64,000 bases of DNA, taken from positions 102 to 64,101 of the forward strand of contig JBBQKZ010000003.1 of assembly GCA_038327405.1 (NCBI GenBank), given 5' to 3'. Each line of letters begins with the position of its first letter. The first letter of the stretch is position 1. Source of the DNA: Burkholderiales bacterium (lineage in GTDB: Bacteria > Pseudomonadota > Gammaproteobacteria > Burkholderiales > Burkholderiaceae_C). The position numbers and the translations under genes were made by a program. Of this stretch, positions 1 through 64,000 are shown piece by piece. A model generated the notes under the pieces. The model ran no database searches and was not told where the DNA came from. It worked only from the letters and a program-made list of their open reading frames with translations.

Positions 1-196
1 TGGCCCAGAGCAACGTGGCCAGCACCGCGATGGCGATGGCCACGGGGTTGGCCAGGGGGTTGAAGCCGCTGCGCTGGTAGAGCAGAAAGGCGCCGTGGTA
101 GACCAGCAACGTGAGCGTGAGGCCCAGCAACGGCGTGGCCGCCAGGTAGACCCAGATATCGGCCAGCGCGCCGGGCAATGGCAGGGCCGGGTTCAT
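1..196 (-). CDS. lrgB: LrgB/CidB family membrane protein (5' part; runs off the window edge)
   Basis: Manual translation from ATG at 196: MNPALPLPGALADIWVYLAATPLLGLTLTLLVYHGAFLLYQRSGFNPLANPVAIAIAVL. The NP(L/V)xxAI pattern is LrgB-like; the start overlaps the cidA stop (ATGA). Confidence 0.85.
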   Translation of the reverse strand, partial: MNPALPLPGALADIWVYLAATPLLGLTLTLLVYHGAFLLYQRSGFNPLANPVAIAIAVLATLLWA

Positions 197-537
197 GACC
201 GCGTGTGTTTCATCAACCACGCCATGGTGAGCGCGGCACTGGCCAGCCCCACCAGCGTGCTCAACACCAGCGCCACCCCGATGGCCAGGGCTTCATCGCC
301 CAGGCGCTGCAGGTGCAGCATGACGCCCACACCCGCCGGCACGAAGAGCAGCGAAAGGTGTTGCAGAAGGGTCTGCGCGGTGGGCTTGATGGCGCCCAGC
401 ACCGAAGGCCGCAACACCAGCGTGAACAGCAGCAAGGCCAGCCCGACCACCGGGCCGGGCATCGGCGCCCCGGTGGCGAGCACAAGCGCCTCGCCCAACA
501 ACTGGAACACGAGCAATGTGGCCAGTGCGGGGATCAT
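193..537 (-). CDS. cidA: CidA/LrgA family holin-like membrane protein
   Basis: 114 aa hydrophobic protein with GE..PGPVVG and LxLLFVPAGVG motifs; directly upstream of lrgB. Confidence 0.9.
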   Translation of the reverse strand: MIPALATLLVFQLLGEALVLATGAPMPGPVVGLALLLFTLVLRPSVLGAIKPTAQTLLQHLSLLFVPAGVGVMLHLQRLGDEALAIGVALVLSTLVGLASAALTMAWLMKHTRS

Positions 538-550
538 GGCGCGGGGCGTT

Positions 551-1789
551 TCAGGTGGAGAGCGCGTCGTCCAGCACTTCCACCCAATGGCTAACCGGTG
601 TGGTGGTGCCGCTCTGAAGGTGGGTGATGCAGCCGATGTTGGCGCTGGTGATCACGCTGGGTTGTAGTTCACCCAGGTGGCCGAGCTTGCGGTCGCGCAG
701 CGCGTAGGCGAGCTCCGGGTTGAGCACCGAGTAGGTTCCGGCGGAGCCGCAACACAGGTGCGCCTCGGTCTTGGCCACCTGCACGGTGAAGCCAAGCGCG
801 GCCAGGTGATGCTCCACACCGCCCTTGAGTTGTTGCCCGTGCTGCAGGGTGCAGGGCGGGTGGAAGGCAATCACGCGGGCCGCGTCGGGCTTCTGTTTCA
901 ACAAGGGTCGCAGCACAGGCACGAGCGCAGGCAGCAGCTCGCTCAGGTCGCGCGTGAGCTCGCTGATGCGGGCGGCCTTGGTGGCGTAGGCCGGGTCGTC
1001 GTGCAGGATGTGGCCGTATTCCTTCACCGTCACACCGCAGCCCGAGGCGTTCATCACGATGGCTTCCACCGCGTCCGGGCCTTCGATCAGCGGCCACCAT
1101 GCGTCGATGTTGGCGCGCATCTGCGTCATGCCGCCGTTTTGGTCGTTGAGGTGGAACTTCACCGCGCCGCAGCAGCCCGCAGCGGGCGCCAACACACCCT
1201 GGATGCCGGCGGCGTCGAGCACACGCGCCGTGGCGGCGTGGATGCTCGGCATCATGGCCGGCTGCACGCAGCCCGCGAGCAGCAACACGCGGCGGGCGTG
1301 TGTGCGCGTGGGCAAACGGCCAGCGGCGCGGGGTGCCGGCACCTTGTTCTGCAGCGAGGCTGGCAGCAGCGGGCGCACCAGTTGACCCAGCTTCATGGCC
1401 GGGCCGAACAGCGGAGAAGGCAGGCCTTCCTTGAGCAGCCAGCGCACGGCCTGTTCAGCCGCCGGGCGTGGCACTTTTTCATCCACCAGCTTGCGTCCGA
1501 TGTCGATCAGATGGCCATAGTCCACGCCACTGGGGCAGGTGGTTTCGCAGTTGCGGCACGTGAGGCACCGGTCCAGGTGCATCTGCGTCTTGCGCGTGGG
1601 CTCGGCGCCTTCGAGCACCTGCTTCATCAGATAAATACGCCCGCGCGGACCGTCGAGCTCGTCGCCGAGCAACTGGTAGGTTGGGCAGGTGGCGGTGCAG
1701 AAACCGCAGTGCACGCATTTGCGCAGGATGGCTTCGGCTGCGCGGCCGTCGGCGCGGGCCTGGTATTCGGGAGAGAGCTGGGTTTGCAT
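551..1789 (-). CDS. glcF: Glycolate oxidase iron-sulfur subunit
   Basis: Two 4Fe-4S motifs (CVHCGFCTATCP, CLTCRNCETTCP) plus CCG-domain motifs (CCGA, CCGSAG); follows glcE. Confidence 0.95.
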   Translation of the reverse strand: MQTQLSPEYQARADGRAAEAILRKCVHCGFCTATCPTYQLLGDELDGPRGRIYLMKQVLEGAEPTRKTQMHLDRCLTCRNCETTCPSGVDYGHLIDIGRKLVDEKVPRPAAEQAVRWLLKEGLPSPLFGPAMKLGQLVRPLLPASLQNKVPAPRAAGRLPTRTHARRVLLLAGCVQPAMMPSIHAATARVLDAAGIQGVLAPAAGCCGAVKFHLNDQNGGMTQMRANIDAWWPLIEGPDAVEAIVMNASGCGVTVKEYGHILHDDPAYATKAARISELTRDLSELLPALVPVLRPLLKQKPDAARVIAFHPPCTLQHGQQLKGGVEHHLAALGFTVQVAKTEAHLCCGSAGTYSVLNPELAYALRDRKLGHLGELQPSVITSANIGCITHLQSGTTTPVSHWVEVLDDALST

Positions 1790-1795
1790 GTGAGG

Positions 1796-2920
1796 TCAGA
1801 ACATTCGGCCGGGATTGAAGATGCCGGCGGGATCGAAGGATTCGAGCAGGCGGGCCTGGATGCTTTGCAGCGCAGCGCCTTGGCTATGGAAACGCGGCAC
1901 ACCCGGCGCGCCATTGGCACCGGCGCGAAACAGCGTGGCGTGTCCGTTCACCGCGCTGGCGGCCGCGCGCAGCTCGGCAGCCGCCGAGGCCGGCGCCCAC
2001 AACCATCGCTGCGCACCCTGCCACTCCACCAACTGCGCGTAGGGCAACGTGAGCACCGGCGCGGTCTGCGGCACCGACAGGCGCCACAGGCACATCTCCG
2101 GCGAGGAAGCGGTGAAGAACGGCAGACGCTGGTCGCGACAGGCGTCCCAGTCGGGGCCCGCCTGCGCGTTGTCCATGCGCGCACCAAAGGCCTCGCGCGC
2201 CATGCGTTCACAGGCGGCGTCCACCGCAGCCACCGCGCCACGCAGGCGCACGAACAGCAAGTCCGGCGCACCGTCTTGCGAGTCGTCCTTCACCCAGCAA
2301 CTGGCGTTGATGGGCAGCGGCTGGCCGCCCCAGCGGTGCAGTTGCTCCAGCGCGTCGTGCTGCCCGAGGGAGAAGACCAGGGTGGCCTCGGCCAGGGCCA
2401 ACGGCAACACCTTGAGGCTCACCTCGCTGATCACGCCCAGCGTGCCCATCGATCCCGCCATCACGCGGCTGACGTCGTAGCCCGCCACGTTCTTCATCAC
2501 CTGGCCTCCGAACGTCAGCAGTTCACCGCGCCCGTTGATGAAGCGTGCACCCAGCACGTAGTCGCGCACCGAACCGGCGCTGGCCCGCGCCGGACCCGCC
2601 AACCCGGCGGCCACCATGCCGCCCACGGTGCCAGCTGTGCCGAAGCGCGGGGGTTCAAACGGGAGACACTGGCCCTGCCCGGCCAACAGCGCCTCCACCT
2701 CGGCCAGCGGTGTGCCGGCGCGCACGGTGATCACGAGCTCGGTGGGTTCGTAGCTGACGATACCGGACCAGTCGGCGGTGGAGAGTTCAGCGCCCTGTGT
2801 CGGCGCGCCATAAAACGATTTGGTATTGCCGCCGACGATGTGCAGTGGCCTGCCTTCGGCACTGGCTTGCAGGATCTGGTCGATCAGGTGGCTCGGATTT
2901 TCGGTGGTGCTGGCTTGCAT
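1796..2920 (-). CDS. glcE: Glycolate oxidase FAD-binding subunit
   Basis: FAD-linked oxidase motifs (YEPTELVITVRAGT, GGQVMKNVAGYD, FDPAGIFNPGRM); start placed at ATG 2920 (MQASTTEN). Confidence 0.93.
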   Translation of the reverse strand: MQASTTENPSHLIDQILQASAEGRPLHIVGGNTKSFYGAPTQGAELSTADWSGIVSYEPTELVITVRAGTPLAEVEALLAGQGQCLPFEPPRFGTAGTVGGMVAAGLAGPARASAGSVRDYVLGARFINGRGELLTFGGQVMKNVAGYDVSRVMAGSMGTLGVISEVSLKVLPLALAEATLVFSLGQHDALEQLHRWGGQPLPINASCWVKDDSQDGAPDLLFVRLRGAVAAVDAACERMAREAFGARMDNAQAGPDWDACRDQRLPFFTASSPEMCLWRLSVPQTAPVLTLPYAQLVEWQGAQRWLWAPASAAAELRAAASAVNGHATLFRAGANGAPGVPRFHSQGAALQSIQARLLESFDPAGIFNPGRMF

Positions 2921-2992
2921 CCGATCGATGGTAGTCGCCGGGGCCGTGACGCACTTTGATTTTTTTGCACGGCGGGCTGCAAACAAGCAGGC

Positions 2993-3217
2993 TTATCTTG
3001 TGTACCCAAGACACATGCCCGCGTTCGCCCGGCCCTTGCATTCGCGCTTGAGTCGCTTCTCCCGCGCTGCGGGACTCTCTTCAGACGGGGCTTTGTGAAA
3101 CTTCACCGACGTGGGTTTGCGCGGAGCATCAAGCCTGGCCGGCTCGGCCGCGTGTGCGCACAGCGCGAAGACGGCGCACAAGGCCATGGTGGTGCGGGAC
3201 AAAGGTGCGTGGGTCAT
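2993..3217 (-). CDS. Small exported hypothetical protein (74 aa) with two C-terminal Cys
   Basis: Signal-peptide-like N-terminus (ALCAVFALCAHA), RECKGRANAGMCLGY C-terminus, GGAGG RBS-like sequence upstream. Confidence 0.7.
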   Translation of the reverse strand: MTHAPLSRTTMALCAVFALCAHAAEPARLDAPRKPTSVKFHKAPSEESPAAREKRLKRECKGRANAGMCLGYTR

Positions 3218-3276
3218 GGGTTCCTCCGGTTGACTGCGTTGACGACACAGTAACTATAAAGAACTCAACCAACGCA

Positions 3277-3310
3277 AAAAAACCCGCGTGCCGGGCGGCA
3301 ACGCGGGTTC
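3277..3310 (-). terminator. Rho-independent terminator after amtB
   Basis: Hairpin AACCCGCGT..ACGCGGGTT followed by a T-run on the minus strand (AAAAAA on plus). Confidence 0.7.
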
Positions 3311-3395
3311 AGCTTGTGCAGGAGACTCTCGACAACTGCGCGGTGGGGACCTTCCTGGAGGGACGGACCGCACCGCGCGGGGAGACCTGCGGGGC

Positions 3396-4838
3396 TCAGC
3401 GGTTGTAGGCCGTCTCGCCGTGGGCGGTGATGTCCAGACCTTCGCGTTCGGCTTCTTCCGAAACGCGCAGACCCAGCATCATGTCGACAATCTTGTAGCA
3501 GACAAAGGCCACCACACCCGACCACACCATGGTGATCAGCACGCCTTCGGCCTGCACGACCATCTGGCTGGCGATGGAGTAGTCGTCGCCCTTGATGCCA
3601 CCCAGCGAGCCGGCCGAGAACACACCAGTGAGGAGTGCGCCCACGATGCCGCCCACGCCGTGCACACCGAACACGTCCAGCGAGTCGTCCGCACCCAGCA
3701 TCTTCTTGAGACCGGACACGCCCCAGAGGCACAGGAAGCCGGCGACCAGGCCAATGATGATGCCGCCCATGGGGCCCACCGAGCCGCAGGCCGGGGTGAT
3801 GGCAACCAGGCCAGCCACGGCACCGGACGCAGCGCCCAGCATCGAGGCCTTGCCTTTGGACAGCGCTTCACCGACACACCAGGCCAGCACCGCCGCAGCC
3901 GTAGCCAGCAGGGTGTTGATGAAGGCCAGACCGGCGCCGCCGTTGGCTTCCAGGTTGGAGCCGGCGTTGAAACCGAACCAGCCCACCCACAGCAGCGAGG
4001 CACCGACCATCGTCAGCGTCAGGCTGTGAGGCGCCATCGATTCCTTGCCGTAGCCGATGCGCTTGCCCAGCATATAGGCACCGACCAGCCCGGCCATGGC
4101 CGCGTTGATGTGCACCACGGTGCCGCCGGCGAAGTCCAGCGCGCCCTTGTCGAACAAGTAACCACCGGCGCCCCAGACCATGTGGGCGATCGGGATGTAG
4201 CTGAAGGTGAACCACAGGGCACAGAACAGCAGCACGGCGCTGAACTTCATGCGCTCGGCGAACGAGCCCACGATCAGCGCGCAGGTGATGCCGGCGAACG
4301 TGGCCTGGAAGGCAACGAAGATCAGCTCGGGAATCATCACACCGGGGGTAAAGGTGGCGGCCAGCGTGGCGGGCGTGATGCCCATCAGGAACACCTTGTC
4401 GAGGTTGGCGACGATCAGGCCTTCACCACCGAACGCCAGGCTGTAGCCGTACACGGCCCACAACACGACGATGAGCGAGAACACCACCATCACCTGCATC
4501 AGCACCGACAGCATGTTCTTGCTGCGGACCAGGCCGCCGTAGAACAGGGCCAGGCCGGGCACGACCATGAGCACCACGAGGATGGTGGAGACCATCATCC
4601 AGGCCACGTCGCCCTTGTCCATGGTTTCCTTGACCGCTTCTTCAGCGGGCGCTGCTTCGGCCGGGGCGGCCATGGCAGCAGCCGGTGCTTCCATCACAGC
4701 GGGTGCGGCCGCAGGTGCATCGGCAGCCGGTGCGGCGGCGGCAGCAGGAGGCGCTTCGGTTGTGGTCTGCGCAGTGGCGCTCAGGCCTGCAAAGGCCAGG
4801 CCGGCGCCCAGCAGCAGGGTTGCAATGAGTTTTTTCAT
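3396..4838 (-). CDS. amtB: Ammonium transporter
   Basis: Signal peptide and Ala/Pro linker, then GLALFYGGLVR, DFAGGTVVH, WFGFNAGS, DDSLDVFGVHG motifs; downstream of glnK. Confidence 0.97.
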   Translation of the reverse strand: MKKLIATLLLGAGLAFAGLSATAQTTTEAPPAAAAAPAADAPAAAPAVMEAPAAAMAAPAEAAPAEEAVKETMDKGDVAWMMVSTILVVLMVVPGLALFYGGLVRSKNMLSVLMQVMVVFSLIVVLWAVYGYSLAFGGEGLIVANLDKVFLMGITPATLAATFTPGVMIPELIFVAFQATFAGITCALIVGSFAERMKFSAVLLFCALWFTFSYIPIAHMVWGAGGYLFDKGALDFAGGTVVHINAAMAGLVGAYMLGKRIGYGKESMAPHSLTLTMVGASLLWVGWFGFNAGSNLEANGGAGLAFINTLLATAAAVLAWCVGEALSKGKASMLGAASGAVAGLVAITPACGSVGPMGGIIIGLVAGFLCLWGVSGLKKMLGADDSLDVFGVHGVGGIVGALLTGVFSAGSLGGIKGDDYSIASQMVVQAEGVLITMVWSGVVAFVCYKIVDMMLGLRVSEEAEREGLDITAHGETAYNR

Positions 4839-4869
4839 GTTCGTGATCTTTCTTGTTCAGTGGCGATGA

Positions 4870-5349
<480 letters not shown>

Positions 5350-5361
5350 TTACAAGGCGTA

Positions 5362-5377
5362 GCATGGAATATGCCAA
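5362..5377 (-). promoter_or_regulatory. Sigma54 (-24/-12) promoter of glnK-amtB
   Basis: Minus strand reads TTGGCATATTCCATGC (GG-N10-GC), about 155 bp upstream of glnK. Confidence 0.75.
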
Positions 5378-5520
5378 CCCGGCATATCCCTACCCTGTGG
5401 GGTTCAAGCTTCCGACGGCCGCTACAGTGCTCGCGGGGCGGCAAAAGGGCCTGGCAGGCGCCCGGTCCGGCGCAAACCGCACCGTCAGCACGCGCCCAGG
5501 TCGGCCCATCGCTGCGATAA

Positions 5521-5537
5521 CGCACCAAAGGCGTGCG
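5521..5537. promoter_or_regulatory. Candidate NtrC upstream activator site
   Basis: CGCACCAAAGGCGTGCG resembles TGCACCA-N3-TGGTGCA; about 150 bp upstream of the glnK sigma54 promoter. Confidence 0.45.
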
Positions 5538-5607
5538 AAACGACGGGCAATCTGGGATCTCACCCCCGAAACCATCGGGAATGCACCGAAACAGGGAGTC
5601 CATCACC

Positions 5608-7158
5608 ATGAGTCTGTCATTGGTGCGCAGCCGCGCCTTGCTCGGTCTGGACGCCCGGCCCGTGCAGGTGGAGGTCCACCTGGCCAACGGTTTGCCCAGC
5701 TTCACCCTGGTGGGCCTGGCCGATACCGAGGTGAAGGAAGCGCGCGAACGTGTGCGCTCGGCCATCGCCAACGCAGGGCTGGAGTTCCCGTCCAACAAAC
5801 GCATCACCGTGAACCTGGCGCCGGCCGACCTGCCCAAGGATTCCGGCCGGTTCGACCTGCCGATCGCGCTGGGCATCCTGGCCGCCAGCGGGCAGATCAG
5901 CGCCGCGCGTCTGGCCGACTGGGAATTCGCTGGTGAACTCTCTCTCGGCGGCGAACTGCGCCCGGTACGCGGCGCGCTGGCCATGAGCCTGGCGCTGCAC
6001 CGGGACGCCGGCCCGGAAACGGCCAACGCCCGGCTCGTGCTGCCGCCGGGCAGCGCCGAAGAAGCGGCGCTGGTGCCCCAGGCCAGGGTCTACCGGGCGC
6101 GCCATTTGCTGGATGTGATTGCCCGCTTTCTCCCCGAAACCGCTGCGGCGGCCGAGCCGCCCGACGATGGTGGCTGGGCGCGACTGACGGCCCACACCAT
6201 CGGCCACACCCCGCCGCAGGCCGATCTGGCCGACGTGAAAGGCCAGGGCGCGTCCCGCCGAGCCCTGGAGATTGCCGCCGCCGGAGGACACAGTGTGCTG
6301 CTGGCCGGGCCGCCCGGGTCCGGCAAGTCCATGCTGGCCCACCGTTTTGCCGGCTTGTTGCCACCCATGAGCACGCTGGAGGCGCTGGAATCCGCAGCCG
6401 TGGCATCGCTGGCCGGTCGCTTCGAGCTGGAGCGCTGGGGTCAGCGTCCCACCTGTGCGCCCCACCACAGCGCCAGCGCCGTGGCGCTGGTGGGTGGCGG
6501 CTCCCCGCCGAGACCGGGCGAGATTTCTCTCGCCCACCACGGTGTGCTGTTTCTGGACGAACTGCCCGAATTCCCCCGTGCCGCGCTCGAAGCCCTGCGC
6601 GAGCCGTTGGAGAGCGGCCATATCCGCATCTCGCGTGCCGCGATGCAAACGGAGTTTCCAGCGCGCTTTCAATTGGTGGCGGCCATGAACCCCTGCCCCT
6701 GCGGATTCCTCGGCCACCCCACCCGGGGCTGCCGCTGCACGCCCGACCAGGTGGCACGCTACCAGGGCAAGCTCAGCGGCCCGCTGCTCGACCGCATCGA
6801 TCTGCATGTGGAGGTGCTCGCCCTGGCACCCGAGAGCCTGCTCAACCAGCAGGCGGGCGAAGCCAGCGCCAGCGTGCGCGAACGGGTGGTGGCCGCCCGG
6901 AACCGGGCCCTGGCACGGCAAGGCGCCGCGAACCAGTCGCTGGCGGGCAAGGCGCTCGACGAACACGTCCGGGCCGAGGCGACCGCACTCAAGTTCCTGC
7001 ACACGGCCGCCGCCCGCCTGGCCTGGAGCGCGCGCGGCACCCACCGCGCGCTGCGTGTGGCCCGCACCATTGCCGACCTGGCCGCCAGCGACACCGTGGG
7101 CGTGGCCCACATCGCCGAGGCGGTGCAGTACCGGCGGGTGCTGAACAGCGGCGCTTGA
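5608..7158 (+). CDS. YifB/ComM family Mg-chelatase-like AAA+ ATPase
   Basis: VEVHLANGLPSFTLVGL N-terminus, NLAPADLPK, Walker A GPPGSGKS, GVLFLDELPEF, CPCG; start at ATG 5608. Confidence 0.93.
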   Translation: MSLSLVRSRALLGLDARPVQVEVHLANGLPSFTLVGLADTEVKEARERVRSAIANAGLEFPSNKRITVNLAPADLPKDSGRFDLPIALGILAASGQISAARLADWEFAGELSLGGELRPVRGALAMSLALHRDAGPETANARLVLPPGSAEEAALVPQARVYRARHLLDVIARFLPETAAAAEPPDDGGWARLTAHTIGHTPPQADLADVKGQGASRRALEIAAAGGHSVLLAGPPGSGKSMLAHRFAGLLPPMSTLEALESAAVASLAGRFELERWGQRPTCAPHHSASAVALVGGGSPPRPGEISLAHHGVLFLDELPEFPRAALEALREPLESGHIRISRAAMQTEFPARFQLVAAMNPCPCGFLGHPTRGCRCTPDQVARYQGKLSGPLLDRIDLHVEVLALAPESLLNQQAGEASASVRERVVAARNRALARQGAANQSLAGKALDEHVRAEATALKFLHTAAARLAWSARGTHRALRVARTIADLAASDTVGVAHIAEAVQYRRVLNSGA

Positions 7159-7257
7159 GCGGGCGGTCCGGCGCGAGAGATGCCCTTGGCCGGGTGTGCC
7201 GCGAGGCAACTGGTAAGGTTTGCGCCCGTTCGCCCCATTTCCAAGCAGGAGACCCGC

Positions 7258-8697
7258 ATGAGCTACCCCCACACCCAACTCTTCATCCACGGCCAATGGC
7301 GCGACGCCGCCGCTGGCGAGACTCTGGCCGTGTTCAACCCCGCCACCGGCAAGGAAATCGGCCGCGTGGCGCACGCCCGCCAGGCCGACCTGGACCTGGC
7401 CCTGGACGCCGCCCAAAAAGGCTTTGAAATCTGGCGCGACAAGCCGCCCATCGAGCGGGCCAAGGTCATGCGCGCTGCGGCGGCCCTGATGCGCGAACGC
7501 GCTGGCGCCATTGCCGCGCTGCTCACACAAGAACAAGGCAAGCCGCTGGCCGAGGCCAAGGGTGAAGCCATGGCCGCCGCCGACATCATCGAATGGTTTG
7601 CCGACGAAGGCCTGCGCGTGTACGGCCGCATCGTGCCCTCACGCGGCAACCTCGCCATGCGCCAGATGGTGCTCAAGGACCCCGTCGGCCCGGTGGCGGC
7701 GTTCACACCCTGGAACTTTCCCATCAACCAGGTGGTGCGCAAGCTCGCCGCAGCCCTGGCCACCGGCTGCTCCATGATCGTGAAGGCGCCGGAAGAGACC
7801 CCGGCCGCACCCGCCGAGCTGGTGCGCGCCTTTGCCGACGCTGGCCTGCCTCCCGGCGTGCTCGGCCTCGTCTACGGCACGCCGTCGGAGATTTCCACCT
7901 ACCTGATCGCCCACCCCGTCATCCGCAAGATCACCTTCACCGGCTCCACGCCGGTGGGCAAGCAGCTCGCGGCCATGGCTGGGCAACACATGAAACGCGT
8001 GACCATGGAGCTGGGCGGCCACGCGCCGGTGATCGTGTGTGAAGACGCCGACGTGGCCCTGGCCGTGAAAACCGCCGGCGGTGCCAAGTTCCGCAACGCC
8101 GGCCAGGTCTGCATCTCGCCCACACGTTTTCTGGTGCACGAGAGCATTGCGAAGGAGTTCTCGGCCGCGCTGGTGAAGCACGCCGCGGGTCTGGCCGTGG
8201 GCGACGGCACGGCCGAGGGCACACAGATGGGCCCGCTGGCCAACCCCCGCCGCGTGACGGCCATGGCCGAATTCACCCAAGACGCGGTGGAACGCGGCGC
8301 CACGCTGGCCACCGGCGGCGAGCGCATCGGCGAGGCGGGCAACTTCTGGCAGCCCACCATCCTCACCGACGTGCCGCTGGACGCGCGCGTGTTCAACGAC
8401 GAGCCCTTCGGCCCCATGGCAGCGGTGCGCAGCTTCAAGACGCTGGAAGAAGCGATCGCAGAAGCCAACCGCCTGCCGTTCGGCCTCGCCGGCTATGCCT
8501 TCACGCGCTCATTGAAAAACGCGGACCTGCTGGCGCGCCGCGTGGAGGTGGGCATGCTGTGGGTCAACATGCCCGCCATGCCCTCGGCCGAAATGCCGTT
8601 CGGCGGCATCAAGGATTCGGGCTACGGCACCGAGGGCGGACCGGAGGCGATGGACGCCTACCTGAACGCGCGGTCCATCTCGATCATGAACGTCTGA
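7258..8697 (+). CDS. NAD(P)-dependent succinate-semialdehyde dehydrogenase-like aldehyde dehydrogenase
   Basis: [26 protein letters not shown] (catalytic Cys), [14 protein letters not shown]; ATG 7258 after an AGGAG RBS. Confidence 0.92.
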
Positions 8698-8725
8698 ATC
8701 GGAGCCGAGTTCGGTTCGCTGTTCA

Positions 8726-8790
8726 CCGTTCGCACTGAGCCTGTCGAAGTGCTTGCGCTCGCTGGGCTTCGACAGGCTCAGCCCGAACGG
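8726..8790. repeat. REP-like palindrome family A (CTGAGCYTGTCGAAG / CTTCGACARGCTCAG), inverted pair
   Basis: CCGTTCGCACTGAGCCTGTCGAAG...CTTCGACAGGCTCAGCCCGAACGG between convergent genes; recurs elsewhere in the window. Confidence 0.85.
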
Positions 8791-8818
8791 CTCTGTCGCG
8801 TGATGTCGCAGGCAGGCA

Positions 8819-9220
8819 TCAGCCCTTGTTGGGGCCCAGCTTGTTCGTGAATGCCACCACGAGCGCAGTCATCAAGAAGAACGCCTGCAACTCCAGGCGC
8901 CAGCCGCCGGTGTTGGTGATGTCCATGAAGTGGCTCGAATGCGCGAGCACCAAGGCGAACACCATGTTGATCGCGATCACCAGCGCCGCGGGGACCACCC
9001 ACAGGCCCACGAGCAGGAACAGCGGAGCGATCAGCTCGCCCAGGTACACGCCGTAGGCCAGCGCGCCGGGCAGCCCGTTGGCCACCAGCATGCCTTCGAT
9101 GCCGCCCACACCCCCCGTCACCTTGGCCCATCCGTGAAAGATCATGAGGATGGCGAGCGTCCAGCGCAGCAGGATCACGCCCAGGCGGGGTTGGTTGAAG
9201 AGGTTGTTGAGTGCGTTCAT
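8819..9220 (-). CDS. DoxX family membrane protein
   Basis: 133 aa with 4 hydrophobic segments, LLRWTLAILMIFHGWAK, GELIAPL, GGWRLELQAF. Confidence 0.88.
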   Translation of the reverse strand: MNALNNLFNQPRLGVILLRWTLAILMIFHGWAKVTGGVGGIEGMLVANGLPGALAYGVYLGELIAPLFLLVGLWVVPAALVIAINMVFALVLAHSSHFMDITNTGGWRLELQAFFLMTALVVAFTNKLGPNKG

Positions 9221-9298
9221 GTGCTTGAGTTGTTGAAGGAAAGGGAAGAGTGATCAGCAAGACCCTGGTCGGTTCCTCTCGGCGCTGAAAAATGGGGC

Positions 9299-12064
<2,766 letters not shown>

Positions 12065-12099
12065 GGGGCTCACCAAGGCAGTTTTGCAGACAACAGACT

Positions 12100-12191
12100 G
12101 GTGAGCGCCGTTTTGGGCCTGTTCGTGCCCACTCAAGCCTGACGCACACGCGAACCCAGTGGGCCGGTGGCGCTGCAGCGCTCCTTGAGAG
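12100..12191 (-). ncRNA. SAH (S-adenosylhomocysteine) riboswitch
   Basis: Minus strand: CTCAAGGAGCGCTGCAGCG...CGTCAGGCTTGAG...CAAAACGGCGCTCACC. P1 (CTCAAG/CTTGAG) and pseudoknot (GAGCGC/GCGCTC) elements match the SAH riboswitch consensus; directly upstream of metH. Confidence 0.8.
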
Positions 12192-12514
12192 ACCACAATT
12201 TTAGCTGTTGATGCTGCCCAAGCTTGACATGGCCTTAGCGGGTGGCCCGATGCTGTTCCCTCAGGGTTCTGTTGAGAGCCGTGGTCACGTAGCAGTTGCT
12301 GCGTCCCACCTGCTGTTTGCCGAGGCCCCCATTTGTATAAAAAATTGAATTTTCTATACATGTTGAACGCCACGTGTGTAGAAAACCAAGCCTTTTCATC
12401 GCAGTGAAGGCGGGCAGCGTCGGTTTGGCGCTCATGTGAGCTTGATCACAGGAAGCCGCCAGCCCCCGGTGAATACTCCGGGCCTCATCATCCCGCAACA
12501 CAACGAGAAAACCC

Positions 12515-13444
12515 ATGACGCTTCCCCTGCTGAAAAGCGCGCTTCTGCTGGCCCTTGGCCTGATCACAACGCTCTCCCACGCCGTGGAGGTGAGGTTTTC
12601 ACCTGTGGCGCCGGGTGTGTACGCCTTCGTGGGGGAGAAGGGCGGGCGCACCTACGAGAACGAAGGGCTCAACGCAAACATTGGCCTGGTGGTCACGCCC
12701 GCCGGCGCGCTGCTGGTGGACAGCGGCGCCAGCTACCTGGGCGCGAAGCAGATCCACGAGGCGGTGAAAAAAGTCACCTCACAACCGGTCAAGTGGGTCA
12801 TCAACACCGGCGGACAGGACCACCGCTGGCTCGGCAACGGCTACTTTCTGGCCCAGGGCGCCGAGGTGATCGCCCACGCCAGCGGACGGGCCGACATGCT
12901 CGCGCGCGGCGGCGACCACATGAACAGCCTGCGGCCAGAGCTGAAGGAAAAGCTTGAAGGCACTGTGCCCACACTGCCTTCGCGCTGGATCGAAGGCAGC
13001 CAGGAAACCCTGAACCTCGGCGGTACCGTGGTGGAGGTGCGGCACATGGGCGGCGCGCACACGCCGGGGGATGTGGTGGTCTGGCTGCCCGCAACGCGTG
13101 TGGCGTTCAGCGGCGACATCGTTTACGTGGACCGCATGCTGGGCGTGCTGCCGGTCAGCCACACCGGCCGCTGGCTGCAGAGCTTTGCAGCGCTGCAAGC
13201 CCTGCAGCCTGAGCGCATCGTGCCCGGCCACGGCGAGGTGAGCGACCTGGGTACCGCCCAGGGCCACACGCGCGACTATTTGGTGGCCCTGCGTGCGCAC
13301 ATGAAGAAGGCGGTCGACGACGGTGCGGAGATCAGCGCCGCCATCAAGGCGTTTGACGCCCAGCCGTGGATGGGTCTGCTCAACGCGGCCCAGCTGCACC
13401 CCGGCAACGCCAGCCGCACCTACCTGGAGCTCGAACGGGAATGA
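12515..13444 (+). CDS. Exported MBL-fold metallo-hydrolase, SoxH-like
   Basis: Signal peptide, LLVDSG, VINTGGQDHRWLGNG, AHTPGD, FSGDIV, IVPGHG. Confidence 0.8.
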   Translation: MTLPLLKSALLLALGLITTLSHAVEVRFSPVAPGVYAFVGEKGGRTYENEGLNANIGLVVTPAGALLVDSGASYLGAKQIHEAVKKVTSQPVKWVINTGGQDHRWLGNGYFLAQGAEVIAHASGRADMLARGGDHMNSLRPELKEKLEGTVPTLPSRWIEGSQETLNLGGTVVEVRHMGGAHTPGDVVVWLPATRVAFSGDIVYVDRMLGVLPVSHTGRWLQSFAALQALQPERIVPGHGEVSDLGTAQGHTRDYLVALRAHMKKAVDDGAEISAAIKAFDAQPWMGLLNAAQLHPGNASRTYLELERE

Positions 13445-13505
13445 AGGCTTTCCGCTTCGGGTGACCGGGGCGTTTCCGGGACCAGGTGCGGTCGCCCTGA
13501 GGCTG

Positions 13506-13613
13506 CCCTTCGACAAGCTCAGGATGATCGGAGGACACCCGTTCGGGCTGAGCCTGTCGAAGCCCTTGCCAGCCAGCAACGCACGAGCCCTTCGACAAGC
13601 TCAGGGCGAACGG
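13506..13613. repeat. REP-like family A cluster, three alternating units
   Basis: Units at about 13506-13531, 13539-13566 and 13587-13613 (CTTCGACAAGCTCAG / CTGAGCCTGTCGAAG). Confidence 0.85.
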
Positions 13614-13669
13614 ATCTCTGGTGCGGTGCTCAACAGGCGATGTGGTGCGATGCTTGCTTGACCTTCCCC

Positions 13670-15298
13670 ATGCCCCACCGCACCGACCCCGACCACACCG
13701 GCACCGACTGGCACGCCCAGGAGCTGCTGCTCATGCGCGAGGTGATGAAGCTGGTGGGCCGCAGCCTGGCGCCGGCGTTTGTGTTGCGCGAGATGCTGCA
13801 CCTCATGAGCGAGCTGCTCGGGCTGAACCGGGGGCGCATGGTGCTGGCCGACGAAGCCACCGGCGGCCAGACCCGGGACCAGCGCACCGCCTCCATTCGC
13901 CACGCCTACGGCCTCACCGCCGGGCAGGTGGCCAGCGGCGTGTATCGCTGGGGCGAGGGCATCACCGGGCGCGTGCTGCAGACCGGCCTGCCCGCCATCG
14001 TGCAGGACGTGGACGCCGAGCCGCTCTTTCTGTTTCGCTGCGTGCCGCGCAGCCAGCTGCCGCCGCAGACCGTGGCCTTTCTGGCGCTGCCCATCGAGGT
14101 GAACGGCGCCACCATCGGCGTGCTGGCCTGCCACCGCATCCGCAGCCGCCAACGCCACCTGAACGACGACCTGGCGCTGCTGCGCATTTTGGCCACGCTG
14201 GCCGGGCAGCTGCTGCAGCTGGAACAGCTGGTGGCCGAGGAAACCCGCCAGCTCGAAGAGCGCAACGCCGCCCTGGCCCGCGCGCTCGATACGAGCACCG
14301 CGCGCTACGGGCTCATTGGCCGCTCACCCGCGCTGTTGCAAGCCCTGGGCGAGCTGGAGCGGGTGTCGCAGTCGCAGGCCACGGTGCTGCTGCTGGGCGA
14401 GTCGGGCACCGGCAAGGAGCTGTTTGCCCGCGCCGTGCACCTGGCCAGCGGCCGGCACGACCAGCCCTTCATCAAGGTGAACTGCTCGGCCATCCCCGAC
14501 ACCTTGTTCGAGTCCGAACTGTTTGGCTACGAGCGCGGCGCCTTCACCGGCGCCAACACCGCGCGCGCCGGCTGGTTCGAGCAGGCCAACGGCGGCACCA
14601 TCTTTCTGGACGAGATCGGCGAGCTGCCGCTGGCCATGCAGAGCAAGCTGCTGCGCACCCTGCAAGAAGGCACGCTGGTGCGCCTGGGCGGCACGCGCGA
14701 GCTCAAGGTGAATGTGCGCCTGGTGGCCGCGACCAACCGGGACCTGGCGCGCGACGTGCAGGCCGGGCAGTTCCGGCAAGACCTGTATTACCGGCTCAAC
14801 GTGATCCCGATCCGCCTGCCCAGCCTGCGCGAGCGGCGCGAAGACATCCGCGCACTCGCCCTGCATTTTGTGAACCGCGCCAACCAGGCCCACGAACGCA
14901 ACGTGCACCTGGCGCCCGAGGCCATGGCGCGGCTGGAAGCGCACGACTGGCCCGGCAACATCCGCGAGCTCGGTAACCTCATCGAACGCCTGGTGCTGCT
15001 GACCGACCACACCCGCGTGACCGCCGTGGCGCTGGAGCGCTTCATGCCCGAGTCGTCACCACCCGCTCCCGGCGCGGTGAATGCCATGCAAGGGCCACGC
15101 GCCACCGCACCGCCAGCCGTGGCCGGCCCGGCGCCCGACGCCCTGGTGCGCGACTACCAAAGCGCCAACTCCCACACGGCCGAGCACCTGCGCAAGGCGC
15201 TCGACCAACACCAGGGCAACCAGTCGCGCGCTGCGCAAAGCCTGGGGCTCACGCTCCGGCAGTTCAGCTACCGGCTGCGCAAGGCCGGGCTGCGGTGA
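13670..15298 (+). CDS. NifA/CynF-like sigma54-dependent activator (GAF + AAA+ + Fis HTH)
   Basis: N-terminal GAF region, Walker [20 protein letters not shown]-like [20 protein letters not shown]-terminal [14 protein letters not shown]; ATG at 13670 (GTG 13640 is an alternative). Confidence 0.92.
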
Positions 15299-15428
15299 GG
15301 CCAAGGCAATGGCCCCCGGCGCTCCAAGGCTCGGCGATACTCGAAACCGCGTTCCGGTGAGCGCCCGGTCCTGAGCCAAAGCGACTGCGCTTCACCCCAC
15401 CCTTCAAACAACTGCACACGAAAAAATT

Positions 15429-15947
15429 ATGGAAAAGCTGCTCTCGGGCGTGGGTTCGCTGCTGTACGGCATGCGCTTCACCATGCTCTTTTTCTACGTC
15501 GGGCTGGTCGCCATCATCTTCGGCATCCTGGGCAAGTTTTTGCTGGAAACCTACAAGCTCTTCATCACCCTGATGTTCGAAGATCTGCAAAAGATCGACC
15601 TGATCATCAAGGTGCTCGAGCTGGTGGACATGACCATGGTCGCCCAGCTGGTCTGGGTGGTGGCGCTGGCGGGCGTGTCGCTGTTCGTGACCACCGGGCA
15701 CTTCGATTCAAAAGAGATGAAAAAGCCCGACTGGCTCGATCACGTCAACACCTACAACCTCAAGCTCAAGCTGGCCTTCGCCATCATTTCCATCTCGGGC
15801 GTGCACGCCCTCAAAACCTACCTCAGCGGCGAGCTGACCCTGGAAAACATCCAGGTCGTCACCATGGTGGCGGTGATCCACTTCACCTTCGTGCTCTCGG
15901 CCATCGGCATCTCGTTCGCCGAGCGGCTGACGCGAGACAAACACTGA
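15429..15947 (+). CDS. YqhA/UPF0114 family membrane protein
   Basis: LELVDMTMVAQLV and DWL...LKLKLAFAIISISGVHALK patterns, 4 TM segments. Confidence 0.8.
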   Translation: MEKLLSGVGSLLYGMRFTMLFFYVGLVAIIFGILGKFLLETYKLFITLMFEDLQKIDLIIKVLELVDMTMVAQLVWVVALAGVSLFVTTGHFDSKEMKKPDWLDHVNTYNLKLKLAFAIISISGVHALKTYLSGELTLENIQVVTMVAVIHFTFVLSAIGISFAERLTRDKH

Positions 15948-15959
15948 AGCAGCGCCGCC

Positions 15960-16175
15960 ATGAAAACCATCGACGAAATGCTGAACCTGGCCCTGCTCAC
16001 CCCCGACGAGCACCAGCAGATCAGCAGCTGGATTGCCCAGGCCGACACCCCCGACGAGATCCTGAAGATGCCGCCCCTGCTGTGGCGGGCGGTGGAGCGG
16101 GCGAGTGCGGTGATGGGGATTGACGAGGATTTGCTGCGGCCGCCTGCGCTAGATGGGGACGACGTGACCAGCTAA
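15960..16175 (+). CDS. Small hypothetical protein (71 aa)
   Basis: ORF 12 bp after yqhA, host-like codon usage. Confidence 0.65.
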   Translation: MKTIDEMLNLALLTPDEHQQISSWIAQADTPDEILKMPPLLWRAVERASAVMGIDEDLLRPPALDGDDVTS

Positions 16176-16343
16176 TTGAGACCGCGCTAAATGTCCATCA
16201 CTCTATTCAGAGGCTACTACAGGTGTGGAAAGCATGTCGGCCCTCAGCCAGAAACAGGTTCTTCCCCCAGAGTGAAATCGGATATTCAACGATTGAGCTG
16301 AGGAGCTTTCTACTTAGCGGCGGATGACCCGGCTTGGTTAGGG

Positions 16344-17060
16344 CTAGGCAGAACTGGGTTGCCAAAAGTCTGCGCTAGCGTTTGCGAGTTGGGCGTCCAA
16401 ACTGTCCCACGCGAACCCGGAGTTGCGAATCAGCATCCCCAGGTCCTCCACAAGAGATTGCATCATGTCGATGACGCGCTTCAAGTCGGCCCACTTGATG
16501 CCGAGCTGACCGATATCTACGAACTGGTACTTGTCGGCCACCAAGTGAACCTCACTATGCGCAGAGACTTTGTCTCTGATAGTGAGAAAGCCTTGCAGCG
16601 CGGGGTCGGACTCAAGAGCAAAAAACCTTATGTTGGTGCGAGTAAGGATCTCGTCAAACTGGAATCGGCGCTCGTCCCGTTCGCGTAACTCCATGCGCTT
16701 GAGAGCCTCGCGAATCTCTGCATCGGTCTCTTCTGCGATTGAAGGCAGAGTCCAAACCGCAAATCGGTCTCGCAGTTCGGCTTGAAGCTTCGCATCGCGC
16801 AGGGTGCTGACAAGCCTCTTGATACTTGGTGTTCTTTCGTCCCGATCGAGGGACAGCTTTGCAATGTCCTGCGCGCAGGAGAGAAAAAGTGAATGCCGGA
16901 GAGTCTGAAATCCCCGCGCTCGCACTTTCGAACCATGTTGCTTCACAACGGCGGCGTCGAACAGCATCGGGTGCAATAGCGCATAACGCTCTTTAAGGCT
17001 GATAAATGCATCGAGGAGATGGCTGGTATGAGCTTCGAGCTTGTCAATGCAAGTAGGCAT
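16344..17060 (-). CDS. AbiU2-like HEPN-domain protein (putative defence RNase), lower GC than host
   Basis: 238 aa helical protein with SCAQDIAKLSLD...PSIKRL and RDKVSAH (R-x5-H HEPN-type motif); sampled lines 48-60% GC versus about 70% in a sampled host gene. Confidence 0.6.
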   Translation of the reverse strand: MPTCIDKLEAHTSHLLDAFISLKERYALLHPMLFDAAVVKQHGSKVRARGFQTLRHSLFLSCAQDIAKLSLDRDERTPSIKRLVSTLRDAKLQAELRDRFAVWTLPSIAEETDAEIREALKRMELRERDERRFQFDEILTRTNIRFFALESDPALQGFLTIRDKVSAHSEVHLVADKYQFVDIGQLGIKWADLKRVIDMMQSLVEDLGMLIRNSGFAWDSLDAQLANASADFWQPSSA

Positions 17061-17379
17061 ATCTGGATTTCGACTCAAAGTGGGAGCTAAGCGGGCAACA
17101 GTGGAAGGCCGTTTGCCCGGACCATTGAAAATGCATCTCGAAGCACTGGCCCGGTGATCGCGATATTACGTTCTCATCCTGCTCGACTGTGGGCTCTTAC
17201 GTTGGGCGTTGTCTTCATTGGAGACGCGCGGACCCCCTATGTGTGTAATGCAATGCCGCTCAAACTTTGTGGGACACCTTCGCTGATTGCTTAGGAACTT
17301 CTGTCTTGGCTCAAAACTGAGATGCTCGCCCTCTCATCCGGAGCCTCGGGCACTCCCAATGCGATCAACCTGGCCTCAA

Positions 17380-17408
17380 CACTGTGTCGACATTGTGTTC
17401 ACACAGTG
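17380..17408. promoter_or_regulatory. Inverted repeat CACTGTGT-N13-ACACAGTG, candidate activator UAS
   Basis: Perfect 8-bp arms about 115 bp upstream of the sigma54 promoter at 17511. Confidence 0.5.
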
Positions 17409-17510
17409 GCGACGCCAAGCCATGGCCAGCGCCAATCCATCTCCGAAGCATTCTCAACAAACCCAACAAATTCAACGCCCTTCCAGCGTTGACACCACCT
17501 CGTTCCCCCC

Positions 17511-17525
17511 TGGCACGCAGGTTGC
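17511..17525 (+). promoter_or_regulatory. Sigma54 (-24/-12) promoter of the rhodanese operon
   Basis: TGGCACGCAGGTTGC, a near-perfect TGGCAC-N5-TTGC, 50 bp before the rhodanese ATG. Confidence 0.9.
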
Positions 17526-17574
17526 GCTAGAGACCTCAGGCAATCCCGCCTTCCGCCACTTCCGCGAGGTCTCC

Positions 17575-18468
17575 ATGAGCATTGACGCCACCCTGATCGC
17601 CCCCGCCCAGCTTGCTGCGCTGCAGTCGTCCGAACCCGTCGTGGTCATCGACACGCGTGACGCGGACACCTTTGCCGCCGGTCACATTCCCGGTGCCGTG
17701 AACCTGCGCGAAGTGTTCACGTATCTGGCCACCTCCACACCCGAAGGCCTGCAGGCGCTCAAGGCCACGTTCGCCGAGGCGCTGGGCGCGGCCGGTTTGT
17801 CGGGCAAAGAGACGGCGGTGTTTTACGAAGACGCGATGAACAGCGGCTACGGCCAGTCGTGCCGCGGCTACTACCTGCTCACCTGGCTGGGCTACCCCAA
17901 GATCAAGGTGCTCAACGGCGGCTTCAGCGCCTGGAAATCCGCCGGCCTGCCCATCTCCACCACGGCCGCCACACCCACGCCCACCACCTTCCCCGCAGAT
18001 CTGCCCACGGCCGACGTGATGCTCACGCAAGACGACGTGAAGGCTGCCCTGGGCACCGACACCGTGTTGCTCGACGTGCGCGACATCGACGAGTGGATCG
18101 GCGAATCGTCGTCGCCTTACGGCAAGGACTTCGCGCCCCGCAAGGGCCGCCTGCCCGGCGCCAAGTGGCTCGAGTGGTACCGCTTCATGAAGCCTTCCGC
18201 ACAAGGCCCGGTGTTCAAGACGCCCGACGAAGTCAAGGCCGAGTGCGCCACCGCCGGCATCACCACCGACGACACCATCTACCTCTACTGCTTCAAGGGC
18301 GCGCGCGCGTCCAACACCTTCCTGGCGCTCAAGCAGGCCGGCTTCTCCGACGTGCGCATGTACTTCGGCTCGTGGAACGAGTGGTCGCGCGACGAGAGCC
18401 TGCCGATCGAAACCGGTCTGCCGGTGGCCAAGTCCACCAGGAAGCCTGCGCTGGCCCTGGCCGCCTGA
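17575..18468 (+). CDS. Tandem-domain sulfurtransferase (rhodanese, SseA-like)
   Basis: GHIPGAVN, LLDVR, GRLPGA, active loop YCFKGARAS, YFGSWNEWS signature; ATG 17575. Confidence 0.92.
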   Translation: MSIDATLIAPAQLAALQSSEPVVVIDTRDADTFAAGHIPGAVNLREVFTYLATSTPEGLQALKATFAEALGAAGLSGKETAVFYEDAMNSGYGQSCRGYYLLTWLGYPKIKVLNGGFSAWKSAGLPISTTAATPTPTTFPADLPTADVMLTQDDVKAALGTDTVLLDVRDIDEWIGESSSPYGKDFAPRKGRLPGAKWLEWYRFMKPSAQGPVFKTPDEVKAECATAGITTDDTIYLYCFKGARASNTFLALKQAGFSDVRMYFGSWNEWSRDESLPIETGLPVAKSTRKPALALAA

Positions 18469-18508
18469 GCTTTTCCCTTTCCCCGATTCCTGAACACCTG
18501 GAGACACC

Positions 18509-19069
18509 ATGTCCGCTACCGACACGCTTGAGCCTGTGACCACCGTGAAGGCGTACCTGCGCCCCATCGACAGCGAGGGCCTCGCGGCCTTTGCCGCCAA
18601 GGGCAAGGCCAACCCCGCCAGCCGTGGCACCAACAAGGTCCACACCGTCATGGAGGGGCAGTACCGCTCGCTCTCCACCGTGGGCAACCACGCGCCGGTG
18701 GTGGTGGACGAGCCGCTGCACCTCTTCGGCGAAGACACGGCCCCGGCGCCCGGCGAGATCGTGCTGTCGGGCCTGGGCGGATGTCTCGCGGTGGGCATCA
18801 CGGCGGTGGCCACCTGGAAGGGCGTGAAGCTCAGCAAGCTCGAGGTGTTCATGGAAGGCGACATCGGCAACCCAGCTGCGTGGGGCGCCGGAGGCGCGCT
18901 GGAGAAGCTGCCGTCCGAGATGGGCTTTCAGGCCATCCGCGTGAGGGTGGTGGTGGAGGGCGATGCGCCGCGCGAGGTGCTGGACGAGATCGTGAAGCAC
19001 GCCAACTTCTATTCACCCGTGGCCAACAGCATGCGCAACCCGATTCCGTTCGAGATTGCGATGGCCTGA
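18509..19069 (+). CDS. OsmC/Ohr family protein
   Basis: VDEPLHLFGEDTAPAPGE, LGGCL, SPVANS..NPI; RBS GGAGA. Confidence 0.88.
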   Translation: MSATDTLEPVTTVKAYLRPIDSEGLAAFAAKGKANPASRGTNKVHTVMEGQYRSLSTVGNHAPVVVDEPLHLFGEDTAPAPGEIVLSGLGGCLAVGITAVATWKGVKLSKLEVFMEGDIGNPAAWGAGGALEKLPSEMGFQAIRVRVVVEGDAPREVLDEIVKHANFYSPVANSMRNPIPFEIAMA

Positions 19070-19077
19070 TGTGTTTT

Positions 19078-19180
19078 GCTCCCTCCCCCGCTGGGGGAGG
19101 GCAGGGGTGGGGGTACGTGTGAAGCGGCTTTGTCGGCGCGCGGGCCCCCATCCCAACCTTCCCCCAGAGGGGGAAGGAGT
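19078..19180. repeat. REP-like family B pair (CCCTCCCCC..GGGGGAGGG / CCTTCCCCC..GGGGGAAGG)
   Basis: Two GC-rich hairpins in inverted arrangement, followed at once by a family A unit. Confidence 0.75.
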
Positions 19181-19189
19181 GAATTCACC

Positions 19190-19215
19190 CCGATCATCCT
19201 GAGCCTGTCGAAGGG
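19190..19215. repeat. REP-like family A single unit
   Basis: CCGATCATCCTGAGCCTGTCGAAGGG, the near reverse complement of the 13506 unit. Confidence 0.75.
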
Positions 19216-19238
19216 CCCACCCACCTGCTGGAGCTTGA

Positions 19239-20387
19239 ATGAACCCGAACGATCTGCCCCGCGAGCTGACGCAAGAAGCATCGGCCAACGAGATGTTGGC
19301 GGCCGTGCGCACCGTGGCGCAGGGCCCGCTGGCCGACGTGGTGGAAGCCTGCGACCGCAACGGCTTCTACCCGCGCGATATATTGCAACAGCTGGGCGCG
19401 CTCGGCGCATTCAGCGCGCACCTCGACGCTCCCGTGGGCCGGGCCGACTACGGCCTGGCGATCCGCGCCATGGCGGAGGTCTCGCGCGTGTGCGGTGCCA
19501 CCGGTTTCATGGTGTGGTGCCAGGCGGTGTGTGGCCTGTACATGCAGGCCTCGGGCAACCCGGCGCTGATGGGTGATGCGCTCACCGCACACGCCAGCGG
19601 CGTCACGCTGGGCGGCACCGGCATGTCCAACCCCATGAAGAGTTACGCGCAGATCGAGAGCCTGCTGCTCAAGGCCACGCCGGTGGAGGGCGGCTACCTC
19701 GTCAACGGCACGCTGCCCTGGGTGAGCAACCTCGGGCCCGACCATGCCTGCGGTGTGCTCGCGGCGGTGATGAACGGCGACGAGCTCGCCGGGCGCGAAG
19801 TGATGTTTCTGCTGCGCTGCAACGCCCCCGGCATGGAGCTGCGCGAATGCCCCAGCTTCTCCGCCATGGAAGGCACGGGCACCTACGCGCTGCGCCTCAC
19901 CAACGTGTTCATCGGCGCCGACGAGGTCATGGCCGAGCCGGCCAAGCCGTTCATCGCGCGCATCCGCGCCGCCTTCGTCATGCTCCAGTGCGGCATGGCC
20001 GTGGGCGTCACGCAGGGCGCCATCGACTCCATCTGGGAAGTCGAGGCGCAGCTCGGCCATGTGAACCAGTTTCTGGAAGACCGGCCCGACGCGCTGCAGG
20101 CCGAGCTGGACGCGCTCACCGCGCGCGTAATGAAACTGGCCGAAACACCGTTCAACCCGTCGGTGGAGTTTTTCATCGACGTGCTCGACGCACGCGCGCA
20201 CGGCGCCGAGCTGTCGCTTCGCGCCGCGCAGTCGGCCCTGCTGCACCAGGGCGCACGCGGTTACCTCATGAGCTCGGCTGTGCAGCGGCGCGTGCGCGAG
20301 TCGCACTTTGTGGCGATCGTCACGCCCGCCATCAAACACCTGCGCAAGGAGATCGCGCGGCTCTCGGCCGAGGTGATGCCGGCATGA
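19239..20387 (+). CDS. Acyl-CoA dehydrogenase-fold flavoprotein (possibly a DszC/SfnC-type monooxygenase)
   Basis: [44 protein letters not shown]; ACAD-fold layout. Confidence 0.8.
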
Positions 20388-21682
20388 ACACCCCACCAGT
20401 CGAGATGAGCCCCCCTCAGTTCGGGCTGAGCTTGTCGAAGCCCTCACCAGAAGCCACCGTGCAAGCCCTCGCACCCTGGCAGCAGTACATCTGCGACGCC
20501 TGCGGCTACATCTACAACGAAGCCGACGGCGACCCCGACGGGGGCTTGCCACCCGGCACGCGCTACGCCGACATTCCCGACGACTGGTCTTGCCCACTGT
20601 GCGGCGTGACCAAGGCCGACTTCACGCCGTACACACCGCCCAGCCTCGAAGCCTTGCGCGCCGGCATGACGAACAGCGCCCCGGTGGCCACACGCGGCGC
20701 GGCCGGCGTACTCATCGTCGGCGCAGGGCGCGCCGGCTGGCAGATGGCCGAAGCCCTGCGCTCGCTTGACGCCGTATTACCCATCACCGTGGTCACGGCC
20801 TGCGCGGGCGACGTGTACGACAAGCCCATGCTGTCCATCGCCATGGCGCGCAGTACCGCGCTGGACGCCATGGTCAGGGAAAGCGGCACGGCGGCGGCAG
20901 CGCGCCTGAACGTGCGCCTGATCAGCCACACGCAGGCCGTGCGCATCTGCACCGACACCCGGCAGCTGCGCACCACACGCGGCAACCTGAAATATGACCG
21001 CCTCGTGCTGGCCCACGGCGCACAAGCCGCGCTGCCACCCTCGCTGCCCGCTGCGATGTGCTGGCGCATCAACCACCTGGCGGCGTACCAGAAGCTGCGC
21101 ACAGCACTCGGCGACACGCCGAAGGACGTGACCATCGTCGGCGCCGGCCTGATCGGCAGCGAACTCGCCAACGACCTCGCGCTCGGCGGCCACCGCATCA
21201 CCTTGCTGGACGTGCAGACCGAGCCGCTCGCGCGCTGGAGCGCCGAGGGCGCAGGCAGCCAACTGCTCGACGCGTGGAAAGACCTCGCCATCCGATTCGT
21301 GGGCGGTGTGCAGGTGGCACAGCTGGAGCAGGTGGCGGGCCGCTACCGCATCACCACCACCTGCGGCCAGCGCTTCGCCGCCGACCAGGTGATCGCCGCC
21401 GCCGGCCTGAGCACGCCGCCGCGCCTGGCGCAGAGTGCCGACCTGAAGTGGTACAACGGCATCGCTGTGGATGCGGCGAACCTGAAGACGAGCAACGAGC
21501 TCATCCACGCCATGGGCGACTGCATCGCCATCAACGGCCAACCCAGCCGCTTCATCGAACCCATCGCAAGGCAAGCCCGGGCCATCGCGGCCGACATCTG
21601 CGGCACAACCCCGGCGCCCTACGAACCACGCGCAGCGGTGGTGCGGGTCAAGACGACCTCACGGCCTCTGACCCTGCACTGA
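20384..21682 (+). CDS. Rubredoxin fused to an FAD/NAD(P)H-dependent rubredoxin reductase
   Basis: [10 protein letters not shown]...[10 protein letters not shown] rubredoxin, then GAGRAG FAD motif, [18 protein letters not shown] motif, MGDC; overlaps the ACAD stop (ATGA). Confidence 0.92.
20417..20443. repeat. REP-like family A unit inside the 5' end of the rubredoxin gene
   Basis: CAGTTCGGGCTGAGCTTGTCGAAGCCC encodes QFGLSLSKP in frame. Confidence 0.75.
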
Positions 21683-21691
21683 GCGCCGTCC

Positions 21692-22093
21692 TCAGTTGTC
21701 GGGCTTGCCCGGTGGCTGTGCAAACGTCAGGATCAATTCCCGCACGATCTTGCGTTGCGCGGGCGACAGGCGCAGGAAGGCGTCGAAGGTTTCCCGGTCC
21801 TGGTAGCCGACGCCGTCGGTCCAGCGCTGGTGGTGCTCCTGCACGCGGTGACGCACCGCCACGCCAAAACGCAGCACCTCGGGCTCCACCCGAAGAATCT
21901 CGGCCAGCACCAGCAGTTTGTCCTGCGCGGGGATCGCTTCACCGCGCAGCCAGCGCGACACCGCCTGGAACGACACCGAGCGCCCCCAGTACTTGGCGTT
22001 GAAGAGGTTGAGCAGGACGCCGGGTCTGGGCTCCAGCCCTGCGGCCTGCATGGCCGCGCGCAACCGCTGGGCAAATTCAAGCTTGTGTTCCAT
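21692..22093 (-). CDS. XRE-family helix-turn-helix transcriptional regulator
   Basis: MEHKLEFAQRLRAAMQAAG...VSFQAVSRWLRGEAIPAQDKLLVLAEIL; ATG 22093. Confidence 0.85.
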   Translation of the reverse strand: MEHKLEFAQRLRAAMQAAGLEPRPGVLLNLFNAKYWGRSVSFQAVSRWLRGEAIPAQDKLLVLAEILRVEPEVLRFGVAVRHRVQEHHQRWTDGVGYQDRETFDAFLRLSPAQRKIVRELILTFAQPPGKPDN

Positions 22094-22248
22094 GCACCGA
22101 ACGCTAGTTTTGGGTTCGATGCTGAACCAACTTTGTGTTGTACTATCCGTTGACTTTTCGGTTGAATTTTCACGGTTCATAGGTACCAAAGTTCTTGTCA
22201 AGTGCCTCAGTGTCCACGCACTGGCCGTGATCAGCATCAGGGATTGAC

Positions 22249-23010
22249 ATGAGAAGCCGCCGCCAGGAAGCGCGCCATGCCGGTTTGGAGGAACACGTCA
22301 CGCCGACCACCGCGGGCTTGCTGGCGTGGTGGTTCGACCCGGGGCGGGCCAGCGCCCATGGCGGGCTGGCGTTCAACGAAGCGCAGCAGCGCGCCATCGT
22401 CAACACCATCACGCGCCACGAAACCGAATGCAGGCAACACCGCGTGGCGCCTCCCCGACACCGCGTCGAGCTGGTCGACGAGGCAGACCGGATCCCGGTT
22501 CTGCTGGCCTTGATGCTGTGGCAGCTGCTCAACCACGCCGCCGGCGAGCACAACCCGCGATTCACCCGCCACTTCGTGTTGATCACGCCCGATCACGAAA
22601 GCCGTGCCCGCCTGCTGGACGCACTGCATGGCCAGCCACTGGCGGGCACCGACAACGCACGGGACTTCGGCACCGCCGCGCTGGTGCGCCTCGCCGATCT
22701 GCTCGTTCCCGAGGAACACCGCGACCCGGTCTATGCCGTGATGTGCAGCAGCGCCTGCAACGGCGCGGCCATCGAGCCCACGTCGCAGGGCGATGACTGG
22801 ATCGTGATCACCAACCTGCACCTGCCTTCCCGGACGGCCCTGGCGCACCTGCCACAACTGATGGTGTTCGTGCACGAGGTGCACGGCGCCGAGGCCGGGC
22901 AACAGGACACCGCGGCACAACGGCGCAAGCGTCTGCGCCGCATCGTCTCCCTGCATGGCAAGCCTTGCATGGAGGTGGTGTTTTCCGGGCCGGTGGACAG
23001 CGCCTGCTGA
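22249..23010 (+). CDS. Degenerate, truncated homologue of a type III restriction (Res) DEAD/H helicase N-terminus
   Basis: VTPTTxxLLxWWFDP, QxRAIVNTIxxHE, LxWQLLN, RFTRHF, RDF, DLLVPE and ITN blocks recognised from memory of this family; Walker A absent, DEAH position reads HEVH. Confidence 0.55.
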   Translation: MRSRRQEARHAGLEEHVTPTTAGLLAWWFDPGRASAHGGLAFNEAQQRAIVNTITRHETECRQHRVAPPRHRVELVDEADRIPVLLALMLWQLLNHAAGEHNPRFTRHFVLITPDHESRARLLDALHGQPLAGTDNARDFGTAALVRLADLLVPEEHRDPVYAVMCSSACNGAAIEPTSQGDDWIVITNLHLPSRTALAHLPQLMVFVHEVHGAEAGQQDTAAQRRKRLRRIVSLHGKPCMEVVFSGPVDSAC

Positions 23011-23031
23011 CGGCCTTCGGCAGCGCGGCGC

Positions 23032-24075
23032 TCAGGCCCCCGCGGCCTGCGCCACCACGGGTATCACGCGCCGCGCCGGTGGCTGCGCCCGCGCCCGCAA
23101 CTGCCCACACCCGCCCTCCACGTCCTGCCCGGCCGACTGCCGCAGCTTGGTGAGGATGCCGCGGCGGTGCAGGCGACGCGCGATGTCGGCCGCCTCTTCC
23201 CAGCTTGGGCGCTGGTAGGGCAAACCGTCGACCGCGTTGTACGGAATCATGTTGAGCACGGCGTACTTGCCGTGCAGCAAGCGCACGATGCCCTCGACCT
23301 CGTCGTCACCGTCGTTGATGCCGGCCAGCAGCGTCCACTGGTACTGAATGGGGTAACCCGTGGCGCGCGCGTAACGCTCGCCGGCCTCCACCAGCTCGTC
23401 GGGCGTCATGCGAGGCGCGCGGGGCAGCAGCTGTTCGCGCAAGTCGGCCTTGGTGGTGTGCAGCGAGAGCGCGAGCGCGGGCTTTACGCGGGCCAGCGGC
23501 AAGGCTTCAAACACGCGCGGATCACCCACGGTGGAGAACACCAGCTGTTTGTGGCCGATGTTGCCCACGGTGCCCAGCAGGTCGATGGCCTCCATCACGT
23601 TGTCCAGGTTGTGCGCGGGCTCGCCCATGCCCATGAACACCACTTTCTTCACCGGCCGAAGCGTGCGGGCCAGCGCCACCTGCGCCACGATCTCGGCGCT
23701 GCCGACCTGGCGGATGAGGCCACTCTGGCCGGTCATGCAGAACACGCAGCCCACCGCACAACCCACCTGCGTGGACACGCACAGGCCGTCGCGCGGCAGC
23801 AGCACGCTCTCCACTGTCTGGCCGTCGGCCAGCGCCACCAGCAGGCGGGCTGAGCCGTCTTCGCCCGGGTGCTCGGATTGCAGGCGCGCCAGAGCGGCAA
23901 GCTCATCGGCCAGCGCAGGCAGTGCTGCCACCAGCGTGGCGGGCAAAAAGTGCGACAGCTCGCGCCGGCCGCTGTGCTGCGGCAAGGCCTGCGACCACAG
24001 GCGCAGCACACGCTGTGTGTGGCGCGGGTTGGCGCCCAGGGCGCTCAATCGTTGGCGGAGGTGTTCGATGCGCAT
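23032..24075 (-). CDS. RlmN/Cfr-like radical SAM RNA methyltransferase (paralogue)
   Basis: CVSTQVGCAVGCVFC, MGMGEP, LALSLH, C-terminal GGCGQL. Confidence 0.9.
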   Translation of the reverse strand: MRIEHLRQRLSALGANPRHTQRVLRLWSQALPQHSGRRELSHFLPATLVAALPALADELAALARLQSEHPGEDGSARLLVALADGQTVESVLLPRDGLCVSTQVGCAVGCVFCMTGQSGLIRQVGSAEIVAQVALARTLRPVKKVVFMGMGEPAHNLDNVMEAIDLLGTVGNIGHKQLVFSTVGDPRVFEALPLARVKPALALSLHTTKADLREQLLPRAPRMTPDELVEAGERYARATGYPIQYQWTLLAGINDGDDEVEGIVRLLHGKYAVLNMIPYNAVDGLPYQRPSWEEAADIARRLHRRGILTKLRQSAGQDVEGGCGQLRARAQPPARRVIPVVAQAAGA

Positions 24076-24094
24076 GGGGGGTGAAGCTTAGCGC

Positions 24095-25000
24095 TCAGCG
24101 CTCGAACAGTGCGGACAAGGCGGGCACGGTCTCGTCGATGAAATGCCGCAGCTTGGCCGGCACGAAGCGCTGCCCCGGATACACGAGGTGGATCGGGTCG
24201 GTGCGCGCGGACCAGCCCGGCAGCAGCGGCACCAGCTGCCCGTGGCCCACCTCGCGGCGGCACACGTAGTCGGGCAGCAGGGCCACGCCCTGGCCGTCGA
24301 GCGCGAGCTGGCGGATGAGCCGCATGTCGTTGGCGGCAAACGCACAGCGCAGCGGCACCTGGGCGCGGGTCTTGCCGCGCGTGAGCGTCCAGCTGTCACG
24401 CCCCAGCGGGCTGAAGCACAGGGTGGCGTGTTGCGTGAGGTCCTTCGGCGTGCGCAGCGCGGGTGCACGCGCGAGGTAGTCAGGGTGGGCAAATGGAGCC
24501 CAGCGCGCCTGGCCGATCTGGCGCGCCACCAGGCTGGAGTCGGCGAGCTCGCCGGCGCGAAGCGCGAGGTCCAGACCCTGCGCCACCAGGTCGAGCCGGG
24601 CATCGGAAAACACCAGCTCCACCGCCACGCCCGGGTGGCGCGCGCGGTAGCCGCTGAGGATGTAGAGCAGCTGGTCGTCGCCCATGTCGATGGGCAGCGT
24701 GATGCGCAGCAGGCCCTGGGCCTCGTGTTTGCCCGCATCGAGCTGGGCTTCGGCCTGCAGGATGTCTTCGAGTCCGCGCGCGGCCTGCGCCAGGTAGGCC
24801 TGGCCGGCTTCGGTCAGGTGCAGGCGGCGCGTCGTGCGCTGCAGCAGCGTGACACCCAGGCGTTGCTCCAGCCGTGAGACGCGCACGCTCAGGGTGGAGG
24901 TGGGCATGCCCATGAGCCGGGCGGCGGCGCTGAAACCACCGGCCTGTGCCACGCGCACGAACACCAGCGTGTCGTTGAGGTCGGGGTTCTGGTTGTTCAA
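24095..25000 (-). CDS. LysR-family regulator (divergent from the pirins)
   Basis: FSAAARLMGMPTSTLS..LEQRLGVTLLQRTTRRLHLTEAG. Confidence 0.93.
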   Translation of the reverse strand: MNNQNPDLNDTLVFVRVAQAGGFSAAARLMGMPTSTLSVRVSRLEQRLGVTLLQRTTRRLHLTEAGQAYLAQAARGLEDILQAEAQLDAGKHEAQGLLRITLPIDMGDDQLLYILSGYRARHPGVAVELVFSDARLDLVAQGLDLALRAGELADSSLVARQIGQARWAPFAHPDYLARAPALRTPKDLTQHATLCFSPLGRDSWTLTRGKTRAQVPLRCAFAANDMRLIRQLALDGQGVALLPDYVCRREVGHGQLVPLLPGWSARTDPIHLVYPGQRFVPAKLRHFIDETVPALSALFER

Positions 25001-25098
25001 TGGATTGTTCGCGTCAGTGAAAGATGATTTTTGATCTTACCGACTTATCAATACAGCGCAGGCCCGGTAAAGTGCCCCTTCAACAGGAGAACACCCCC

Positions 25099-25983
25099 AT
25101 GAAAACCGTTTCTTTCATCCAGCGCAGCGCCGGCGGCCATTGGGTCGGCGACGGCTTTCCGGTGCGCAGCATGTTTTCGTACAACGACCGGCCCGAGCGC
25201 TTTTCGCCCTTCCTCATGCTCGACTACGGCGGCCCCACGCGGTTCGAGCCCACCACGAAAAAACTGGGCGTGGGCCAGCACCCGCACCGCGGCTTCGAGA
25301 CCGTGACCATCGTCTACGAGGGCGAGGTCTCGCACCGCGACTCCAGCGGCGGCGGCGGCACCATCGGCCCCGGTGAAGTGCAGTGGATGACCGCGGCCAG
25401 CGGCATCGTGCACGAGGAATACCACGGCGAGCGCTTCGCCAAGAGCGGCGGCGCGTTCGAGATGGTGCAGCTGTGGGTGAACCTGCCGGCGCGCGACAAG
25501 ATGGCCGCGCCGGGTTATCAGGGCATCACGCGCGAGCAGATTCCCGAGGTGGCTTTGCTGGATGTGAACGGGGTGGGCGCCGGCACCGCGCGCATCATCG
25601 CGGGCGAACTGCTCGGCTCAGTAGGCCCGGCGCACACCTTCACGCCCATGCAGGTGTGGGACCTGCGCCTGAAGGCCGGCCACACCGTGACCTTGCCGGC
25701 CGCAGCGGGCCACACCACCGCACCACTGGTGCTGCGCGGGCGGCTGCGCCTGTCCGACGGAAAGGAAGTGGTGGCGGCGAACCTGCCCGTGTTCTCGCGC
25801 GAGGGCGAGGGCGTGACGCTGGAGGTGCTGGAAGACAGCACCGTGCTCTGGCTGAGCGGTGAGCCGATCGACGAACCTGTGGTCGGCTACGGCCCATTCG
25901 TGATGAACACCGAGGCCGAGATCCACCAAGCCTTCACCGATTTCCAGAGCGGCAAGATGGGTCGCATCACAGCCACGGCCTGA
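25099..25983 (+). CDS. Pirin family protein
   Basis: HPHRGFETVT, HRDS, QWMTAASGIVHEE, GPFVMNT; ATG 25099. Confidence 0.93.
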   Translation: MKTVSFIQRSAGGHWVGDGFPVRSMFSYNDRPERFSPFLMLDYGGPTRFEPTTKKLGVGQHPHRGFETVTIVYEGEVSHRDSSGGGGTIGPGEVQWMTAASGIVHEEYHGERFAKSGGAFEMVQLWVNLPARDKMAAPGYQGITREQIPEVALLDVNGVGAGTARIIAGELLGSVGPAHTFTPMQVWDLRLKAGHTVTLPAAAGHTTAPLVLRGRLRLSDGKEVVAANLPVFSREGEGVTLEVLEDSTVLWLSGEPIDEPVVGYGPFVMNTEAEIHQAFTDFQSGKMGRITATA

Positions 25984-25999
25984 GCCCAAGGAGAACACG

Positions 26000-26869
26000 A
26001 TGCTGGAGACGGTCATCACCGCGCGCTCTGCCGACCTGGGCCACGGTCTGAAGGTGCGGCGCGTGCTGCCCTACGCCAAACGCCGCATGGTCGGCCCGTG
26101 GATCTTTGTCGACCACGCCGGCCCGGTGACGATTGCGGCTGAGGACACGCGCGCGGCTGACGTGCGCCCGCACCCGCACATCGGCCTGTCGACCGTGAGC
26201 TATCTGCTCAGCGGGCAGGTGCATCACCGCGACAGCCTGGGCGTGGACCAGCTGATCAACCCCGGCGACGTGAACTGGATGACCGCCGGGCGCGGCATCT
26301 CGCATTCCGAGCGCTTCAAGCACCCGGACTCGTTTGCCGGCGGCGGGCTGGAACTCATGCAGCTCTGGGTGGCCCTGCCAGAGAAGGACGAAGAGACCGA
26401 CCCCGCCTTCACCCACTACCCGTCGGCCGACCTGCCGGTGCGTGACGAGAGCGGCGTGTGGATGCGCTTGATCGCGGGCGAGGCCTACGGCATGACGAGC
26501 CCGGTGAAGACGCACTCGCCGCTGTTCTACCTGCACACCGAGTGGCAGGCCGGCGCGAGCCTGGCCCTGCCCGGCGGCTACAGCGAGCAAGCGGTGTACG
26601 TGGCTAGCGGCGAGATCGAACATGCGGGCGAGACCTATGTGCCGGGCCAGCTGCTGGTGTTCGGCAACGACACCGACGCCCTGATCACAGCGCGCACCAA
26701 AAGCACGCTGATGGTCTTTGGCGGTGAGCCGCTGGGCGAGCGCCATGTGTTCTGGAACTTCGTGTCCTCGCGCAAGGAACGCATCGAGAAGGCCAAGGCC
26801 GACTGGACGGCGGGGCGTTTTGCGCTGCCGCCCGACGACAACCAGGAGTGGATCCCGCTGCCCGGGTAG
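26000..26869 (+). CDS. Pirin family protein (second copy)
   Basis: VRPHPHIGLSTV, HRDS, NWMTAGRGISHSE, WNFVSS. Confidence 0.93.
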   Translation: MLETVITARSADLGHGLKVRRVLPYAKRRMVGPWIFVDHAGPVTIAAEDTRAADVRPHPHIGLSTVSYLLSGQVHHRDSLGVDQLINPGDVNWMTAGRGISHSERFKHPDSFAGGGLELMQLWVALPEKDEETDPAFTHYPSADLPVRDESGVWMRLIAGEAYGMTSPVKTHSPLFYLHTEWQAGASLALPGGYSEQAVYVASGEIEHAGETYVPGQLLVFGNDTDALITARTKSTLMVFGGEPLGERHVFWNFVSSRKERIEKAKADWTAGRFALPPDDNQEWIPLPG

Positions 26870-26937
26870 ACGGGCTGCTCGTCGACGGCGTTTGGTATAT
26901 TCTTACCATTCTTTGATCGATCAACGAGGAGCCAGAC

Positions 26938-27150
26938 ATGTCCGCCACCGCCACGCTGTCCAGCAAATTCCAGATCTCCATTCCCAAGGCAGTTCGCGAC
27001 GAATTGCATTGGGAAGCGGGCCAGGAGTTCGTGTTCATTCCGAAGGACAAGGGCGTGCTGGTGATGCCGGTACCCGAACTCAAGCAACTCGCCGGCATCG
27101 CGAAAGGCGCGAACACGGCGGGGTACCGGGACCGCAAGGACCGCTACTGA
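26938..27150 (+). CDS. AbrB/MazE/SpoVT-family antitoxin (VapB-like)
   Basis: ATLSSKFQISIPKAVRDEL motif; stop overlaps the PIN gene start (TGATG). Confidence 0.88.
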   Translation: MSATATLSSKFQISIPKAVRDELHWEAGQEFVFIPKDKGVLVMPVPELKQLAGIAKGANTAGYRDRKDRY

Positions 27151-27545
27151 TGGCGGCGCCCTTGCGCGTGGTCGACACCTCGGCCTGGATCGAATGGCTG
27201 ATCGCCTCGCCGGTCGGCAAGAAGCTCGCCAAGGAGATTCCTGAAAAAGACCTGTGCGTCGTGCCGACCATCGTGCAACTGGAACTGTCCAAGTGGTTGA
27301 GGCGCGAGCTCGGCGAGTCGCAGGCCGATCAGGTGATCGCCTACACGATGAAGTGCCAGGTCACACCGCTGGACACGGCCACCGCGCTGCTGGCGGCCGA
27401 TTTGCACCGCCAACACAAGCTGGCCACGGCCGATGCCATCGTCTACGCCACGGCGGTGCAACAGGGTGCTGAACTGCTCACCTGCAACGTCCACTTCGAA
27501 GGACTGCCCGGGGTGGTTCTGGTTGCCAAGTCGCCGTCGCGTTGA
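27150..27545 (+). CDS. vapC: PIN-domain VapC-family toxin
   Basis: VVDTSAWIE, PTIVQLEL, LATADAIVYATA; ATG 27150. Confidence 0.88.
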   Translation: MAAPLRVVDTSAWIEWLIASPVGKKLAKEIPEKDLCVVPTIVQLELSKWLRRELGESQADQVIAYTMKCQVTPLDTATALLAADLHRQHKLATADAIVYATAVQQGAELLTCNVHFEGLPGVVLVAKSPSR

Positions 27546-27563
27546 ACGCGTGGCGGCATCAGG

Positions 27564-28031
27564 CTACAGCCCGAGCGCGGTCAAGCCAGGGTGGTCTGCC
27601 GGTCTCTGCCCCAACGGCCAGTGGAACAAGCGCTCGCTTGATGCGATCGGCCGGTCGTTGATGCTGGCGTGGCGTTGTTCCATATAGCCCTCGGGCGTGA
27701 ATTGCCAATTCTCGTTGCCATACGAACGAAACCACTGGCCCGAGTCGTCGTGCCATTCGTAGACGAAGCGCACCGCGATGCGGTTGTCGGTGAACGCCCA
27801 GAGTTCCTTGATGAGCCGGTACTCCAGTTCCTTCACCCACTTGCGCACCAGGAAGGCGTGCACCTGCTCGCGGCCCACCGGAAACTCCGCGCGGTTGCGC
27901 CAGCGCGTGTCTTCGGTGTAGACCTTGACCACCCGGTCCGGGTCGCGCGAATTCCACGCGTCTTCGGCCATGCGCACCTTTTGCGCGGCGGTCTCGGCGG
28001 TGAAAGGCGGCAGCGGCGGGCGCGGTTCCAT
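27564..28031 (-). CDS. DUF1348 / NTF2-SnoaL-like protein
   Basis: [28 protein letters not shown], [26 protein letters not shown]; start overlaps the cynS stop. Confidence 0.88.
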
Positions 28032-28474
28032 CAGTACTGTTTGTAGGGGAGAAATTTGCCCGACATGACGATGTTCACGCGGTCACCGTTCGGATCTGCC
28101 TGGCGCTTCATGTCCATCTTGAAATCGATCGCGCTCATGATGCCGTCGCCGAACTCTTCATGGATCAGTTCCTTGAAGGTGGTGCCGTACACGCTCACGA
28201 GTTCGTAGAAGCGGTAGATCAGCGGATCGGTCGGCACCGAGGTGGGGAGTGAGCCTTTGTAAGGCACGACCATGAGCCACTTCTGTTCATCGCTGGAGAG
28301 GCCGAAGATCTTGCCGAGCACCTTGGCCTGGGCCGGTGTGGCGGTCATCTGGCCCAGGCACAGCGCGGTGGTCCATTCCTTGGACTGGCCCACCTTCTTG
28401 GCCACGTCGGCCCAGCTCAGGCCCTTGATGACTTTGGTGGTGATGATCTTTTCGGTGACGTCGAGTCGGCTCAT
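28031..28474 (-). CDS. cynS: Cyanate hydratase (cyanase)
   Basis: 147 aa; [32 protein letters not shown] signatures. Confidence 0.96.
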
Positions 28475-28529
28475 GGTGTTGCCTCTTTGTTGATGAAACG
28501 GTTGAGTGAAGGGAAGTTGTCCAGGGACA

Positions 28530-28608
28530 CCGCGGGTCCGGCTCCGCCGGCCCCAGGTGTCGCCCCCCTCTTCAGAGGGGGGTGGCGCCGCAGGCGACGC
28601 GGGGGGTT
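28530..28608. repeat. REP-like family C element
   Basis: CGCCCCCCTCTTCAGAGGGGGGTGGCG hairpin plus CGCCGCAGGCGACGCGGGGGG; similar in reverse to 34479-34535. Confidence 0.55.
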
Positions 28609-29480
28609 CAATGGGCTCGCGCACGCGAGACCAAAAAATCCACGATGTGGTTTCGGAGGTCGTAGTAGCCGTCGAGGTGGTGCAGTTGGGCGCGGGTGCG
28701 GCTGCGCGGCAGCGGGTTCACCACCACCTCGGCCATGCCGCCGGGCTTGTAGCCGTTGGGGGTCTCGGTGCCGTTGCTCATGAGCAGGATTCGGTCGGCC
28801 AGCAGGATGGCTTCGTCCACGTCGTGCGTGATCATGAAAACGGTCTGGTGCGTCTCGCGCACGATGCCCATGAGCTCGTCCTGGATGGTTCCGCGCGTGA
28901 GCGCATCGAGCGCGCCGAAGGGCTCGTCAAGCAGCAGCATCTTGGGCTGGATGGCAAAGGCCCGTGCAATACCCACGCGCTGCTTCATGCCGCCCGAGAG
29001 CTGGCTCGGCTTCTTGTCGATGGCAGGCGACAGGCCCACCAGCGCCACGAATTTTTCGGCGTGTTCGTTGATCTGCGAGCGGCTCCAGTCGGGCCAGCGC
29101 GACTTCACGGCGAACGCGATGTTTTGCCGCACGGTGAGCCAGGGCATGAGCGCATGGCTCTGGAACACCACGCCACGCTCCAGGCTGGGACCGGCGATCT
29201 CGCGGCCGTCCATGAAGCAGTGGCCAGAGGTGGCGGTGTCCAGGCCCGCAAGCACGTTGAGGATGGTGGTCTTGCCGCAGCCGCTGTGGCCGATGATGCA
29301 GACGAACTCGCCCTTGTCGATGGCGAACGACACGTCGGCAAACACCGGCTTGTCGGCCTGGTAGGCCTTGGCGAGGTTTTCAACCTGGAGGAAACCGGTC
29401 ATCTTGGGCGCTTTCGTTGGGGCCGGTGCGGCAGGCATGGGGGCCACGGCGCTTTCGCGCACGCTGGTGTCACTCCACAT
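28608..29480 (-). CDS. Nitrate/cyanate ABC transporter ATP-binding subunit (CynD/NrtD-like)
   Basis: GHSGCGKTT, LSGGMKQRV, LLLDEPFGALD, ITHDVDEA; alternative start at 29403. Confidence 0.92.
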   Translation of the reverse strand: MWSDTSVRESAVAPMPAAPAPTKAPKMTGFLQVENLAKAYQADKPVFADVSFAIDKGEFVCIIGHSGCGKTTILNVLAGLDTATSGHCFMDGREIAGPSLERGVVFQSHALMPWLTVRQNIAFAVKSRWPDWSRSQINEHAEKFVALVGLSPAIDKKPSQLSGGMKQRVGIARAFAIQPKMLLLDEPFGALDALTRGTIQDELMGIVRETHQTVFMITHDVDEAILLADRILLMSNGTETPNGYKPGGMAEVVVNPLPRSRTRAQLHHLDGYYDLRNHIVDFLVSRARAH

Positions 29481-30333
29481 AGGTCACCGCCTTCTGCAGC
29501 TGGGCGAACATGAGGTCGAGCAACATGCCGACCACCCCGATGAGCAGCACGGCAAAGATCACGTTGGTGAGCGAGAGGTTGTTCCACTCGTTCCACACGA
29601 AGTAACCCACGCCGGTGCCGCCCACCAGCATCTCGGCGGCCACGATCACCAACCACGCGATGCCCATGCTGATGCGCATGCCGGTGAGGATGGTGGGCGC
29701 GGCGGCCGGCAGGATGACCTGGAAGGCCTTGCGGATCGGGTTCACTTCGAGGGTGCTCGCCACGTTGAGCCACTCGCGCTTGACGGCGGACACACCGAAC
29801 GCTGTGTTGATCAACATCGGCCACACCGAGCAGATGAAGATCACGAAGATGCCGCTCACGTCGGAGTCTTTCAGCGTGTAGAGCGCCAGCGGCATCCAGG
29901 CCAGCGGGCTGATGGGTTTGAGCACCTGCACGAAGGGGTCGAACGCCTTGCGCATCAGCGGCGACATGCCGATGAGGAAACCCAGCGGAATGGCCACCGC
30001 CATGGCGAGCAAAAAGCCCAGGCCCACGCGGCCCAGCGAATGCGCGAGCTGGATGCCGATGCCTTTGTCGTTCGGCCCTTTGTCATAGAACGGATCGGAC
30101 AGGTGCTCCCAGCTGGCCTTGGCCACTTCGATGGGCGGCGGGAAGCCGGTGCTCTTCTCGGCACCGGGGTCCTTGCCCATCATCTTGGCGTACTCGATCT
30201 GCTCGGCCGACATACCGCTGGACGATCCACCGATCGACGGGCCCGTTGTTGAAAGCTGCCAGACCCCAATGAAAACGCAGAAGATGATCAGCGAGACCAG
30301 GGCCGCGCGCAGGTTGAGGCTGGTGGCTTTCAT
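29470..30333 (-). CDS. Nitrate/cyanate ABC transporter permease (CynB/NrtB-like)
   Basis: PFYDKGPNDKGIG, LKPISPLAWMP, WLVIVAAEML, WNEWNN. Confidence 0.92.
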   Translation of the reverse strand: MKATSLNLRAALVSLIIFCVFIGVWQLSTTGPSIGGSSSGMSAEQIEYAKMMGKDPGAEKSTGFPPPIEVAKASWEHLSDPFYDKGPNDKGIGIQLAHSLGRVGLGFLLAMAVAIPLGFLIGMSPLMRKAFDPFVQVLKPISPLAWMPLALYTLKDSDVSGIFVIFICSVWPMLINTAFGVSAVKREWLNVASTLEVNPIRKAFQVILPAAAPTILTGMRISMGIAWLVIVAAEMLVGGTGVGYFVWNEWNNLSLTNVIFAVLLIGVVGMLLDLMFAQLQKAVTYVE

Positions 30334-30335
30334 GG

Positions 30336-31745
30336 TCAAGCGGTTTTGCTGATGGCAAAACTTTTCAGGTATTCAGCCGGTTTCGCCGAATCGAACTCCT
30401 TGCCCATGATGACGTGCTTGCGATAACCCGGGCCGGCGGCGAATGGCTGGCCAAGGTCCTTCATGTACTTGCGCGCATCGGTGATGAGGAACACCTTCTC
30501 GGCCACGGCCTTGTAGTCCACATCGCCTTTGACGTAACCCCAGCGTTGCATCTGCGTGAGCATCCACACGGCCATGCTCTGCCACGGCATCGGGTCGAAG
30601 TCGGCGCGCTCGGGCACGTTCTGGATCTTGCCCAGGCCGTCGGCAAAGCGACCAGTGAGCACCTGCGTGACCACGGCTTCGGGCTGGTTGAGGTACTGGC
30701 TCGGCGAGATCACTTTGGCGATCAGTTCGCGGTTCTTCGGGTCGCGTGCCATCGCGGCCGAGGTGAGCACCGCGCGGTACAACGCCGCGAAGGTGTTGGG
30801 GTTCTTCTGGATGAACTCGGTGCTGGTGCCGAAGGCGCAGCAGGGGTGGCCGTCCCACAGGTCGCGGGTGAGCACGTGGATGAAACCCACTTCGTCGAAC
30901 ACCGCGCGCTGGTTGAATGGGTCCGGGCCGAGGAAACCGTCGATGTTGCCGGCGCGCAGGTTGGCCACCATCTCGGCCGGCGGGATCACGCGCAGCTGCA
31001 CGTCGGTGTCGGGGTTCAGGCCGTTTTCGGCCAGGTAGTAGCGCAACAGGAAGTTGTGCATGGAGTAGTCGAACGGAATGCCGAACTTGAAGCCCTTCCA
31101 GTTCTTCGGGTCGCGGTTGTTCTTGTGCTTCAGGGCCAGGGTGATCGCTTGCCCGTTGATGTTCTGGATGGTGGCCACATTCATCGGGGTGGCGTTGCTG
31201 CCCAGGCCCAGGCTGATGGCCAGCGGCATCGGCGAGAGGAAGTGGGTGGCGTCGTATTCCTTGTTGATCATCTTGTCGCGCACCAGGGCCCAGCCCGCGG
31301 TTTTGGTGACTTCGACGTTGAGGCCCTGCTTCTGGTAGAAGCCCAGCGGCGCGGCCATGATCAGCGGTGTGGCGCAGGTGATCGGGATGAAGCCGATCTT
31401 CAGGTTGGTCTTCTCCAGCGAGCCTTGTTTCTCTTGCGCCATGGCCTGCAGGCTGGCCACCGGCAACACGCTGGCGATGGCCGCCATGGCCGTGCCCTTG
31501 CCCACCGCACGCAGGAACAGGCGACGTTGCTCGTCGTGCGGGAACAGTGCCTTGACCAGCGTGGCTTCAATGAACTCGTTGCTGTAGGCCTCGAACTCGG
31601 CGGTCTCGCTGCGCCGGCGCAACTCGATGGCCGCACCGTCGGCCGCCACCTCGGCGTGGTGGTCGGCGATCGTGTGGTCGCGCCCGCAGCTGCACTTGAG
31701 CATGAGCGGGCGATCTGCGTTGTAGGGATCGAAGAATTCGGACAT
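30336..31745 (-). CDS. CmpA/NrtA/CynA-family ABC substrate-binding protein
   Basis: N-terminal CSCG..H extension, RRLFLR Tat-like region, LKIGFIPITCATP, MHNFLLRYYLA, HPCC. Confidence 0.92.
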   Translation of the reverse strand: MSEFFDPYNADRPLMLKCSCGRDHTIADHHAEVAADGAAIELRRRSETAEFEAYSNEFIEATLVKALFPHDEQRRLFLRAVGKGTAMAAIASVLPVASLQAMAQEKQGSLEKTNLKIGFIPITCATPLIMAAPLGFYQKQGLNVEVTKTAGWALVRDKMINKEYDATHFLSPMPLAISLGLGSNATPMNVATIQNINGQAITLALKHKNNRDPKNWKGFKFGIPFDYSMHNFLLRYYLAENGLNPDTDVQLRVIPPAEMVANLRAGNIDGFLGPDPFNQRAVFDEVGFIHVLTRDLWDGHPCCAFGTSTEFIQKNPNTFAALYRAVLTSAAMARDPKNRELIAKVISPSQYLNQPEAVVTQVLTGRFADGLGKIQNVPERADFDPMPWQSMAVWMLTQMQRWGYVKGDVDYKAVAEKVFLITDARKYMKDLGQPFAAGPGYRKHVIMGKEFDSAKPAEYLKSFAISKTA

Positions 31746-31783
31746 GGCGAGCACCTCGTGAGTTGATGGACGAGGTGGTCATT

Positions 31784-31798
31784 GCAAGCACCGGGCCA
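31784..31798 (-). promoter_or_regulatory. Sigma54 (-24/-12) promoter of the ABC-cynS operon
   Basis: Minus strand TGGCCCGGTGCTTGC(AA), GG-N10-GC, about 40 bp before the SBP ATG. Confidence 0.85.
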
Positions 31799-31860
31799 GA
31801 TACCGGCTGGGGGTACCCGTTCATCGCCATGCATGCCAAATCGCGAGGCTCCCGCTGACC

Positions 31861-31884
31861 CCGTGTAGGGCTGGCCCTACACGG
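31861..31884. promoter_or_regulatory. Perfect palindrome CCGTGTAGGG-CTGG-CCCTACACGG (candidate UAS or hairpin)
   Basis: 10-bp perfect arms 63-86 bp upstream of the sigma54 promoter; no U-tract. Confidence 0.45.
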
Positions 31885-31904
31885 AGGTGGTCAAAACCAC
31901 CAGA

Positions 31905-32579
31905 TCACGGCTTGACGCGGTGCCGTTCTGCGTAAAGCGCGAGATCCACGTCGTTCTTGGTGCCGGTTTTCTCGAGGACGCGGGCGCGGTAGGTGCTCAC
32001 CGTGTTGGGTGCCAGACCGAGCTGCGCACCAATTTCGCTCACAGTCTGCCCCTGCGTGAGCAGGCGGTAGACCTGGTGCTCGCGGTGCGACAGGGTTTCA
32101 GGCCCGGACTGCGCGGTGGCGCTGCCCACCGCAGCGGCGAGCGCCTCGGCCGTGGCCTGCGTGAGGAACACACCGCCGCCGGCGGCCTTGCGCACGGCGT
32201 AGAGCATGTCGTCGGGGTCGGCGCTCTTGTTCAGATAGCCGCAGGCGCCCAGGCGGATGCAGCGCACCGCGTACTGTTTCTCTGGGTAGGTGCTGAGCAT
32301 GAGCACCGGCAGCAGCGGGTGCTCGCGTTTGATCGTCTGCAGCACGTCCAGACCATCGAGCCCCGGCATGGCGATGTCCAGCAGCACCAGGTCCAGCCCC
32401 TCGCTGCCGCCCAGCGCCTTCACCTGCGCCAGCACCTCATCGCCGGTCTGCGCCTCGGCTACCACCTGCACATCGGGTGCGTCGGCCAGAATTTGCTTGA
32501 GGCCCTCGCGCACGATGCGGTGGTCGTCGCCGATCAGCACGCGGATGGCTTCGGTCAAGACGTCAAAGACGGTGTTCAT
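31905..32579 (-). CDS. NarL/LuxR-family response regulator
   Basis: Receiver (DDH, LLDIAMPG, GYLNK) plus HTH (LSHREHQV..TVSTYRARVLEK). Confidence 0.93.
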   Translation of the reverse strand: MNTVFDVLTEAIRVLIGDDHRIVREGLKQILADAPDVQVVAEAQTGDEVLAQVKALGGSEGLDLVLLDIAMPGLDGLDVLQTIKREHPLLPVLMLSTYPEKQYAVRCIRLGACGYLNKSADPDDMLYAVRKAAGGGVFLTQATAEALAAAVGSATAQSGPETLSHREHQVYRLLTQGQTVSEIGAQLGLAPNTVSTYRARVLEKTGTKNDVDLALYAERHRVKP

Positions 32580-33775
32580 GAAAGGGCTCCCCGAGACATC
32601 TGGTGAGGCAGTTCGACCGTCAGGCGCATCAAGGTGCCCTGTCCTGGTGCGCTGGTGATCTGGATGTCGCCACCGAAGTGGCGAGCCCGCTCGCGCATGC
32701 CCATCACACCGTAGGCGTCGGCCGCTTCAAAGGCATGGGCCGGCGCGCCCACGCCATCATCCTGCACCGCAAGACTCAGAACACCCGCCTGCGCGGCGAT
32801 CTGCACATCAAGACAGCGGGCACGCGCGTGCCGCCCCACATTGCTCAGCATCTCCTGGAAGATGCGGAACACGCCCATGGCCAGCGGCTCGGGCGGGTCG
32901 GGCACATCGTCCACGTCCATGCACCAGTTCAGGGACATCTCGGCCGACTGCACGAACTCCTGCGCCTGCCATTCGAGCGCGGCCCACAAGCCCTGGTGGT
33001 CCAGGATGCTGGGGCGCAGGTCGGTGATGATGCGGCCCACGTTGTCCACCGCGTTCTCGATCAGGCGGCTCATGTTCTGGCACTTGCAACGCATGCGTTC
33101 GCGCATGTCGCCGGCGGCCTCCAGTGTGCGTTGTTCCTGTTCGGAGAGGCGCTTGTCCAGCCAGTTCACGTCCATCTTGAGCGCCACCAGCAGGCTGCCG
33201 AGCTCGTCGTGCACCTCGCGTGCGATGCGGGTGCGCTCTTCCTCGCGCACGGCTTCGGAGCGAGCGGCCAGTTCGCGCACCTGTTTCAGCGCTGTTGCCA
33301 GCGCGAGCGTGCGCTCACCCACGCGCTCTTCCAGCTCGTCCTTGGCGCGCTGCAGAGCGTCGGCGGCGCGTTTGCGCTCGGTGATGTCGACGAAGGTCAC
33401 GACCGCGCCGCGCACCTCACCGCCGTCGATGATGGGGTGGCTGGAATACTCCACCGGAAAGCTGGAGCCATCGCGGCGCCAGAACACCTCGGTGTCGATG
33501 CGGCAGGGCAGACCCTCCAGAAACGCCTTGAAGATCGGGCAGTCTTCCACCGGGTAGTGCGCGCCGCCGGCGTGCGAATGGTGGGTGAGGTCGTGCATGT
33601 TGCGGCCCAGCAGCTCGTCGGGCTCGAAGCCGATCATGCGGGCGCCGGCGTGGTTGATGAACACGCACAGGCCGTCCAGGTCGATGCCGAACACACCTTC
33701 GCCGGTGGAGGCGAGCAGCAGCGCCAAGGGGTCGCCCCAGGCGCGGGTGGTCGGAGCGGGCGCGTCGATCTGCAT
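32576..33775 (-). CDS. PAS-domain sensor histidine kinase (HisKA_3 type)
   Basis: PAS (FWRRDGSSFPVEY), ERTRIAREVHDELG, QEMLSNV, DDGVG, GVMGMRER; start placed at ATG 33775. Confidence 0.9.
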   Translation of the reverse strand: MQIDAPAPTTRAWGDPLALLLASTGEGVFGIDLDGLCVFINHAGARMIGFEPDELLGRNMHDLTHHSHAGGAHYPVEDCPIFKAFLEGLPCRIDTEVFWRRDGSSFPVEYSSHPIIDGGEVRGAVVTFVDITERKRAADALQRAKDELEERVGERTLALATALKQVRELAARSEAVREEERTRIAREVHDELGSLLVALKMDVNWLDKRLSEQEQRTLEAAGDMRERMRCKCQNMSRLIENAVDNVGRIITDLRPSILDHQGLWAALEWQAQEFVQSAEMSLNWCMDVDDVPDPPEPLAMGVFRIFQEMLSNVGRHARARCLDVQIAAQAGVLSLAVQDDGVGAPAHAFEAADAYGVMGMRERARHFGGDIQITSAPGQGTLMRLTVELPHQMSRGALS

Positions 33776-33878
33776 GCAGCCGTCGCACGCAATGAATGTG
33801 CCAAAGCGGTGCATGGCCGGCGAGCGGCGACAATGCGTCTCACGCCTCACGCCTTCCAGAGACCACCGGTAACCCTCC

Positions 33879-34478
33879 ATGGCCCTGTTCGACAGATTGT
33901 TCGGCGAGCGCTACACCGCCGCCCGGGCACGCAAACGCCGGCACCAGCGCGTGGGTGTGTCCACCACCGCCCGCCGCGCCGCGGACCTGCTGCGCTCCAC
34001 CACGGCACTGATCCAGCTCAGCCCCGCCGAAGCACTCACGGTGGTGGCCTACATGGAGCTGCGCCGATGCACCGAGGGCGAAGCCATCATCCGCCAGGGC
34101 CACAGCGGCGGGGACGATGGCTTCATGGCGCTGGTGATCGAAGGTGAAGTGACGGTGGAGGCCGTCACGGTCAGCCGCACCGAGCCGCTCACGGTCAACG
34201 TGCTTGGCCCGGGCCACCTGATGGGCGAGATGTCGCTGATGGACGGAGAAGCCCGCTCCGCCACCTGCACCGCGAGCACCAAGGTGCGCTGCGCCGTGCT
34301 CACCCGCGCATCCCTGCAGACCCTCATTGCCGAAGAGCCCACCACCGCCGCCAAACTGCTCAGCGCCGTGGCCCAGCGCCTGAGCCAGCGGCTGCGCGAG
34401 AACGACGCCAAGCTGCAGTTGTACGGTCAACTCGTGCTGTCGATGCAGCAGGAGATCGACCGGTTCATGCCTGGCTGA
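33879..34478 (+). CDS. Stand-alone cyclic nucleotide-binding domain protein
   Basis: GEMSLMDGEARSATC phosphate-binding-cassette pattern; no HTH seen. Confidence 0.85.
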   Translation: MALFDRLFGERYTAARARKRRHQRVGVSTTARRAADLLRSTTALIQLSPAEALTVVAYMELRRCTEGEAIIRQGHSGGDDGFMALVIEGEVTVEAVTVSRTEPLTVNVLGPGHLMGEMSLMDGEARSATCTASTKVRCAVLTRASLQTLIAEEPTTAAKLLSAVAQRLSQRLRENDAKLQLYGQLVLSMQQEIDRFMPG

Positions 34479-34535
34479 CCCCCGCGCCGCGCCTTCGGCG
34501 CGTCACCCCCTTCCAGGGGGCAACACCCGCGGCCA
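34479..34535. repeat. REP-like family C element
   Basis: CCCCCGCGCCGCGCCTTCGGCGCGTCACCCCCTTCCAGGGGGCAACAC between convergent genes. Confidence 0.55.
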
Positions 34536-34604
34536 GGCAAAGCCCGTTCCGCGCTGTTCTGGGTTGGCGTGAACCCGCGCGTTGCCAAGCACACGCCGGC
34601 CACG

Positions 34605-35555
34605 TCAAGTGTTTGGAGCGGTCTTGCTGCTCCAGATCATGGTGATGGCAAGGATGGAGAGCACCACGCCCAGAGAAATGGCGACCGGAATCTTGAACAC
34701 GTCGATCAACAGCATCTTGGTGCCGATGAAGACCAGGATCACAGCCAGACCGTAGTTCAGCAGGTGGAAGCGGCTGGCCGCGGCCTGCAGCAGGAAGAAC
34801 ATGGCGCGCAAACCGAGGATGGCGAAAACGTTGCTGGTGAGCACGATGAACGGGTCCTTGGTGATGGCGAAGATCGCGGGGATGGAATCCACCGCAAAGA
34901 TCACGTCGGTCAGGCCCACCAGGCAGATCACCATGAGCAGCGGCGTGGCGATGCGCTTGCCGTTCTCCACCGTCCAGAACTTCTCGCCGTCGAACGACTT
35001 GCTCACGGGCAGCAGCTTGCGCAGCAGCTTGAGCGCCGGGTTGTCGTCCAGGCTGGGCTCCTGGCCAGCCGCCCACCACATCTTCACGCCGGTGAGCACC
35101 AGGAAGGCACCGAACAGATAGAGGATCCAGTGGAACTCCGAGATCAGCCAGCCGCCCACCAGGATCATCACCGTGCGCAGCACGATGGCGCCCACGATGC
35201 CGATCATGAGCACGCGCTTCTGGTAGGCCGCCGGCACGGCGAAGTAGGTGAAGATGAGCAGGAAGACAAAGATGTTGTCGACCGCCAGGCTCTTCTCGAT
35301 CAGGTAGCCGGTGAGGAACTCAAGGGCCTTTTCGTTGGCGATCTCGGTCGAACCCGTGCTGTCCTTCACTGCCCACCAGAAGAAGGCGTTGAACATGAAA
35401 CTCAAGGCCACCCAGACGAGCGACCAGCGCAGCGCTTCCTTCACACCCACCACATGGGAACCCTGCTTGCTGAGCACGACGAAATCGATGAACAGGGCCG
35501 CGATGACGATCGCAACAAAAACGACCCACAGCCACAACGGGGCGATGCTTTCCAT
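34605..35555 (-). CDS. TerC/Alx family membrane protein (Mn-related)
   Basis: GYLIEKSLAVDNIFVF, DVIFAVDSIPAIFAIT, TSNVFAILGLRAMFF; ATG 35555. Confidence 0.93.
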   Translation of the reverse strand: MESIAPLWLWVVFVAIVIAALFIDFVVLSKQGSHVVGVKEALRWSLVWVALSFMFNAFFWWAVKDSTGSTEIANEKALEFLTGYLIEKSLAVDNIFVFLLIFTYFAVPAAYQKRVLMIGIVGAIVLRTVMILVGGWLISEFHWILYLFGAFLVLTGVKMWWAAGQEPSLDDNPALKLLRKLLPVSKSFDGEKFWTVENGKRIATPLLMVICLVGLTDVIFAVDSIPAIFAITKDPFIVLTSNVFAILGLRAMFFLLQAAASRFHLLNYGLAVILVFIGTKMLLIDVFKIPVAISLGVVLSILAITMIWSSKTAPNT

Positions 35556-35584
35556 GAAAAACCTCAGGTTTGGTGTTGAAGGAA

Positions 35585-35720
35585 CACCCCAAGGTCTTGC
35601 CATGGCCGCACGGTGTGCGGTTGGAGATTTCCGGCGACCGTCAGGCCGCGTATTGACGAAAACCCCACCCGCCGAGGCCCGGCTGTGCGCCGGGTGGCAG
35701 GTTGACTACTCCCCTTGAAG
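35585..35720 (-). ncRNA. yybP-ykoY (Mn2+) riboswitch
   Basis: Minus strand AAGGGGAGTAG...CGTCAATAC...GGCAAGACCTT conserved elements directly upstream of a TerC/Alx gene. Confidence 0.85.
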
Positions 35721-35799
35721 GGAAGCGAGATTGTGGTGGCGAAACACAAGTTCCACCAACTGAACAATCCTCAGGTTTTTCCTGAAGGTCCTGAGTTGA

Positions 35800-36846
35800 T
35801 CAGGCGGCTTCCTTGTAGAAAAGCTCTCGCTTGAGGCTGCGCGGGGCCAGCGGCTCCACGCTCTGGTGGATGGCCGCGATGTGCTCGGGTGTGGTGCCAC
35901 AGCAACCACCCACGATGTTGACCAGGCCCTCGGCCGCGAACTCGCGCAGCAGGCGGCTGGTGTCCTCGGGCGTTTCATCAAACCCGGTGTCGCTCATGGG
36001 GTTGGGCAGGCCGGCGTTGGGGTAGCAGCTGATGAAGGTGTCGCCCGCGACCTTGGCCAGCTCCTGGATGTAGGGGCGCATGAGCGCTGCACCCAGCGCG
36101 CAGTTCAGGCCCACGGCCAGCGGCTGCAGGTGGCGCACGCTGGCCCAGAAGGCGCTGACGGTCTGGCCGCTGAGGATGCGACCCGAGGCGTCGGTCACGG
36201 TGCCACTGATGATCACCGGCAGGCGCTCGCCACTGTTCTCGAAAAACTCGTCGATCGCGAACAGCGCGGCCTTGGCGTTGAGCGTGTCGAAGATGGTCTC
36301 CACCAGCAACACGTCGGCCCCGCCTTCGACCAGCGCCTCGATCTGCTCCAGGTAGGCCGCGCGCAGTTGCTCAAACGTCACGTTGCGCGCGCCGGCGTCG
36401 TTCACGTCGGGGCTGATGCTGGCCGTCTTGGGCGTGGGGCCGAGCGCGCCGGCCACGAAACGGGGCTTGTCGGGCGTGCTGAACTTGTCGCAGGCTGCGC
36501 GGGCGATCCGTGCCGAGGCCAGGTTCATCTCGCGCGCCAGATGACCCATCTCGTAGTCGTCCTGCGCGATCGTGGTGGCGCCGAAGGTGTTGGTCTCGAT
36601 CAGGTCGGCACCCGCAGCCAGATAGCCTTCGTGGATGTCCTGGATCACGTCGGGGCGCGTGAGGCTGAGCAGCTCGTTGTTGCCCTTCACGTCCTTGTGG
36701 AAGTCCTTGAAGCGCTCACCCCGGTACTGCGCCTCGCCCAGCTTGAAGCGCTGGATCATGGTGCCCATCGCGCCGTCGAGGATGGCGATGCGGTGTTTCA
36801 GGATCTCTGGCAGCGCTGTGGCGCGGGTGTAGGCGGGGGAAGTCAT
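35800..36846 (-). CDS. metH: Methionine synthase, N-terminal homocysteine-binding domain (split metH)
   Basis: [44 protein letters not shown]; stops after the Hcy domain; ATG 36846. Confidence 0.93.
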
Positions 36847-36925
36847 GCCCGGATTGTAAGAACCGGTCGGGACGGGAGGCCGCAGCCGGACGGGCGGCCT
36901 CAGGCTTTCCCCGACAATAGCCCCC

Positions 36926-37344
36926 ATGAAACACCTCACGCCCCAGCAGGCCTGGGCCTGGCTGCAGGCCGAACGCGAGCAGCGCGAAGCCCGCGGCGAA
37001 GCCGCACCGCTGTTTGTGGACGTGCGCATGGAAATCGAGTCGCTCTACGTGGGCCGCCCGCCCGGTGTGGAGAACATCCCTTGGTACGAATACCCCGACC
37101 TCACGCCCGACCCGGTGCGCTTTGCGCAAGCGGTGGAGCAGGAGGCGGGCGACAAACAACGCCCGGTGCTGCTGATCTGCCGCAGCGGCAAGCGCACGCA
37201 GGACGCCGGCAAGGCACTCGAAGCCGCCGGGTTTTCCGAGGTGGCGCACGTGGTGCACGGCTTCGAGGGTGAGCTCAACGAAGACTTCAAGCGCTCCAGT
37301 CTGAACGGCTGGCGCCACGATGGACTGCCGTGGGAGCAGATGTA

Positions 37345-37345
<1 letters not shown>
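36926..37345 (+). CDS. Single-domain rhodanese-like protein
   Basis: [29 protein letters not shown]. Confidence 0.88.
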
Positions 37346-39252
<1,907 letters not shown>

Positions 39253-39427
39253 GCGCACCGGGCGCGTTCAGGCGCTGAAGACCACCATCGGCTGACAGGC
39301 GCCACCGTTCATCGCAGCGGGCCGTTTTCCGGGCCCCTGGCGCTCAAGAATGCGCACCGTCTGACGATGCATGAGGTGTACCCGGGGTTCGTTCCCCTCA
39401 CCCCGAACATCTCGAACGGAGCACCGC

Positions 39428-39772
39428 ATGTTTTCCTGGCTGGCCTGGATGGGCAAAAGCAAAAAGGTTCAGTACCACGACACGCAAGTGCTGGAGCTGG
39501 ATTTTCTGGTGGACGAGTTCCACGCTGCGATGGCCGACATCCAGGATCCGATCCGCGTGCGCATTCATGCAGCGCTGCTGTCGTGCCAGAGTCCCAAGGA
39601 CCTCTGGTTTCTGCGCAGCAAACTCTTTGGCCTGATCTCCAAACACCACTGTGAGAGCGTGGCCAACACGCGCATCGGTCGACTCGACCAAAAGCTGCGC
39701 TTTTTCGTGGACAACCACCCGGACTACTCTTCCGACGAGTTGCCCAGCAAGCCCATGACGCTGTTGCACTGA
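39428..39772 (+). CDS. Hypothetical protein (114 aa)
   Basis: ORF from ATG 39428 (DLWFLRSKLFGLIS..H) followed by a terminator. Confidence 0.7.
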   Translation: MFSWLAWMGKSKKVQYHDTQVLELDFLVDEFHAAMADIQDPIRVRIHAALLSCQSPKDLWFLRSKLFGLISKHHCESVANTRIGRLDQKLRFFVDNHPDYSSDELPSKPMTLLH

Positions 39773-39790
39773 GCCACGCGAACTCCCCAA

Positions 39791-39821
39791 GAGAAAGGCC
39801 CCTTCAAGGGGCCTTTCTTCT
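39791..39821. terminator. Bidirectional-type terminator
   Basis: AGAAAGGCCCCTTCAAGGGGCCTTTCT between convergent genes. Confidence 0.75.
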
Positions 39822-39833
39822 GGCTGATCGGGA

Positions 39834-42239
39834 TCAGGTGAATCCGATGCCTCGGGCTTCGCGCACCTCGGGCTTGATCCGGTGCTCGGCTTCCAGCTGG
39901 GCGATGAATTCCCCGGGCTCCAGCGACTCGGCAAGGATCTCAACCTGCCGCTTCACCGCCGCAAAGTCGCCCGGGCACAGCTGGTCGAGTCTGGCCAGGC
40001 GCTCCGCATGCGCCGAGTCCAGGCGGGTGGCGTCACCCGCTAGGGCCTCCACCACGAACATGGTTTCCCGCTGCTCGGCGGTGAGCGGTTTGAAGCGGAT
40101 CTTGAAGGTGAAGCGCCGCAGTGCGGCCTGGTCGATGCTGTCCATCAGGTTGGTGGTGCAGATGAAGATGCCGGCGAAGCGCTCCATGCCCTGCAACATC
40201 TCGTTGACCTCGGTCACCTCGTAGGTGCGCTGCGCGCCACGGCGGTCCTGCAGAAAGCTGTCGGCCTCGTCGAGCAAGAGCACGGCTTTCTCGGCCTCGG
40301 CCTCGCGGAACATGGCCGCCATCTGCTGCTCGGTCTCGCCCACGAACTTGCTCACCAGATCGCTGGCCCGGCGGATCATCAGGGGGCGCTCCAGCTGTTG
40401 CGCCAGGTGCTCGGCCAACGCGGTCTTGCCGGTGCCGGGAGCTCCATGGAAACACAGGCAGCCGTGGCCGCGCGCCTTGAGTGCGGCGATCACACGCGGC
40501 AGCTCGTAGCGCGACTCAACATTGAGCATGTCCAGGCTGTACTGCGTGACACTGGGGCGCTGCACCAGGTCGGGCTTGCGGCCCAGGGCCAGGTCGGCGT
40601 TCTTCAGCTGCCGTTCAATCAACTCGTCCAGCACCGGCGCGGGAGCGCCGCGTGCCTTGGCACTGCGGCGTGCCGCGGGTTTGACCGGGCTGGCGGCCAG
40701 CTCGGCAAAGCGCAGCGCCGTGCGGATCTGTGCGGGCGTGAGCCCCTTGCGTTCAGTCAGCCGCGCCACCAGTGCGTCGGACACGGGTGCGCCCTCCAGC
40801 GTCTTGCGCACCAGTTGTTCGCGCGCACCAGGTGGCGGGCTTTTGAGTTCAAGGTGGTAGGCGAAGCGGCGACGAAACGCCGGGTCGATTTGCTCGATGC
40901 GGTTGGTCACCCAGATCGTGGGAACGGCATTGGTCTCCAGAATCTGATTGACCCAGGCCTTGCCGCTCACGCTGCCCGTGTGCGAAGCCGCCACGTGCTC
41001 GGCGCGCGCCATGATCTGAGCGGCCTCGCTGGAAATCGGCGGAAACACGTCTTCCACCTCGTCGAACAACAGGGCCGAGTGCGCCGTGCCTTTGAGAAAC
41101 ACCTGCGCAATCTGCAGCGAGCGGTAGCGGTCGCGGCCCGACAGCGCGTTGCCGTCACGGTCGGCGTACTCCACCTCGAACAGTTCCAGGCCAGCGGCCT
41201 GCGCCACCACGCGCGCCAGTTCGGTCTTGCCGGTGCCGGGCGGGCCGTACATGAGCACGTTCACGCCTGGTTCCTTGCGCGCCACGGCTTCGCGAAGCAG
41301 ACCGCAGAGCAGGCGCACGTCTTCGCCGACGTAATCAAAATCCTTGGGCGAGAGCGCCGAACGCGCGGCCGGGCGCGTAAACACGGCCATGAGTTCACTC
41401 TGCGTGCGGTACTCGCGCATGAGCACCGGTGGCAGCTTTTCGCTGACCTTCATGAGGTCGGCCAGGTCTGTGATGTTGTGCTCGGAGATCAGGTTCTCGA
41501 CCATGCCGATGCGTTCGAGCCGCGAGCCCGCGCGCAGCGCCTCGCCCACCTCGCTGGCTTTCACGCCGGCCACGTCGGCGATGGCCGCGTAGGCCTCAGG
41601 CGCGTTGTTCACCTTGAACTCCACCAGGATGGAGCGCAGGTCGCGCTGGTAGCGAGCGAGCGTGCCGTAGAGCAACAGCGCGCGCTCGGCGCGGTTGAGC
41701 TGCAGCAGGCCGGCCAGGGCGTCGATGTTTTTCTCCACCAGCGTGGACTGCTTCTTCAGCGCATGGCTGAGCCATTCGCCGGTGACGGCCAGCACCGACA
41801 GAAGGTCTTTCGGCGACTCCTTGGCGTACTCATCAAGATAGAAGAACAGCGTGCCTTCTTCATAGGGTCCGCGCCACACGCCGTAGCGTTCCATGAAGGC
41901 GGGCGTGGGCAGTTTGTCGTGCCCGCTCCAGAGCTCGTTGTCCTTGCAGCGGCGTTCGAGAAACTCGCGCAGGCGCGACAACACGGTGAGCGGCCACACG
42001 AGATGACGGCCGGCGAGGGAGAGCAAGGTGTTGAGGTCGCGGCGCACGTTGAAGCGCGGGCCCTGGCGCGCGGCCAGCGTGAGCACGAAGTGCGAGCACA
42101 TGAGGTCAAGCACCGGCGCCTGGCGCAAGCCGTGCGGGACGAACACGCGGCCCTCCCCCACGAAGGGAGTACGGCCCTCGCGTGGATCGGACAGGGTGCG
42201 GCCCGCAGTGATTGCGGGCTGCACGGAACGCTTGATCAT
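39834..42239 (-). CDS. AAA-family ATPase with two AAA modules
   Basis: GPPGTGKT + LLFDE + IDPAFRRRF, then GAPGTGKT + LLLDEAD + IDQAALRRF; start uncertain. Confidence 0.88.
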   Translation of the reverse strand: MIKRSVQPAITAGRTLSDPREGRTPFVGEGRVFVPHGLRQAPVLDLMCSHFVLTLAARQGPRFNVRRDLNTLLSLAGRHLVWPLTVLSRLREFLERRCKDNELWSGHDKLPTPAFMERYGVWRGPYEEGTLFFYLDEYAKESPKDLLSVLAVTGEWLSHALKKQSTLVEKNIDALAGLLQLNRAERALLLYGTLARYQRDLRSILVEFKVNNAPEAYAAIADVAGVKASEVGEALRAGSRLERIGMVENLISEHNITDLADLMKVSEKLPPVLMREYRTQSELMAVFTRPAARSALSPKDFDYVGEDVRLLCGLLREAVARKEPGVNVLMYGPPGTGKTELARVVAQAAGLELFEVEYADRDGNALSGRDRYRSLQIAQVFLKGTAHSALLFDEVEDVFPPISSEAAQIMARAEHVAASHTGSVSGKAWVNQILETNAVPTIWVTNRIEQIDPAFRRRFAYHLELKSPPPGAREQLVRKTLEGAPVSDALVARLTERKGLTPAQIRTALRFAELAASPVKPAARRSAKARGAPAPVLDELIERQLKNADLALGRKPDLVQRPSVTQYSLDMLNVESRYELPRVIAALKARGHGCLCFHGAPGTGKTALAEHLAQQLERPLMIRRASDLVSKFVGETEQQMAAMFREAEAEKAVLLLDEADSFLQDRRGAQRTYEVTEVNEMLQGMERFAGIFICTTNLMDSIDQAALRRFTFKIRFKPLTAEQRETMFVVEALAGDATRLDSAHAERLARLDQLCPGDFAAVKRQVEILAESLEPGEFIAQLEAEHRIKPEVREARGIGFT

Positions 42240-42409
42240 CCAGACACCTCCAGAACAGACTTCCAGTGACGCCGTGCCGGGACATCCGGCATTCAAATGG
42301 ACCATAACCCAGCTTGATGAATCATGGAAGTGAGTGATGAACCGGGTTTGTGGGTTTTGTCCGGCTTTAGGCAGGCTCGTCGGGAGCCCCGCCGGTTCAC
42401 AATCGCGCG

Positions 42410-43609
42410 ATGCTCGAGCTCAAAGACATTCAAGCCGCTGCGGCCCGCCTGGCCGGTCAGGTGCTGGACACGCCCTTCGTCGAATCGCGGACCATCTCGC
42501 AGCTCACTGGCTGCCAGGTGTTCCTGAAGTTCGAGAACCTGCAGTACACCGCTTCGTTCAAGGAGCGCGGCGCCTGCAACAAGCTGGCCCAGCTGAGCGC
42601 GGAGGAACGCGCGCGCGGCGTGGTCGCCATGAGCGCAGGCAACCACGCGCAAGGTGTGGCCTACCACGCCGAACGGCTGGGGCTGCGCGCGGTGATCGTC
42701 ATGCCACGCTTCACACCCGGCGTGAAGGTGGAGCGCACGCGCGGCTTTGGTGCCGAGGTGGTGCTGCATGGCGACACGCTGGATGAATCGCGCGCTCATG
42801 CGCGCGAACTCGCTGCCCTCGAGGGTCTGGTGTTCGTGCACCCTTACGACGACGAAGACATCGTGGCCGGCCAGGGCACGGTGGCACTCGAAATGCTGCG
42901 CGAGCAACCCGACCTGGACACCCTGGTGGTGGCCATCGGTGGTGGCGGCCTGATCGCCGGCATGGCCACCGCCGCCAAAGCGATCCGCCCGGACATCGAG
43001 ATCATCGGCGTGCAGACCGAGCGTTTTCCCGCCATGTTCAACGCCGTGAAGGGCACGCACCTGCCGCAAGGCACGAGCACCATCGCCGAAGGCATTGCCG
43101 TGGGCACGCCGGGCGTGATCACCGAGGCCATCGTGCGCCAGAAAGTGGACGACGTGCTGCTGGTGGATGAGGGCGACATCGAGCAGGCCATCGTGATGCT
43201 GCTGGAGATCGAGAAGACGCTGGTGGAAGGGGCGGGTGCCGCCGGCCTGGCCGCGCTCATCAAGCACCCCGCGCGTTTTGCCGGAAAACGTGTAGGCCTG
43301 GTGCTGTGTGGCGGCAACATCGACCCGCTGCTGCTGGCTTCCATCATCGAGCGCGGCATGGTTCGGGCCGGGCGGTTGGCGCGTATCCAGGTGAATGCGC
43401 GTGACGTGCCGGGCAATCTGGCGCGCATCACCGCCACCGTGGCCGACGCGGGCGCCAACATCGACGAGGTGCACCACCAGCGCGCCTTCACGCTGCTGGC
43501 GGCGCAGAACGTGGCGATCGAACTGGTGTTGCAGACGCGCGGGCGCGAGCACATCGCCCAGGTGATCCAGCGTCTGCAACAAGCGGGTTTCGACACGGCG
43601 CTGCTCTGA
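42410..43609 (+). CDS. ilvA: Threonine ammonia-lyase with C-terminal ACT domain
   Basis: PLP motif SFKERG, SAGNHAQG, GGGGL, CGGNID, ACT domain (DVPGNLA). Confidence 0.92.
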   Translation: MLELKDIQAAAARLAGQVLDTPFVESRTISQLTGCQVFLKFENLQYTASFKERGACNKLAQLSAEERARGVVAMSAGNHAQGVAYHAERLGLRAVIVMPRFTPGVKVERTRGFGAEVVLHGDTLDESRAHARELAALEGLVFVHPYDDEDIVAGQGTVALEMLREQPDLDTLVVAIGGGGLIAGMATAAKAIRPDIEIIGVQTERFPAMFNAVKGTHLPQGTSTIAEGIAVGTPGVITEAIVRQKVDDVLLVDEGDIEQAIVMLLEIEKTLVEGAGAAGLAALIKHPARFAGKRVGLVLCGGNIDPLLLASIIERGMVRAGRLARIQVNARDVPGNLARITATVADAGANIDEVHHQRAFTLLAAQNVAIELVLQTRGREHIAQVIQRLQQAGFDTALL

Positions 43610-43691
43610 ACTGCGGTGGCGACCACGGTTGACGCTGCTGGCCGCGCTCTGCATCATGGTCCGGTCCTGAAACACCAACCGGAGGAACGCC

Positions 43692-45152
43692 ATGAACACC
43701 AACGCCTTGTGGGATTCGTTGCAAAACAACCTGGGCACTCACATTCCCCAGTTGCTCGGGGCTCTGGCCATTTTCATTCTGGGCTGGCTGATCGCGGTCC
43801 TGGTGCGGGCGGCCACGCGCAAGAGCCTGGGCTTCATCGGGGTCAACCACCGCTTCGGCAAACTCACCGGCACCGGGGTGGACATCGAGGGCGCGGTGGC
43901 GCTCGGCCTGTTCTGGGTGGTGATCCTGCTGACGCTGGTGGCGGTGTTCAATTCACTGAACCTGGCCATCGTCTCCGGCCCGTTCTCGGCGTTCACCACA
44001 CAGCTGTTTGAATACGCCCCGCGCCTGCTGGGCGGCCTTGTGCTGGCGCTGGTGGGCTGGCTGGTGGCCAGCGTGGTGCGCGCCGTCACACAGAAGCTGC
44101 TCGACAAGACCACACTGGACGAAAAGCTCTCGGAGCACGCCGACATGGCGCCCATCAGCGAAGGACTTGCCGGGGCCCTGTTCTGGCTGGTGATCCTGCT
44201 GTTTGTACCGGCCATCCTGGGCGCCCTGCAGCTCGAAGGTCTGCTCGACCCGCTGCGCAGCATGGTGACCAAAACCCTGGACATGTTGCCCAATGCGGTG
44301 GCCGCCATCGTGATCGGCGGTGTGGGGTGGATCGTGGCGACCGTGTTGCGCAAACTCACCACACACCTCAGCCGCACGGCGGGCATCGACCGCCTGGGAA
44401 ATCGCGCGGGCCTGGCCGAGACGGTGCAGCTCTCCAGCGTGATCGGCATGCTGGTCTTCATCGCCGTGTTCCTGCCCTCGCTCATCGCCGCGCTCGACGC
44501 CTTGAAGATCGAGGCCATCTCGCGACCAGCCACCGACATGCTGTCCAGCCTGATGCAGGCCGTGCCCAACATCGTGGCCGCCGGTCTGATCCTGGTGGTC
44601 ACCTGGCTGGTGGCCAGTTTTGCCAGCCAGTTGCTGAGCAGCCTGCTGGTCGCCCTGGGCTTCGACACCCTGCCCGCGCGCGTGCAGCTCGCCCACGCCT
44701 TCGAAAACACCAGCGCCTCGCGCATGGTCGGGCGGGTGGTCTTGTTTTTCGCCATGTTGTTCGCCACCGTGGAAGCAGCGGCCCAACTGGGTTTCCACCA
44801 GGTCAGCGACATCGTGGCCAGCTTCATCCGCTTTGGTGGCGACATCCTGCTGGGTTCGGCCATCCTGGTGATCGGCTTCTGGCTCGCCAACGTGGCCCAT
44901 GACGCCATCGACCGCGCCAGCGGGGCACGCACCCAGGGGCTGGCGCGCTTCGGGCGCTACGCCATCCTGGCGCTGGTGATCGCCATGGGCCTGCGCGCCA
45001 TGGGCATCGCCGACGACATCGTCAACCTGGCCTTCGGTCTCACGCTGGGCGCGGTGGCGGTGGCCTTTGCGCTGTCGTTCGGCCTGGGCGGGCGCGAGGC
45101 CGCCGGCAAACTCATGGACCATTGGCTCACCCGTTTGCGCAAAGAGGACTGA
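43692..45152 (+). CDS. Mechanosensitive-channel-related TM-helix repeat protein (CmpX-like)
   Basis: Repeated hydrophobic units; C-terminal FGLGGREAA motif. Confidence 0.8.
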   Translation: MNTNALWDSLQNNLGTHIPQLLGALAIFILGWLIAVLVRAATRKSLGFIGVNHRFGKLTGTGVDIEGAVALGLFWVVILLTLVAVFNSLNLAIVSGPFSAFTTQLFEYAPRLLGGLVLALVGWLVASVVRAVTQKLLDKTTLDEKLSEHADMAPISEGLAGALFWLVILLFVPAILGALQLEGLLDPLRSMVTKTLDMLPNAVAAIVIGGVGWIVATVLRKLTTHLSRTAGIDRLGNRAGLAETVQLSSVIGMLVFIAVFLPSLIAALDALKIEAISRPATDMLSSLMQAVPNIVAAGLILVVTWLVASFASQLLSSLLVALGFDTLPARVQLAHAFENTSASRMVGRVVLFFAMLFATVEAAAQLGFHQVSDIVASFIRFGGDILLGSAILVIGFWLANVAHDAIDRASGARTQGLARFGRYAILALVIAMGLRAMGIADDIVNLAFGLTLGAVAVAFALSFGLGGREAAGKLMDHWLTRLRKED

Positions 45153-45581
45153 ATGACGCAGAACCCACCCACCCCTGTTTCGGTTGAATCGCTGCAAGGC
45201 CTGCTTTCGGCCTGGTTTGCGCCCTGGGTCCAGGCGCTGGACCTGCGGGTCGAGTCGTTTGCCGACGGTGAAGTCACGCTCTGCCTGCCGCAGAGCGACC
45301 AGCTCTCCCGCGTGGGCGGCATGCTGTGCGGCCAGGCCATGATGTCGTCGGCCGACACCGCCATGGTGCTGGCCATCGTCACCCAACTCGGCGATCAGCG
45401 CCCCATGACGACGGTGCAGCTCAACACCAGCTTTCTCAAGCCGCTCTCGGGCCAGGATGCCCGCGTCACCGCACGGGTGATCCGCGCCGGCAAGAACCTG
45501 GTGTTCGGCGAGATCGACATCACCGGCGCCAACGACGGCCGCAGCGTGTGCCGCGCCAGCACCACGTACGCCTTGCTGTGA
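45153..45581 (+). CDS. PaaI-family thioesterase (hot-dog fold)
   Basis: GMLCGQAMMSSADTAM, TVQLNTSFLKP, RAGKNLVFGE. Confidence 0.88.
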   Translation: MTQNPPTPVSVESLQGLLSAWFAPWVQALDLRVESFADGEVTLCLPQSDQLSRVGGMLCGQAMMSSADTAMVLAIVTQLGDQRPMTTVQLNTSFLKPLSGQDARVTARVIRAGKNLVFGEIDITGANDGRSVCRASTTYALL

Positions 45582-45634
45582 GGGGTCTGCCTTAAAATCA
45601 CCGGAGTTTTTTGAACCACCCAGCGGAAAGCAAC

Positions 45635-45778
45635 ATGTCCCAGCCCGATCACCACACCCCCAACGACCAGCCTCAAGACGTGGTCGAGTCCATTGTTCCC
45701 CTCATGCCGGTCGTTTTGCCAGTAGCTGGCGCTGTGCTGATGTTCCTGCTGGCTTTCATCGCAGTCTTCATGGCTTGA
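45635..45778 (+). CDS. Small single-pass membrane protein (47 aa), absent from the ORF track
   Basis: Manual translation MSQPDHHTPNDQPQDVVESIVPLMPVVLPVAGAVLMFLLAFIAVFMA*, purine-rich GGAAAG upstream, hairpin downstream. Confidence 0.7.
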   Translation: MSQPDHHTPNDQPQDVVESIVPLMPVVLPVAGAVLMFLLAFIAVFMA

Positions 45779-46146
45779 GGCTTTCGCTCCCGGCCCGACG
45801 GCCGAACGTCCCCCGGGGCGTTCGGCCGTTCTGTTGTGGAGCCCGGCTTGGCCTTGCGTCACCGTTCAATGCATCACGTTATGCGGGTTTTGCATGTAAC
45901 CGGCTCGTAACCCGGCGCCCGGTTTCATAAAATCGGCACCAAGGACGACACACGGACCGAGCCGCGGGCACACCAACCCGCCCCTTGTCCCTTTTGCTGA
46001 CCAGCGCCAACCGCTGACCAGCCACCCGCGCCGACCACCCCTTTCAAGCACAAGGGACCCCTGACAGCCGCCCTGCTGCATGCTCTGCAGCCCGCGGCTG
46101 TCGGCGTCTCTGGTGCGCACCGGTTATCAACTTCAGGAGCCTTTCC

Positions 46147-48003
46147 ATGAACTCTCCCGTGATGCAGGGACTGACCCTCAACACCCCGTCCTATGTGAAA
46201 AATGCCCGGCTGATCGCCTGGGTGGCCGACATGGCCGCCCTGTGCAAGCCCGAGACGGTGGTGTGGTGTGATGGCAGCGACGAGGAATACGCGCGCCTGT
46301 GCGAAGAGCTGGTGAGCGCCGGCACGATGAAGCGGCTCAACCCGGTGAAGCGACCGAACAGCTTCCTGGCCTGCTCCGACCCCTCGGACGTGGCCCGCGT
46401 GGAAGACCGCACCTTCATCTGCTCGGAGAAGCAGGCAGACGCCGGCCCGACCAACAACTGGAAAGCCCCGGCCGAGATGCGCGCCACCCTGCAGCCGTTG
46501 TTCGACGGCTGCATGCGCGGTCGCACCATGTATGTGGTGCCGTTCAGCATGGGCCCGCTGGGCAGCCCCATTGCCCACATCGGCATCGAGCTCTCCGACA
46601 GCGCCTACGTGGCCGTCAACATGAAGCTCATGATCCGCATGGGCAAGGCCGTGTTCGAGGTGCTCGGCACCGACGGTGAGTTCGTGCCCTGCGTGCACAC
46701 CGTGGGCGCACCGCTGGCCGCTGGCCAAACCGACCTGACCGGCTGGCCTTGCAACCCCACCACCAAGTACATCGTCCACTACCCCGAGACCCGCGAAATC
46801 TGGAGCTACGGCTCGGGCTACGGAGGCAACGCACTGCTGGGCAAAAAGTGTTTTGCGCTGCGTATCGCCTCCACCATGGGCAAGCAGCAAGGCTGGCTGG
46901 CCGAGCACATGCTCATCCTGGGCGTGACCAACCCCGAAGGCAAGAAGTACCACGTGGCCGCCGCTTTCCCCAGCGCCTGTGGCAAGACCAACTTCGCCAT
47001 GTTGATCCCACCCAAAGGCTTCGAGGGCTGGAAGGTCACCACCATCGGTGACGACATCGCCTGGATCAAGCCGCACGCCGACGGCCGCCTCTACGCGATC
47101 AACCCCGAAGCGGGCTATTTCGGCGTGGCGCCGGGCACCAACACCCTGACCAACCCGAACTGCATGGCCAGCCTGGACCGCGACGTGATCTTCACCAACG
47201 TGGCCCTGACCGACGACGGCGACGTTTGGTGGGAGGGCATGAGCGACGCACCAGCCCACGCCATCGACTGGCAAGGACGGGACTGGACGCCACAGATCGG
47301 CAAGGAGACCGGCGCCAAGGCCGCCCACCCCAACGCCCGGTTCACGGTGGCTGCCACCAACAACCCCGCACTCGACCCGGCGTGGGACGACCCATCCGGC
47401 GTTCCCATCGACGCCTTCATTTTCGGCGGCCGCCGCTCCACCACCGTGCCTCTGGTGACCGAAGCCCGCAACTGGACCGAAGGCGTGTACATGGCCGCCA
47501 CCATGGGCTCGGAAACCACCGCCGCCGCCTTTGGTGCGCAGGGCGTGGTTCGACGCGACCCCTTCGCCATGCTGCCTTTCACCGGCTACAACATGAGCGA
47601 CTACTTCCAGCACTGGCTGGACATGGGTGCGAAGCTGCAGGGCCAAGGCGCGAAGTTGCCGGGCATCTTCTGCGTCAACTGGTTTCGCAAGGACGAGGCC
47701 GGCAAGTTCGTCTGGCCCGGTTTCGGCGAAAACATGCGCGTGCTGAAGTGGATGATCGACCGGCTGGAAGGTCGCGGTCAGGGCACCGAACATGCCTTCG
47801 GTGTCAGCCCCCGGTATGAAGACATCCACTGGGACGGCCTGAACTTCTCGGCCGATCAATACAAGACCGTCACCCACATCGACCGGGCCGCCTGGACACA
47901 GGAACTCGCCCTGCACAGCGAGCTGTTCACCCAGCTGGCCCACCATTTGCCGCGGGAACTCGAGGAGACAAAAGCCAACATCGAGAAGCGCCTGGCCGCC
48001 TGA
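46147..48003 (+). CDS. pckG: Phosphoenolpyruvate carboxykinase (GTP)
   Basis: [62 protein letters not shown]. Confidence 0.96.
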
Positions 48004-48080
48004 GGCCATAGGCCCCCGACACGGTCAGTGGCACGATCTGCCAACGACCGTTGCGCCTCAGGGTCAAGAAGCCCGGGCGA

Positions 48081-48109
48081 AAAAAAGCCACCGGACCCGG
48101 TGGCTTTTT
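48081..48109. terminator. Bidirectional rho-independent terminator
   Basis: AAAAAAGCCACCGG-AC-CCGGTGGCTTTTTT between convergent genes. Confidence 0.85.
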
Positions 48110-48137
48110 TGCTTCTGCCCCCTGCTGGTGGCGGTGA

Positions 48138-48683
48138 TCAGAGGTAGTGGTTGTGCATGTGGCGAGCAGCGCGGGCCTGACCCAGCCGCTCCCAATAGGA
48201 GGCGCTCACCAAGGCTGCGGGCTCAGCACTGACCGGCAGACCGAGCGGGGCCAGCGCGGCATCGAACGTGCTGGCAGGCTCGTCACGCTCGGCGTGGGTG
48301 CGGGCCAGCGTCAGCTCGCTCATGAGGCGGGGGTCGTGGCGGGCCATTTCCCACAGCCGCGTTTCTGCGCGGGCTTCCGCCAGCGATCGCGACCAGCTGT
48401 CCAGCACCACGGTGCCCCGGCGGGCCAGACGGCGGGCCGAATCCGCAAACAAGGCCAGTCCGGCAAACACCACCACCCACAGAAACACCCATGCCAGCAG
48501 CAGGTGCCCGTCGGCCCAGGTGCTGACCACGCGGTCGGCCAGGATGACCATGGCCGCAACCACGGCCGCCAACAAAAGCGCGGCGAGACCGCGCGAGCCG
48601 TCGGGGCTGCGCAGTGGGCGGCTGGGGGAAGGGGCGCGGCTCAGACCGACAGAAATCGAGGGGTTGGATGCGATGCTGCTCAT
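48138..48683 (-). CDS. Hypothetical two-TM membrane protein
   Basis: LLLAAVVAAMVILAD..WADGHLLLAWVFLWVVVFAGLALF; ATG 48683; divergent from a LysR gene. Confidence 0.7.
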   Translation of the reverse strand: MSSIASNPSISVGLSRAPSPSRPLRSPDGSRGLAALLLAAVVAAMVILADRVVSTWADGHLLLAWVFLWVVVFAGLALFADSARRLARRGTVVLDSWSRSLAEARAETRLWEMARHDPRLMSELTLARTHAERDEPASTFDAALAPLGLPVSAEPAALVSASYWERLGQARAARHMHNHYL

Positions 48684-48785
48684 GGCGGGCTCCTGAAGGT
48701 GACGAATGTCTTTTGGACAACGCAATACTAGGGTTAACCCGCATCTATTGCCAATTTATCTTTGTGATGTCTTACATTCACAGGG

Positions 48786-49805
48786 GTGATAAATGCCCTG
48801 AACTTCCGCACCCTCGATCTCAACCTGCTCAGGGTGTTCGACGAGGTGATGACCGAGCGCAACCTCACCCGCGCCGCCCACAACCTCGCCATGACGCAGC
48901 CTGCGGTGAGCAACGCCCTGCGTCGACTGCGTGAAGTCGTGGGTGACGATCTGGTGCGGCGTTCGGGCTATGGAGTGGAACCCACGCCGCTGGCGCTGAG
49001 CCTCTGGCCTTCCGTGCGCGATGCCCTGCAGCTGTTGCGCGATTCGCTGGCCCCGGGGACCTTCGATCCACTCAGTGCCCACAACGCGTTTGTGCTGGGC
49101 ATGGCCGACGCCACGGCGGCCAAGCTGGTTCCCGGCCTGATCGACATTTTCGAAGCCGAAGCGCCCGGCGTGAACCTGCGCATCGTGCCCCTGACCACAC
49201 GCGACCCGCGCGATCTGCTGGAAGACGGTTCGGCCGATCTGGCGATCGGGCACTTTCCGGGCGTGCTGGCCGAACTCGGTGCCCTGCACCTGCAGGAGAA
49301 CAATCCGCAGTTCCTGCACCAGCGCCTGTACGACGGTGAATACGTGGTAGTGATGCGCAAGGGCCACCCACTGGCAGGGCAGCCCTTGAGCCTGGACGCG
49401 TACTGCGAAGCGCGCCACCTGCTGGTGAGTTTTTCGGGGCGCCCGTTCGGGTTCGTGGACGAGTCGCTGGCCGCGTTGTCGAGGCAGCGGCGCGTGGTAC
49501 TCACCGTCAACCAGTTCTTCACGGCCGGTCGTGTGGTGGCCACCACCGATTTGCTGACCGTGCTCCCCCGCCACTTCGTGGGCGCCACCGGCATGGAACA
49601 CGAACTCGCACTGCTCGACCTGCCGCTGCCGGTGCCGGCCGTGCACGTGGATGCGCTCTGGCACCGCCAGGCCACCCACAACAGCGGCCATCGCTGGTTG
49701 CGCGAGGCGGTTGAGCGGGCTTCAGCGGTCGGCTTTCGCAGCGCCGAAGGCACGTCGCCCAAGGCGTCGCCACGGCGGTCGGGCCAACCCGTCAAACCGG
49801 TTTGA
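48786..49805 (+). CDS. LysR-family regulator (NodD/LeuO/SyrM-like)
   Basis: LDLNLLRVFDEVMTERNLTRAAHNLAMTQPAVSNAL. Confidence 0.93.
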   Translation: MINALNFRTLDLNLLRVFDEVMTERNLTRAAHNLAMTQPAVSNALRRLREVVGDDLVRRSGYGVEPTPLALSLWPSVRDALQLLRDSLAPGTFDPLSAHNAFVLGMADATAAKLVPGLIDIFEAEAPGVNLRIVPLTTRDPRDLLEDGSADLAIGHFPGVLAELGALHLQENNPQFLHQRLYDGEYVVVMRKGHPLAGQPLSLDAYCEARHLLVSFSGRPFGFVDESLAALSRQRRVVLTVNQFFTAGRVVATTDLLTVLPRHFVGATGMEHELALLDLPLPVPAVHVDALWHRQATHNSGHRWLREAVERASAVGFRSAEGTSPKASPRRSGQPVKPV

Positions 49806-49827
49806 CGCGCTGGTCGACAATGAACAC

Positions 49828-50748
49828 ATGAAGATCCAACTGCTCAGCGACCTGCACCTGGAAGCCAATCCCGGGTTTGTCGCGCAGCCTGCGCCGCAGG
49901 CCGACCTGCTGGTGCTGGCTGGCGACATCGGCTCCTACCAGATGCGCCGCGACGGCAGCGTGATGAACGAACCCGACTGGGGCCTGCAGCGCTTTTCGCC
50001 GTTGCCGCAATACGCAGCCTGGCCCGTGCCGGTGGTGTTTGTGCCCGGCAACCACGAGTACGACGCACTGGATGTGGACGAAGCCCACGCCGAATTGCGC
50101 AGGGCGTGCGATCGGCTGGGTATTCAATGGCTGGAGCGCGAAAGCCTGCAAATGCAGGGTGTGCGGCTGATCGGCACCACCCTCTGGAGTGACTACGACG
50201 CGCTGGGCGAGCACGCGCCCGGGCCCACGCCCGCCCGGCACAGCCGGGCCGGGGCGGTTCAAAAACCCCGTGCGCCCGACCCCCTGACGCACCGCCTGCG
50301 CCAACGGGAAAAGGCGTTTCGCGCCGCCAACCACTACCTGCAGAAGATGGGCGGGCGTCGCCACGGTCGGCTGTTCGACGCCGAGTCGATGCGCGCCCTC
50401 GCGCTGGACTGCCAGGCCTGGCTGCGCCACGCGCTGGCCGAGCCGTTCGGTGGCCCCACGGTGGTCGTGACCCACTTCGCTCCGACACTGCACAGCATGG
50501 ACCCTCGTTATGGCATGAGCCCGGGCACAGCGGGCTTTTGCAACGGGCTGGACGCGTTGCTGCCGCTGGCCGATGTCTGGCTGCACGGCCATCTGCATTG
50601 CCCGACCGACGTGCAGGTGGGGCGTTGCCGCATCAAAGCCAATCCGCTGGGCTACCACGACAAGAACGAGCAGGCGTCCTTCATGCCCGAATGCTGCATC
50701 GAGGTGAACGTGGTGGAACTTGAACCCGTTCACCCGCAGCCTGTTTGA
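49828..50748 (+). CDS. Calcineurin-like metallophosphoesterase
   Basis: SDLHLE, LAGDI, PGNHE, VVTHFAP, WLHGHLH. Confidence 0.9.
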   Translation: MKIQLLSDLHLEANPGFVAQPAPQADLLVLAGDIGSYQMRRDGSVMNEPDWGLQRFSPLPQYAAWPVPVVFVPGNHEYDALDVDEAHAELRRACDRLGIQWLERESLQMQGVRLIGTTLWSDYDALGEHAPGPTPARHSRAGAVQKPRAPDPLTHRLRQREKAFRAANHYLQKMGGRRHGRLFDAESMRALALDCQAWLRHALAEPFGGPTVVVTHFAPTLHSMDPRYGMSPGTAGFCNGLDALLPLADVWLHGHLHCPTDVQVGRCRIKANPLGYHDKNEQASFMPECCIEVNVVELEPVHPQPV

Positions 50749-50819
50749 GCCAGCGCAAGTCAACGGTGCGCGATGCCCCTAAACTCGGCCGCATCCCAAC
50801 GCAACCCAAGGAGACCACC

Positions 50820-51242
50820 ATGAAGATCCTGCTCGCCATCGATGGCAGCGCGTACACCAAGAAAATGCTGGCCTACCTCGCCACGCACGACGAGATGTTC
50901 GGCACCAAAAACACCATCACGCTCGTGACGGTTCAACTGCCCTTGCCCCCCCGCGCGCGCGCTGCTGTGGGTGCGGACATTGCCAATGGTTACTACGCCG
51001 ACGAGTCGGCCAAGATCACGGCGCCCGTGGTCAAGTTCCTCAAGCGCCACGGCATGGAGCCCACCGTCGTGTCCAAAGTGGGCATGCCGGGTGAGGTCAT
51101 CGCCAAGGTCGCCAACGACGGCAAGTACGACCTGCTGATGATGGGCTCGCACGGCCACAGCGCGCTGGGCAATCTGGTCATGGGGTCGGTGGCCACCAAG
51201 GTGCTGGCGCATTGCGGGGTGCCGGTGTTGCTGGTTCGCTGA
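50820..51242 (+). CDS. Universal stress protein (UspA family)
   Basis: KILLAIDGS, MMGSHGHS..GSVATKVLAH..PVLLVR. Confidence 0.92.
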   Translation: MKILLAIDGSAYTKKMLAYLATHDEMFGTKNTITLVTVQLPLPPRARAAVGADIANGYYADESAKITAPVVKFLKRHGMEPTVVSKVGMPGEVIAKVANDGKYDLLMMGSHGHSALGNLVMGSVATKVLAHCGVPVLLVR

Positions 51243-51260
51243 ACCCGATTGCACTCGAAA

Positions 51261-51285
51261 CAAAGGCCGCAAATGCGGCCTTTTT
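51261..51285. terminator. Bidirectional terminator
   Basis: AAAGGCCGC-AAAT-GCGGCCTTTT between convergent genes. Confidence 0.75.
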
Positions 51286-51306
51286 CAATGGGTTGGCGCG
51301 CTTCGG

Positions 51307-51951
51307 TCAGCGCGACTTCAATCCGTCGAAGCAAGTGCTCAGCACCATCTCGATGATCTCTTCATTGCTGTGCTGGCCAGAACCCTTGAGGAAGCCCAGC
51401 ACCGGGTCGCAAGCACGGGCGAACAGGGTGTAGAGCACGGCAATGGCCGGCAGCTTGCTGTTCAGGCTGCCGTCGGCCTGGGCCTCGGTGATCCACTGAC
51501 CGAGCCGCTCGCTCACATCCATCAGACCGTCCACGTACGCCTTGTTGGTGGTCAGCGAGGCCCGCAAGCTCGAGTTTTCACTCGGGAGTGAGGGCATTTC
51601 ACCGGCGAGCTGGACTTCCATCGTCCAGCGGGCCACGGCCCGCAGCTGATCGATCGGCTTCTGTTCAAGGCGCCCATCCAGGCTGTCGAGAAAAGCGCGA
51701 GCACGGTCCATGACGCGCACCATGGCCGCAGCCGCCAGGTCTTCCTTGCTGGGGAAATGTTTGTAGAGGCTGGCTTTGGCGATGCCGACTTCCGCGGCCA
51801 CCTCGTCCACCGTCATGGCGTCAAAGCCCTTCTCGGCCAGCAAACGGTTCACCGCCGAGACGATGGCGTCTTCACGCGCCAAGTGCATTTGCTGGCGGAA
51901 GCTGCGTTTCTGGGGGGTTTCGGCGGGCGATTTGAGAACGGCGCTGGTCAT
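51307..51951 (-). CDS. TetR/AcrR-family regulator
   Basis: [32 protein letters not shown]. Confidence 0.92.
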
Positions 51952-52147
51952 GAAAAACCTTTTGATAGGGCTCGAATTTTGCCCGATATTGACGGTTGCG
52001 TCGATATCCCTACCGAAAAGTAATGTTACATACTCATCGGTTGTTTATGAAACTTGTTGGTGCAGACCGCCGTCACACAAGGGGCACGGCGCTTCTGTGT
52101 GCATGCCTTTGCATGTTCTTCTTTCAACCACTCCCAAGGACCTCTCC

Positions 52148-52603
52148 ATGAAAAAAACCCTCATCGCTTCCCTTCTGGCCCTCGGCGCACTCGGCTCGGC
52201 CCAGGCCGCGGACATCGTGGACACGGCCGTGGCCGCCGGTTCGTTCAAGACCTTGGTGGCCGCCGTTCAGGCCGCCGGCCTGGTCGATACGTTGAAGGGC
52301 CCAGGTCCGTTCACCGTGTTCGCCCCCACCGACGAAGCGTTCGCCAAGATCCCCAAGGCCACGCTGGACGCCCTGCTGAAAGACAAGGCCGCCCTGACCA
52401 AAGTGCTGACCTACCACGTGGTGCCGGGCAAGGTCATGGCCAAGGACGTGAAAGCCGGCATGGTCAAGACCGTGCAGGGCAGCTCTATCACCGTGGCCAC
52501 CACGGGCGGGGTGAAAGTGGACGCAGCCAACGTGGTCAAGACCGACATCGCGGCCGACAACGGCGTGATCCACGTCATCGACACCGTGATCATGCCCAAG
52601 TAA
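52148..52603 (+). CDS. Exported fasciclin (FAS1) domain protein
   Basis: Signal peptide, [26 protein letters not shown]. Confidence 0.93.
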
Positions 52604-52621
52604 GCAGGCACTCGCTTGCAG

Positions 52622-52648
52622 CAAGCCCCGCTTTGGCGGGGCTTTTCC
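52622..52648 (+). terminator. Rho-independent terminator
   Basis: AAGCCCCGC-TTTG-GCGGGGCTTTT. Confidence 0.8.
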
Positions 52649-52651
52649 GTT

Positions 52652-53569
52652 TCAGGCGGCCGGGCGCAGGTTGTCTGCGGCCGCAATGCGCAGGGCCTTG
52701 CTCAAGGCATCCAGCACGTCGGAACTCAGGTTCCAGCAGTGCCAGTACAGCGCCACACCCAGCCGATGGCGCGGTGCCAGATTGACCAGTTCGCCCGATT
52801 CGATGAGGTCTCGCACCCGCAGCTCGGGCAGCACGCTGACCCCCCAGCCGGCCTGCACGGCGCGCACCTGGCCTTCGCTGGAGGGCACGAACAACTGTTT
52901 GAGCATCACCCGCGGCAAGCCGAAGGCCTTCATCACGAAGCCGTGCTGCAGGTTGTCCTTGCGGTTGAAGGCAACAAACGGAACCTTGTGGAAGTTGTGT
53001 GCGTTCAGTCCTTTGGGCAGGTGCTGCGCGGCGTAATCGGCCCGAGCCACGGCCACGTAGTCCATGGTGCCCAACGCCTCCATCTTGCAGCCGCGCAGCG
53101 CCTGGCCCAGCGAAGTGACGCAGCCCAGAACCTGGCCCTCGCGCAGCCACTCGTGGGTGAACTCCTGGTCGTCGGTGATGATTTCGATCGGCAGGCCGTT
53201 CTGCGCCAGTGCGTCGAGCGCGGGCAACGCCCAGGTGGCGATGCTGTCGGCGTTGATGGCCACGGAAATGCGTTCCTCCTCGCGGCCGCTTCCGGTGGAA
53301 CTGGGCGCGAGCTCCTTGAGGTCCTTTTCCAGATCGGCGCGCAGCAGCCGCATCATCTTGGCGTGCTTGAGCATCAACTGGCCGGCTGGCGTGGGCTTGA
53401 GAGGCCGGCTGCGCACGATCAGCACCGTGCCCACCAGCGCCTCCAGGGCCCGCAGGCGCTGCGACACCGCCGACTGCGTGATGGACAAACGCTGTGCAGC
53501 GCGCTCGAAACCACCCTCTTCAATGATGGCGGCCAGGCACTCCAGGGCGTCGGGATCAAAGGTGCTCAT
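52652..53569 (-). CDS. argP: ArgP/LysG-type LysR regulator
   Basis: GGFERAAQRLSITQSAVSQR, INADSIATW, LYWHCWN. Confidence 0.85.
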   Translation of the reverse strand: MSTFDPDALECLAAIIEEGGFERAAQRLSITQSAVSQRLRALEALVGTVLIVRSRPLKPTPAGQLMLKHAKMMRLLRADLEKDLKELAPSSTGSGREEERISVAINADSIATWALPALDALAQNGLPIEIITDDQEFTHEWLREGQVLGCVTSLGQALRGCKMEALGTMDYVAVARADYAAQHLPKGLNAHNFHKVPFVAFNRKDNLQHGFVMKAFGLPRVMLKQLFVPSSEGQVRAVQAGWGVSVLPELRVRDLIESGELVNLAPRHRLGVALYWHCWNLSSDVLDALSKALRIAAADNLRPAA

Positions 53570-53686
53570 CGGGTCGGTTGCTCATATAAGCTGATCTGAT
53601 GCCCAAAATTTTAGGTTAATTCCGCTTCACTTAGAAGCGCCTTCTTTCGATACTGCAGAGCAGTTTCATCCTTCAAGGAGTGAGTC

Positions 53687-55042
53687 ATGCAAGTCACCGT
53701 TTTGGGCGCGGGCATCATCGGCGTGAGCACGGCATGGCACCTGCTCCAGCGCGGGCACGAGGTTACGTTGGTCGACCGCCAGGCCGAGGCCGCGCTGGAA
53801 ACCAGCTTCGCCAACGCGGCACAGATTTCGGTGAGCTACTGCGAGCCCTGGGCCAACAAGGACGCACCGCTCAAAACCTTGAAGTGGATGTTCTCAGACG
53901 AATCACCGCTGCTCTTCCGCCCGCAACTCGACTGGGCGCAGTGGCGCTGGGGACTGCAGTTTCTGGCGCAGTGCAACGACGCGGCATTCGAGCGCAACGT
54001 GGCGCAACTCGTGGCGCTGGGCTCCTACAGCCACGCCGCGCTCAAGGCCGTGGTGGCCGACACCGGCATCGAATACAACCGGCTTGAGCGCGGCATTGCG
54101 CACTACTACACCGACCATAAGTCCTTCGACGGCGCGGCAGAAGCGGCCGCCGTCATGCAGCGCTTCGGCGTCAAGCGCCGGGTGGTGTCGCGCAACGAAT
54201 TGCTCACCATCGAACCCGCTCTCAACGCCTTCGCCGATCGCATTGTGGGCGGCACCTACACCCAGAGCGACGAGTCGGGCGACGCGCGCGCCTTCACCCA
54301 GCAGCTGGCGGCGCTGTGCGGCCAGCGCGGCGCGCAGCTCATGTTCGGACACGACATCGAACGACTGGACAGCGACGGACGCGAGATCCGCGAGGTGCGT
54401 GTGCGAGACCGACAGAGTGGCGCCGTGCGCACCCTCAAGTCCGACGCATTCGTCGTCGCCTGCGGCTCGTACACGACGCCGCTGCTCAAGTCGATTGGCG
54501 TGAACGTGCCGATCTACCCGGGCAAAGGCTACAGCGCCACACTGCCGCTGCTCAAGCCCGACCGGGCGCCCAGCGTGAGCATGATCGACGACCAGCTCAA
54601 GATCGCCGTCTCGCGCCTGGGCAACCATCTGCGTGTGGCCGGCACCATCGAACTCGGCGGTTTCGACCTGTCGCTGGACACACCGTTGGCAAAGAAGCGC
54701 TGCGAGATGCTGGTGCGCCGCATCGAGCAGGTGTTTCCCGGCGTGGCCGACACCCGCACGCCCGAGCAGGGGGGCGACCCGCAGTTCTGGTGCGGCCTGC
54801 GCCCTGCCACACCCACCAACATCCCGCTGATCGGCCGCCTCCCACTGAGGAACCTCTGGATCAACGCCGGTCACGGCACGCTGGGCTGGACCCATGGTGC
54901 GGGCTCCGGCAAGGCCCTGGCCGAACTCATCCACGGCGAGCAACCGGCCATGAACTTCGGCTTTCATGGCATGGACACGGTGGCGCATGGCGCCGAGGCA
55001 CCGGCTCAGTTTCACATCGCCCAGCCACACAGCCGGGCCTGA
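53687..55042 (+). CDS. dadA: D-amino acid dehydrogenase (DadA family)
   Basis: VLGAGIIG, ETSFANA, YPGKGYS, WCGLRP, NAGHGTLGWT. Confidence 0.85.
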   Translation: MQVTVLGAGIIGVSTAWHLLQRGHEVTLVDRQAEAALETSFANAAQISVSYCEPWANKDAPLKTLKWMFSDESPLLFRPQLDWAQWRWGLQFLAQCNDAAFERNVAQLVALGSYSHAALKAVVADTGIEYNRLERGIAHYYTDHKSFDGAAEAAAVMQRFGVKRRVVSRNELLTIEPALNAFADRIVGGTYTQSDESGDARAFTQQLAALCGQRGAQLMFGHDIERLDSDGREIREVRVRDRQSGAVRTLKSDAFVVACGSYTTPLLKSIGVNVPIYPGKGYSATLPLLKPDRAPSVSMIDDQLKIAVSRLGNHLRVAGTIELGGFDLSLDTPLAKKRCEMLVRRIEQVFPGVADTRTPEQGGDPQFWCGLRPATPTNIPLIGRLPLRNLWINAGHGTLGWTHGAGSGKALAELIHGEQPAMNFGFHGMDTVAHGAEAPAQFHIAQPHSRA

Positions 55043-55048
55043 GCGCGA

Positions 55049-55942
55049 CTAGGGCCGCAAGCGCTCGGCCATCCAGCCCTGCAGGTCCGTCCACATCTGG
55101 CGCATCTCGCTGTCCAGCGGCGCGCGAAAGGCGTTGGGCAGCTCGATGGTGACCACCGGCATGCCGCGGTGCACGCCACCATAGTTGCCCAGGCTGCCGG
55201 GAAAGATGCCCACCTGGTCCAGGTAGAGCCGCCCGAGCTTGGGTGGGGGAGCACCCGGGCCATCGAAGTCGAGCACGCCATAGGGGGCGTGGATGCTCAC
55301 GATCAAGTGGGGCTGGAAGCGCGCCATTTCCTCATGCAGAAACCGCGACTCGGGCTCCGACAGCGGGCTGGGACCCGGCCAGCGGCGCGGGTCCTTGCGC
55401 GTGCGTTGCTCCCAGTACACCTTGGCGTCGCTGGCCCAGTTGGGCGTGGGGAAGTTGCGGTTGAGGTCCACACCGCGCGCGTTCACGCGTTTGGCGGGCC
55501 GCGCCAGCAAGCCATCGGGGTTGAGCACGGGAATGAAGCGCCAGTGCGCGTCGGCCGGCTCCTTGAGCGCGTGCTGAATCCAGTGCAGCGCCACCGAGGC
55601 AGAAGACATCTCGTCGCCGTGCATCGCACCCACCACCAGCACACGCAGGCGCGCCTGAGGCGCCACGATGTCGCGCGCATACAGGGTGCGGCCCTGCGAA
55701 GATCGGCCGGAAGTGGCCGCCAGTTCGGCGGCGTCGCACAAGGCCCGGCCCATGTGGGGCAAGCGGGCCGAGAACTGCACGCAAGGCGACGCGGTGGCAG
55801 GGACGGTGGTCCGGTGGTGCGGCGGTCCCCGCAGGGGCTCGGCGGCCTGTGCGCTCGAGGCCAGCACCAGCCCGCCAACCATCGCCAGTGCCCTCACCCA
55901 ACACGACGGGTGTTTTTCTCGGTGCAATGGACTGCGTGACAT
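55049..55942 (-). CDS. M14-family murein peptide amidase (MpaA-like), exported
   Basis: MHGDE Zn motif, NPDG, RVNARGVDLNRNFP, SEPE, SIH, TIELP; start uncertain. Confidence 0.8.
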   Translation of the reverse strand: MSRSPLHREKHPSCWVRALAMVGGLVLASSAQAAEPLRGPPHHRTTVPATASPCVQFSARLPHMGRALCDAAELAATSGRSSQGRTLYARDIVAPQARLRVLVVGAMHGDEMSSASVALHWIQHALKEPADAHWRFIPVLNPDGLLARPAKRVNARGVDLNRNFPTPNWASDAKVYWEQRTRKDPRRWPGPSPLSEPESRFLHEEMARFQPHLIVSIHAPYGVLDFDGPGAPPPKLGRLYLDQVGIFPGSLGNYGGVHRGMPVVTIELPNAFRAPLDSEMRQMWTDLQGWMAERLRP

Positions 55943-56022
55943 CAAGGCATTCTAGGGACGCTACCGTACAAAGACACCGATCACCGAGAATCGACACTCC
56001 ACAGCCCACGCACTTGCCCCAG

Positions 56023-56544
56023 ATGCCTTCTGACCGTCCGACTGCCCTCCAGGCCCGCGCCCCCGATTTCTCGGCGCGCGAATTCCGCGCCTCGCTGGGC
56101 ATGTTCGCCACTGGCGTGACCATCGTCACCGCGCGCACCGACAGCGGCGAGCTGGTCGGGCTCACCGCCAACTCCTTCAACTCGGTCTCGCTGAGCCCGC
56201 CCCTGGTGCTGTGGAGCCTGGGCCAGTCGGCAGGCTCGATGGCCGCGTTCTCCAACGGGCGCCACTACGCCATCAACGTGCTCGCGGCCGACCAGCAGGC
56301 GCTGGCCGAACAGTTCGCCGCCAAGGACACCGACCGATGGGCCGGCGTGGCGTTTCGCGAGGGCGGCAACGGGGCGCCCTTGCTCGAAGGTGCGGCGGCC
56401 TCGTTCGAATGCTTCAACCGCAGCCAGTACGCCGAGGGCGACCATGTGATCTTTGTCGGCGAGGTGGAACGCTGCAGCCACCGCGCCGAAGCCTCGCCGC
56501 TGCTGTTCCACGGCGGGCGCTTCTACACCGAACACCCGCTCTGA
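56023..56544 (+). CDS. Flavin reductase family protein
   Basis: FATGVTIVT, GLTANSFNSVSLSPPLVLW, GDHVIFVGEV. Confidence 0.92.
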   Translation: MPSDRPTALQARAPDFSAREFRASLGMFATGVTIVTARTDSGELVGLTANSFNSVSLSPPLVLWSLGQSAGSMAAFSNGRHYAINVLAADQQALAEQFAAKDTDRWAGVAFREGGNGAPLLEGAAASFECFNRSQYAEGDHVIFVGEVERCSHRAEASPLLFHGGRFYTEHPL

Positions 56545-56599
56545 ACGCACCGCGCCCGAGCGACAGCCCGCCGCGTCCCACCTCGCGACAATCGGCGGC

Positions 56600-57502
56600 A
56601 TGAGCCCCACCACCGCCCGCAAAACCCACCTGGACGCCCTCGCCATCACCCTGCTCGTGGTGTGCTGTGCCTTCTGGGGTTTCCAGCAGATCCTGATCAA
56701 GGCCACGGTCGCTGAAGTGCCGCCGCTGTGGCAGGCCTCGCTGCGTTTCTGGGGCGCGGCCGTGTTGATCGGGCTGTGGTGCGCGGTTCGCGGTGTGCCG
56801 CTCTTTGAACGGGATGGCACGCTCAAGGCGGGCCTGCTCGCGGGCTCGCTGTTCGCCGGCGAGTTCGCCTTCATCTACCTCGGGCTGATACACACCACCG
56901 CCTCGCGCCTCACGGTGTTCCTCTACACCAGCCCCTTTGTGGTGGCGCTGCTGCTGCCGCGCGTGGTGCCCGGCGAGAAGCTGCGGCGTATCCAGTGGGT
57001 GGGTCTGGTGATCGCGTTCGCGGCGGTGGCCATCGCCTTCGGCGAAGGCTTCATGCACGGCTCGCCGGTGGCCGGCGCCTGGCTGGGTGATGCCATGGCG
57101 CTGGCGGCGGGTGTGCTCTGGGGCCTGACCACGCTGACCATCCGCACCAGCAAACTATCCACCGCCAGCCCGGAGAAAACGCTGTTCTACCAGGTGGCGG
57201 TGACTGCAGCGGTAGCGCCTTTCATCTCGCTGGCATTGGGCGAGGTGTGGTCGCTCGACTACTCGGCGCAGGCCTGGGGGTCACTCGCCATTCAGACCGT
57301 GGTGGGTGCGTTCGCGAGTTACCTCACCTGGATGTGGATGTTGCGGCACTACCCGGCCACGCAGATGTCGACCTTCACCTTCCTCACACCGGTGTTCGCG
57401 CTGGTGTTCGGTGTGGTGCTGCTGAGCGAGCCGCTCACGCTGCAGCTGGTGCTGGCGTTGGTGGGTGTGGCAGTGGGGATCGTTTTGGTGAGCAAACGCT
57501 AG
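56600..57502 (+). CDS. DMT/EamA-family transporter
   Basis: About 10 TM segments in two repeats; FWGFQQILIK, FTFLTPVFA. Confidence 0.9.
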   Translation: MSPTTARKTHLDALAITLLVVCCAFWGFQQILIKATVAEVPPLWQASLRFWGAAVLIGLWCAVRGVPLFERDGTLKAGLLAGSLFAGEFAFIYLGLIHTTASRLTVFLYTSPFVVALLLPRVVPGEKLRRIQWVGLVIAFAAVAIAFGEGFMHGSPVAGAWLGDAMALAAGVLWGLTTLTIRTSKLSTASPEKTLFYQVAVTAAVAPFISLALGEVWSLDYSAQAWGSLAIQTVVGAFASYLTWMWMLRHYPATQMSTFTFLTPVFALVFGVVLLSEPLTLQLVLALVGVAVGIVLVSKR

Positions 57503-57514
57503 GGTCACCCGCAA

Positions 57515-57588
57515 GCCCTTCGACAGGCTCAGGGCGAACGGAGGGCAGGCACCCCACCCATCCGTTCGGGCTGAGCTTGTCGAAGCCC
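57515..57588. repeat. REP-like family A inverted pair
   Basis: GCCCTTCGACAGGCTCAGGGCGAACGG...CCGTTCGGGCTGAGCTTGTCGAAGCCC between convergent genes. Confidence 0.85.
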
Positions 57589-57596
57589 TCAGCGTT

Positions 57597-58496
57597 TCAG
57601 TTTTTCTTGCTCAAGCCCAGCCGCTCGATCGTTTTCTTCTCCGCCTCAAACGTGCGCGCCGCATACGCCGTGTAGTCCGCGGTGTTCATGTAGATCTTGG
57701 GCTGGTAAAACTTGTCGAAGGTGGCCTTGACCTCGGGGTCGTCCAGCGTGCTCTTGAACGCGTCGTGCAGCACTTTCACCACGGCAGGGTCCATGCCCTT
57801 GGGGCCGCCGATGCCGAATGGCGATTCGGTGATGGTGTCCCATCCGCTTTCCTTCACGGTGGGCACATCGGCAAAGGCCTTGTTGCGCTCGCGGCCGAGC
57901 GTGGCCAGCAAGCGCAGCTTGCCGCTCTGCACGTGGGGCGCGAACTCGGTGGTCCCGCTCATCATGCGGATGTGTCCCCCAAGGATGGAGCTCATGATTT
58001 CGGCTGAGCCCTTGAACGGGATCGGGTTGAGCTGGATGCCGGCCTTCTCGCTGAACTCCTTGATCGCCAGGTGCGGCGTCGTGCCGGTGCCGGTGTGGCC
58101 GTATTCGAGCTTGCCCGGGTTGGCCTTGGCGTAGGCCACCATCTCCTTGAGCGTCTTGAACGGTGCATCGGCCGTGCAGTCCAGACCAAAGGTGTAGCCG
58201 GTGAGGCAGACGATGTGGGTGATGTCGGTCACCGGGTTGAGGGCATGGTCTGCATGTGCGGCAGGCGGTAGATGCCCAGTGGCAGCTGCGTGAGGATGTA
58301 GCCGTCGGGTTTGGCCTGCATCATGACGCTGGCGCCCAGCGGGCCAGGGTGCGATGAGTGTGATGGGGCGCTAGGGAAACTTGTCTTGCGCCCTCGCAGT
58401 GCTGCTGAACAAACCCGGCGCGGCCACCGCGGCGGCGCCGCTGTCGGCCAGGGTGAGCGCGTGGCGGCGGTTGACAGAACGGTCGGTGGGCTGCAT
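57597..58496 (-). pseudogene. Disrupted tripartite tricarboxylate transporter substrate-binding protein (Bug/TctC)
   Basis: Reconstructed MQPTDRSVNRRHAL...AQDKFP*RPITLIAPWPAG / LGASVMMQAKPDGY...PHMQTMP / NPVTDITH: in-frame TAG at 58371-58373, internal deletion near 58340, 1-nt frameshift near 58241. Confidence 0.85.
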
Positions 58497-58582
58497 TGCG
58501 CGTCTCCGGTTCTTCGTTAGGCCTTCAAGTCAGCCCAAGGCCGGCCCAGCCAACAGCGGGTTGGCCCTCAAGACTTTGGTAC

Positions 58583-60757
58583 TCAGAACGCCGCGCTGCG
58601 CTGCGCCGCAAAGCTCACGTACCAGTCCAGGCAACCCGGATTGGCCATCGCCTCCCTGTTGATCACCTTCTCCAGTGGCTGGCCGAGCAGCAGCTTCTTG
58701 ATCGGCAGTTCCTGCTTTTTGCCCGAGAGCGTGCGCGGGATCTCGACCACCTGGAACACGTCGTCGGGAACGAAGCGCGGTGACAGTGCGGTGCGGATGC
58801 TGTCGGTGATGCGCGCTCGCACCGCGTCGTCAAGCGCCACGCCCTCACGCAGCACAACGAACAACGGCATGTAGCTCTCGCGCCCGAGGAACTCAAGGTC
58901 GACCACCATCGAGTCCATCACCTCGGGCAAGGCTTCGACCGCGCTGTAGAGCTCGCTGGTGCCCATGCGCAGACCGTGGCGGTTGATGGTGGCGTCCGAG
59001 CGGCCGTAGATCACGCACGAGCCGTCGGGGTGGATGCGCAGCCAGTCGCCGTGGCGCCAGACGGCGCCGGCCTGTGCGTCGAGGTCACCGCCACCGGGTT
59101 GGCGGCCCTGTCCGGCGGGGTACATGTCGAAGTAGCTGCCCAGCAAGCGCTTGTGGTCCACATCGCCCACGAAATACAGCGGCATCGATGGAATGGGCTG
59201 CGTGCACACCAACTCGCCCACCTCATCATTCACCGGCAGGCCCTGCTCGTTCCAGGCTTCCACCGCGCAGCCCATGAGTCGGCACTGCATGCGTCCGGGC
59301 GTCTGAGGCAAGTCGCGGTGGCCGCCGATGAAGGCGCCGGCGAAGTCGGTGCCTCCACTGATGTTGCACCACCAGATGTCGCCCCCACGCTCCCCCGCTG
59401 CGCGAGGTCCGCTGCCCCCCGAGGGGGCTGATCCACCTTGGGGCGGCCCGGCGGTGGATCGGTCGTCTGCAGCGCGCACTCGGCGGAACTGCTCGGTGCC
59501 CCATTTCTGCGCGTCTTCCGACAAGGGTGAGCCCGTGGTGCCCAAGGCGCGCACCGCCGACAGATCTCCGCACATTGAGAGGTCCACACCGGCCTTGAGA
59601 CAGTTCGCAAAAAACGCCGCGCCCGCGCCGAAGAAGGTCACACCCTGCTCGGCCGCGAAGCGCCAAAGCGTGGTCCAGTCGGGCGACTCTTTGGAGCCGC
59701 CGGGGTTGCCGTCATAGATCACGCAGGTGGTGCCACCCAGCAGGCCGCCGGTCTGTGCGTTCCACATCACCCAGCCGGTGGAGCTGTACCAGTGGTAGCG
59801 CTCGCCCCAGCTGTTGGGCTCGTAGCTGCAGCCGATGTCGTTGTGCAGGATCTTGAGCGCCAGCGCCACGAGGGTGGTGCCGCCGTGGCCGTGCACGATG
59901 GGCTTGGGCAGACCGGTGGTGCCGCTCGAATACACGATCCACAGCGGGTGGTCGAACGGCAGCCAGAGCGGCTCGAACTGCGCCACGGCCGCGTCCATGC
60001 GGGCGGTGGCCTCGACAAAGGCGGTGCACGGTGCGGCGGCCTGCAACGCGCGGTCGGCGGCTTCCTCATCTTCGGCCAGGTTGGTGTGCAGCACCACGTG
60101 GCGCACGGTGGGCAGGGCCGCGCGCAGCTCGGCCACCACGGCCAGGCGCTCGAAATCGCGCGCACCGTAAGTCACCCCGTCACAGGCGATCAGCACCACA
60201 GGCTCGATCTGGCGGAAACGGTCGAGCACGGCGTTGGTGCCCATGTCGGGCGCGCAGATGCTCCACACACCACCGATGCTCACGGTGGCCAGAAACGCCA
60301 CCATGGCTTCAGGAATGTTGGGCAAATAGGCGGCCACGCGGTCGCCGGGCTGCACGCCCTGGGCCTGCAGATGCAGCGCGAGCGAGGCGACCTGGCGGCG
60401 CAACTCGGGCCAGCTCATTTCCACGTGGCGGCCTTTTTCATTGCGACTCACGATCGCCATGAAGCCGGCCTCGTGCGCGGGATCCACATGGCGAAACACC
60501 TGCTGCGCGTAGTTCACCTGTGCGCCGGGAAACCAGCGTGCGCCGGGCATCACGTTGCGCTCCAGCACGGCGGTGTGCGGCGTGGGCGAGCGCATGTCGA
60601 AGTAGTCCCAGATGCTTTGCCAGAAAGCATTGAGGTCGGTGGTGGACCAGCGCCAGAGCGCGTCGTAGTCCTCGAAGTGCAGGCCGCGCTGGTCGGCCAG
60701 CCACTGCTGGTACAGGCGGATCTGTGGGGTGTAGGGTGGTGCTGTTGTCTCGCTCAT
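58583..60757 (-). CDS. Acetoacetate-CoA ligase (AACS family)
   Basis: FWQSIWDYF, YSSGTTGLPKPIVHGHGG, NISGGTD, HGDW, GRSDATINRHGLRMGTSE, TLSGKKQE. Confidence 0.93.
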   Translation of the reverse strand: MSETTAPPYTPQIRLYQQWLADQRGLHFEDYDALWRWSTTDLNAFWQSIWDYFDMRSPTPHTAVLERNVMPGARWFPGAQVNYAQQVFRHVDPAHEAGFMAIVSRNEKGRHVEMSWPELRRQVASLALHLQAQGVQPGDRVAAYLPNIPEAMVAFLATVSIGGVWSICAPDMGTNAVLDRFRQIEPVVLIACDGVTYGARDFERLAVVAELRAALPTVRHVVLHTNLAEDEEAADRALQAAAPCTAFVEATARMDAAVAQFEPLWLPFDHPLWIVYSSGTTGLPKPIVHGHGGTTLVALALKILHNDIGCSYEPNSWGERYHWYSSTGWVMWNAQTGGLLGGTTCVIYDGNPGGSKESPDWTTLWRFAAEQGVTFFGAGAAFFANCLKAGVDLSMCGDLSAVRALGTTGSPLSEDAQKWGTEQFRRVRAADDRSTAGPPQGGSAPSGGSGPRAAGERGGDIWWCNISGGTDFAGAFIGGHRDLPQTPGRMQCRLMGCAVEAWNEQGLPVNDEVGELVCTQPIPSMPLYFVGDVDHKRLLGSYFDMYPAGQGRQPGGGDLDAQAGAVWRHGDWLRIHPDGSCVIYGRSDATINRHGLRMGTSELYSAVEALPEVMDSMVVDLEFLGRESYMPLFVVLREGVALDDAVRARITDSIRTALSPRFVPDDVFQVVEIPRTLSGKKQELPIKKLLLGQPLEKVINREAMANPGCLDWYVSFAAQRSAAF
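59381..59460. repeat. REP-like family C element inserted in frame in the acetoacetate-CoA ligase gene
   Basis: GCCCCCCGAGGGGGC hairpin and GATCCACC...GGTGGATC inverted repeat encoding a low-complexity DRSTAGPPQGGSAPSGGSGPRAAGERG segment. Confidence 0.7.
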
Positions 60758-60867
60758 GCCGTTATCCTTTTTGCCATCAGGTTAACAGCGCAGTTCAATT
60801 CCGTGGGTCGCACCCGCGTCGGGTTTGTACGGATGTTCAACTTTTTTGCACAACTGTTCAATACGCC

Positions 60868-61611
60868 ATGCCCAGCCGCCACCATCCGCCACCCGCCACG
60901 CCACGGCGCCACCCCGCTGCTGCCGCGTCGCGCAACGCGCAGCGCCCCGATCGCCAGCAGGCCATTCTTTTAGCCGCCGAGAAGCTGTTTGCGCAAAGTG
61001 GCTATCACGCCGTGACGATCCGCCAGATCGCCGAAGAAGCTGGCGTGCCGCTGGCGCTGGTGGGCTATTACTACGGTCCCAAACACGAGCTGTTTCACGC
61101 CATCTTCGTGCACTGGCAGGCCACGGCCGAGCAGCGGCTGGCGCTGCTGCAGGAGGCCACGCAATCACCCGGCAAGGGCGACCGGTTGCGCCAGGTGGTG
61201 GAGGCGTTCGTGCTGCCGGTGCTGGAACAGCGCGCCAGCGCCGAAGGCGAGTACTACGCGCAACTGGTGGCCCGCGAACTGTCGCGCAAGACGCCGGAGA
61301 CCCAGCGGGTGCTCACCGAATTCTTCGATCCACTGGCGCATCGCTTCATCGACGCGTTGCACGCTGCTCGCCCCGGCAACGATCGCGCAATGGCGGCATG
61401 GGCTTACCAGTTTTCGCTCGGGGCATTGCTGCACCACATCAGCGACCACCGCATGCACGAGCTTTCGCGCGCGTGCAATCACGACAACGATCCAGCGGCA
61501 GGCGCGCTGTTGATCAGTTTCATCGCAGCAGGCGTGTCCGCGCTGCTGCCCGTTTCCCGCACCCCGCGCCGCAGAGCGCCCCCTTCATCCACCGCCAGGA
61601 GACAACCATGA
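60868..61611 (+). CDS. TetR-family regulator
   Basis: AILLAAEKLFAQSGYHAVTIRQIAEEAGVPLALVGYYYGPKHELF; start uncertain. Confidence 0.88.
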   Translation: MPSRHHPPPATPRRHPAAAASRNAQRPDRQQAILLAAEKLFAQSGYHAVTIRQIAEEAGVPLALVGYYYGPKHELFHAIFVHWQATAEQRLALLQEATQSPGKGDRLRQVVEAFVLPVLEQRASAEGEYYAQLVARELSRKTPETQRVLTEFFDPLAHRFIDALHAARPGNDRAMAAWAYQFSLGALLHHISDHRMHELSRACNHDNDPAAGALLISFIAAGVSALLPVSRTPRRRAPPSSTARRQP

Positions 61612-62681
61612 ATAGACGCATTTTCAAGGCCACATTGCTGACCTCCGCCCTCACGCTGGGCGGCCTTTGCAGCGCGCAGGCCCAGCAGGTGATCAAGCTC
61701 ACCGCGGCCGGTGGCCACCCCCCGGTGTTCCTGTGGGTCAAGCTGCTCGACGAGTTCTACATTCCTGAAGTGGACCGGCGCCTGGCCGCAGCCGGCAATG
61801 CCCACAAGGTGGAATGGACCAAGGCCTGGGGCGGCACGCTGATCAAGATCGGCAGCGAGTCCAAAGGCATTTCCGACGGAGTGGCCGACTTCGGCTTTGT
61901 CGGCACGCTGTTCGAAGCCGCCCGGTTTCCGATGCAGAACGTCAGCTACGTGACTCCCTTCGGCACCGAGAACCTCGGCGCTGTCGGCGCCATCGTGGCC
62001 GACATGCAAAAGACCATTCCCGCCATGGGCGACACTTGGACGAAAAACGGGCTGGTGTACCTGGGCGGCACGGCGCTGGACACCTACCACCTCTGGACCA
62101 ACTTCCCGGTGAAGTCGATCGACGACCTCAAGGGCAAGAAGATCAGCGCGCCCGGCCCGTCGGCCAACTGGATACGCAACACCGGCGCGGTAGCGGTGGC
62201 GGGCTCGCTGCCCACCTACTATGAAGACATCAAGTCGGGCGTGTCGAACGGTGCCATCACCTTCAGCACCGGTGCCTGGGGCGCCAAGCTGCACGAGGTC
62301 GCCCCCTACGTCACCAAGGTGAATTTCGGCTCGATGTTCGCCGGTGCCATCGTGATGAACAAGCGCCGCTTCGACGGACTGCCGCCCGCGGTGCAGCAGG
62401 TGTTTCGCGAGGTGGGCGTGGAGTACGACAAGCGCTTTGCCGAAGCCCAGAACACCACCGCCAACGCGCTGCTGCAAAGGATGGGCGAGGCCGGTGCCAC
62501 CATCAGTGAGTTGCCCGCCGCCGAGCGCAAGCGCTGGGCCGACACCATCCCCAACGTCGCGCAGACCTGGGCGGCCGACCTGCAAAGCAAGGGCGCACCC
62601 GGCGAAGAGGTGCTCAAGGCCTACATGGACGGGCTGAAGAAGAGCGGCGCCAATCTGCCGCGCGACTGGTCTGCCAAGTAA
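61608..62681 (+). CDS. dctP: TRAP transporter substrate-binding protein
   Basis: Signal peptide, DDLKGKKI, YEDIKSGV, MNKRRFDGLP; ATG 61608 after AGGAG. Confidence 0.88.
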   Translation: MNRRIFKATLLTSALTLGGLCSAQAQQVIKLTAAGGHPPVFLWVKLLDEFYIPEVDRRLAAAGNAHKVEWTKAWGGTLIKIGSESKGISDGVADFGFVGTLFEAARFPMQNVSYVTPFGTENLGAVGAIVADMQKTIPAMGDTWTKNGLVYLGGTALDTYHLWTNFPVKSIDDLKGKKISAPGPSANWIRNTGAVAVAGSLPTYYEDIKSGVSNGAITFSTGAWGAKLHEVAPYVTKVNFGSMFAGAIVMNKRRFDGLPPAVQQVFREVGVEYDKRFAEAQNTTANALLQRMGEAGATISELPAAERKRWADTIPNVAQTWAADLQSKGAPGEEVLKAYMDGLKKSGANLPRDWSAK

Positions 62682-62694
62682 CGCTGGAGCCTGC

Positions 62695-63294
62695 ATGACC
62701 GTGCCCACGCCGAGCCTCAGCGAGACCACTGCCCAGGGCGCCACTTCGCCCGACGCCTACAACCAGCCGCTGCCCTGGGGCTTGCACCACCTGACCCAGG
62801 GGCTGAATGCGCTGGGTACGCTGATCATCATCGGCTTGATGCTGCTCATCAACAGCGACATCGTCGGGCGCACCGCGTTCGACACACCGGTGCGCGGCGT
62901 GACCGAGCTGGTGTCGTTGTCGATCGTGGGCATCGTGTTCCTGCAGCTCGCCGACACGCTGCGCAGCGGGCGCTTCACCCGTGCGGACATGCTGCTCGAC
63001 CGGCTCAAACGTACCCGGCCGGCACTGGCTGCGGCTCTGCAGGCGCTCTACCACCTGCTGGGCGCTGCCCTGATGCTGATCATTCTCTGGGCAGCCTGGC
63101 CTTCGCTGGTGGACTCCATCCGCATCCGGGAGTACGTGGGTGCGCTGGGCGACTTCACGGCGCCGGTGTGGCCCGTGCGCCTGATGATGCTGGTGGGCCT
63201 GAGCGTGACCGCCCTGACCTTCGTGCTGCTGGCCGCCATGGACGTGAAACGGGCCACCCGACTCGCGGCGCATGCCAGGGAAGCCATTTCATGA
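62695..63294 (+). CDS. dctQ: TRAP transporter small permease
   Basis: 4 TM segments, DIVGR..F..P..GVTEL pattern; located between dctP and dctM. Confidence 0.88.
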   Translation: MTVPTPSLSETTAQGATSPDAYNQPLPWGLHHLTQGLNALGTLIIIGLMLLINSDIVGRTAFDTPVRGVTELVSLSIVGIVFLQLADTLRSGRFTRADMLLDRLKRTRPALAAALQALYHLLGAALMLIILWAAWPSLVDSIRIREYVGALGDFTAPVWPVRLMMLVGLSVTALTFVLLAAMDVKRATRLAAHAREAIS

Positions 63295-64000
63295 GCGCCA
63301 CCACAGTCTCGGTGCTTTCGCTGGTGCTGATGCTGGTGCTGATCTGGGGTGGCCTGCATGTGGCCGTGGTGCTGGGCCTGGTGTCCTTCGTCGGCATCTG
63401 GATCATCCGGGGCGACGTGGGCGTGGCCGCCAACCTGCTGGCACAGGCTTCCAACGACGCGATCGCCAGCCACATCTTCGGCGTGGTGCCGCTGTTCGTG
63501 CTCACCGGTTTTCTGGTCGCCAAGGCCGACATCGGCAAGGACGCGTTCGAGGTCGCCAACCAGCTGTTGCGCCGCTTGCGTGGAGGGTTGGGCGTGGCCA
63601 CCGTGGCGTCCAACGCGGTGTTCGCCGCCATCACCGGCATCTCGATCGCATCGGCCGCCGTGTTCACCCGCGTGGCCGTTCCGCAGATGATGCGCTTCGG
63701 CTACCAGCCGCGCTTCGCGGTGGGTGTGGTGGCGGGCTCGTCGGTGCTGGGCATGCTGATCCCGCCCAGCCTGCTGATGATCCTGTACGGCTTTCTCGCC
63801 AACCAGTCGGTGGGCGACCTGTTCACCGCCGGCATCGTGCCCGGTCTGTTGCTGGCGTTTGCGTTTGCCATCGGAATCGTGCTGGCCGCGTACTTCAAGC
63901 CTTCGCTGGTGTACGCCAGCGGTGAAATGCCGGTGCCTGACGGCGAGGACATGGGGCCCGGCACGCTGCTGCTCAAGCTGGTACCCATCGTGTTGATGAT
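63291..64000 (+). CDS. dctM: TRAP transporter large permease (5' part; runs off the window edge)
   Basis: From ATG 63291: VPLFVLTG, GGLGVA, FAAITGISIAS, LGMLIPPSLLMILYG, GDLFTAGIVPG. Confidence 0.9.
   Translation, partial: MSATTVSVLSLVLMLVLIWGGLHVAVVLGLVSFVGIWIIRGDVGVAANLLAQASNDAIASHIFGVVPLFVLTGFLVAKADIGKDAFEVANQLLRRLRGGLGVATVASNAVFAAITGISIASAAVFTRVAVPQMMRFGYQPRFAVGVVAGSSVLGMLIPPSLLMILYGFLANQSVGDLFTAGIVPGLLLAFAFAIGIVLAAYFKPSLVYASGEMPVPDGEDMGPGTLLLKLVPIVLM

Follow-up and report, generated by a model that had tools for sequence, protein, structure and literature searches.

The closest described counterparts of the locus reported here come from cyanate assimilation, thiocyanate breakdown, and sulfane-sulfur metabolism. 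In Pseudomonas pseudoalcaligenes CECT5344, the cynFABDS cluster combines a Fis-family sigma-54 activator, a sigma-54 promoter, the CynABD importer, and cyanase (PMC6627978). As published, this cluster is free of OsmC-like, ACAD-like, rubredoxin, and rhodanese genes (PMC6627978). Thiocyanate breakdown is known from only 2 enzymes, thiocyanate dehydrogenase and thiocyanate hydrolase (the COS pathway), both of specialised sulfur oxidisers (PMC5328954). A search of the genome studied here (90% complete) for the nitrile-hydratase alpha family gave 0 matches and is uninformative, as the controls also gave 0. A Rhodococcus proteome paper records induction of an OsmC-like protein alongside SQR and a dioxygenase-rhodanese gene, and interprets it as a stress protein.

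Several protein families provide structural reference points. Bovine TST (loop CRKGVT), Escherichia coli SseA/MST (CGSGVT), Azotobacter RhdA (1E0C), and 8K55 consist of tandem rhodanese domains and carry the catalytic Cys in a six-residue loop of the C-terminal domain, 2 features that recur in the rhodanese of this locus. The classical rhodanese reaction converts cyanide to thiocyanate. E. coli OsmC (1NYE/1QWI) and Pseudomonas aeruginosa Ohr (1N2F) have the fold of the OsmC-like protein described below; in these enzymes, a Cys lies in the central helix, with a Glu about 9 residues earlier and an Arg upstream. PDB entry 2OPL (GSU2788 of Geobacter sulfurreducens), its top match in sequence and fold, is a structural-genomics entry with no assigned function to transfer.

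We describe a rhodanese gene and an OsmC-like gene in a 64,000-nucleotide stretch of DNA from a Burkholderiales bacterium (the window), together with the widespread, conserved module to which they belong. The module comprises an OsmC-like protein, an ACAD-like flavoprotein, rubredoxin, and rubredoxin reductase. The literature search returned no description of it, nor any relevant link of OsmC, thiocyanate, cyanase, rubredoxin, and acyl-CoA dehydrogenase. The probable function of the operon is to liberate reactive sulfur from a compound that combines sulfur, carbon, and nitrogen, for example thiocyanate.

A specialised rhodanese and a one-Cys OsmC-like protein

The two-domain rhodanese (sulfurtransferase; 297 aa) is encoded on the forward strand at 17575–18468. 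It matches Pfam Rhodanese (PF00581) in 2 stretches with 121.9 bits and aligns over its full length to 1E0C, 8K55, and 1RHD (PDB E values 1e-17 to 3e-29). The original prediction singled out a C-terminal-domain loop reading CFKGAR; its codons, TGC TTC AAG GGC GCG CGC, are present at 18289–18306 on the forward strand (C239 to R244). Its counterparts in the structural references are CRIGER in 8K55 and CQTHHR in 1E0C, each six residues opened by the catalytic Cys. The protein fits neither of two known signatures: it shares only Lys-Gly, at +2 and +3, with the bovine-type signature CRKGVT, and it scores 89.3 bits against the SseA/MST model NF008557 (cut-off 250), with CFKGAR in place of CG[ST]GVT. 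Of 120 close homologues, 119 retain CFKGAR, and the loop is identical in all 51 rhodaneses found with the module, down to 55% identity, although the position of the gene differs. The proposed contrast with TST and MST loops was well founded: CFKGAR marks a specialised rhodanese clade.

Two further features separate this clade, which is restricted to the module, from TST and MST. The first is an extra Cys in the N-terminal domain, Cys96 (GQSCRG; codon at 17860–17862, forward strand), invariant in the same 51 module rhodaneses and throughout a rhodanese alignment (A3). The second is a conserved C-terminal tail, LALAA (18451–18465, forward strand), which resembles an ssrA-type degradation tag. 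Homologues end in AA in 119 of 121 cases and in LAA in 89, and the tail is disordered in the predicted model (residues 285–297, pLDDT about 40).

The OsmC-like protein, of the one-Cys 2OPL/GSU2788 type (186 aa), is encoded at 18509–19069 on the forward strand. It scores 75.8 bits against Pfam OsmC (PF02566; cut-off 27.5) and contains exactly one Cys. Both motifs that had been read from it are present: LGGCL lies within GLGGCL (GGC CTG GGC GGA TGT CTC, 18770–18787), and SPV within YSPV (TAT TCA CCC GTG, 19010–19021). The lone Cys92 (codon at 18782–18784, forward strand) occupies the position of the peroxidatic Cys in OsmC/Ohr, and Ser169 (19013–19015, forward strand) stands where 2-Cys OsmC proteins have the resolving Cys. 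With this Cys (C-P-V) replaced by Ser, an intramolecular disulfide cycle is impossible.

Sequence comparison places the protein in a large, conserved one-Cys subfamily of the 2OPL type. Cys92 is kept in 87/87 module orthologues and in 70 of 76 diverse representatives drawn from a database clustered at 50% identity; at position 169, 51 of these representatives have Ser, 6 have Thr, and just 4 have Cys. Sequence conservation extends to Glu83 (70/76) and Arg53 (54/76). The earlier picture of an OsmC peroxidase deprived of its second Cys is therefore misleading, since the one-Cys state is the norm of the subfamily and 2OPL itself reads SGCL...YSPV. Foldseek matches of the model are 2OPL, 1NYE, 1LQL, and 1N2F, all at probability 1.00, with 2OPL the best. 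The 2OPL protein (187 aa) has the same G-x-C-L and S-P-V pattern, and a phmmer alignment over residues 39–183 (E 3.2e-12) brings both motifs into register, yet identity in the structural alignment is only about 24%. The protein scores 53.7 bits against NF041052, the model for OsmC-related (seleno)proteins (cut-off 95). It differs from OsmC and Ohr in the Ser at the resolving position, in gene context, and in residues 1–38, which precede the first core strand and include a predicted helix (22–34). The same genome also encodes an OsmC-family paralogue that keeps a second Cys.

Judged from these alignments, neither CFKGAR nor the one-Cys state is a product of chance or of a recent event. The conservation of the one-Cys state makes non-canonical thiol chemistry of the OsmC-like protein a reasonable expectation.

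A conserved module beside cyanate genes

The original prediction treated rhodanese and OsmC as a pair. Across related loci, the invariant neighbour of the OsmC-like gene is instead the ACAD-like gene with rubredoxin and its reductase, and the rhodanese is facultative. The locus search was seeded with one alignment (A2), another (A1) being too diverse. It covers 80 loci, one per species, from Alpha-, Beta-, and Gammaproteobacteria; 35 of them have full flanks (8 kb or more on either side). Relatedness among the loci means that these counts overstate independent events. The OsmC-like gene is followed by the ACAD-like gene in 74/75 loci, and rubredoxin plus reductase are present in 66/67. The same order occupies 18509–21682 of the window. 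OsmC-like protein, ACAD-like protein, rubredoxin, and reductase are the conserved core of the module.

The ACAD-fold flavoprotein (19239–20387, forward strand; Pfam Acyl-CoA_dh_N/M/2) lacks the canonical catalytic glutamates. Alignments to 9W60 and 7W0J stop just before VTP, which stands at the YEG position, and comparison with 4KTO places an Ala at the position of IVD Glu254. With both catalytic Glu positions non-acidic, the protein is predicted not to be a normal dehydrogenase. Its Cys85 and Cys204 are invariant (83/83). The next gene (20384–21682, forward strand) encodes a fusion of rubredoxin with a rubredoxin reductase of the FAD/NAD(P)H type; its ATG overlaps the ACAD stop codon (ATGA), and the four rubredoxin Cys are kept in 29/29. 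Between the OsmC and ACAD genes, 2 G/C-rich, REP-like hairpins can be read at 19081–19177 (forward strand), and contigs of relatives skip 150–187 bases at this gap.

The promoter region suggests nitrogen-type control. An exact sigma-54 promoter motif, TGGCAC-N5-TTGC, lies at 17511–17525 (forward strand), 50 bp upstream of the rhodanese ATG. In related loci, the exact motif precedes the first module gene, be that rhodanese, OsmC, or ACAD. Upstream of it are a putative activator site, the palindrome TGTCGACA (17385–17392), and a degenerate second copy, TGTTCACA (17396–17403), both read on the forward strand. In 62/71 loci, the 220 bp ahead of the module promoter contain at least one TGTCGACA with up to 1 mismatch, and in 48/71 they contain at least 2. 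On these motifs, rhodanese and OsmC-like protein are the first 2 genes of a predicted sigma-54-dependent operon, followed by the ACAD-like protein and the rubredoxin-reductase fusion. In close relatives, RNA-library contigs from three studies bridge the rhodanese-OsmC junction; they document presence only and are weak support for the operon.

The surrounding genes point to cyanate. A sigma-54 activator (GAF, AAA+, and Fis-type HTH; 13640–15298, forward strand) matches Pfam Sigma54_activat (239.8 bits), GAF, and HTH_8, and is CynF-like by position; its orthologue adjoins the module in 33/35 full-flank loci. Six kilobases downstream, a separate transcription unit on the reverse strand (27564–31754) encodes the cynA-cynB-cynD ABC importer, the cyanase cynS, and a DUF1348 protein, with Pfam matches to NMT1_2, BPD_transp_1, ABC_tran, Cyanate_lyase with CYNS_N, and DUF1348. 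Genes of the cyn type occur within 10 kb of the module in 29/35 full-flank loci. In Methylobacterium, Paraburkholderia, Herbaspirillum, Stutzerimonas, and Vreelandella, OsmC, ACAD, rubredoxin, reductase, and cynABD(S) follow one another on one strand, with the activator adjacent. By gene content, the module is attached to a predicted cyanate-assimilation regulon of CynF-like activator, cynABD importer, and cyanase.

A further proposal, a single activator site for the module and cyn promoters, was rejected. The cyn operon has its own sigma-54-type promoter, TGGCCC-N5-TTGC (31784–31798, reverse strand), preceded by a different palindrome, TGTAGGGCCAGCCCTACA, which agrees with TGTCGACA only in its TGT...ACA ends and is conserved before cynA in other Comamonadaceae loci. 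With a separate cyn unit and a different palindrome, in the window as in other Comamonadaceae, we do not take the two promoters as evidence of co-regulation by one activator.

Proposed sulfur disposal and mechanism

The rhodanese follows the module closely without being indispensable to it. It is present in 48/80 module loci. An orthologue occurs in 4 of 61 family genomes sampled one per genus, all 4 of which carry the module, and in 0 of 53 family genomes that have no close OsmC orthologue. Among 401 genomes sampled from the phylum, 8 contain the pattern YCFKGARA (0 in a reversed control), and these 8 all carry the module; all 8 proteins are orthologues, 7 adjoin module genes, and the eighth genome has the OsmC orthologue elsewhere. 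The CFKGAR rhodanese is an accessory dedicated to the module, though an optional one. In Comamonadaceae, its gene is adjacent to the OsmC gene under one promoter; in other lineages, it is located after the ACAD gene or after the cyn genes.

Fusion proteins were considered as evidence of direct rhodanese-OsmC interaction and were rejected, since the longer relatives searched contain no rhodanese::OsmC fusion. Ten long relatives have nothing beyond tandem OsmC domains or unrelated fragments (HTH_8, RsfS, AMIN), and those with the latter look like gene-calling chimeras; a search for longer relatives also returned six rare, partial-coverage proteins, 0/6 with a rhodanese.

Loci that lack the rhodanese offer a second line of evidence: in these, the operon often includes a persulfide dioxygenase, either alone or together with a TauE sulfite exporter. 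The accessory is a metallo-beta-lactamase protein whose match to Blh (NF040641, E 1.6e-114) falls in the sulfur dioxygenase part, and TauE is also present. Over the 80 loci, 47 have only the rhodanese, 12 only the dioxygenase, and 1 has both; over the 35 full-flank loci, the numbers are 16, 8, and 0. The replacement of an absent rhodanese by the dioxygenase, with or without TauE, provides independent support for a link to sulfane sulfur. In 11/35 full-flank loci, neither enzyme is near the module, which indicates that a dedicated sulfur sink is not obligatory.

These observations bear on the persulfide relay that had been proposed from rhodanese to OsmC. The link to sulfane sulfur gains support from the alternating dioxygenase; the direction is probably the opposite one. 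Because the rhodanese alternates with a persulfide-consuming enzyme, transfer from OsmC or the core to the rhodanese is likelier than the reverse, and a relay in that direction is plausible. We propose that the substrate of the core is an imported sulfur-carbon-nitrogen anion, most likely thiocyanate. Its oxidation would give cyanate, a nitrogen source that would pass to cyanase. The sulfur would stay behind as sulfane sulfur on a protein thiol; in the OsmC-like protein, Cys92, invariant and Arg/Glu-flanked, is the leading candidate, with ACAD Cys204 as the alternative. The rhodanese, through Cys239 and perhaps Cys96, would take this sulfur and pass it to sulfite or a thiol, and the rubredoxin system would connect NAD(P)H with the flavin. 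Substrate, cyanate product, persulfide, and carrier residue are all inferred from gene neighbourhood. We give this scheme an even chance of being right; the conversion of thiocyanate to cyanate is our leading guess for the substrate.

A protective role for the OsmC-like protein is an unlikely alternative. The protein could be a one-Cys thiol peroxidase or scavenger acting on a hydroperoxide, on flavin-derived H2O2, or on hypothiocyanite from the neighbouring flavoprotein, with the rhodanese serving independently, e.g., in making thiosulfate or in cyanide detoxification, and no sulfur passing directly from one protein to the other. One-Cys peroxidases with external reductants are established among peroxiredoxins. 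The conserved Cys92, Glu83, and Arg53 in an OsmC fold resemble, by sequence, the catalytic set of Ohr/OsmC and would fit a peroxidase-type thiol equally well. The gene is, moreover, always beside that of a flavoprotein of an oxygen-reactive type, which comes with a rubredoxin reductase system. However, Ser/Thr is selected at the resolving position across hundreds of clusters, and the genome already holds the separate paralogue with a second Cys. In addition, protection leaves unexplained both the tight, order-conserved coupling to the ACAD-like gene and the recurrent sulfur-disposal accessories.

It is less probable again that the module acts on a different compound. Other sulfur- and nitrogen-containing substrates that give cyanate or something like it (thiourea, thiocarbamates, and organic thiocyanates or isothiocyanates), or cyanide entering by way of rhodanese-made thiocyanate, would leave both proteins with the same task of handling released sulfur, and the neighbourhood evidence for them is identical to that for our main explanation. 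The importer, however, belongs to the NrtA/CynA type for small anions, so that an inorganic anion is a better fit than an organic compound, and cyanide cannot be the general entry point when many modules have no rhodanese.

The reverse relay, in which the rhodanese loads sulfane sulfur from thiosulfate (or thiocyanate) onto the OsmC Cys and OsmC carries persulfide to a downstream acceptor, can draw on a normal six-residue C-X4-R loop that keeps the Lys-Gly of thiosulfate sulfurtransferases, on the invariance of Cys92, and on the adjacency and common promoter of the genes in Comamonadaceae, but is improbable given that about 40% of modules have no rhodanese, that the persulfide-consuming dioxygenase often fills its place (a sink, not a source), that the module has no evident consumer of sulfane sulfur, and that the rhodanese is not beside OsmC in other lineages.

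Comparison with known systems

Our proposal, oxidation by the core with the sulfur passing from OsmC to the rhodanese, suggests a wider role. The core of OsmC-like, ACAD-like, and rubredoxin proteins may be the missing cytoplasmic system by which ordinary heterotrophs convert thiocyanate to cyanate to obtain nitrogen, with the OsmC Cys as persulfide acceptor and the rhodanese collecting the sulfur and, via cyanide, closing a sulfur cycle that also converts cyanide to cyanate. We hold this extended idea only tentatively, and the same caution applies to Methylobacterium, Paraburkholderia, Hydrogenophaga, and others as possible candidate hosts of the route. A module beside cyanase, with a nitrogen-type promoter and 2 alternative sulfur-disposal accessories, makes it a concrete candidate for the missing thiocyanate route. 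If true, it would provide a first function for the large one-Cys OsmC branch, whose member 2OPL has been solved since 2007 with no function, and would define a new rhodanese specificity class with CFKGAR and a second invariant Cys. Should it prove wrong, the two proteins would still be a well-delimited case of dedicated sulfur handling in a nitrogen-regulated pathway.

The activator, sigma-54 promoter, CynABD importer, and cyanase of the CECT5344 cluster are all found in the window too. The difference lies in the OsmC-like, ACAD-like, rubredoxin, and rhodanese genes, which make up an additional operon that has a promoter and an upstream site to itself. The Blh (NF040641) and PDO-rhodanese units of heterotrophic sulfide oxidation resemble the module in having a rhodanese and/or a persulfide dioxygenase with a sulfite exporter. 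In contrast to these units, the module has no sulfide:quinone oxidoreductase, its regulation is of the nitrogen/cyanate type (sigma-54), and the presumed source of sulfur is the OsmC/ACAD core. With thiocyanate dehydrogenase (the cyanate pathway), the module may share a net conversion, thiocyanate to cyanate plus sulfur. Its proteins belong to Pfam families (OsmC, Acyl-CoA_dh, Rhodanese) other than those of thiocyanate dehydrogenase and hydrolase, and, unlike these enzymes, it is flavin/rubredoxin-based, cytoplasmic by composition, and linked to nitrogen assimilation, not energy metabolism.

Membership of the module and its constant core

Gene order and locus counts assign the rhodanese and the one-Cys OsmC-like protein to a cyanase-linked module whose constant core excludes the rhodanese. 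A scan of species-representative genomes yielded at least 481 loci encoding relatives, and we fetched the best 80 (OsmC identity 73-98%), from Comamonadaceae, other Burkholderiales, Stutzerimonas, Marinobacter, Vreelandella, Methylobacterium, Methylocella, and Xanthobacter. Within these best 80 of at least 481, rubredoxin and its reductase are present in 66/67 loci, and the rhodanese lies directly 5' of OsmC in 43/73 and anywhere in the locus in 48/80. The original prediction had treated the rhodanese and the OsmC-like protein as a functional pair; the unit is instead the whole module, and the fixed partner of OsmC is an ACAD-like flavoprotein, encoded directly 3' of it in 74 of the 75 loci with enough sequence. 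Among the 35 loci flanked by 8 kb or more on each side, the activator occurs in 33, cyn genes in 29, cynS in 24, and the rhodanese in 16. Alpha- and Gammaproteobacteria, Paraburkholderia, and Herbaspirillum display the one-strand order OsmC, ACAD gene, rubredoxin, rubredoxin reductase, cynA-B-D-(S), with the activator adjoining. Seven genomes from the same family were compared. All seven have OsmC, rubredoxin, and the ACAD gene, five have the activator inside the fetched stretch, and three have the rhodanese, once 3' of the ACAD gene; five of these seven loci carry the exact sigma-54 motif 5' of the unit's first gene, whichever gene that is.

Operon, promoters, and surroundings

A sigma-54 promoter with a perfect match, TGGCAC-N5-TTGC (17511-17525, +), stands 50 bp 5' of the rhodanese ATG, preceded by TGTCGACA and a degenerate second copy (17385-17403, +). 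The rhodanese ORF (17575-18468, +; 297 aa) holds two Pfam rhodanese domains; an earlier start at 17287 was rejected, as it would engulf the promoter and homologues share an MSI... start. Next come the OsmC-like ORF (18509-19069, +; 186 aa; Pfam OsmC, 75.8 bits), the ACAD-fold flavoprotein gene (19239-20387, +), and a rubredoxin fused to rubredoxin reductase (20384-21682, +), whose ATG overlaps the ACAD stop codon. The gap between OsmC and ACAD contains two REP-like G/C-rich hairpins, CCCTCCCCC-GCT-GGGGGAGGG and CCTTCCCCC-AGA-GGGGGAAGG (19081-19177, +). The contigs of relatives jump 150-187 bases at this site, and the hairpins are therefore a strain-specific REP-like insertion within the operon. 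In the RNA libraries of 3 studies, contigs with close relatives of this operon run across the junction of rhodanese and OsmC, which is compatible with expression and co-transcription and proves neither.

Between the sigma-54 activator (GAF-AAA-HTH by Pfam; 13640-15298, +) and its operon lie a UPF0114 membrane-protein gene (15429-15947), a short ORF without a Pfam match (15960-16175), and an inserted, low-GC HEPN/AbiU2 gene (16344-17078, -; Pfam, 109.6 bits). GC content is 58% in the 16-18 kb stretch versus approximately 66% elsewhere. The cynA-cynB-cynD-cynS-DUF1348 genes lie 6 kb downstream of the operon on the opposite strand, under their own sigma-54-type promoter. This promoter, TGGCCC-N5-TTGC, has the palindrome TGTAGGGCYRGCCCTACA upstream (31800-31880, -), and the palindrome is conserved at this place in Comamonadaceae (loci L041-L061). 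It is unlike the TGTCGACA pair of the module, pointing to another mode of binding or to a second activator. Two tandem pirin genes (25024-26869, +) fall in the interval separating the module from the cyn operon, and similar ORFs recur in other Hydrogenophaga loci, again 3' of the module. An additional exact TGGCAC-N5-TTGC (33789-33803, -) marks the start of a PAS histidine kinase/NarL-type regulator pair, which lies upstream of the cyn genes and may likewise depend on sigma-54.

Signatures of the rhodanese and the OsmC-like protein

The CFKGAR loop of the rhodanese (18289-18306, +), the lone Cys in GLGGCL (18770-18787, +), and YSPV (19010-19021, +) are all confirmed, the last as the very codons originally given (TAT TCA CCC GTG), and both signatures extend well beyond the genome of the window. 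The loop is kept in 119/120 close rhodanese homologues and in 51/51 module-adjoining rhodaneses of other genomes, including copies from other classes at only 55-65% identity. The rhodanese aligns over its full length to solved two-domain sulfurtransferases. A second Cys, Cys96 (GQSCRG; codon 17860-17862), is invariant among aligned orthologues; it belongs to the normally inactive N-terminal domain, in a region that presumably forms the loop/helix lining the active-site cleft, as in other two-domain rhodaneses. The C-terminus, LALAA (18451-18465), a tail shared by most orthologues, resembles the terminal residues of the ssrA degradation tag and is disordered in the predicted model; 119/121 homologues end in AA and 89/121 in LAA. 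Such a tail may turn the enzyme into a built-in, short-lived protease substrate.

The distribution of the rhodanese follows that of the module. Close orthologues (E <=1e-40) occur in 4/61 family genomes, one per genus; 4/4 carry the module, with the rhodanese copies inside it, and the orthologue is absent from 53/53 family genomes without a close OsmC orthologue. Of 401 genomes sampled across the phylum, 8 matched the back-translated pattern YCFKGARA and none matched it read backwards. All 8 matches are full-length orthologues; 7 adjoin genes of the module, and in the eighth genome the OsmC orthologue is on a different contig. We thus regard the CFKGAR rhodanese as dedicated to the module although it stands outside the constant core. 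Since the genome of the window contains 14 matches to rhodanese domains, spread over at least 12 places and including one more two-domain gene, we also class this copy as an extra, specialised paralogue.

For the OsmC-like protein, we aligned 76 subfamily representatives drawn from a 50%-identity clustered database. Of these, 70/76 retain the Cys, and the usual second-Cys position is occupied by Ser in 51, Thr in 6, and Cys in 4. This subfamily-wide pattern, together with 2OPL (GSU2788 of Geobacter; a structural-genomics entry with no function), which gives the predicted model its best fold match, makes the protein a member of an old branch of one-Cys proteins within the OsmC family and not a peroxidase with a recently lost residue. 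2OPL is the closest solved structure and also has SGCL...YSPV. Near the Cys, Glu83 (70/76) and Arg53 (54/76) are conserved, making an activated thiolate likely.

The genome of the window also encodes an OsmC-family paralogue that retains a second Cys. On another of its contigs (C166; L021:480-2277), an MBL-fold protein resembling persulfide dioxygenase by eye, an OsmC-family gene (VGNCL...FCTV), and a single-domain rhodanese form a second sulfur cluster; the OsmC-family gene is broken by an in-frame TAG, possibly as a pseudogene or through assembly error.

Probable origin and direction of the sulfur

To find substitutes for the rhodanese, we searched unassigned ORFs within the operons of the best 80 loci. 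A metallo-beta-lactamase-fold protein of approximately 300 aa, matching the sulfur dioxygenase part of Blh (E 1.6e-114), appeared in 12 rhodanese-less loci, 8 of which also have a TauE/SafE sulfite exporter. Across all 80 loci (best 80 of at least 481), 47 have only the rhodanese, 12 only the dioxygenase, 1 both, and 20 neither; the corresponding numbers for the 35 full-flank loci are 16, 8, 0, and 11. That two different sulfane-sulfur-consuming enzymes alternate at the module is the strongest indication at hand that the core produces sulfane sulfur, and it points to the rhodanese as a sink, not a source. The original proposal of a persulfide relay, in which the rhodanese loads the lone Cys of OsmC, thus gains contextual support for its persulfide part and is probably reversed in its direction: a thiol and sulfane-sulfur role is plausible, and any relay probably runs towards the rhodanese.

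As to arrangement, loci L075, L078, L082, L087, L093, L096, L099, and L109 carry the Blh-type persulfide dioxygenase and TauE/SafE co-directionally, 3' of the OsmC-ACAD-rubredoxin genes and, where cyn genes are present, after these. L109 is the sole locus with both rhodanese and dioxygenase.

The ACAD-like protein lacks both canonical catalytic glutamates in alignments (VTP for YEG; Ala at the isovaleryl-CoA dehydrogenase position), so a role as acyl-CoA dehydrogenase is unlikely; an oxidase, oxygenase, or dehydrogenase of another substrate, linked to NAD(P)H through rubredoxin and its reductase, is more likely. Its Cys85 and Cys204 are invariant. In the mechanism we propose, an imported S-C-N anion, most simply thiocyanate, would be oxidised to cyanate, which cyanase would convert to ammonia, and the sulfur would be retained as persulfide on a protein thiol. 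The candidate carrier is OsmC Cys92, which is invariant, is the only Cys of its protein, and has the activating Glu and Arg beside it, with ACAD Cys204 as the alternative. Rhodanese Cys239 would receive sulfur from the carrier and hand it on. A chemically sensible route, our own proposal, would couple the thiolate oxidatively with thiocyanate into R-S-S-CN, which would then hydrolyse to R-S-SH and cyanate.

The rhodanese and the OsmC fold are of known kinds, and the pathway that houses both is uncharacterised. Our literature search found no paper describing the module; the published system closest to it is cynFABDS (PMC6627978).
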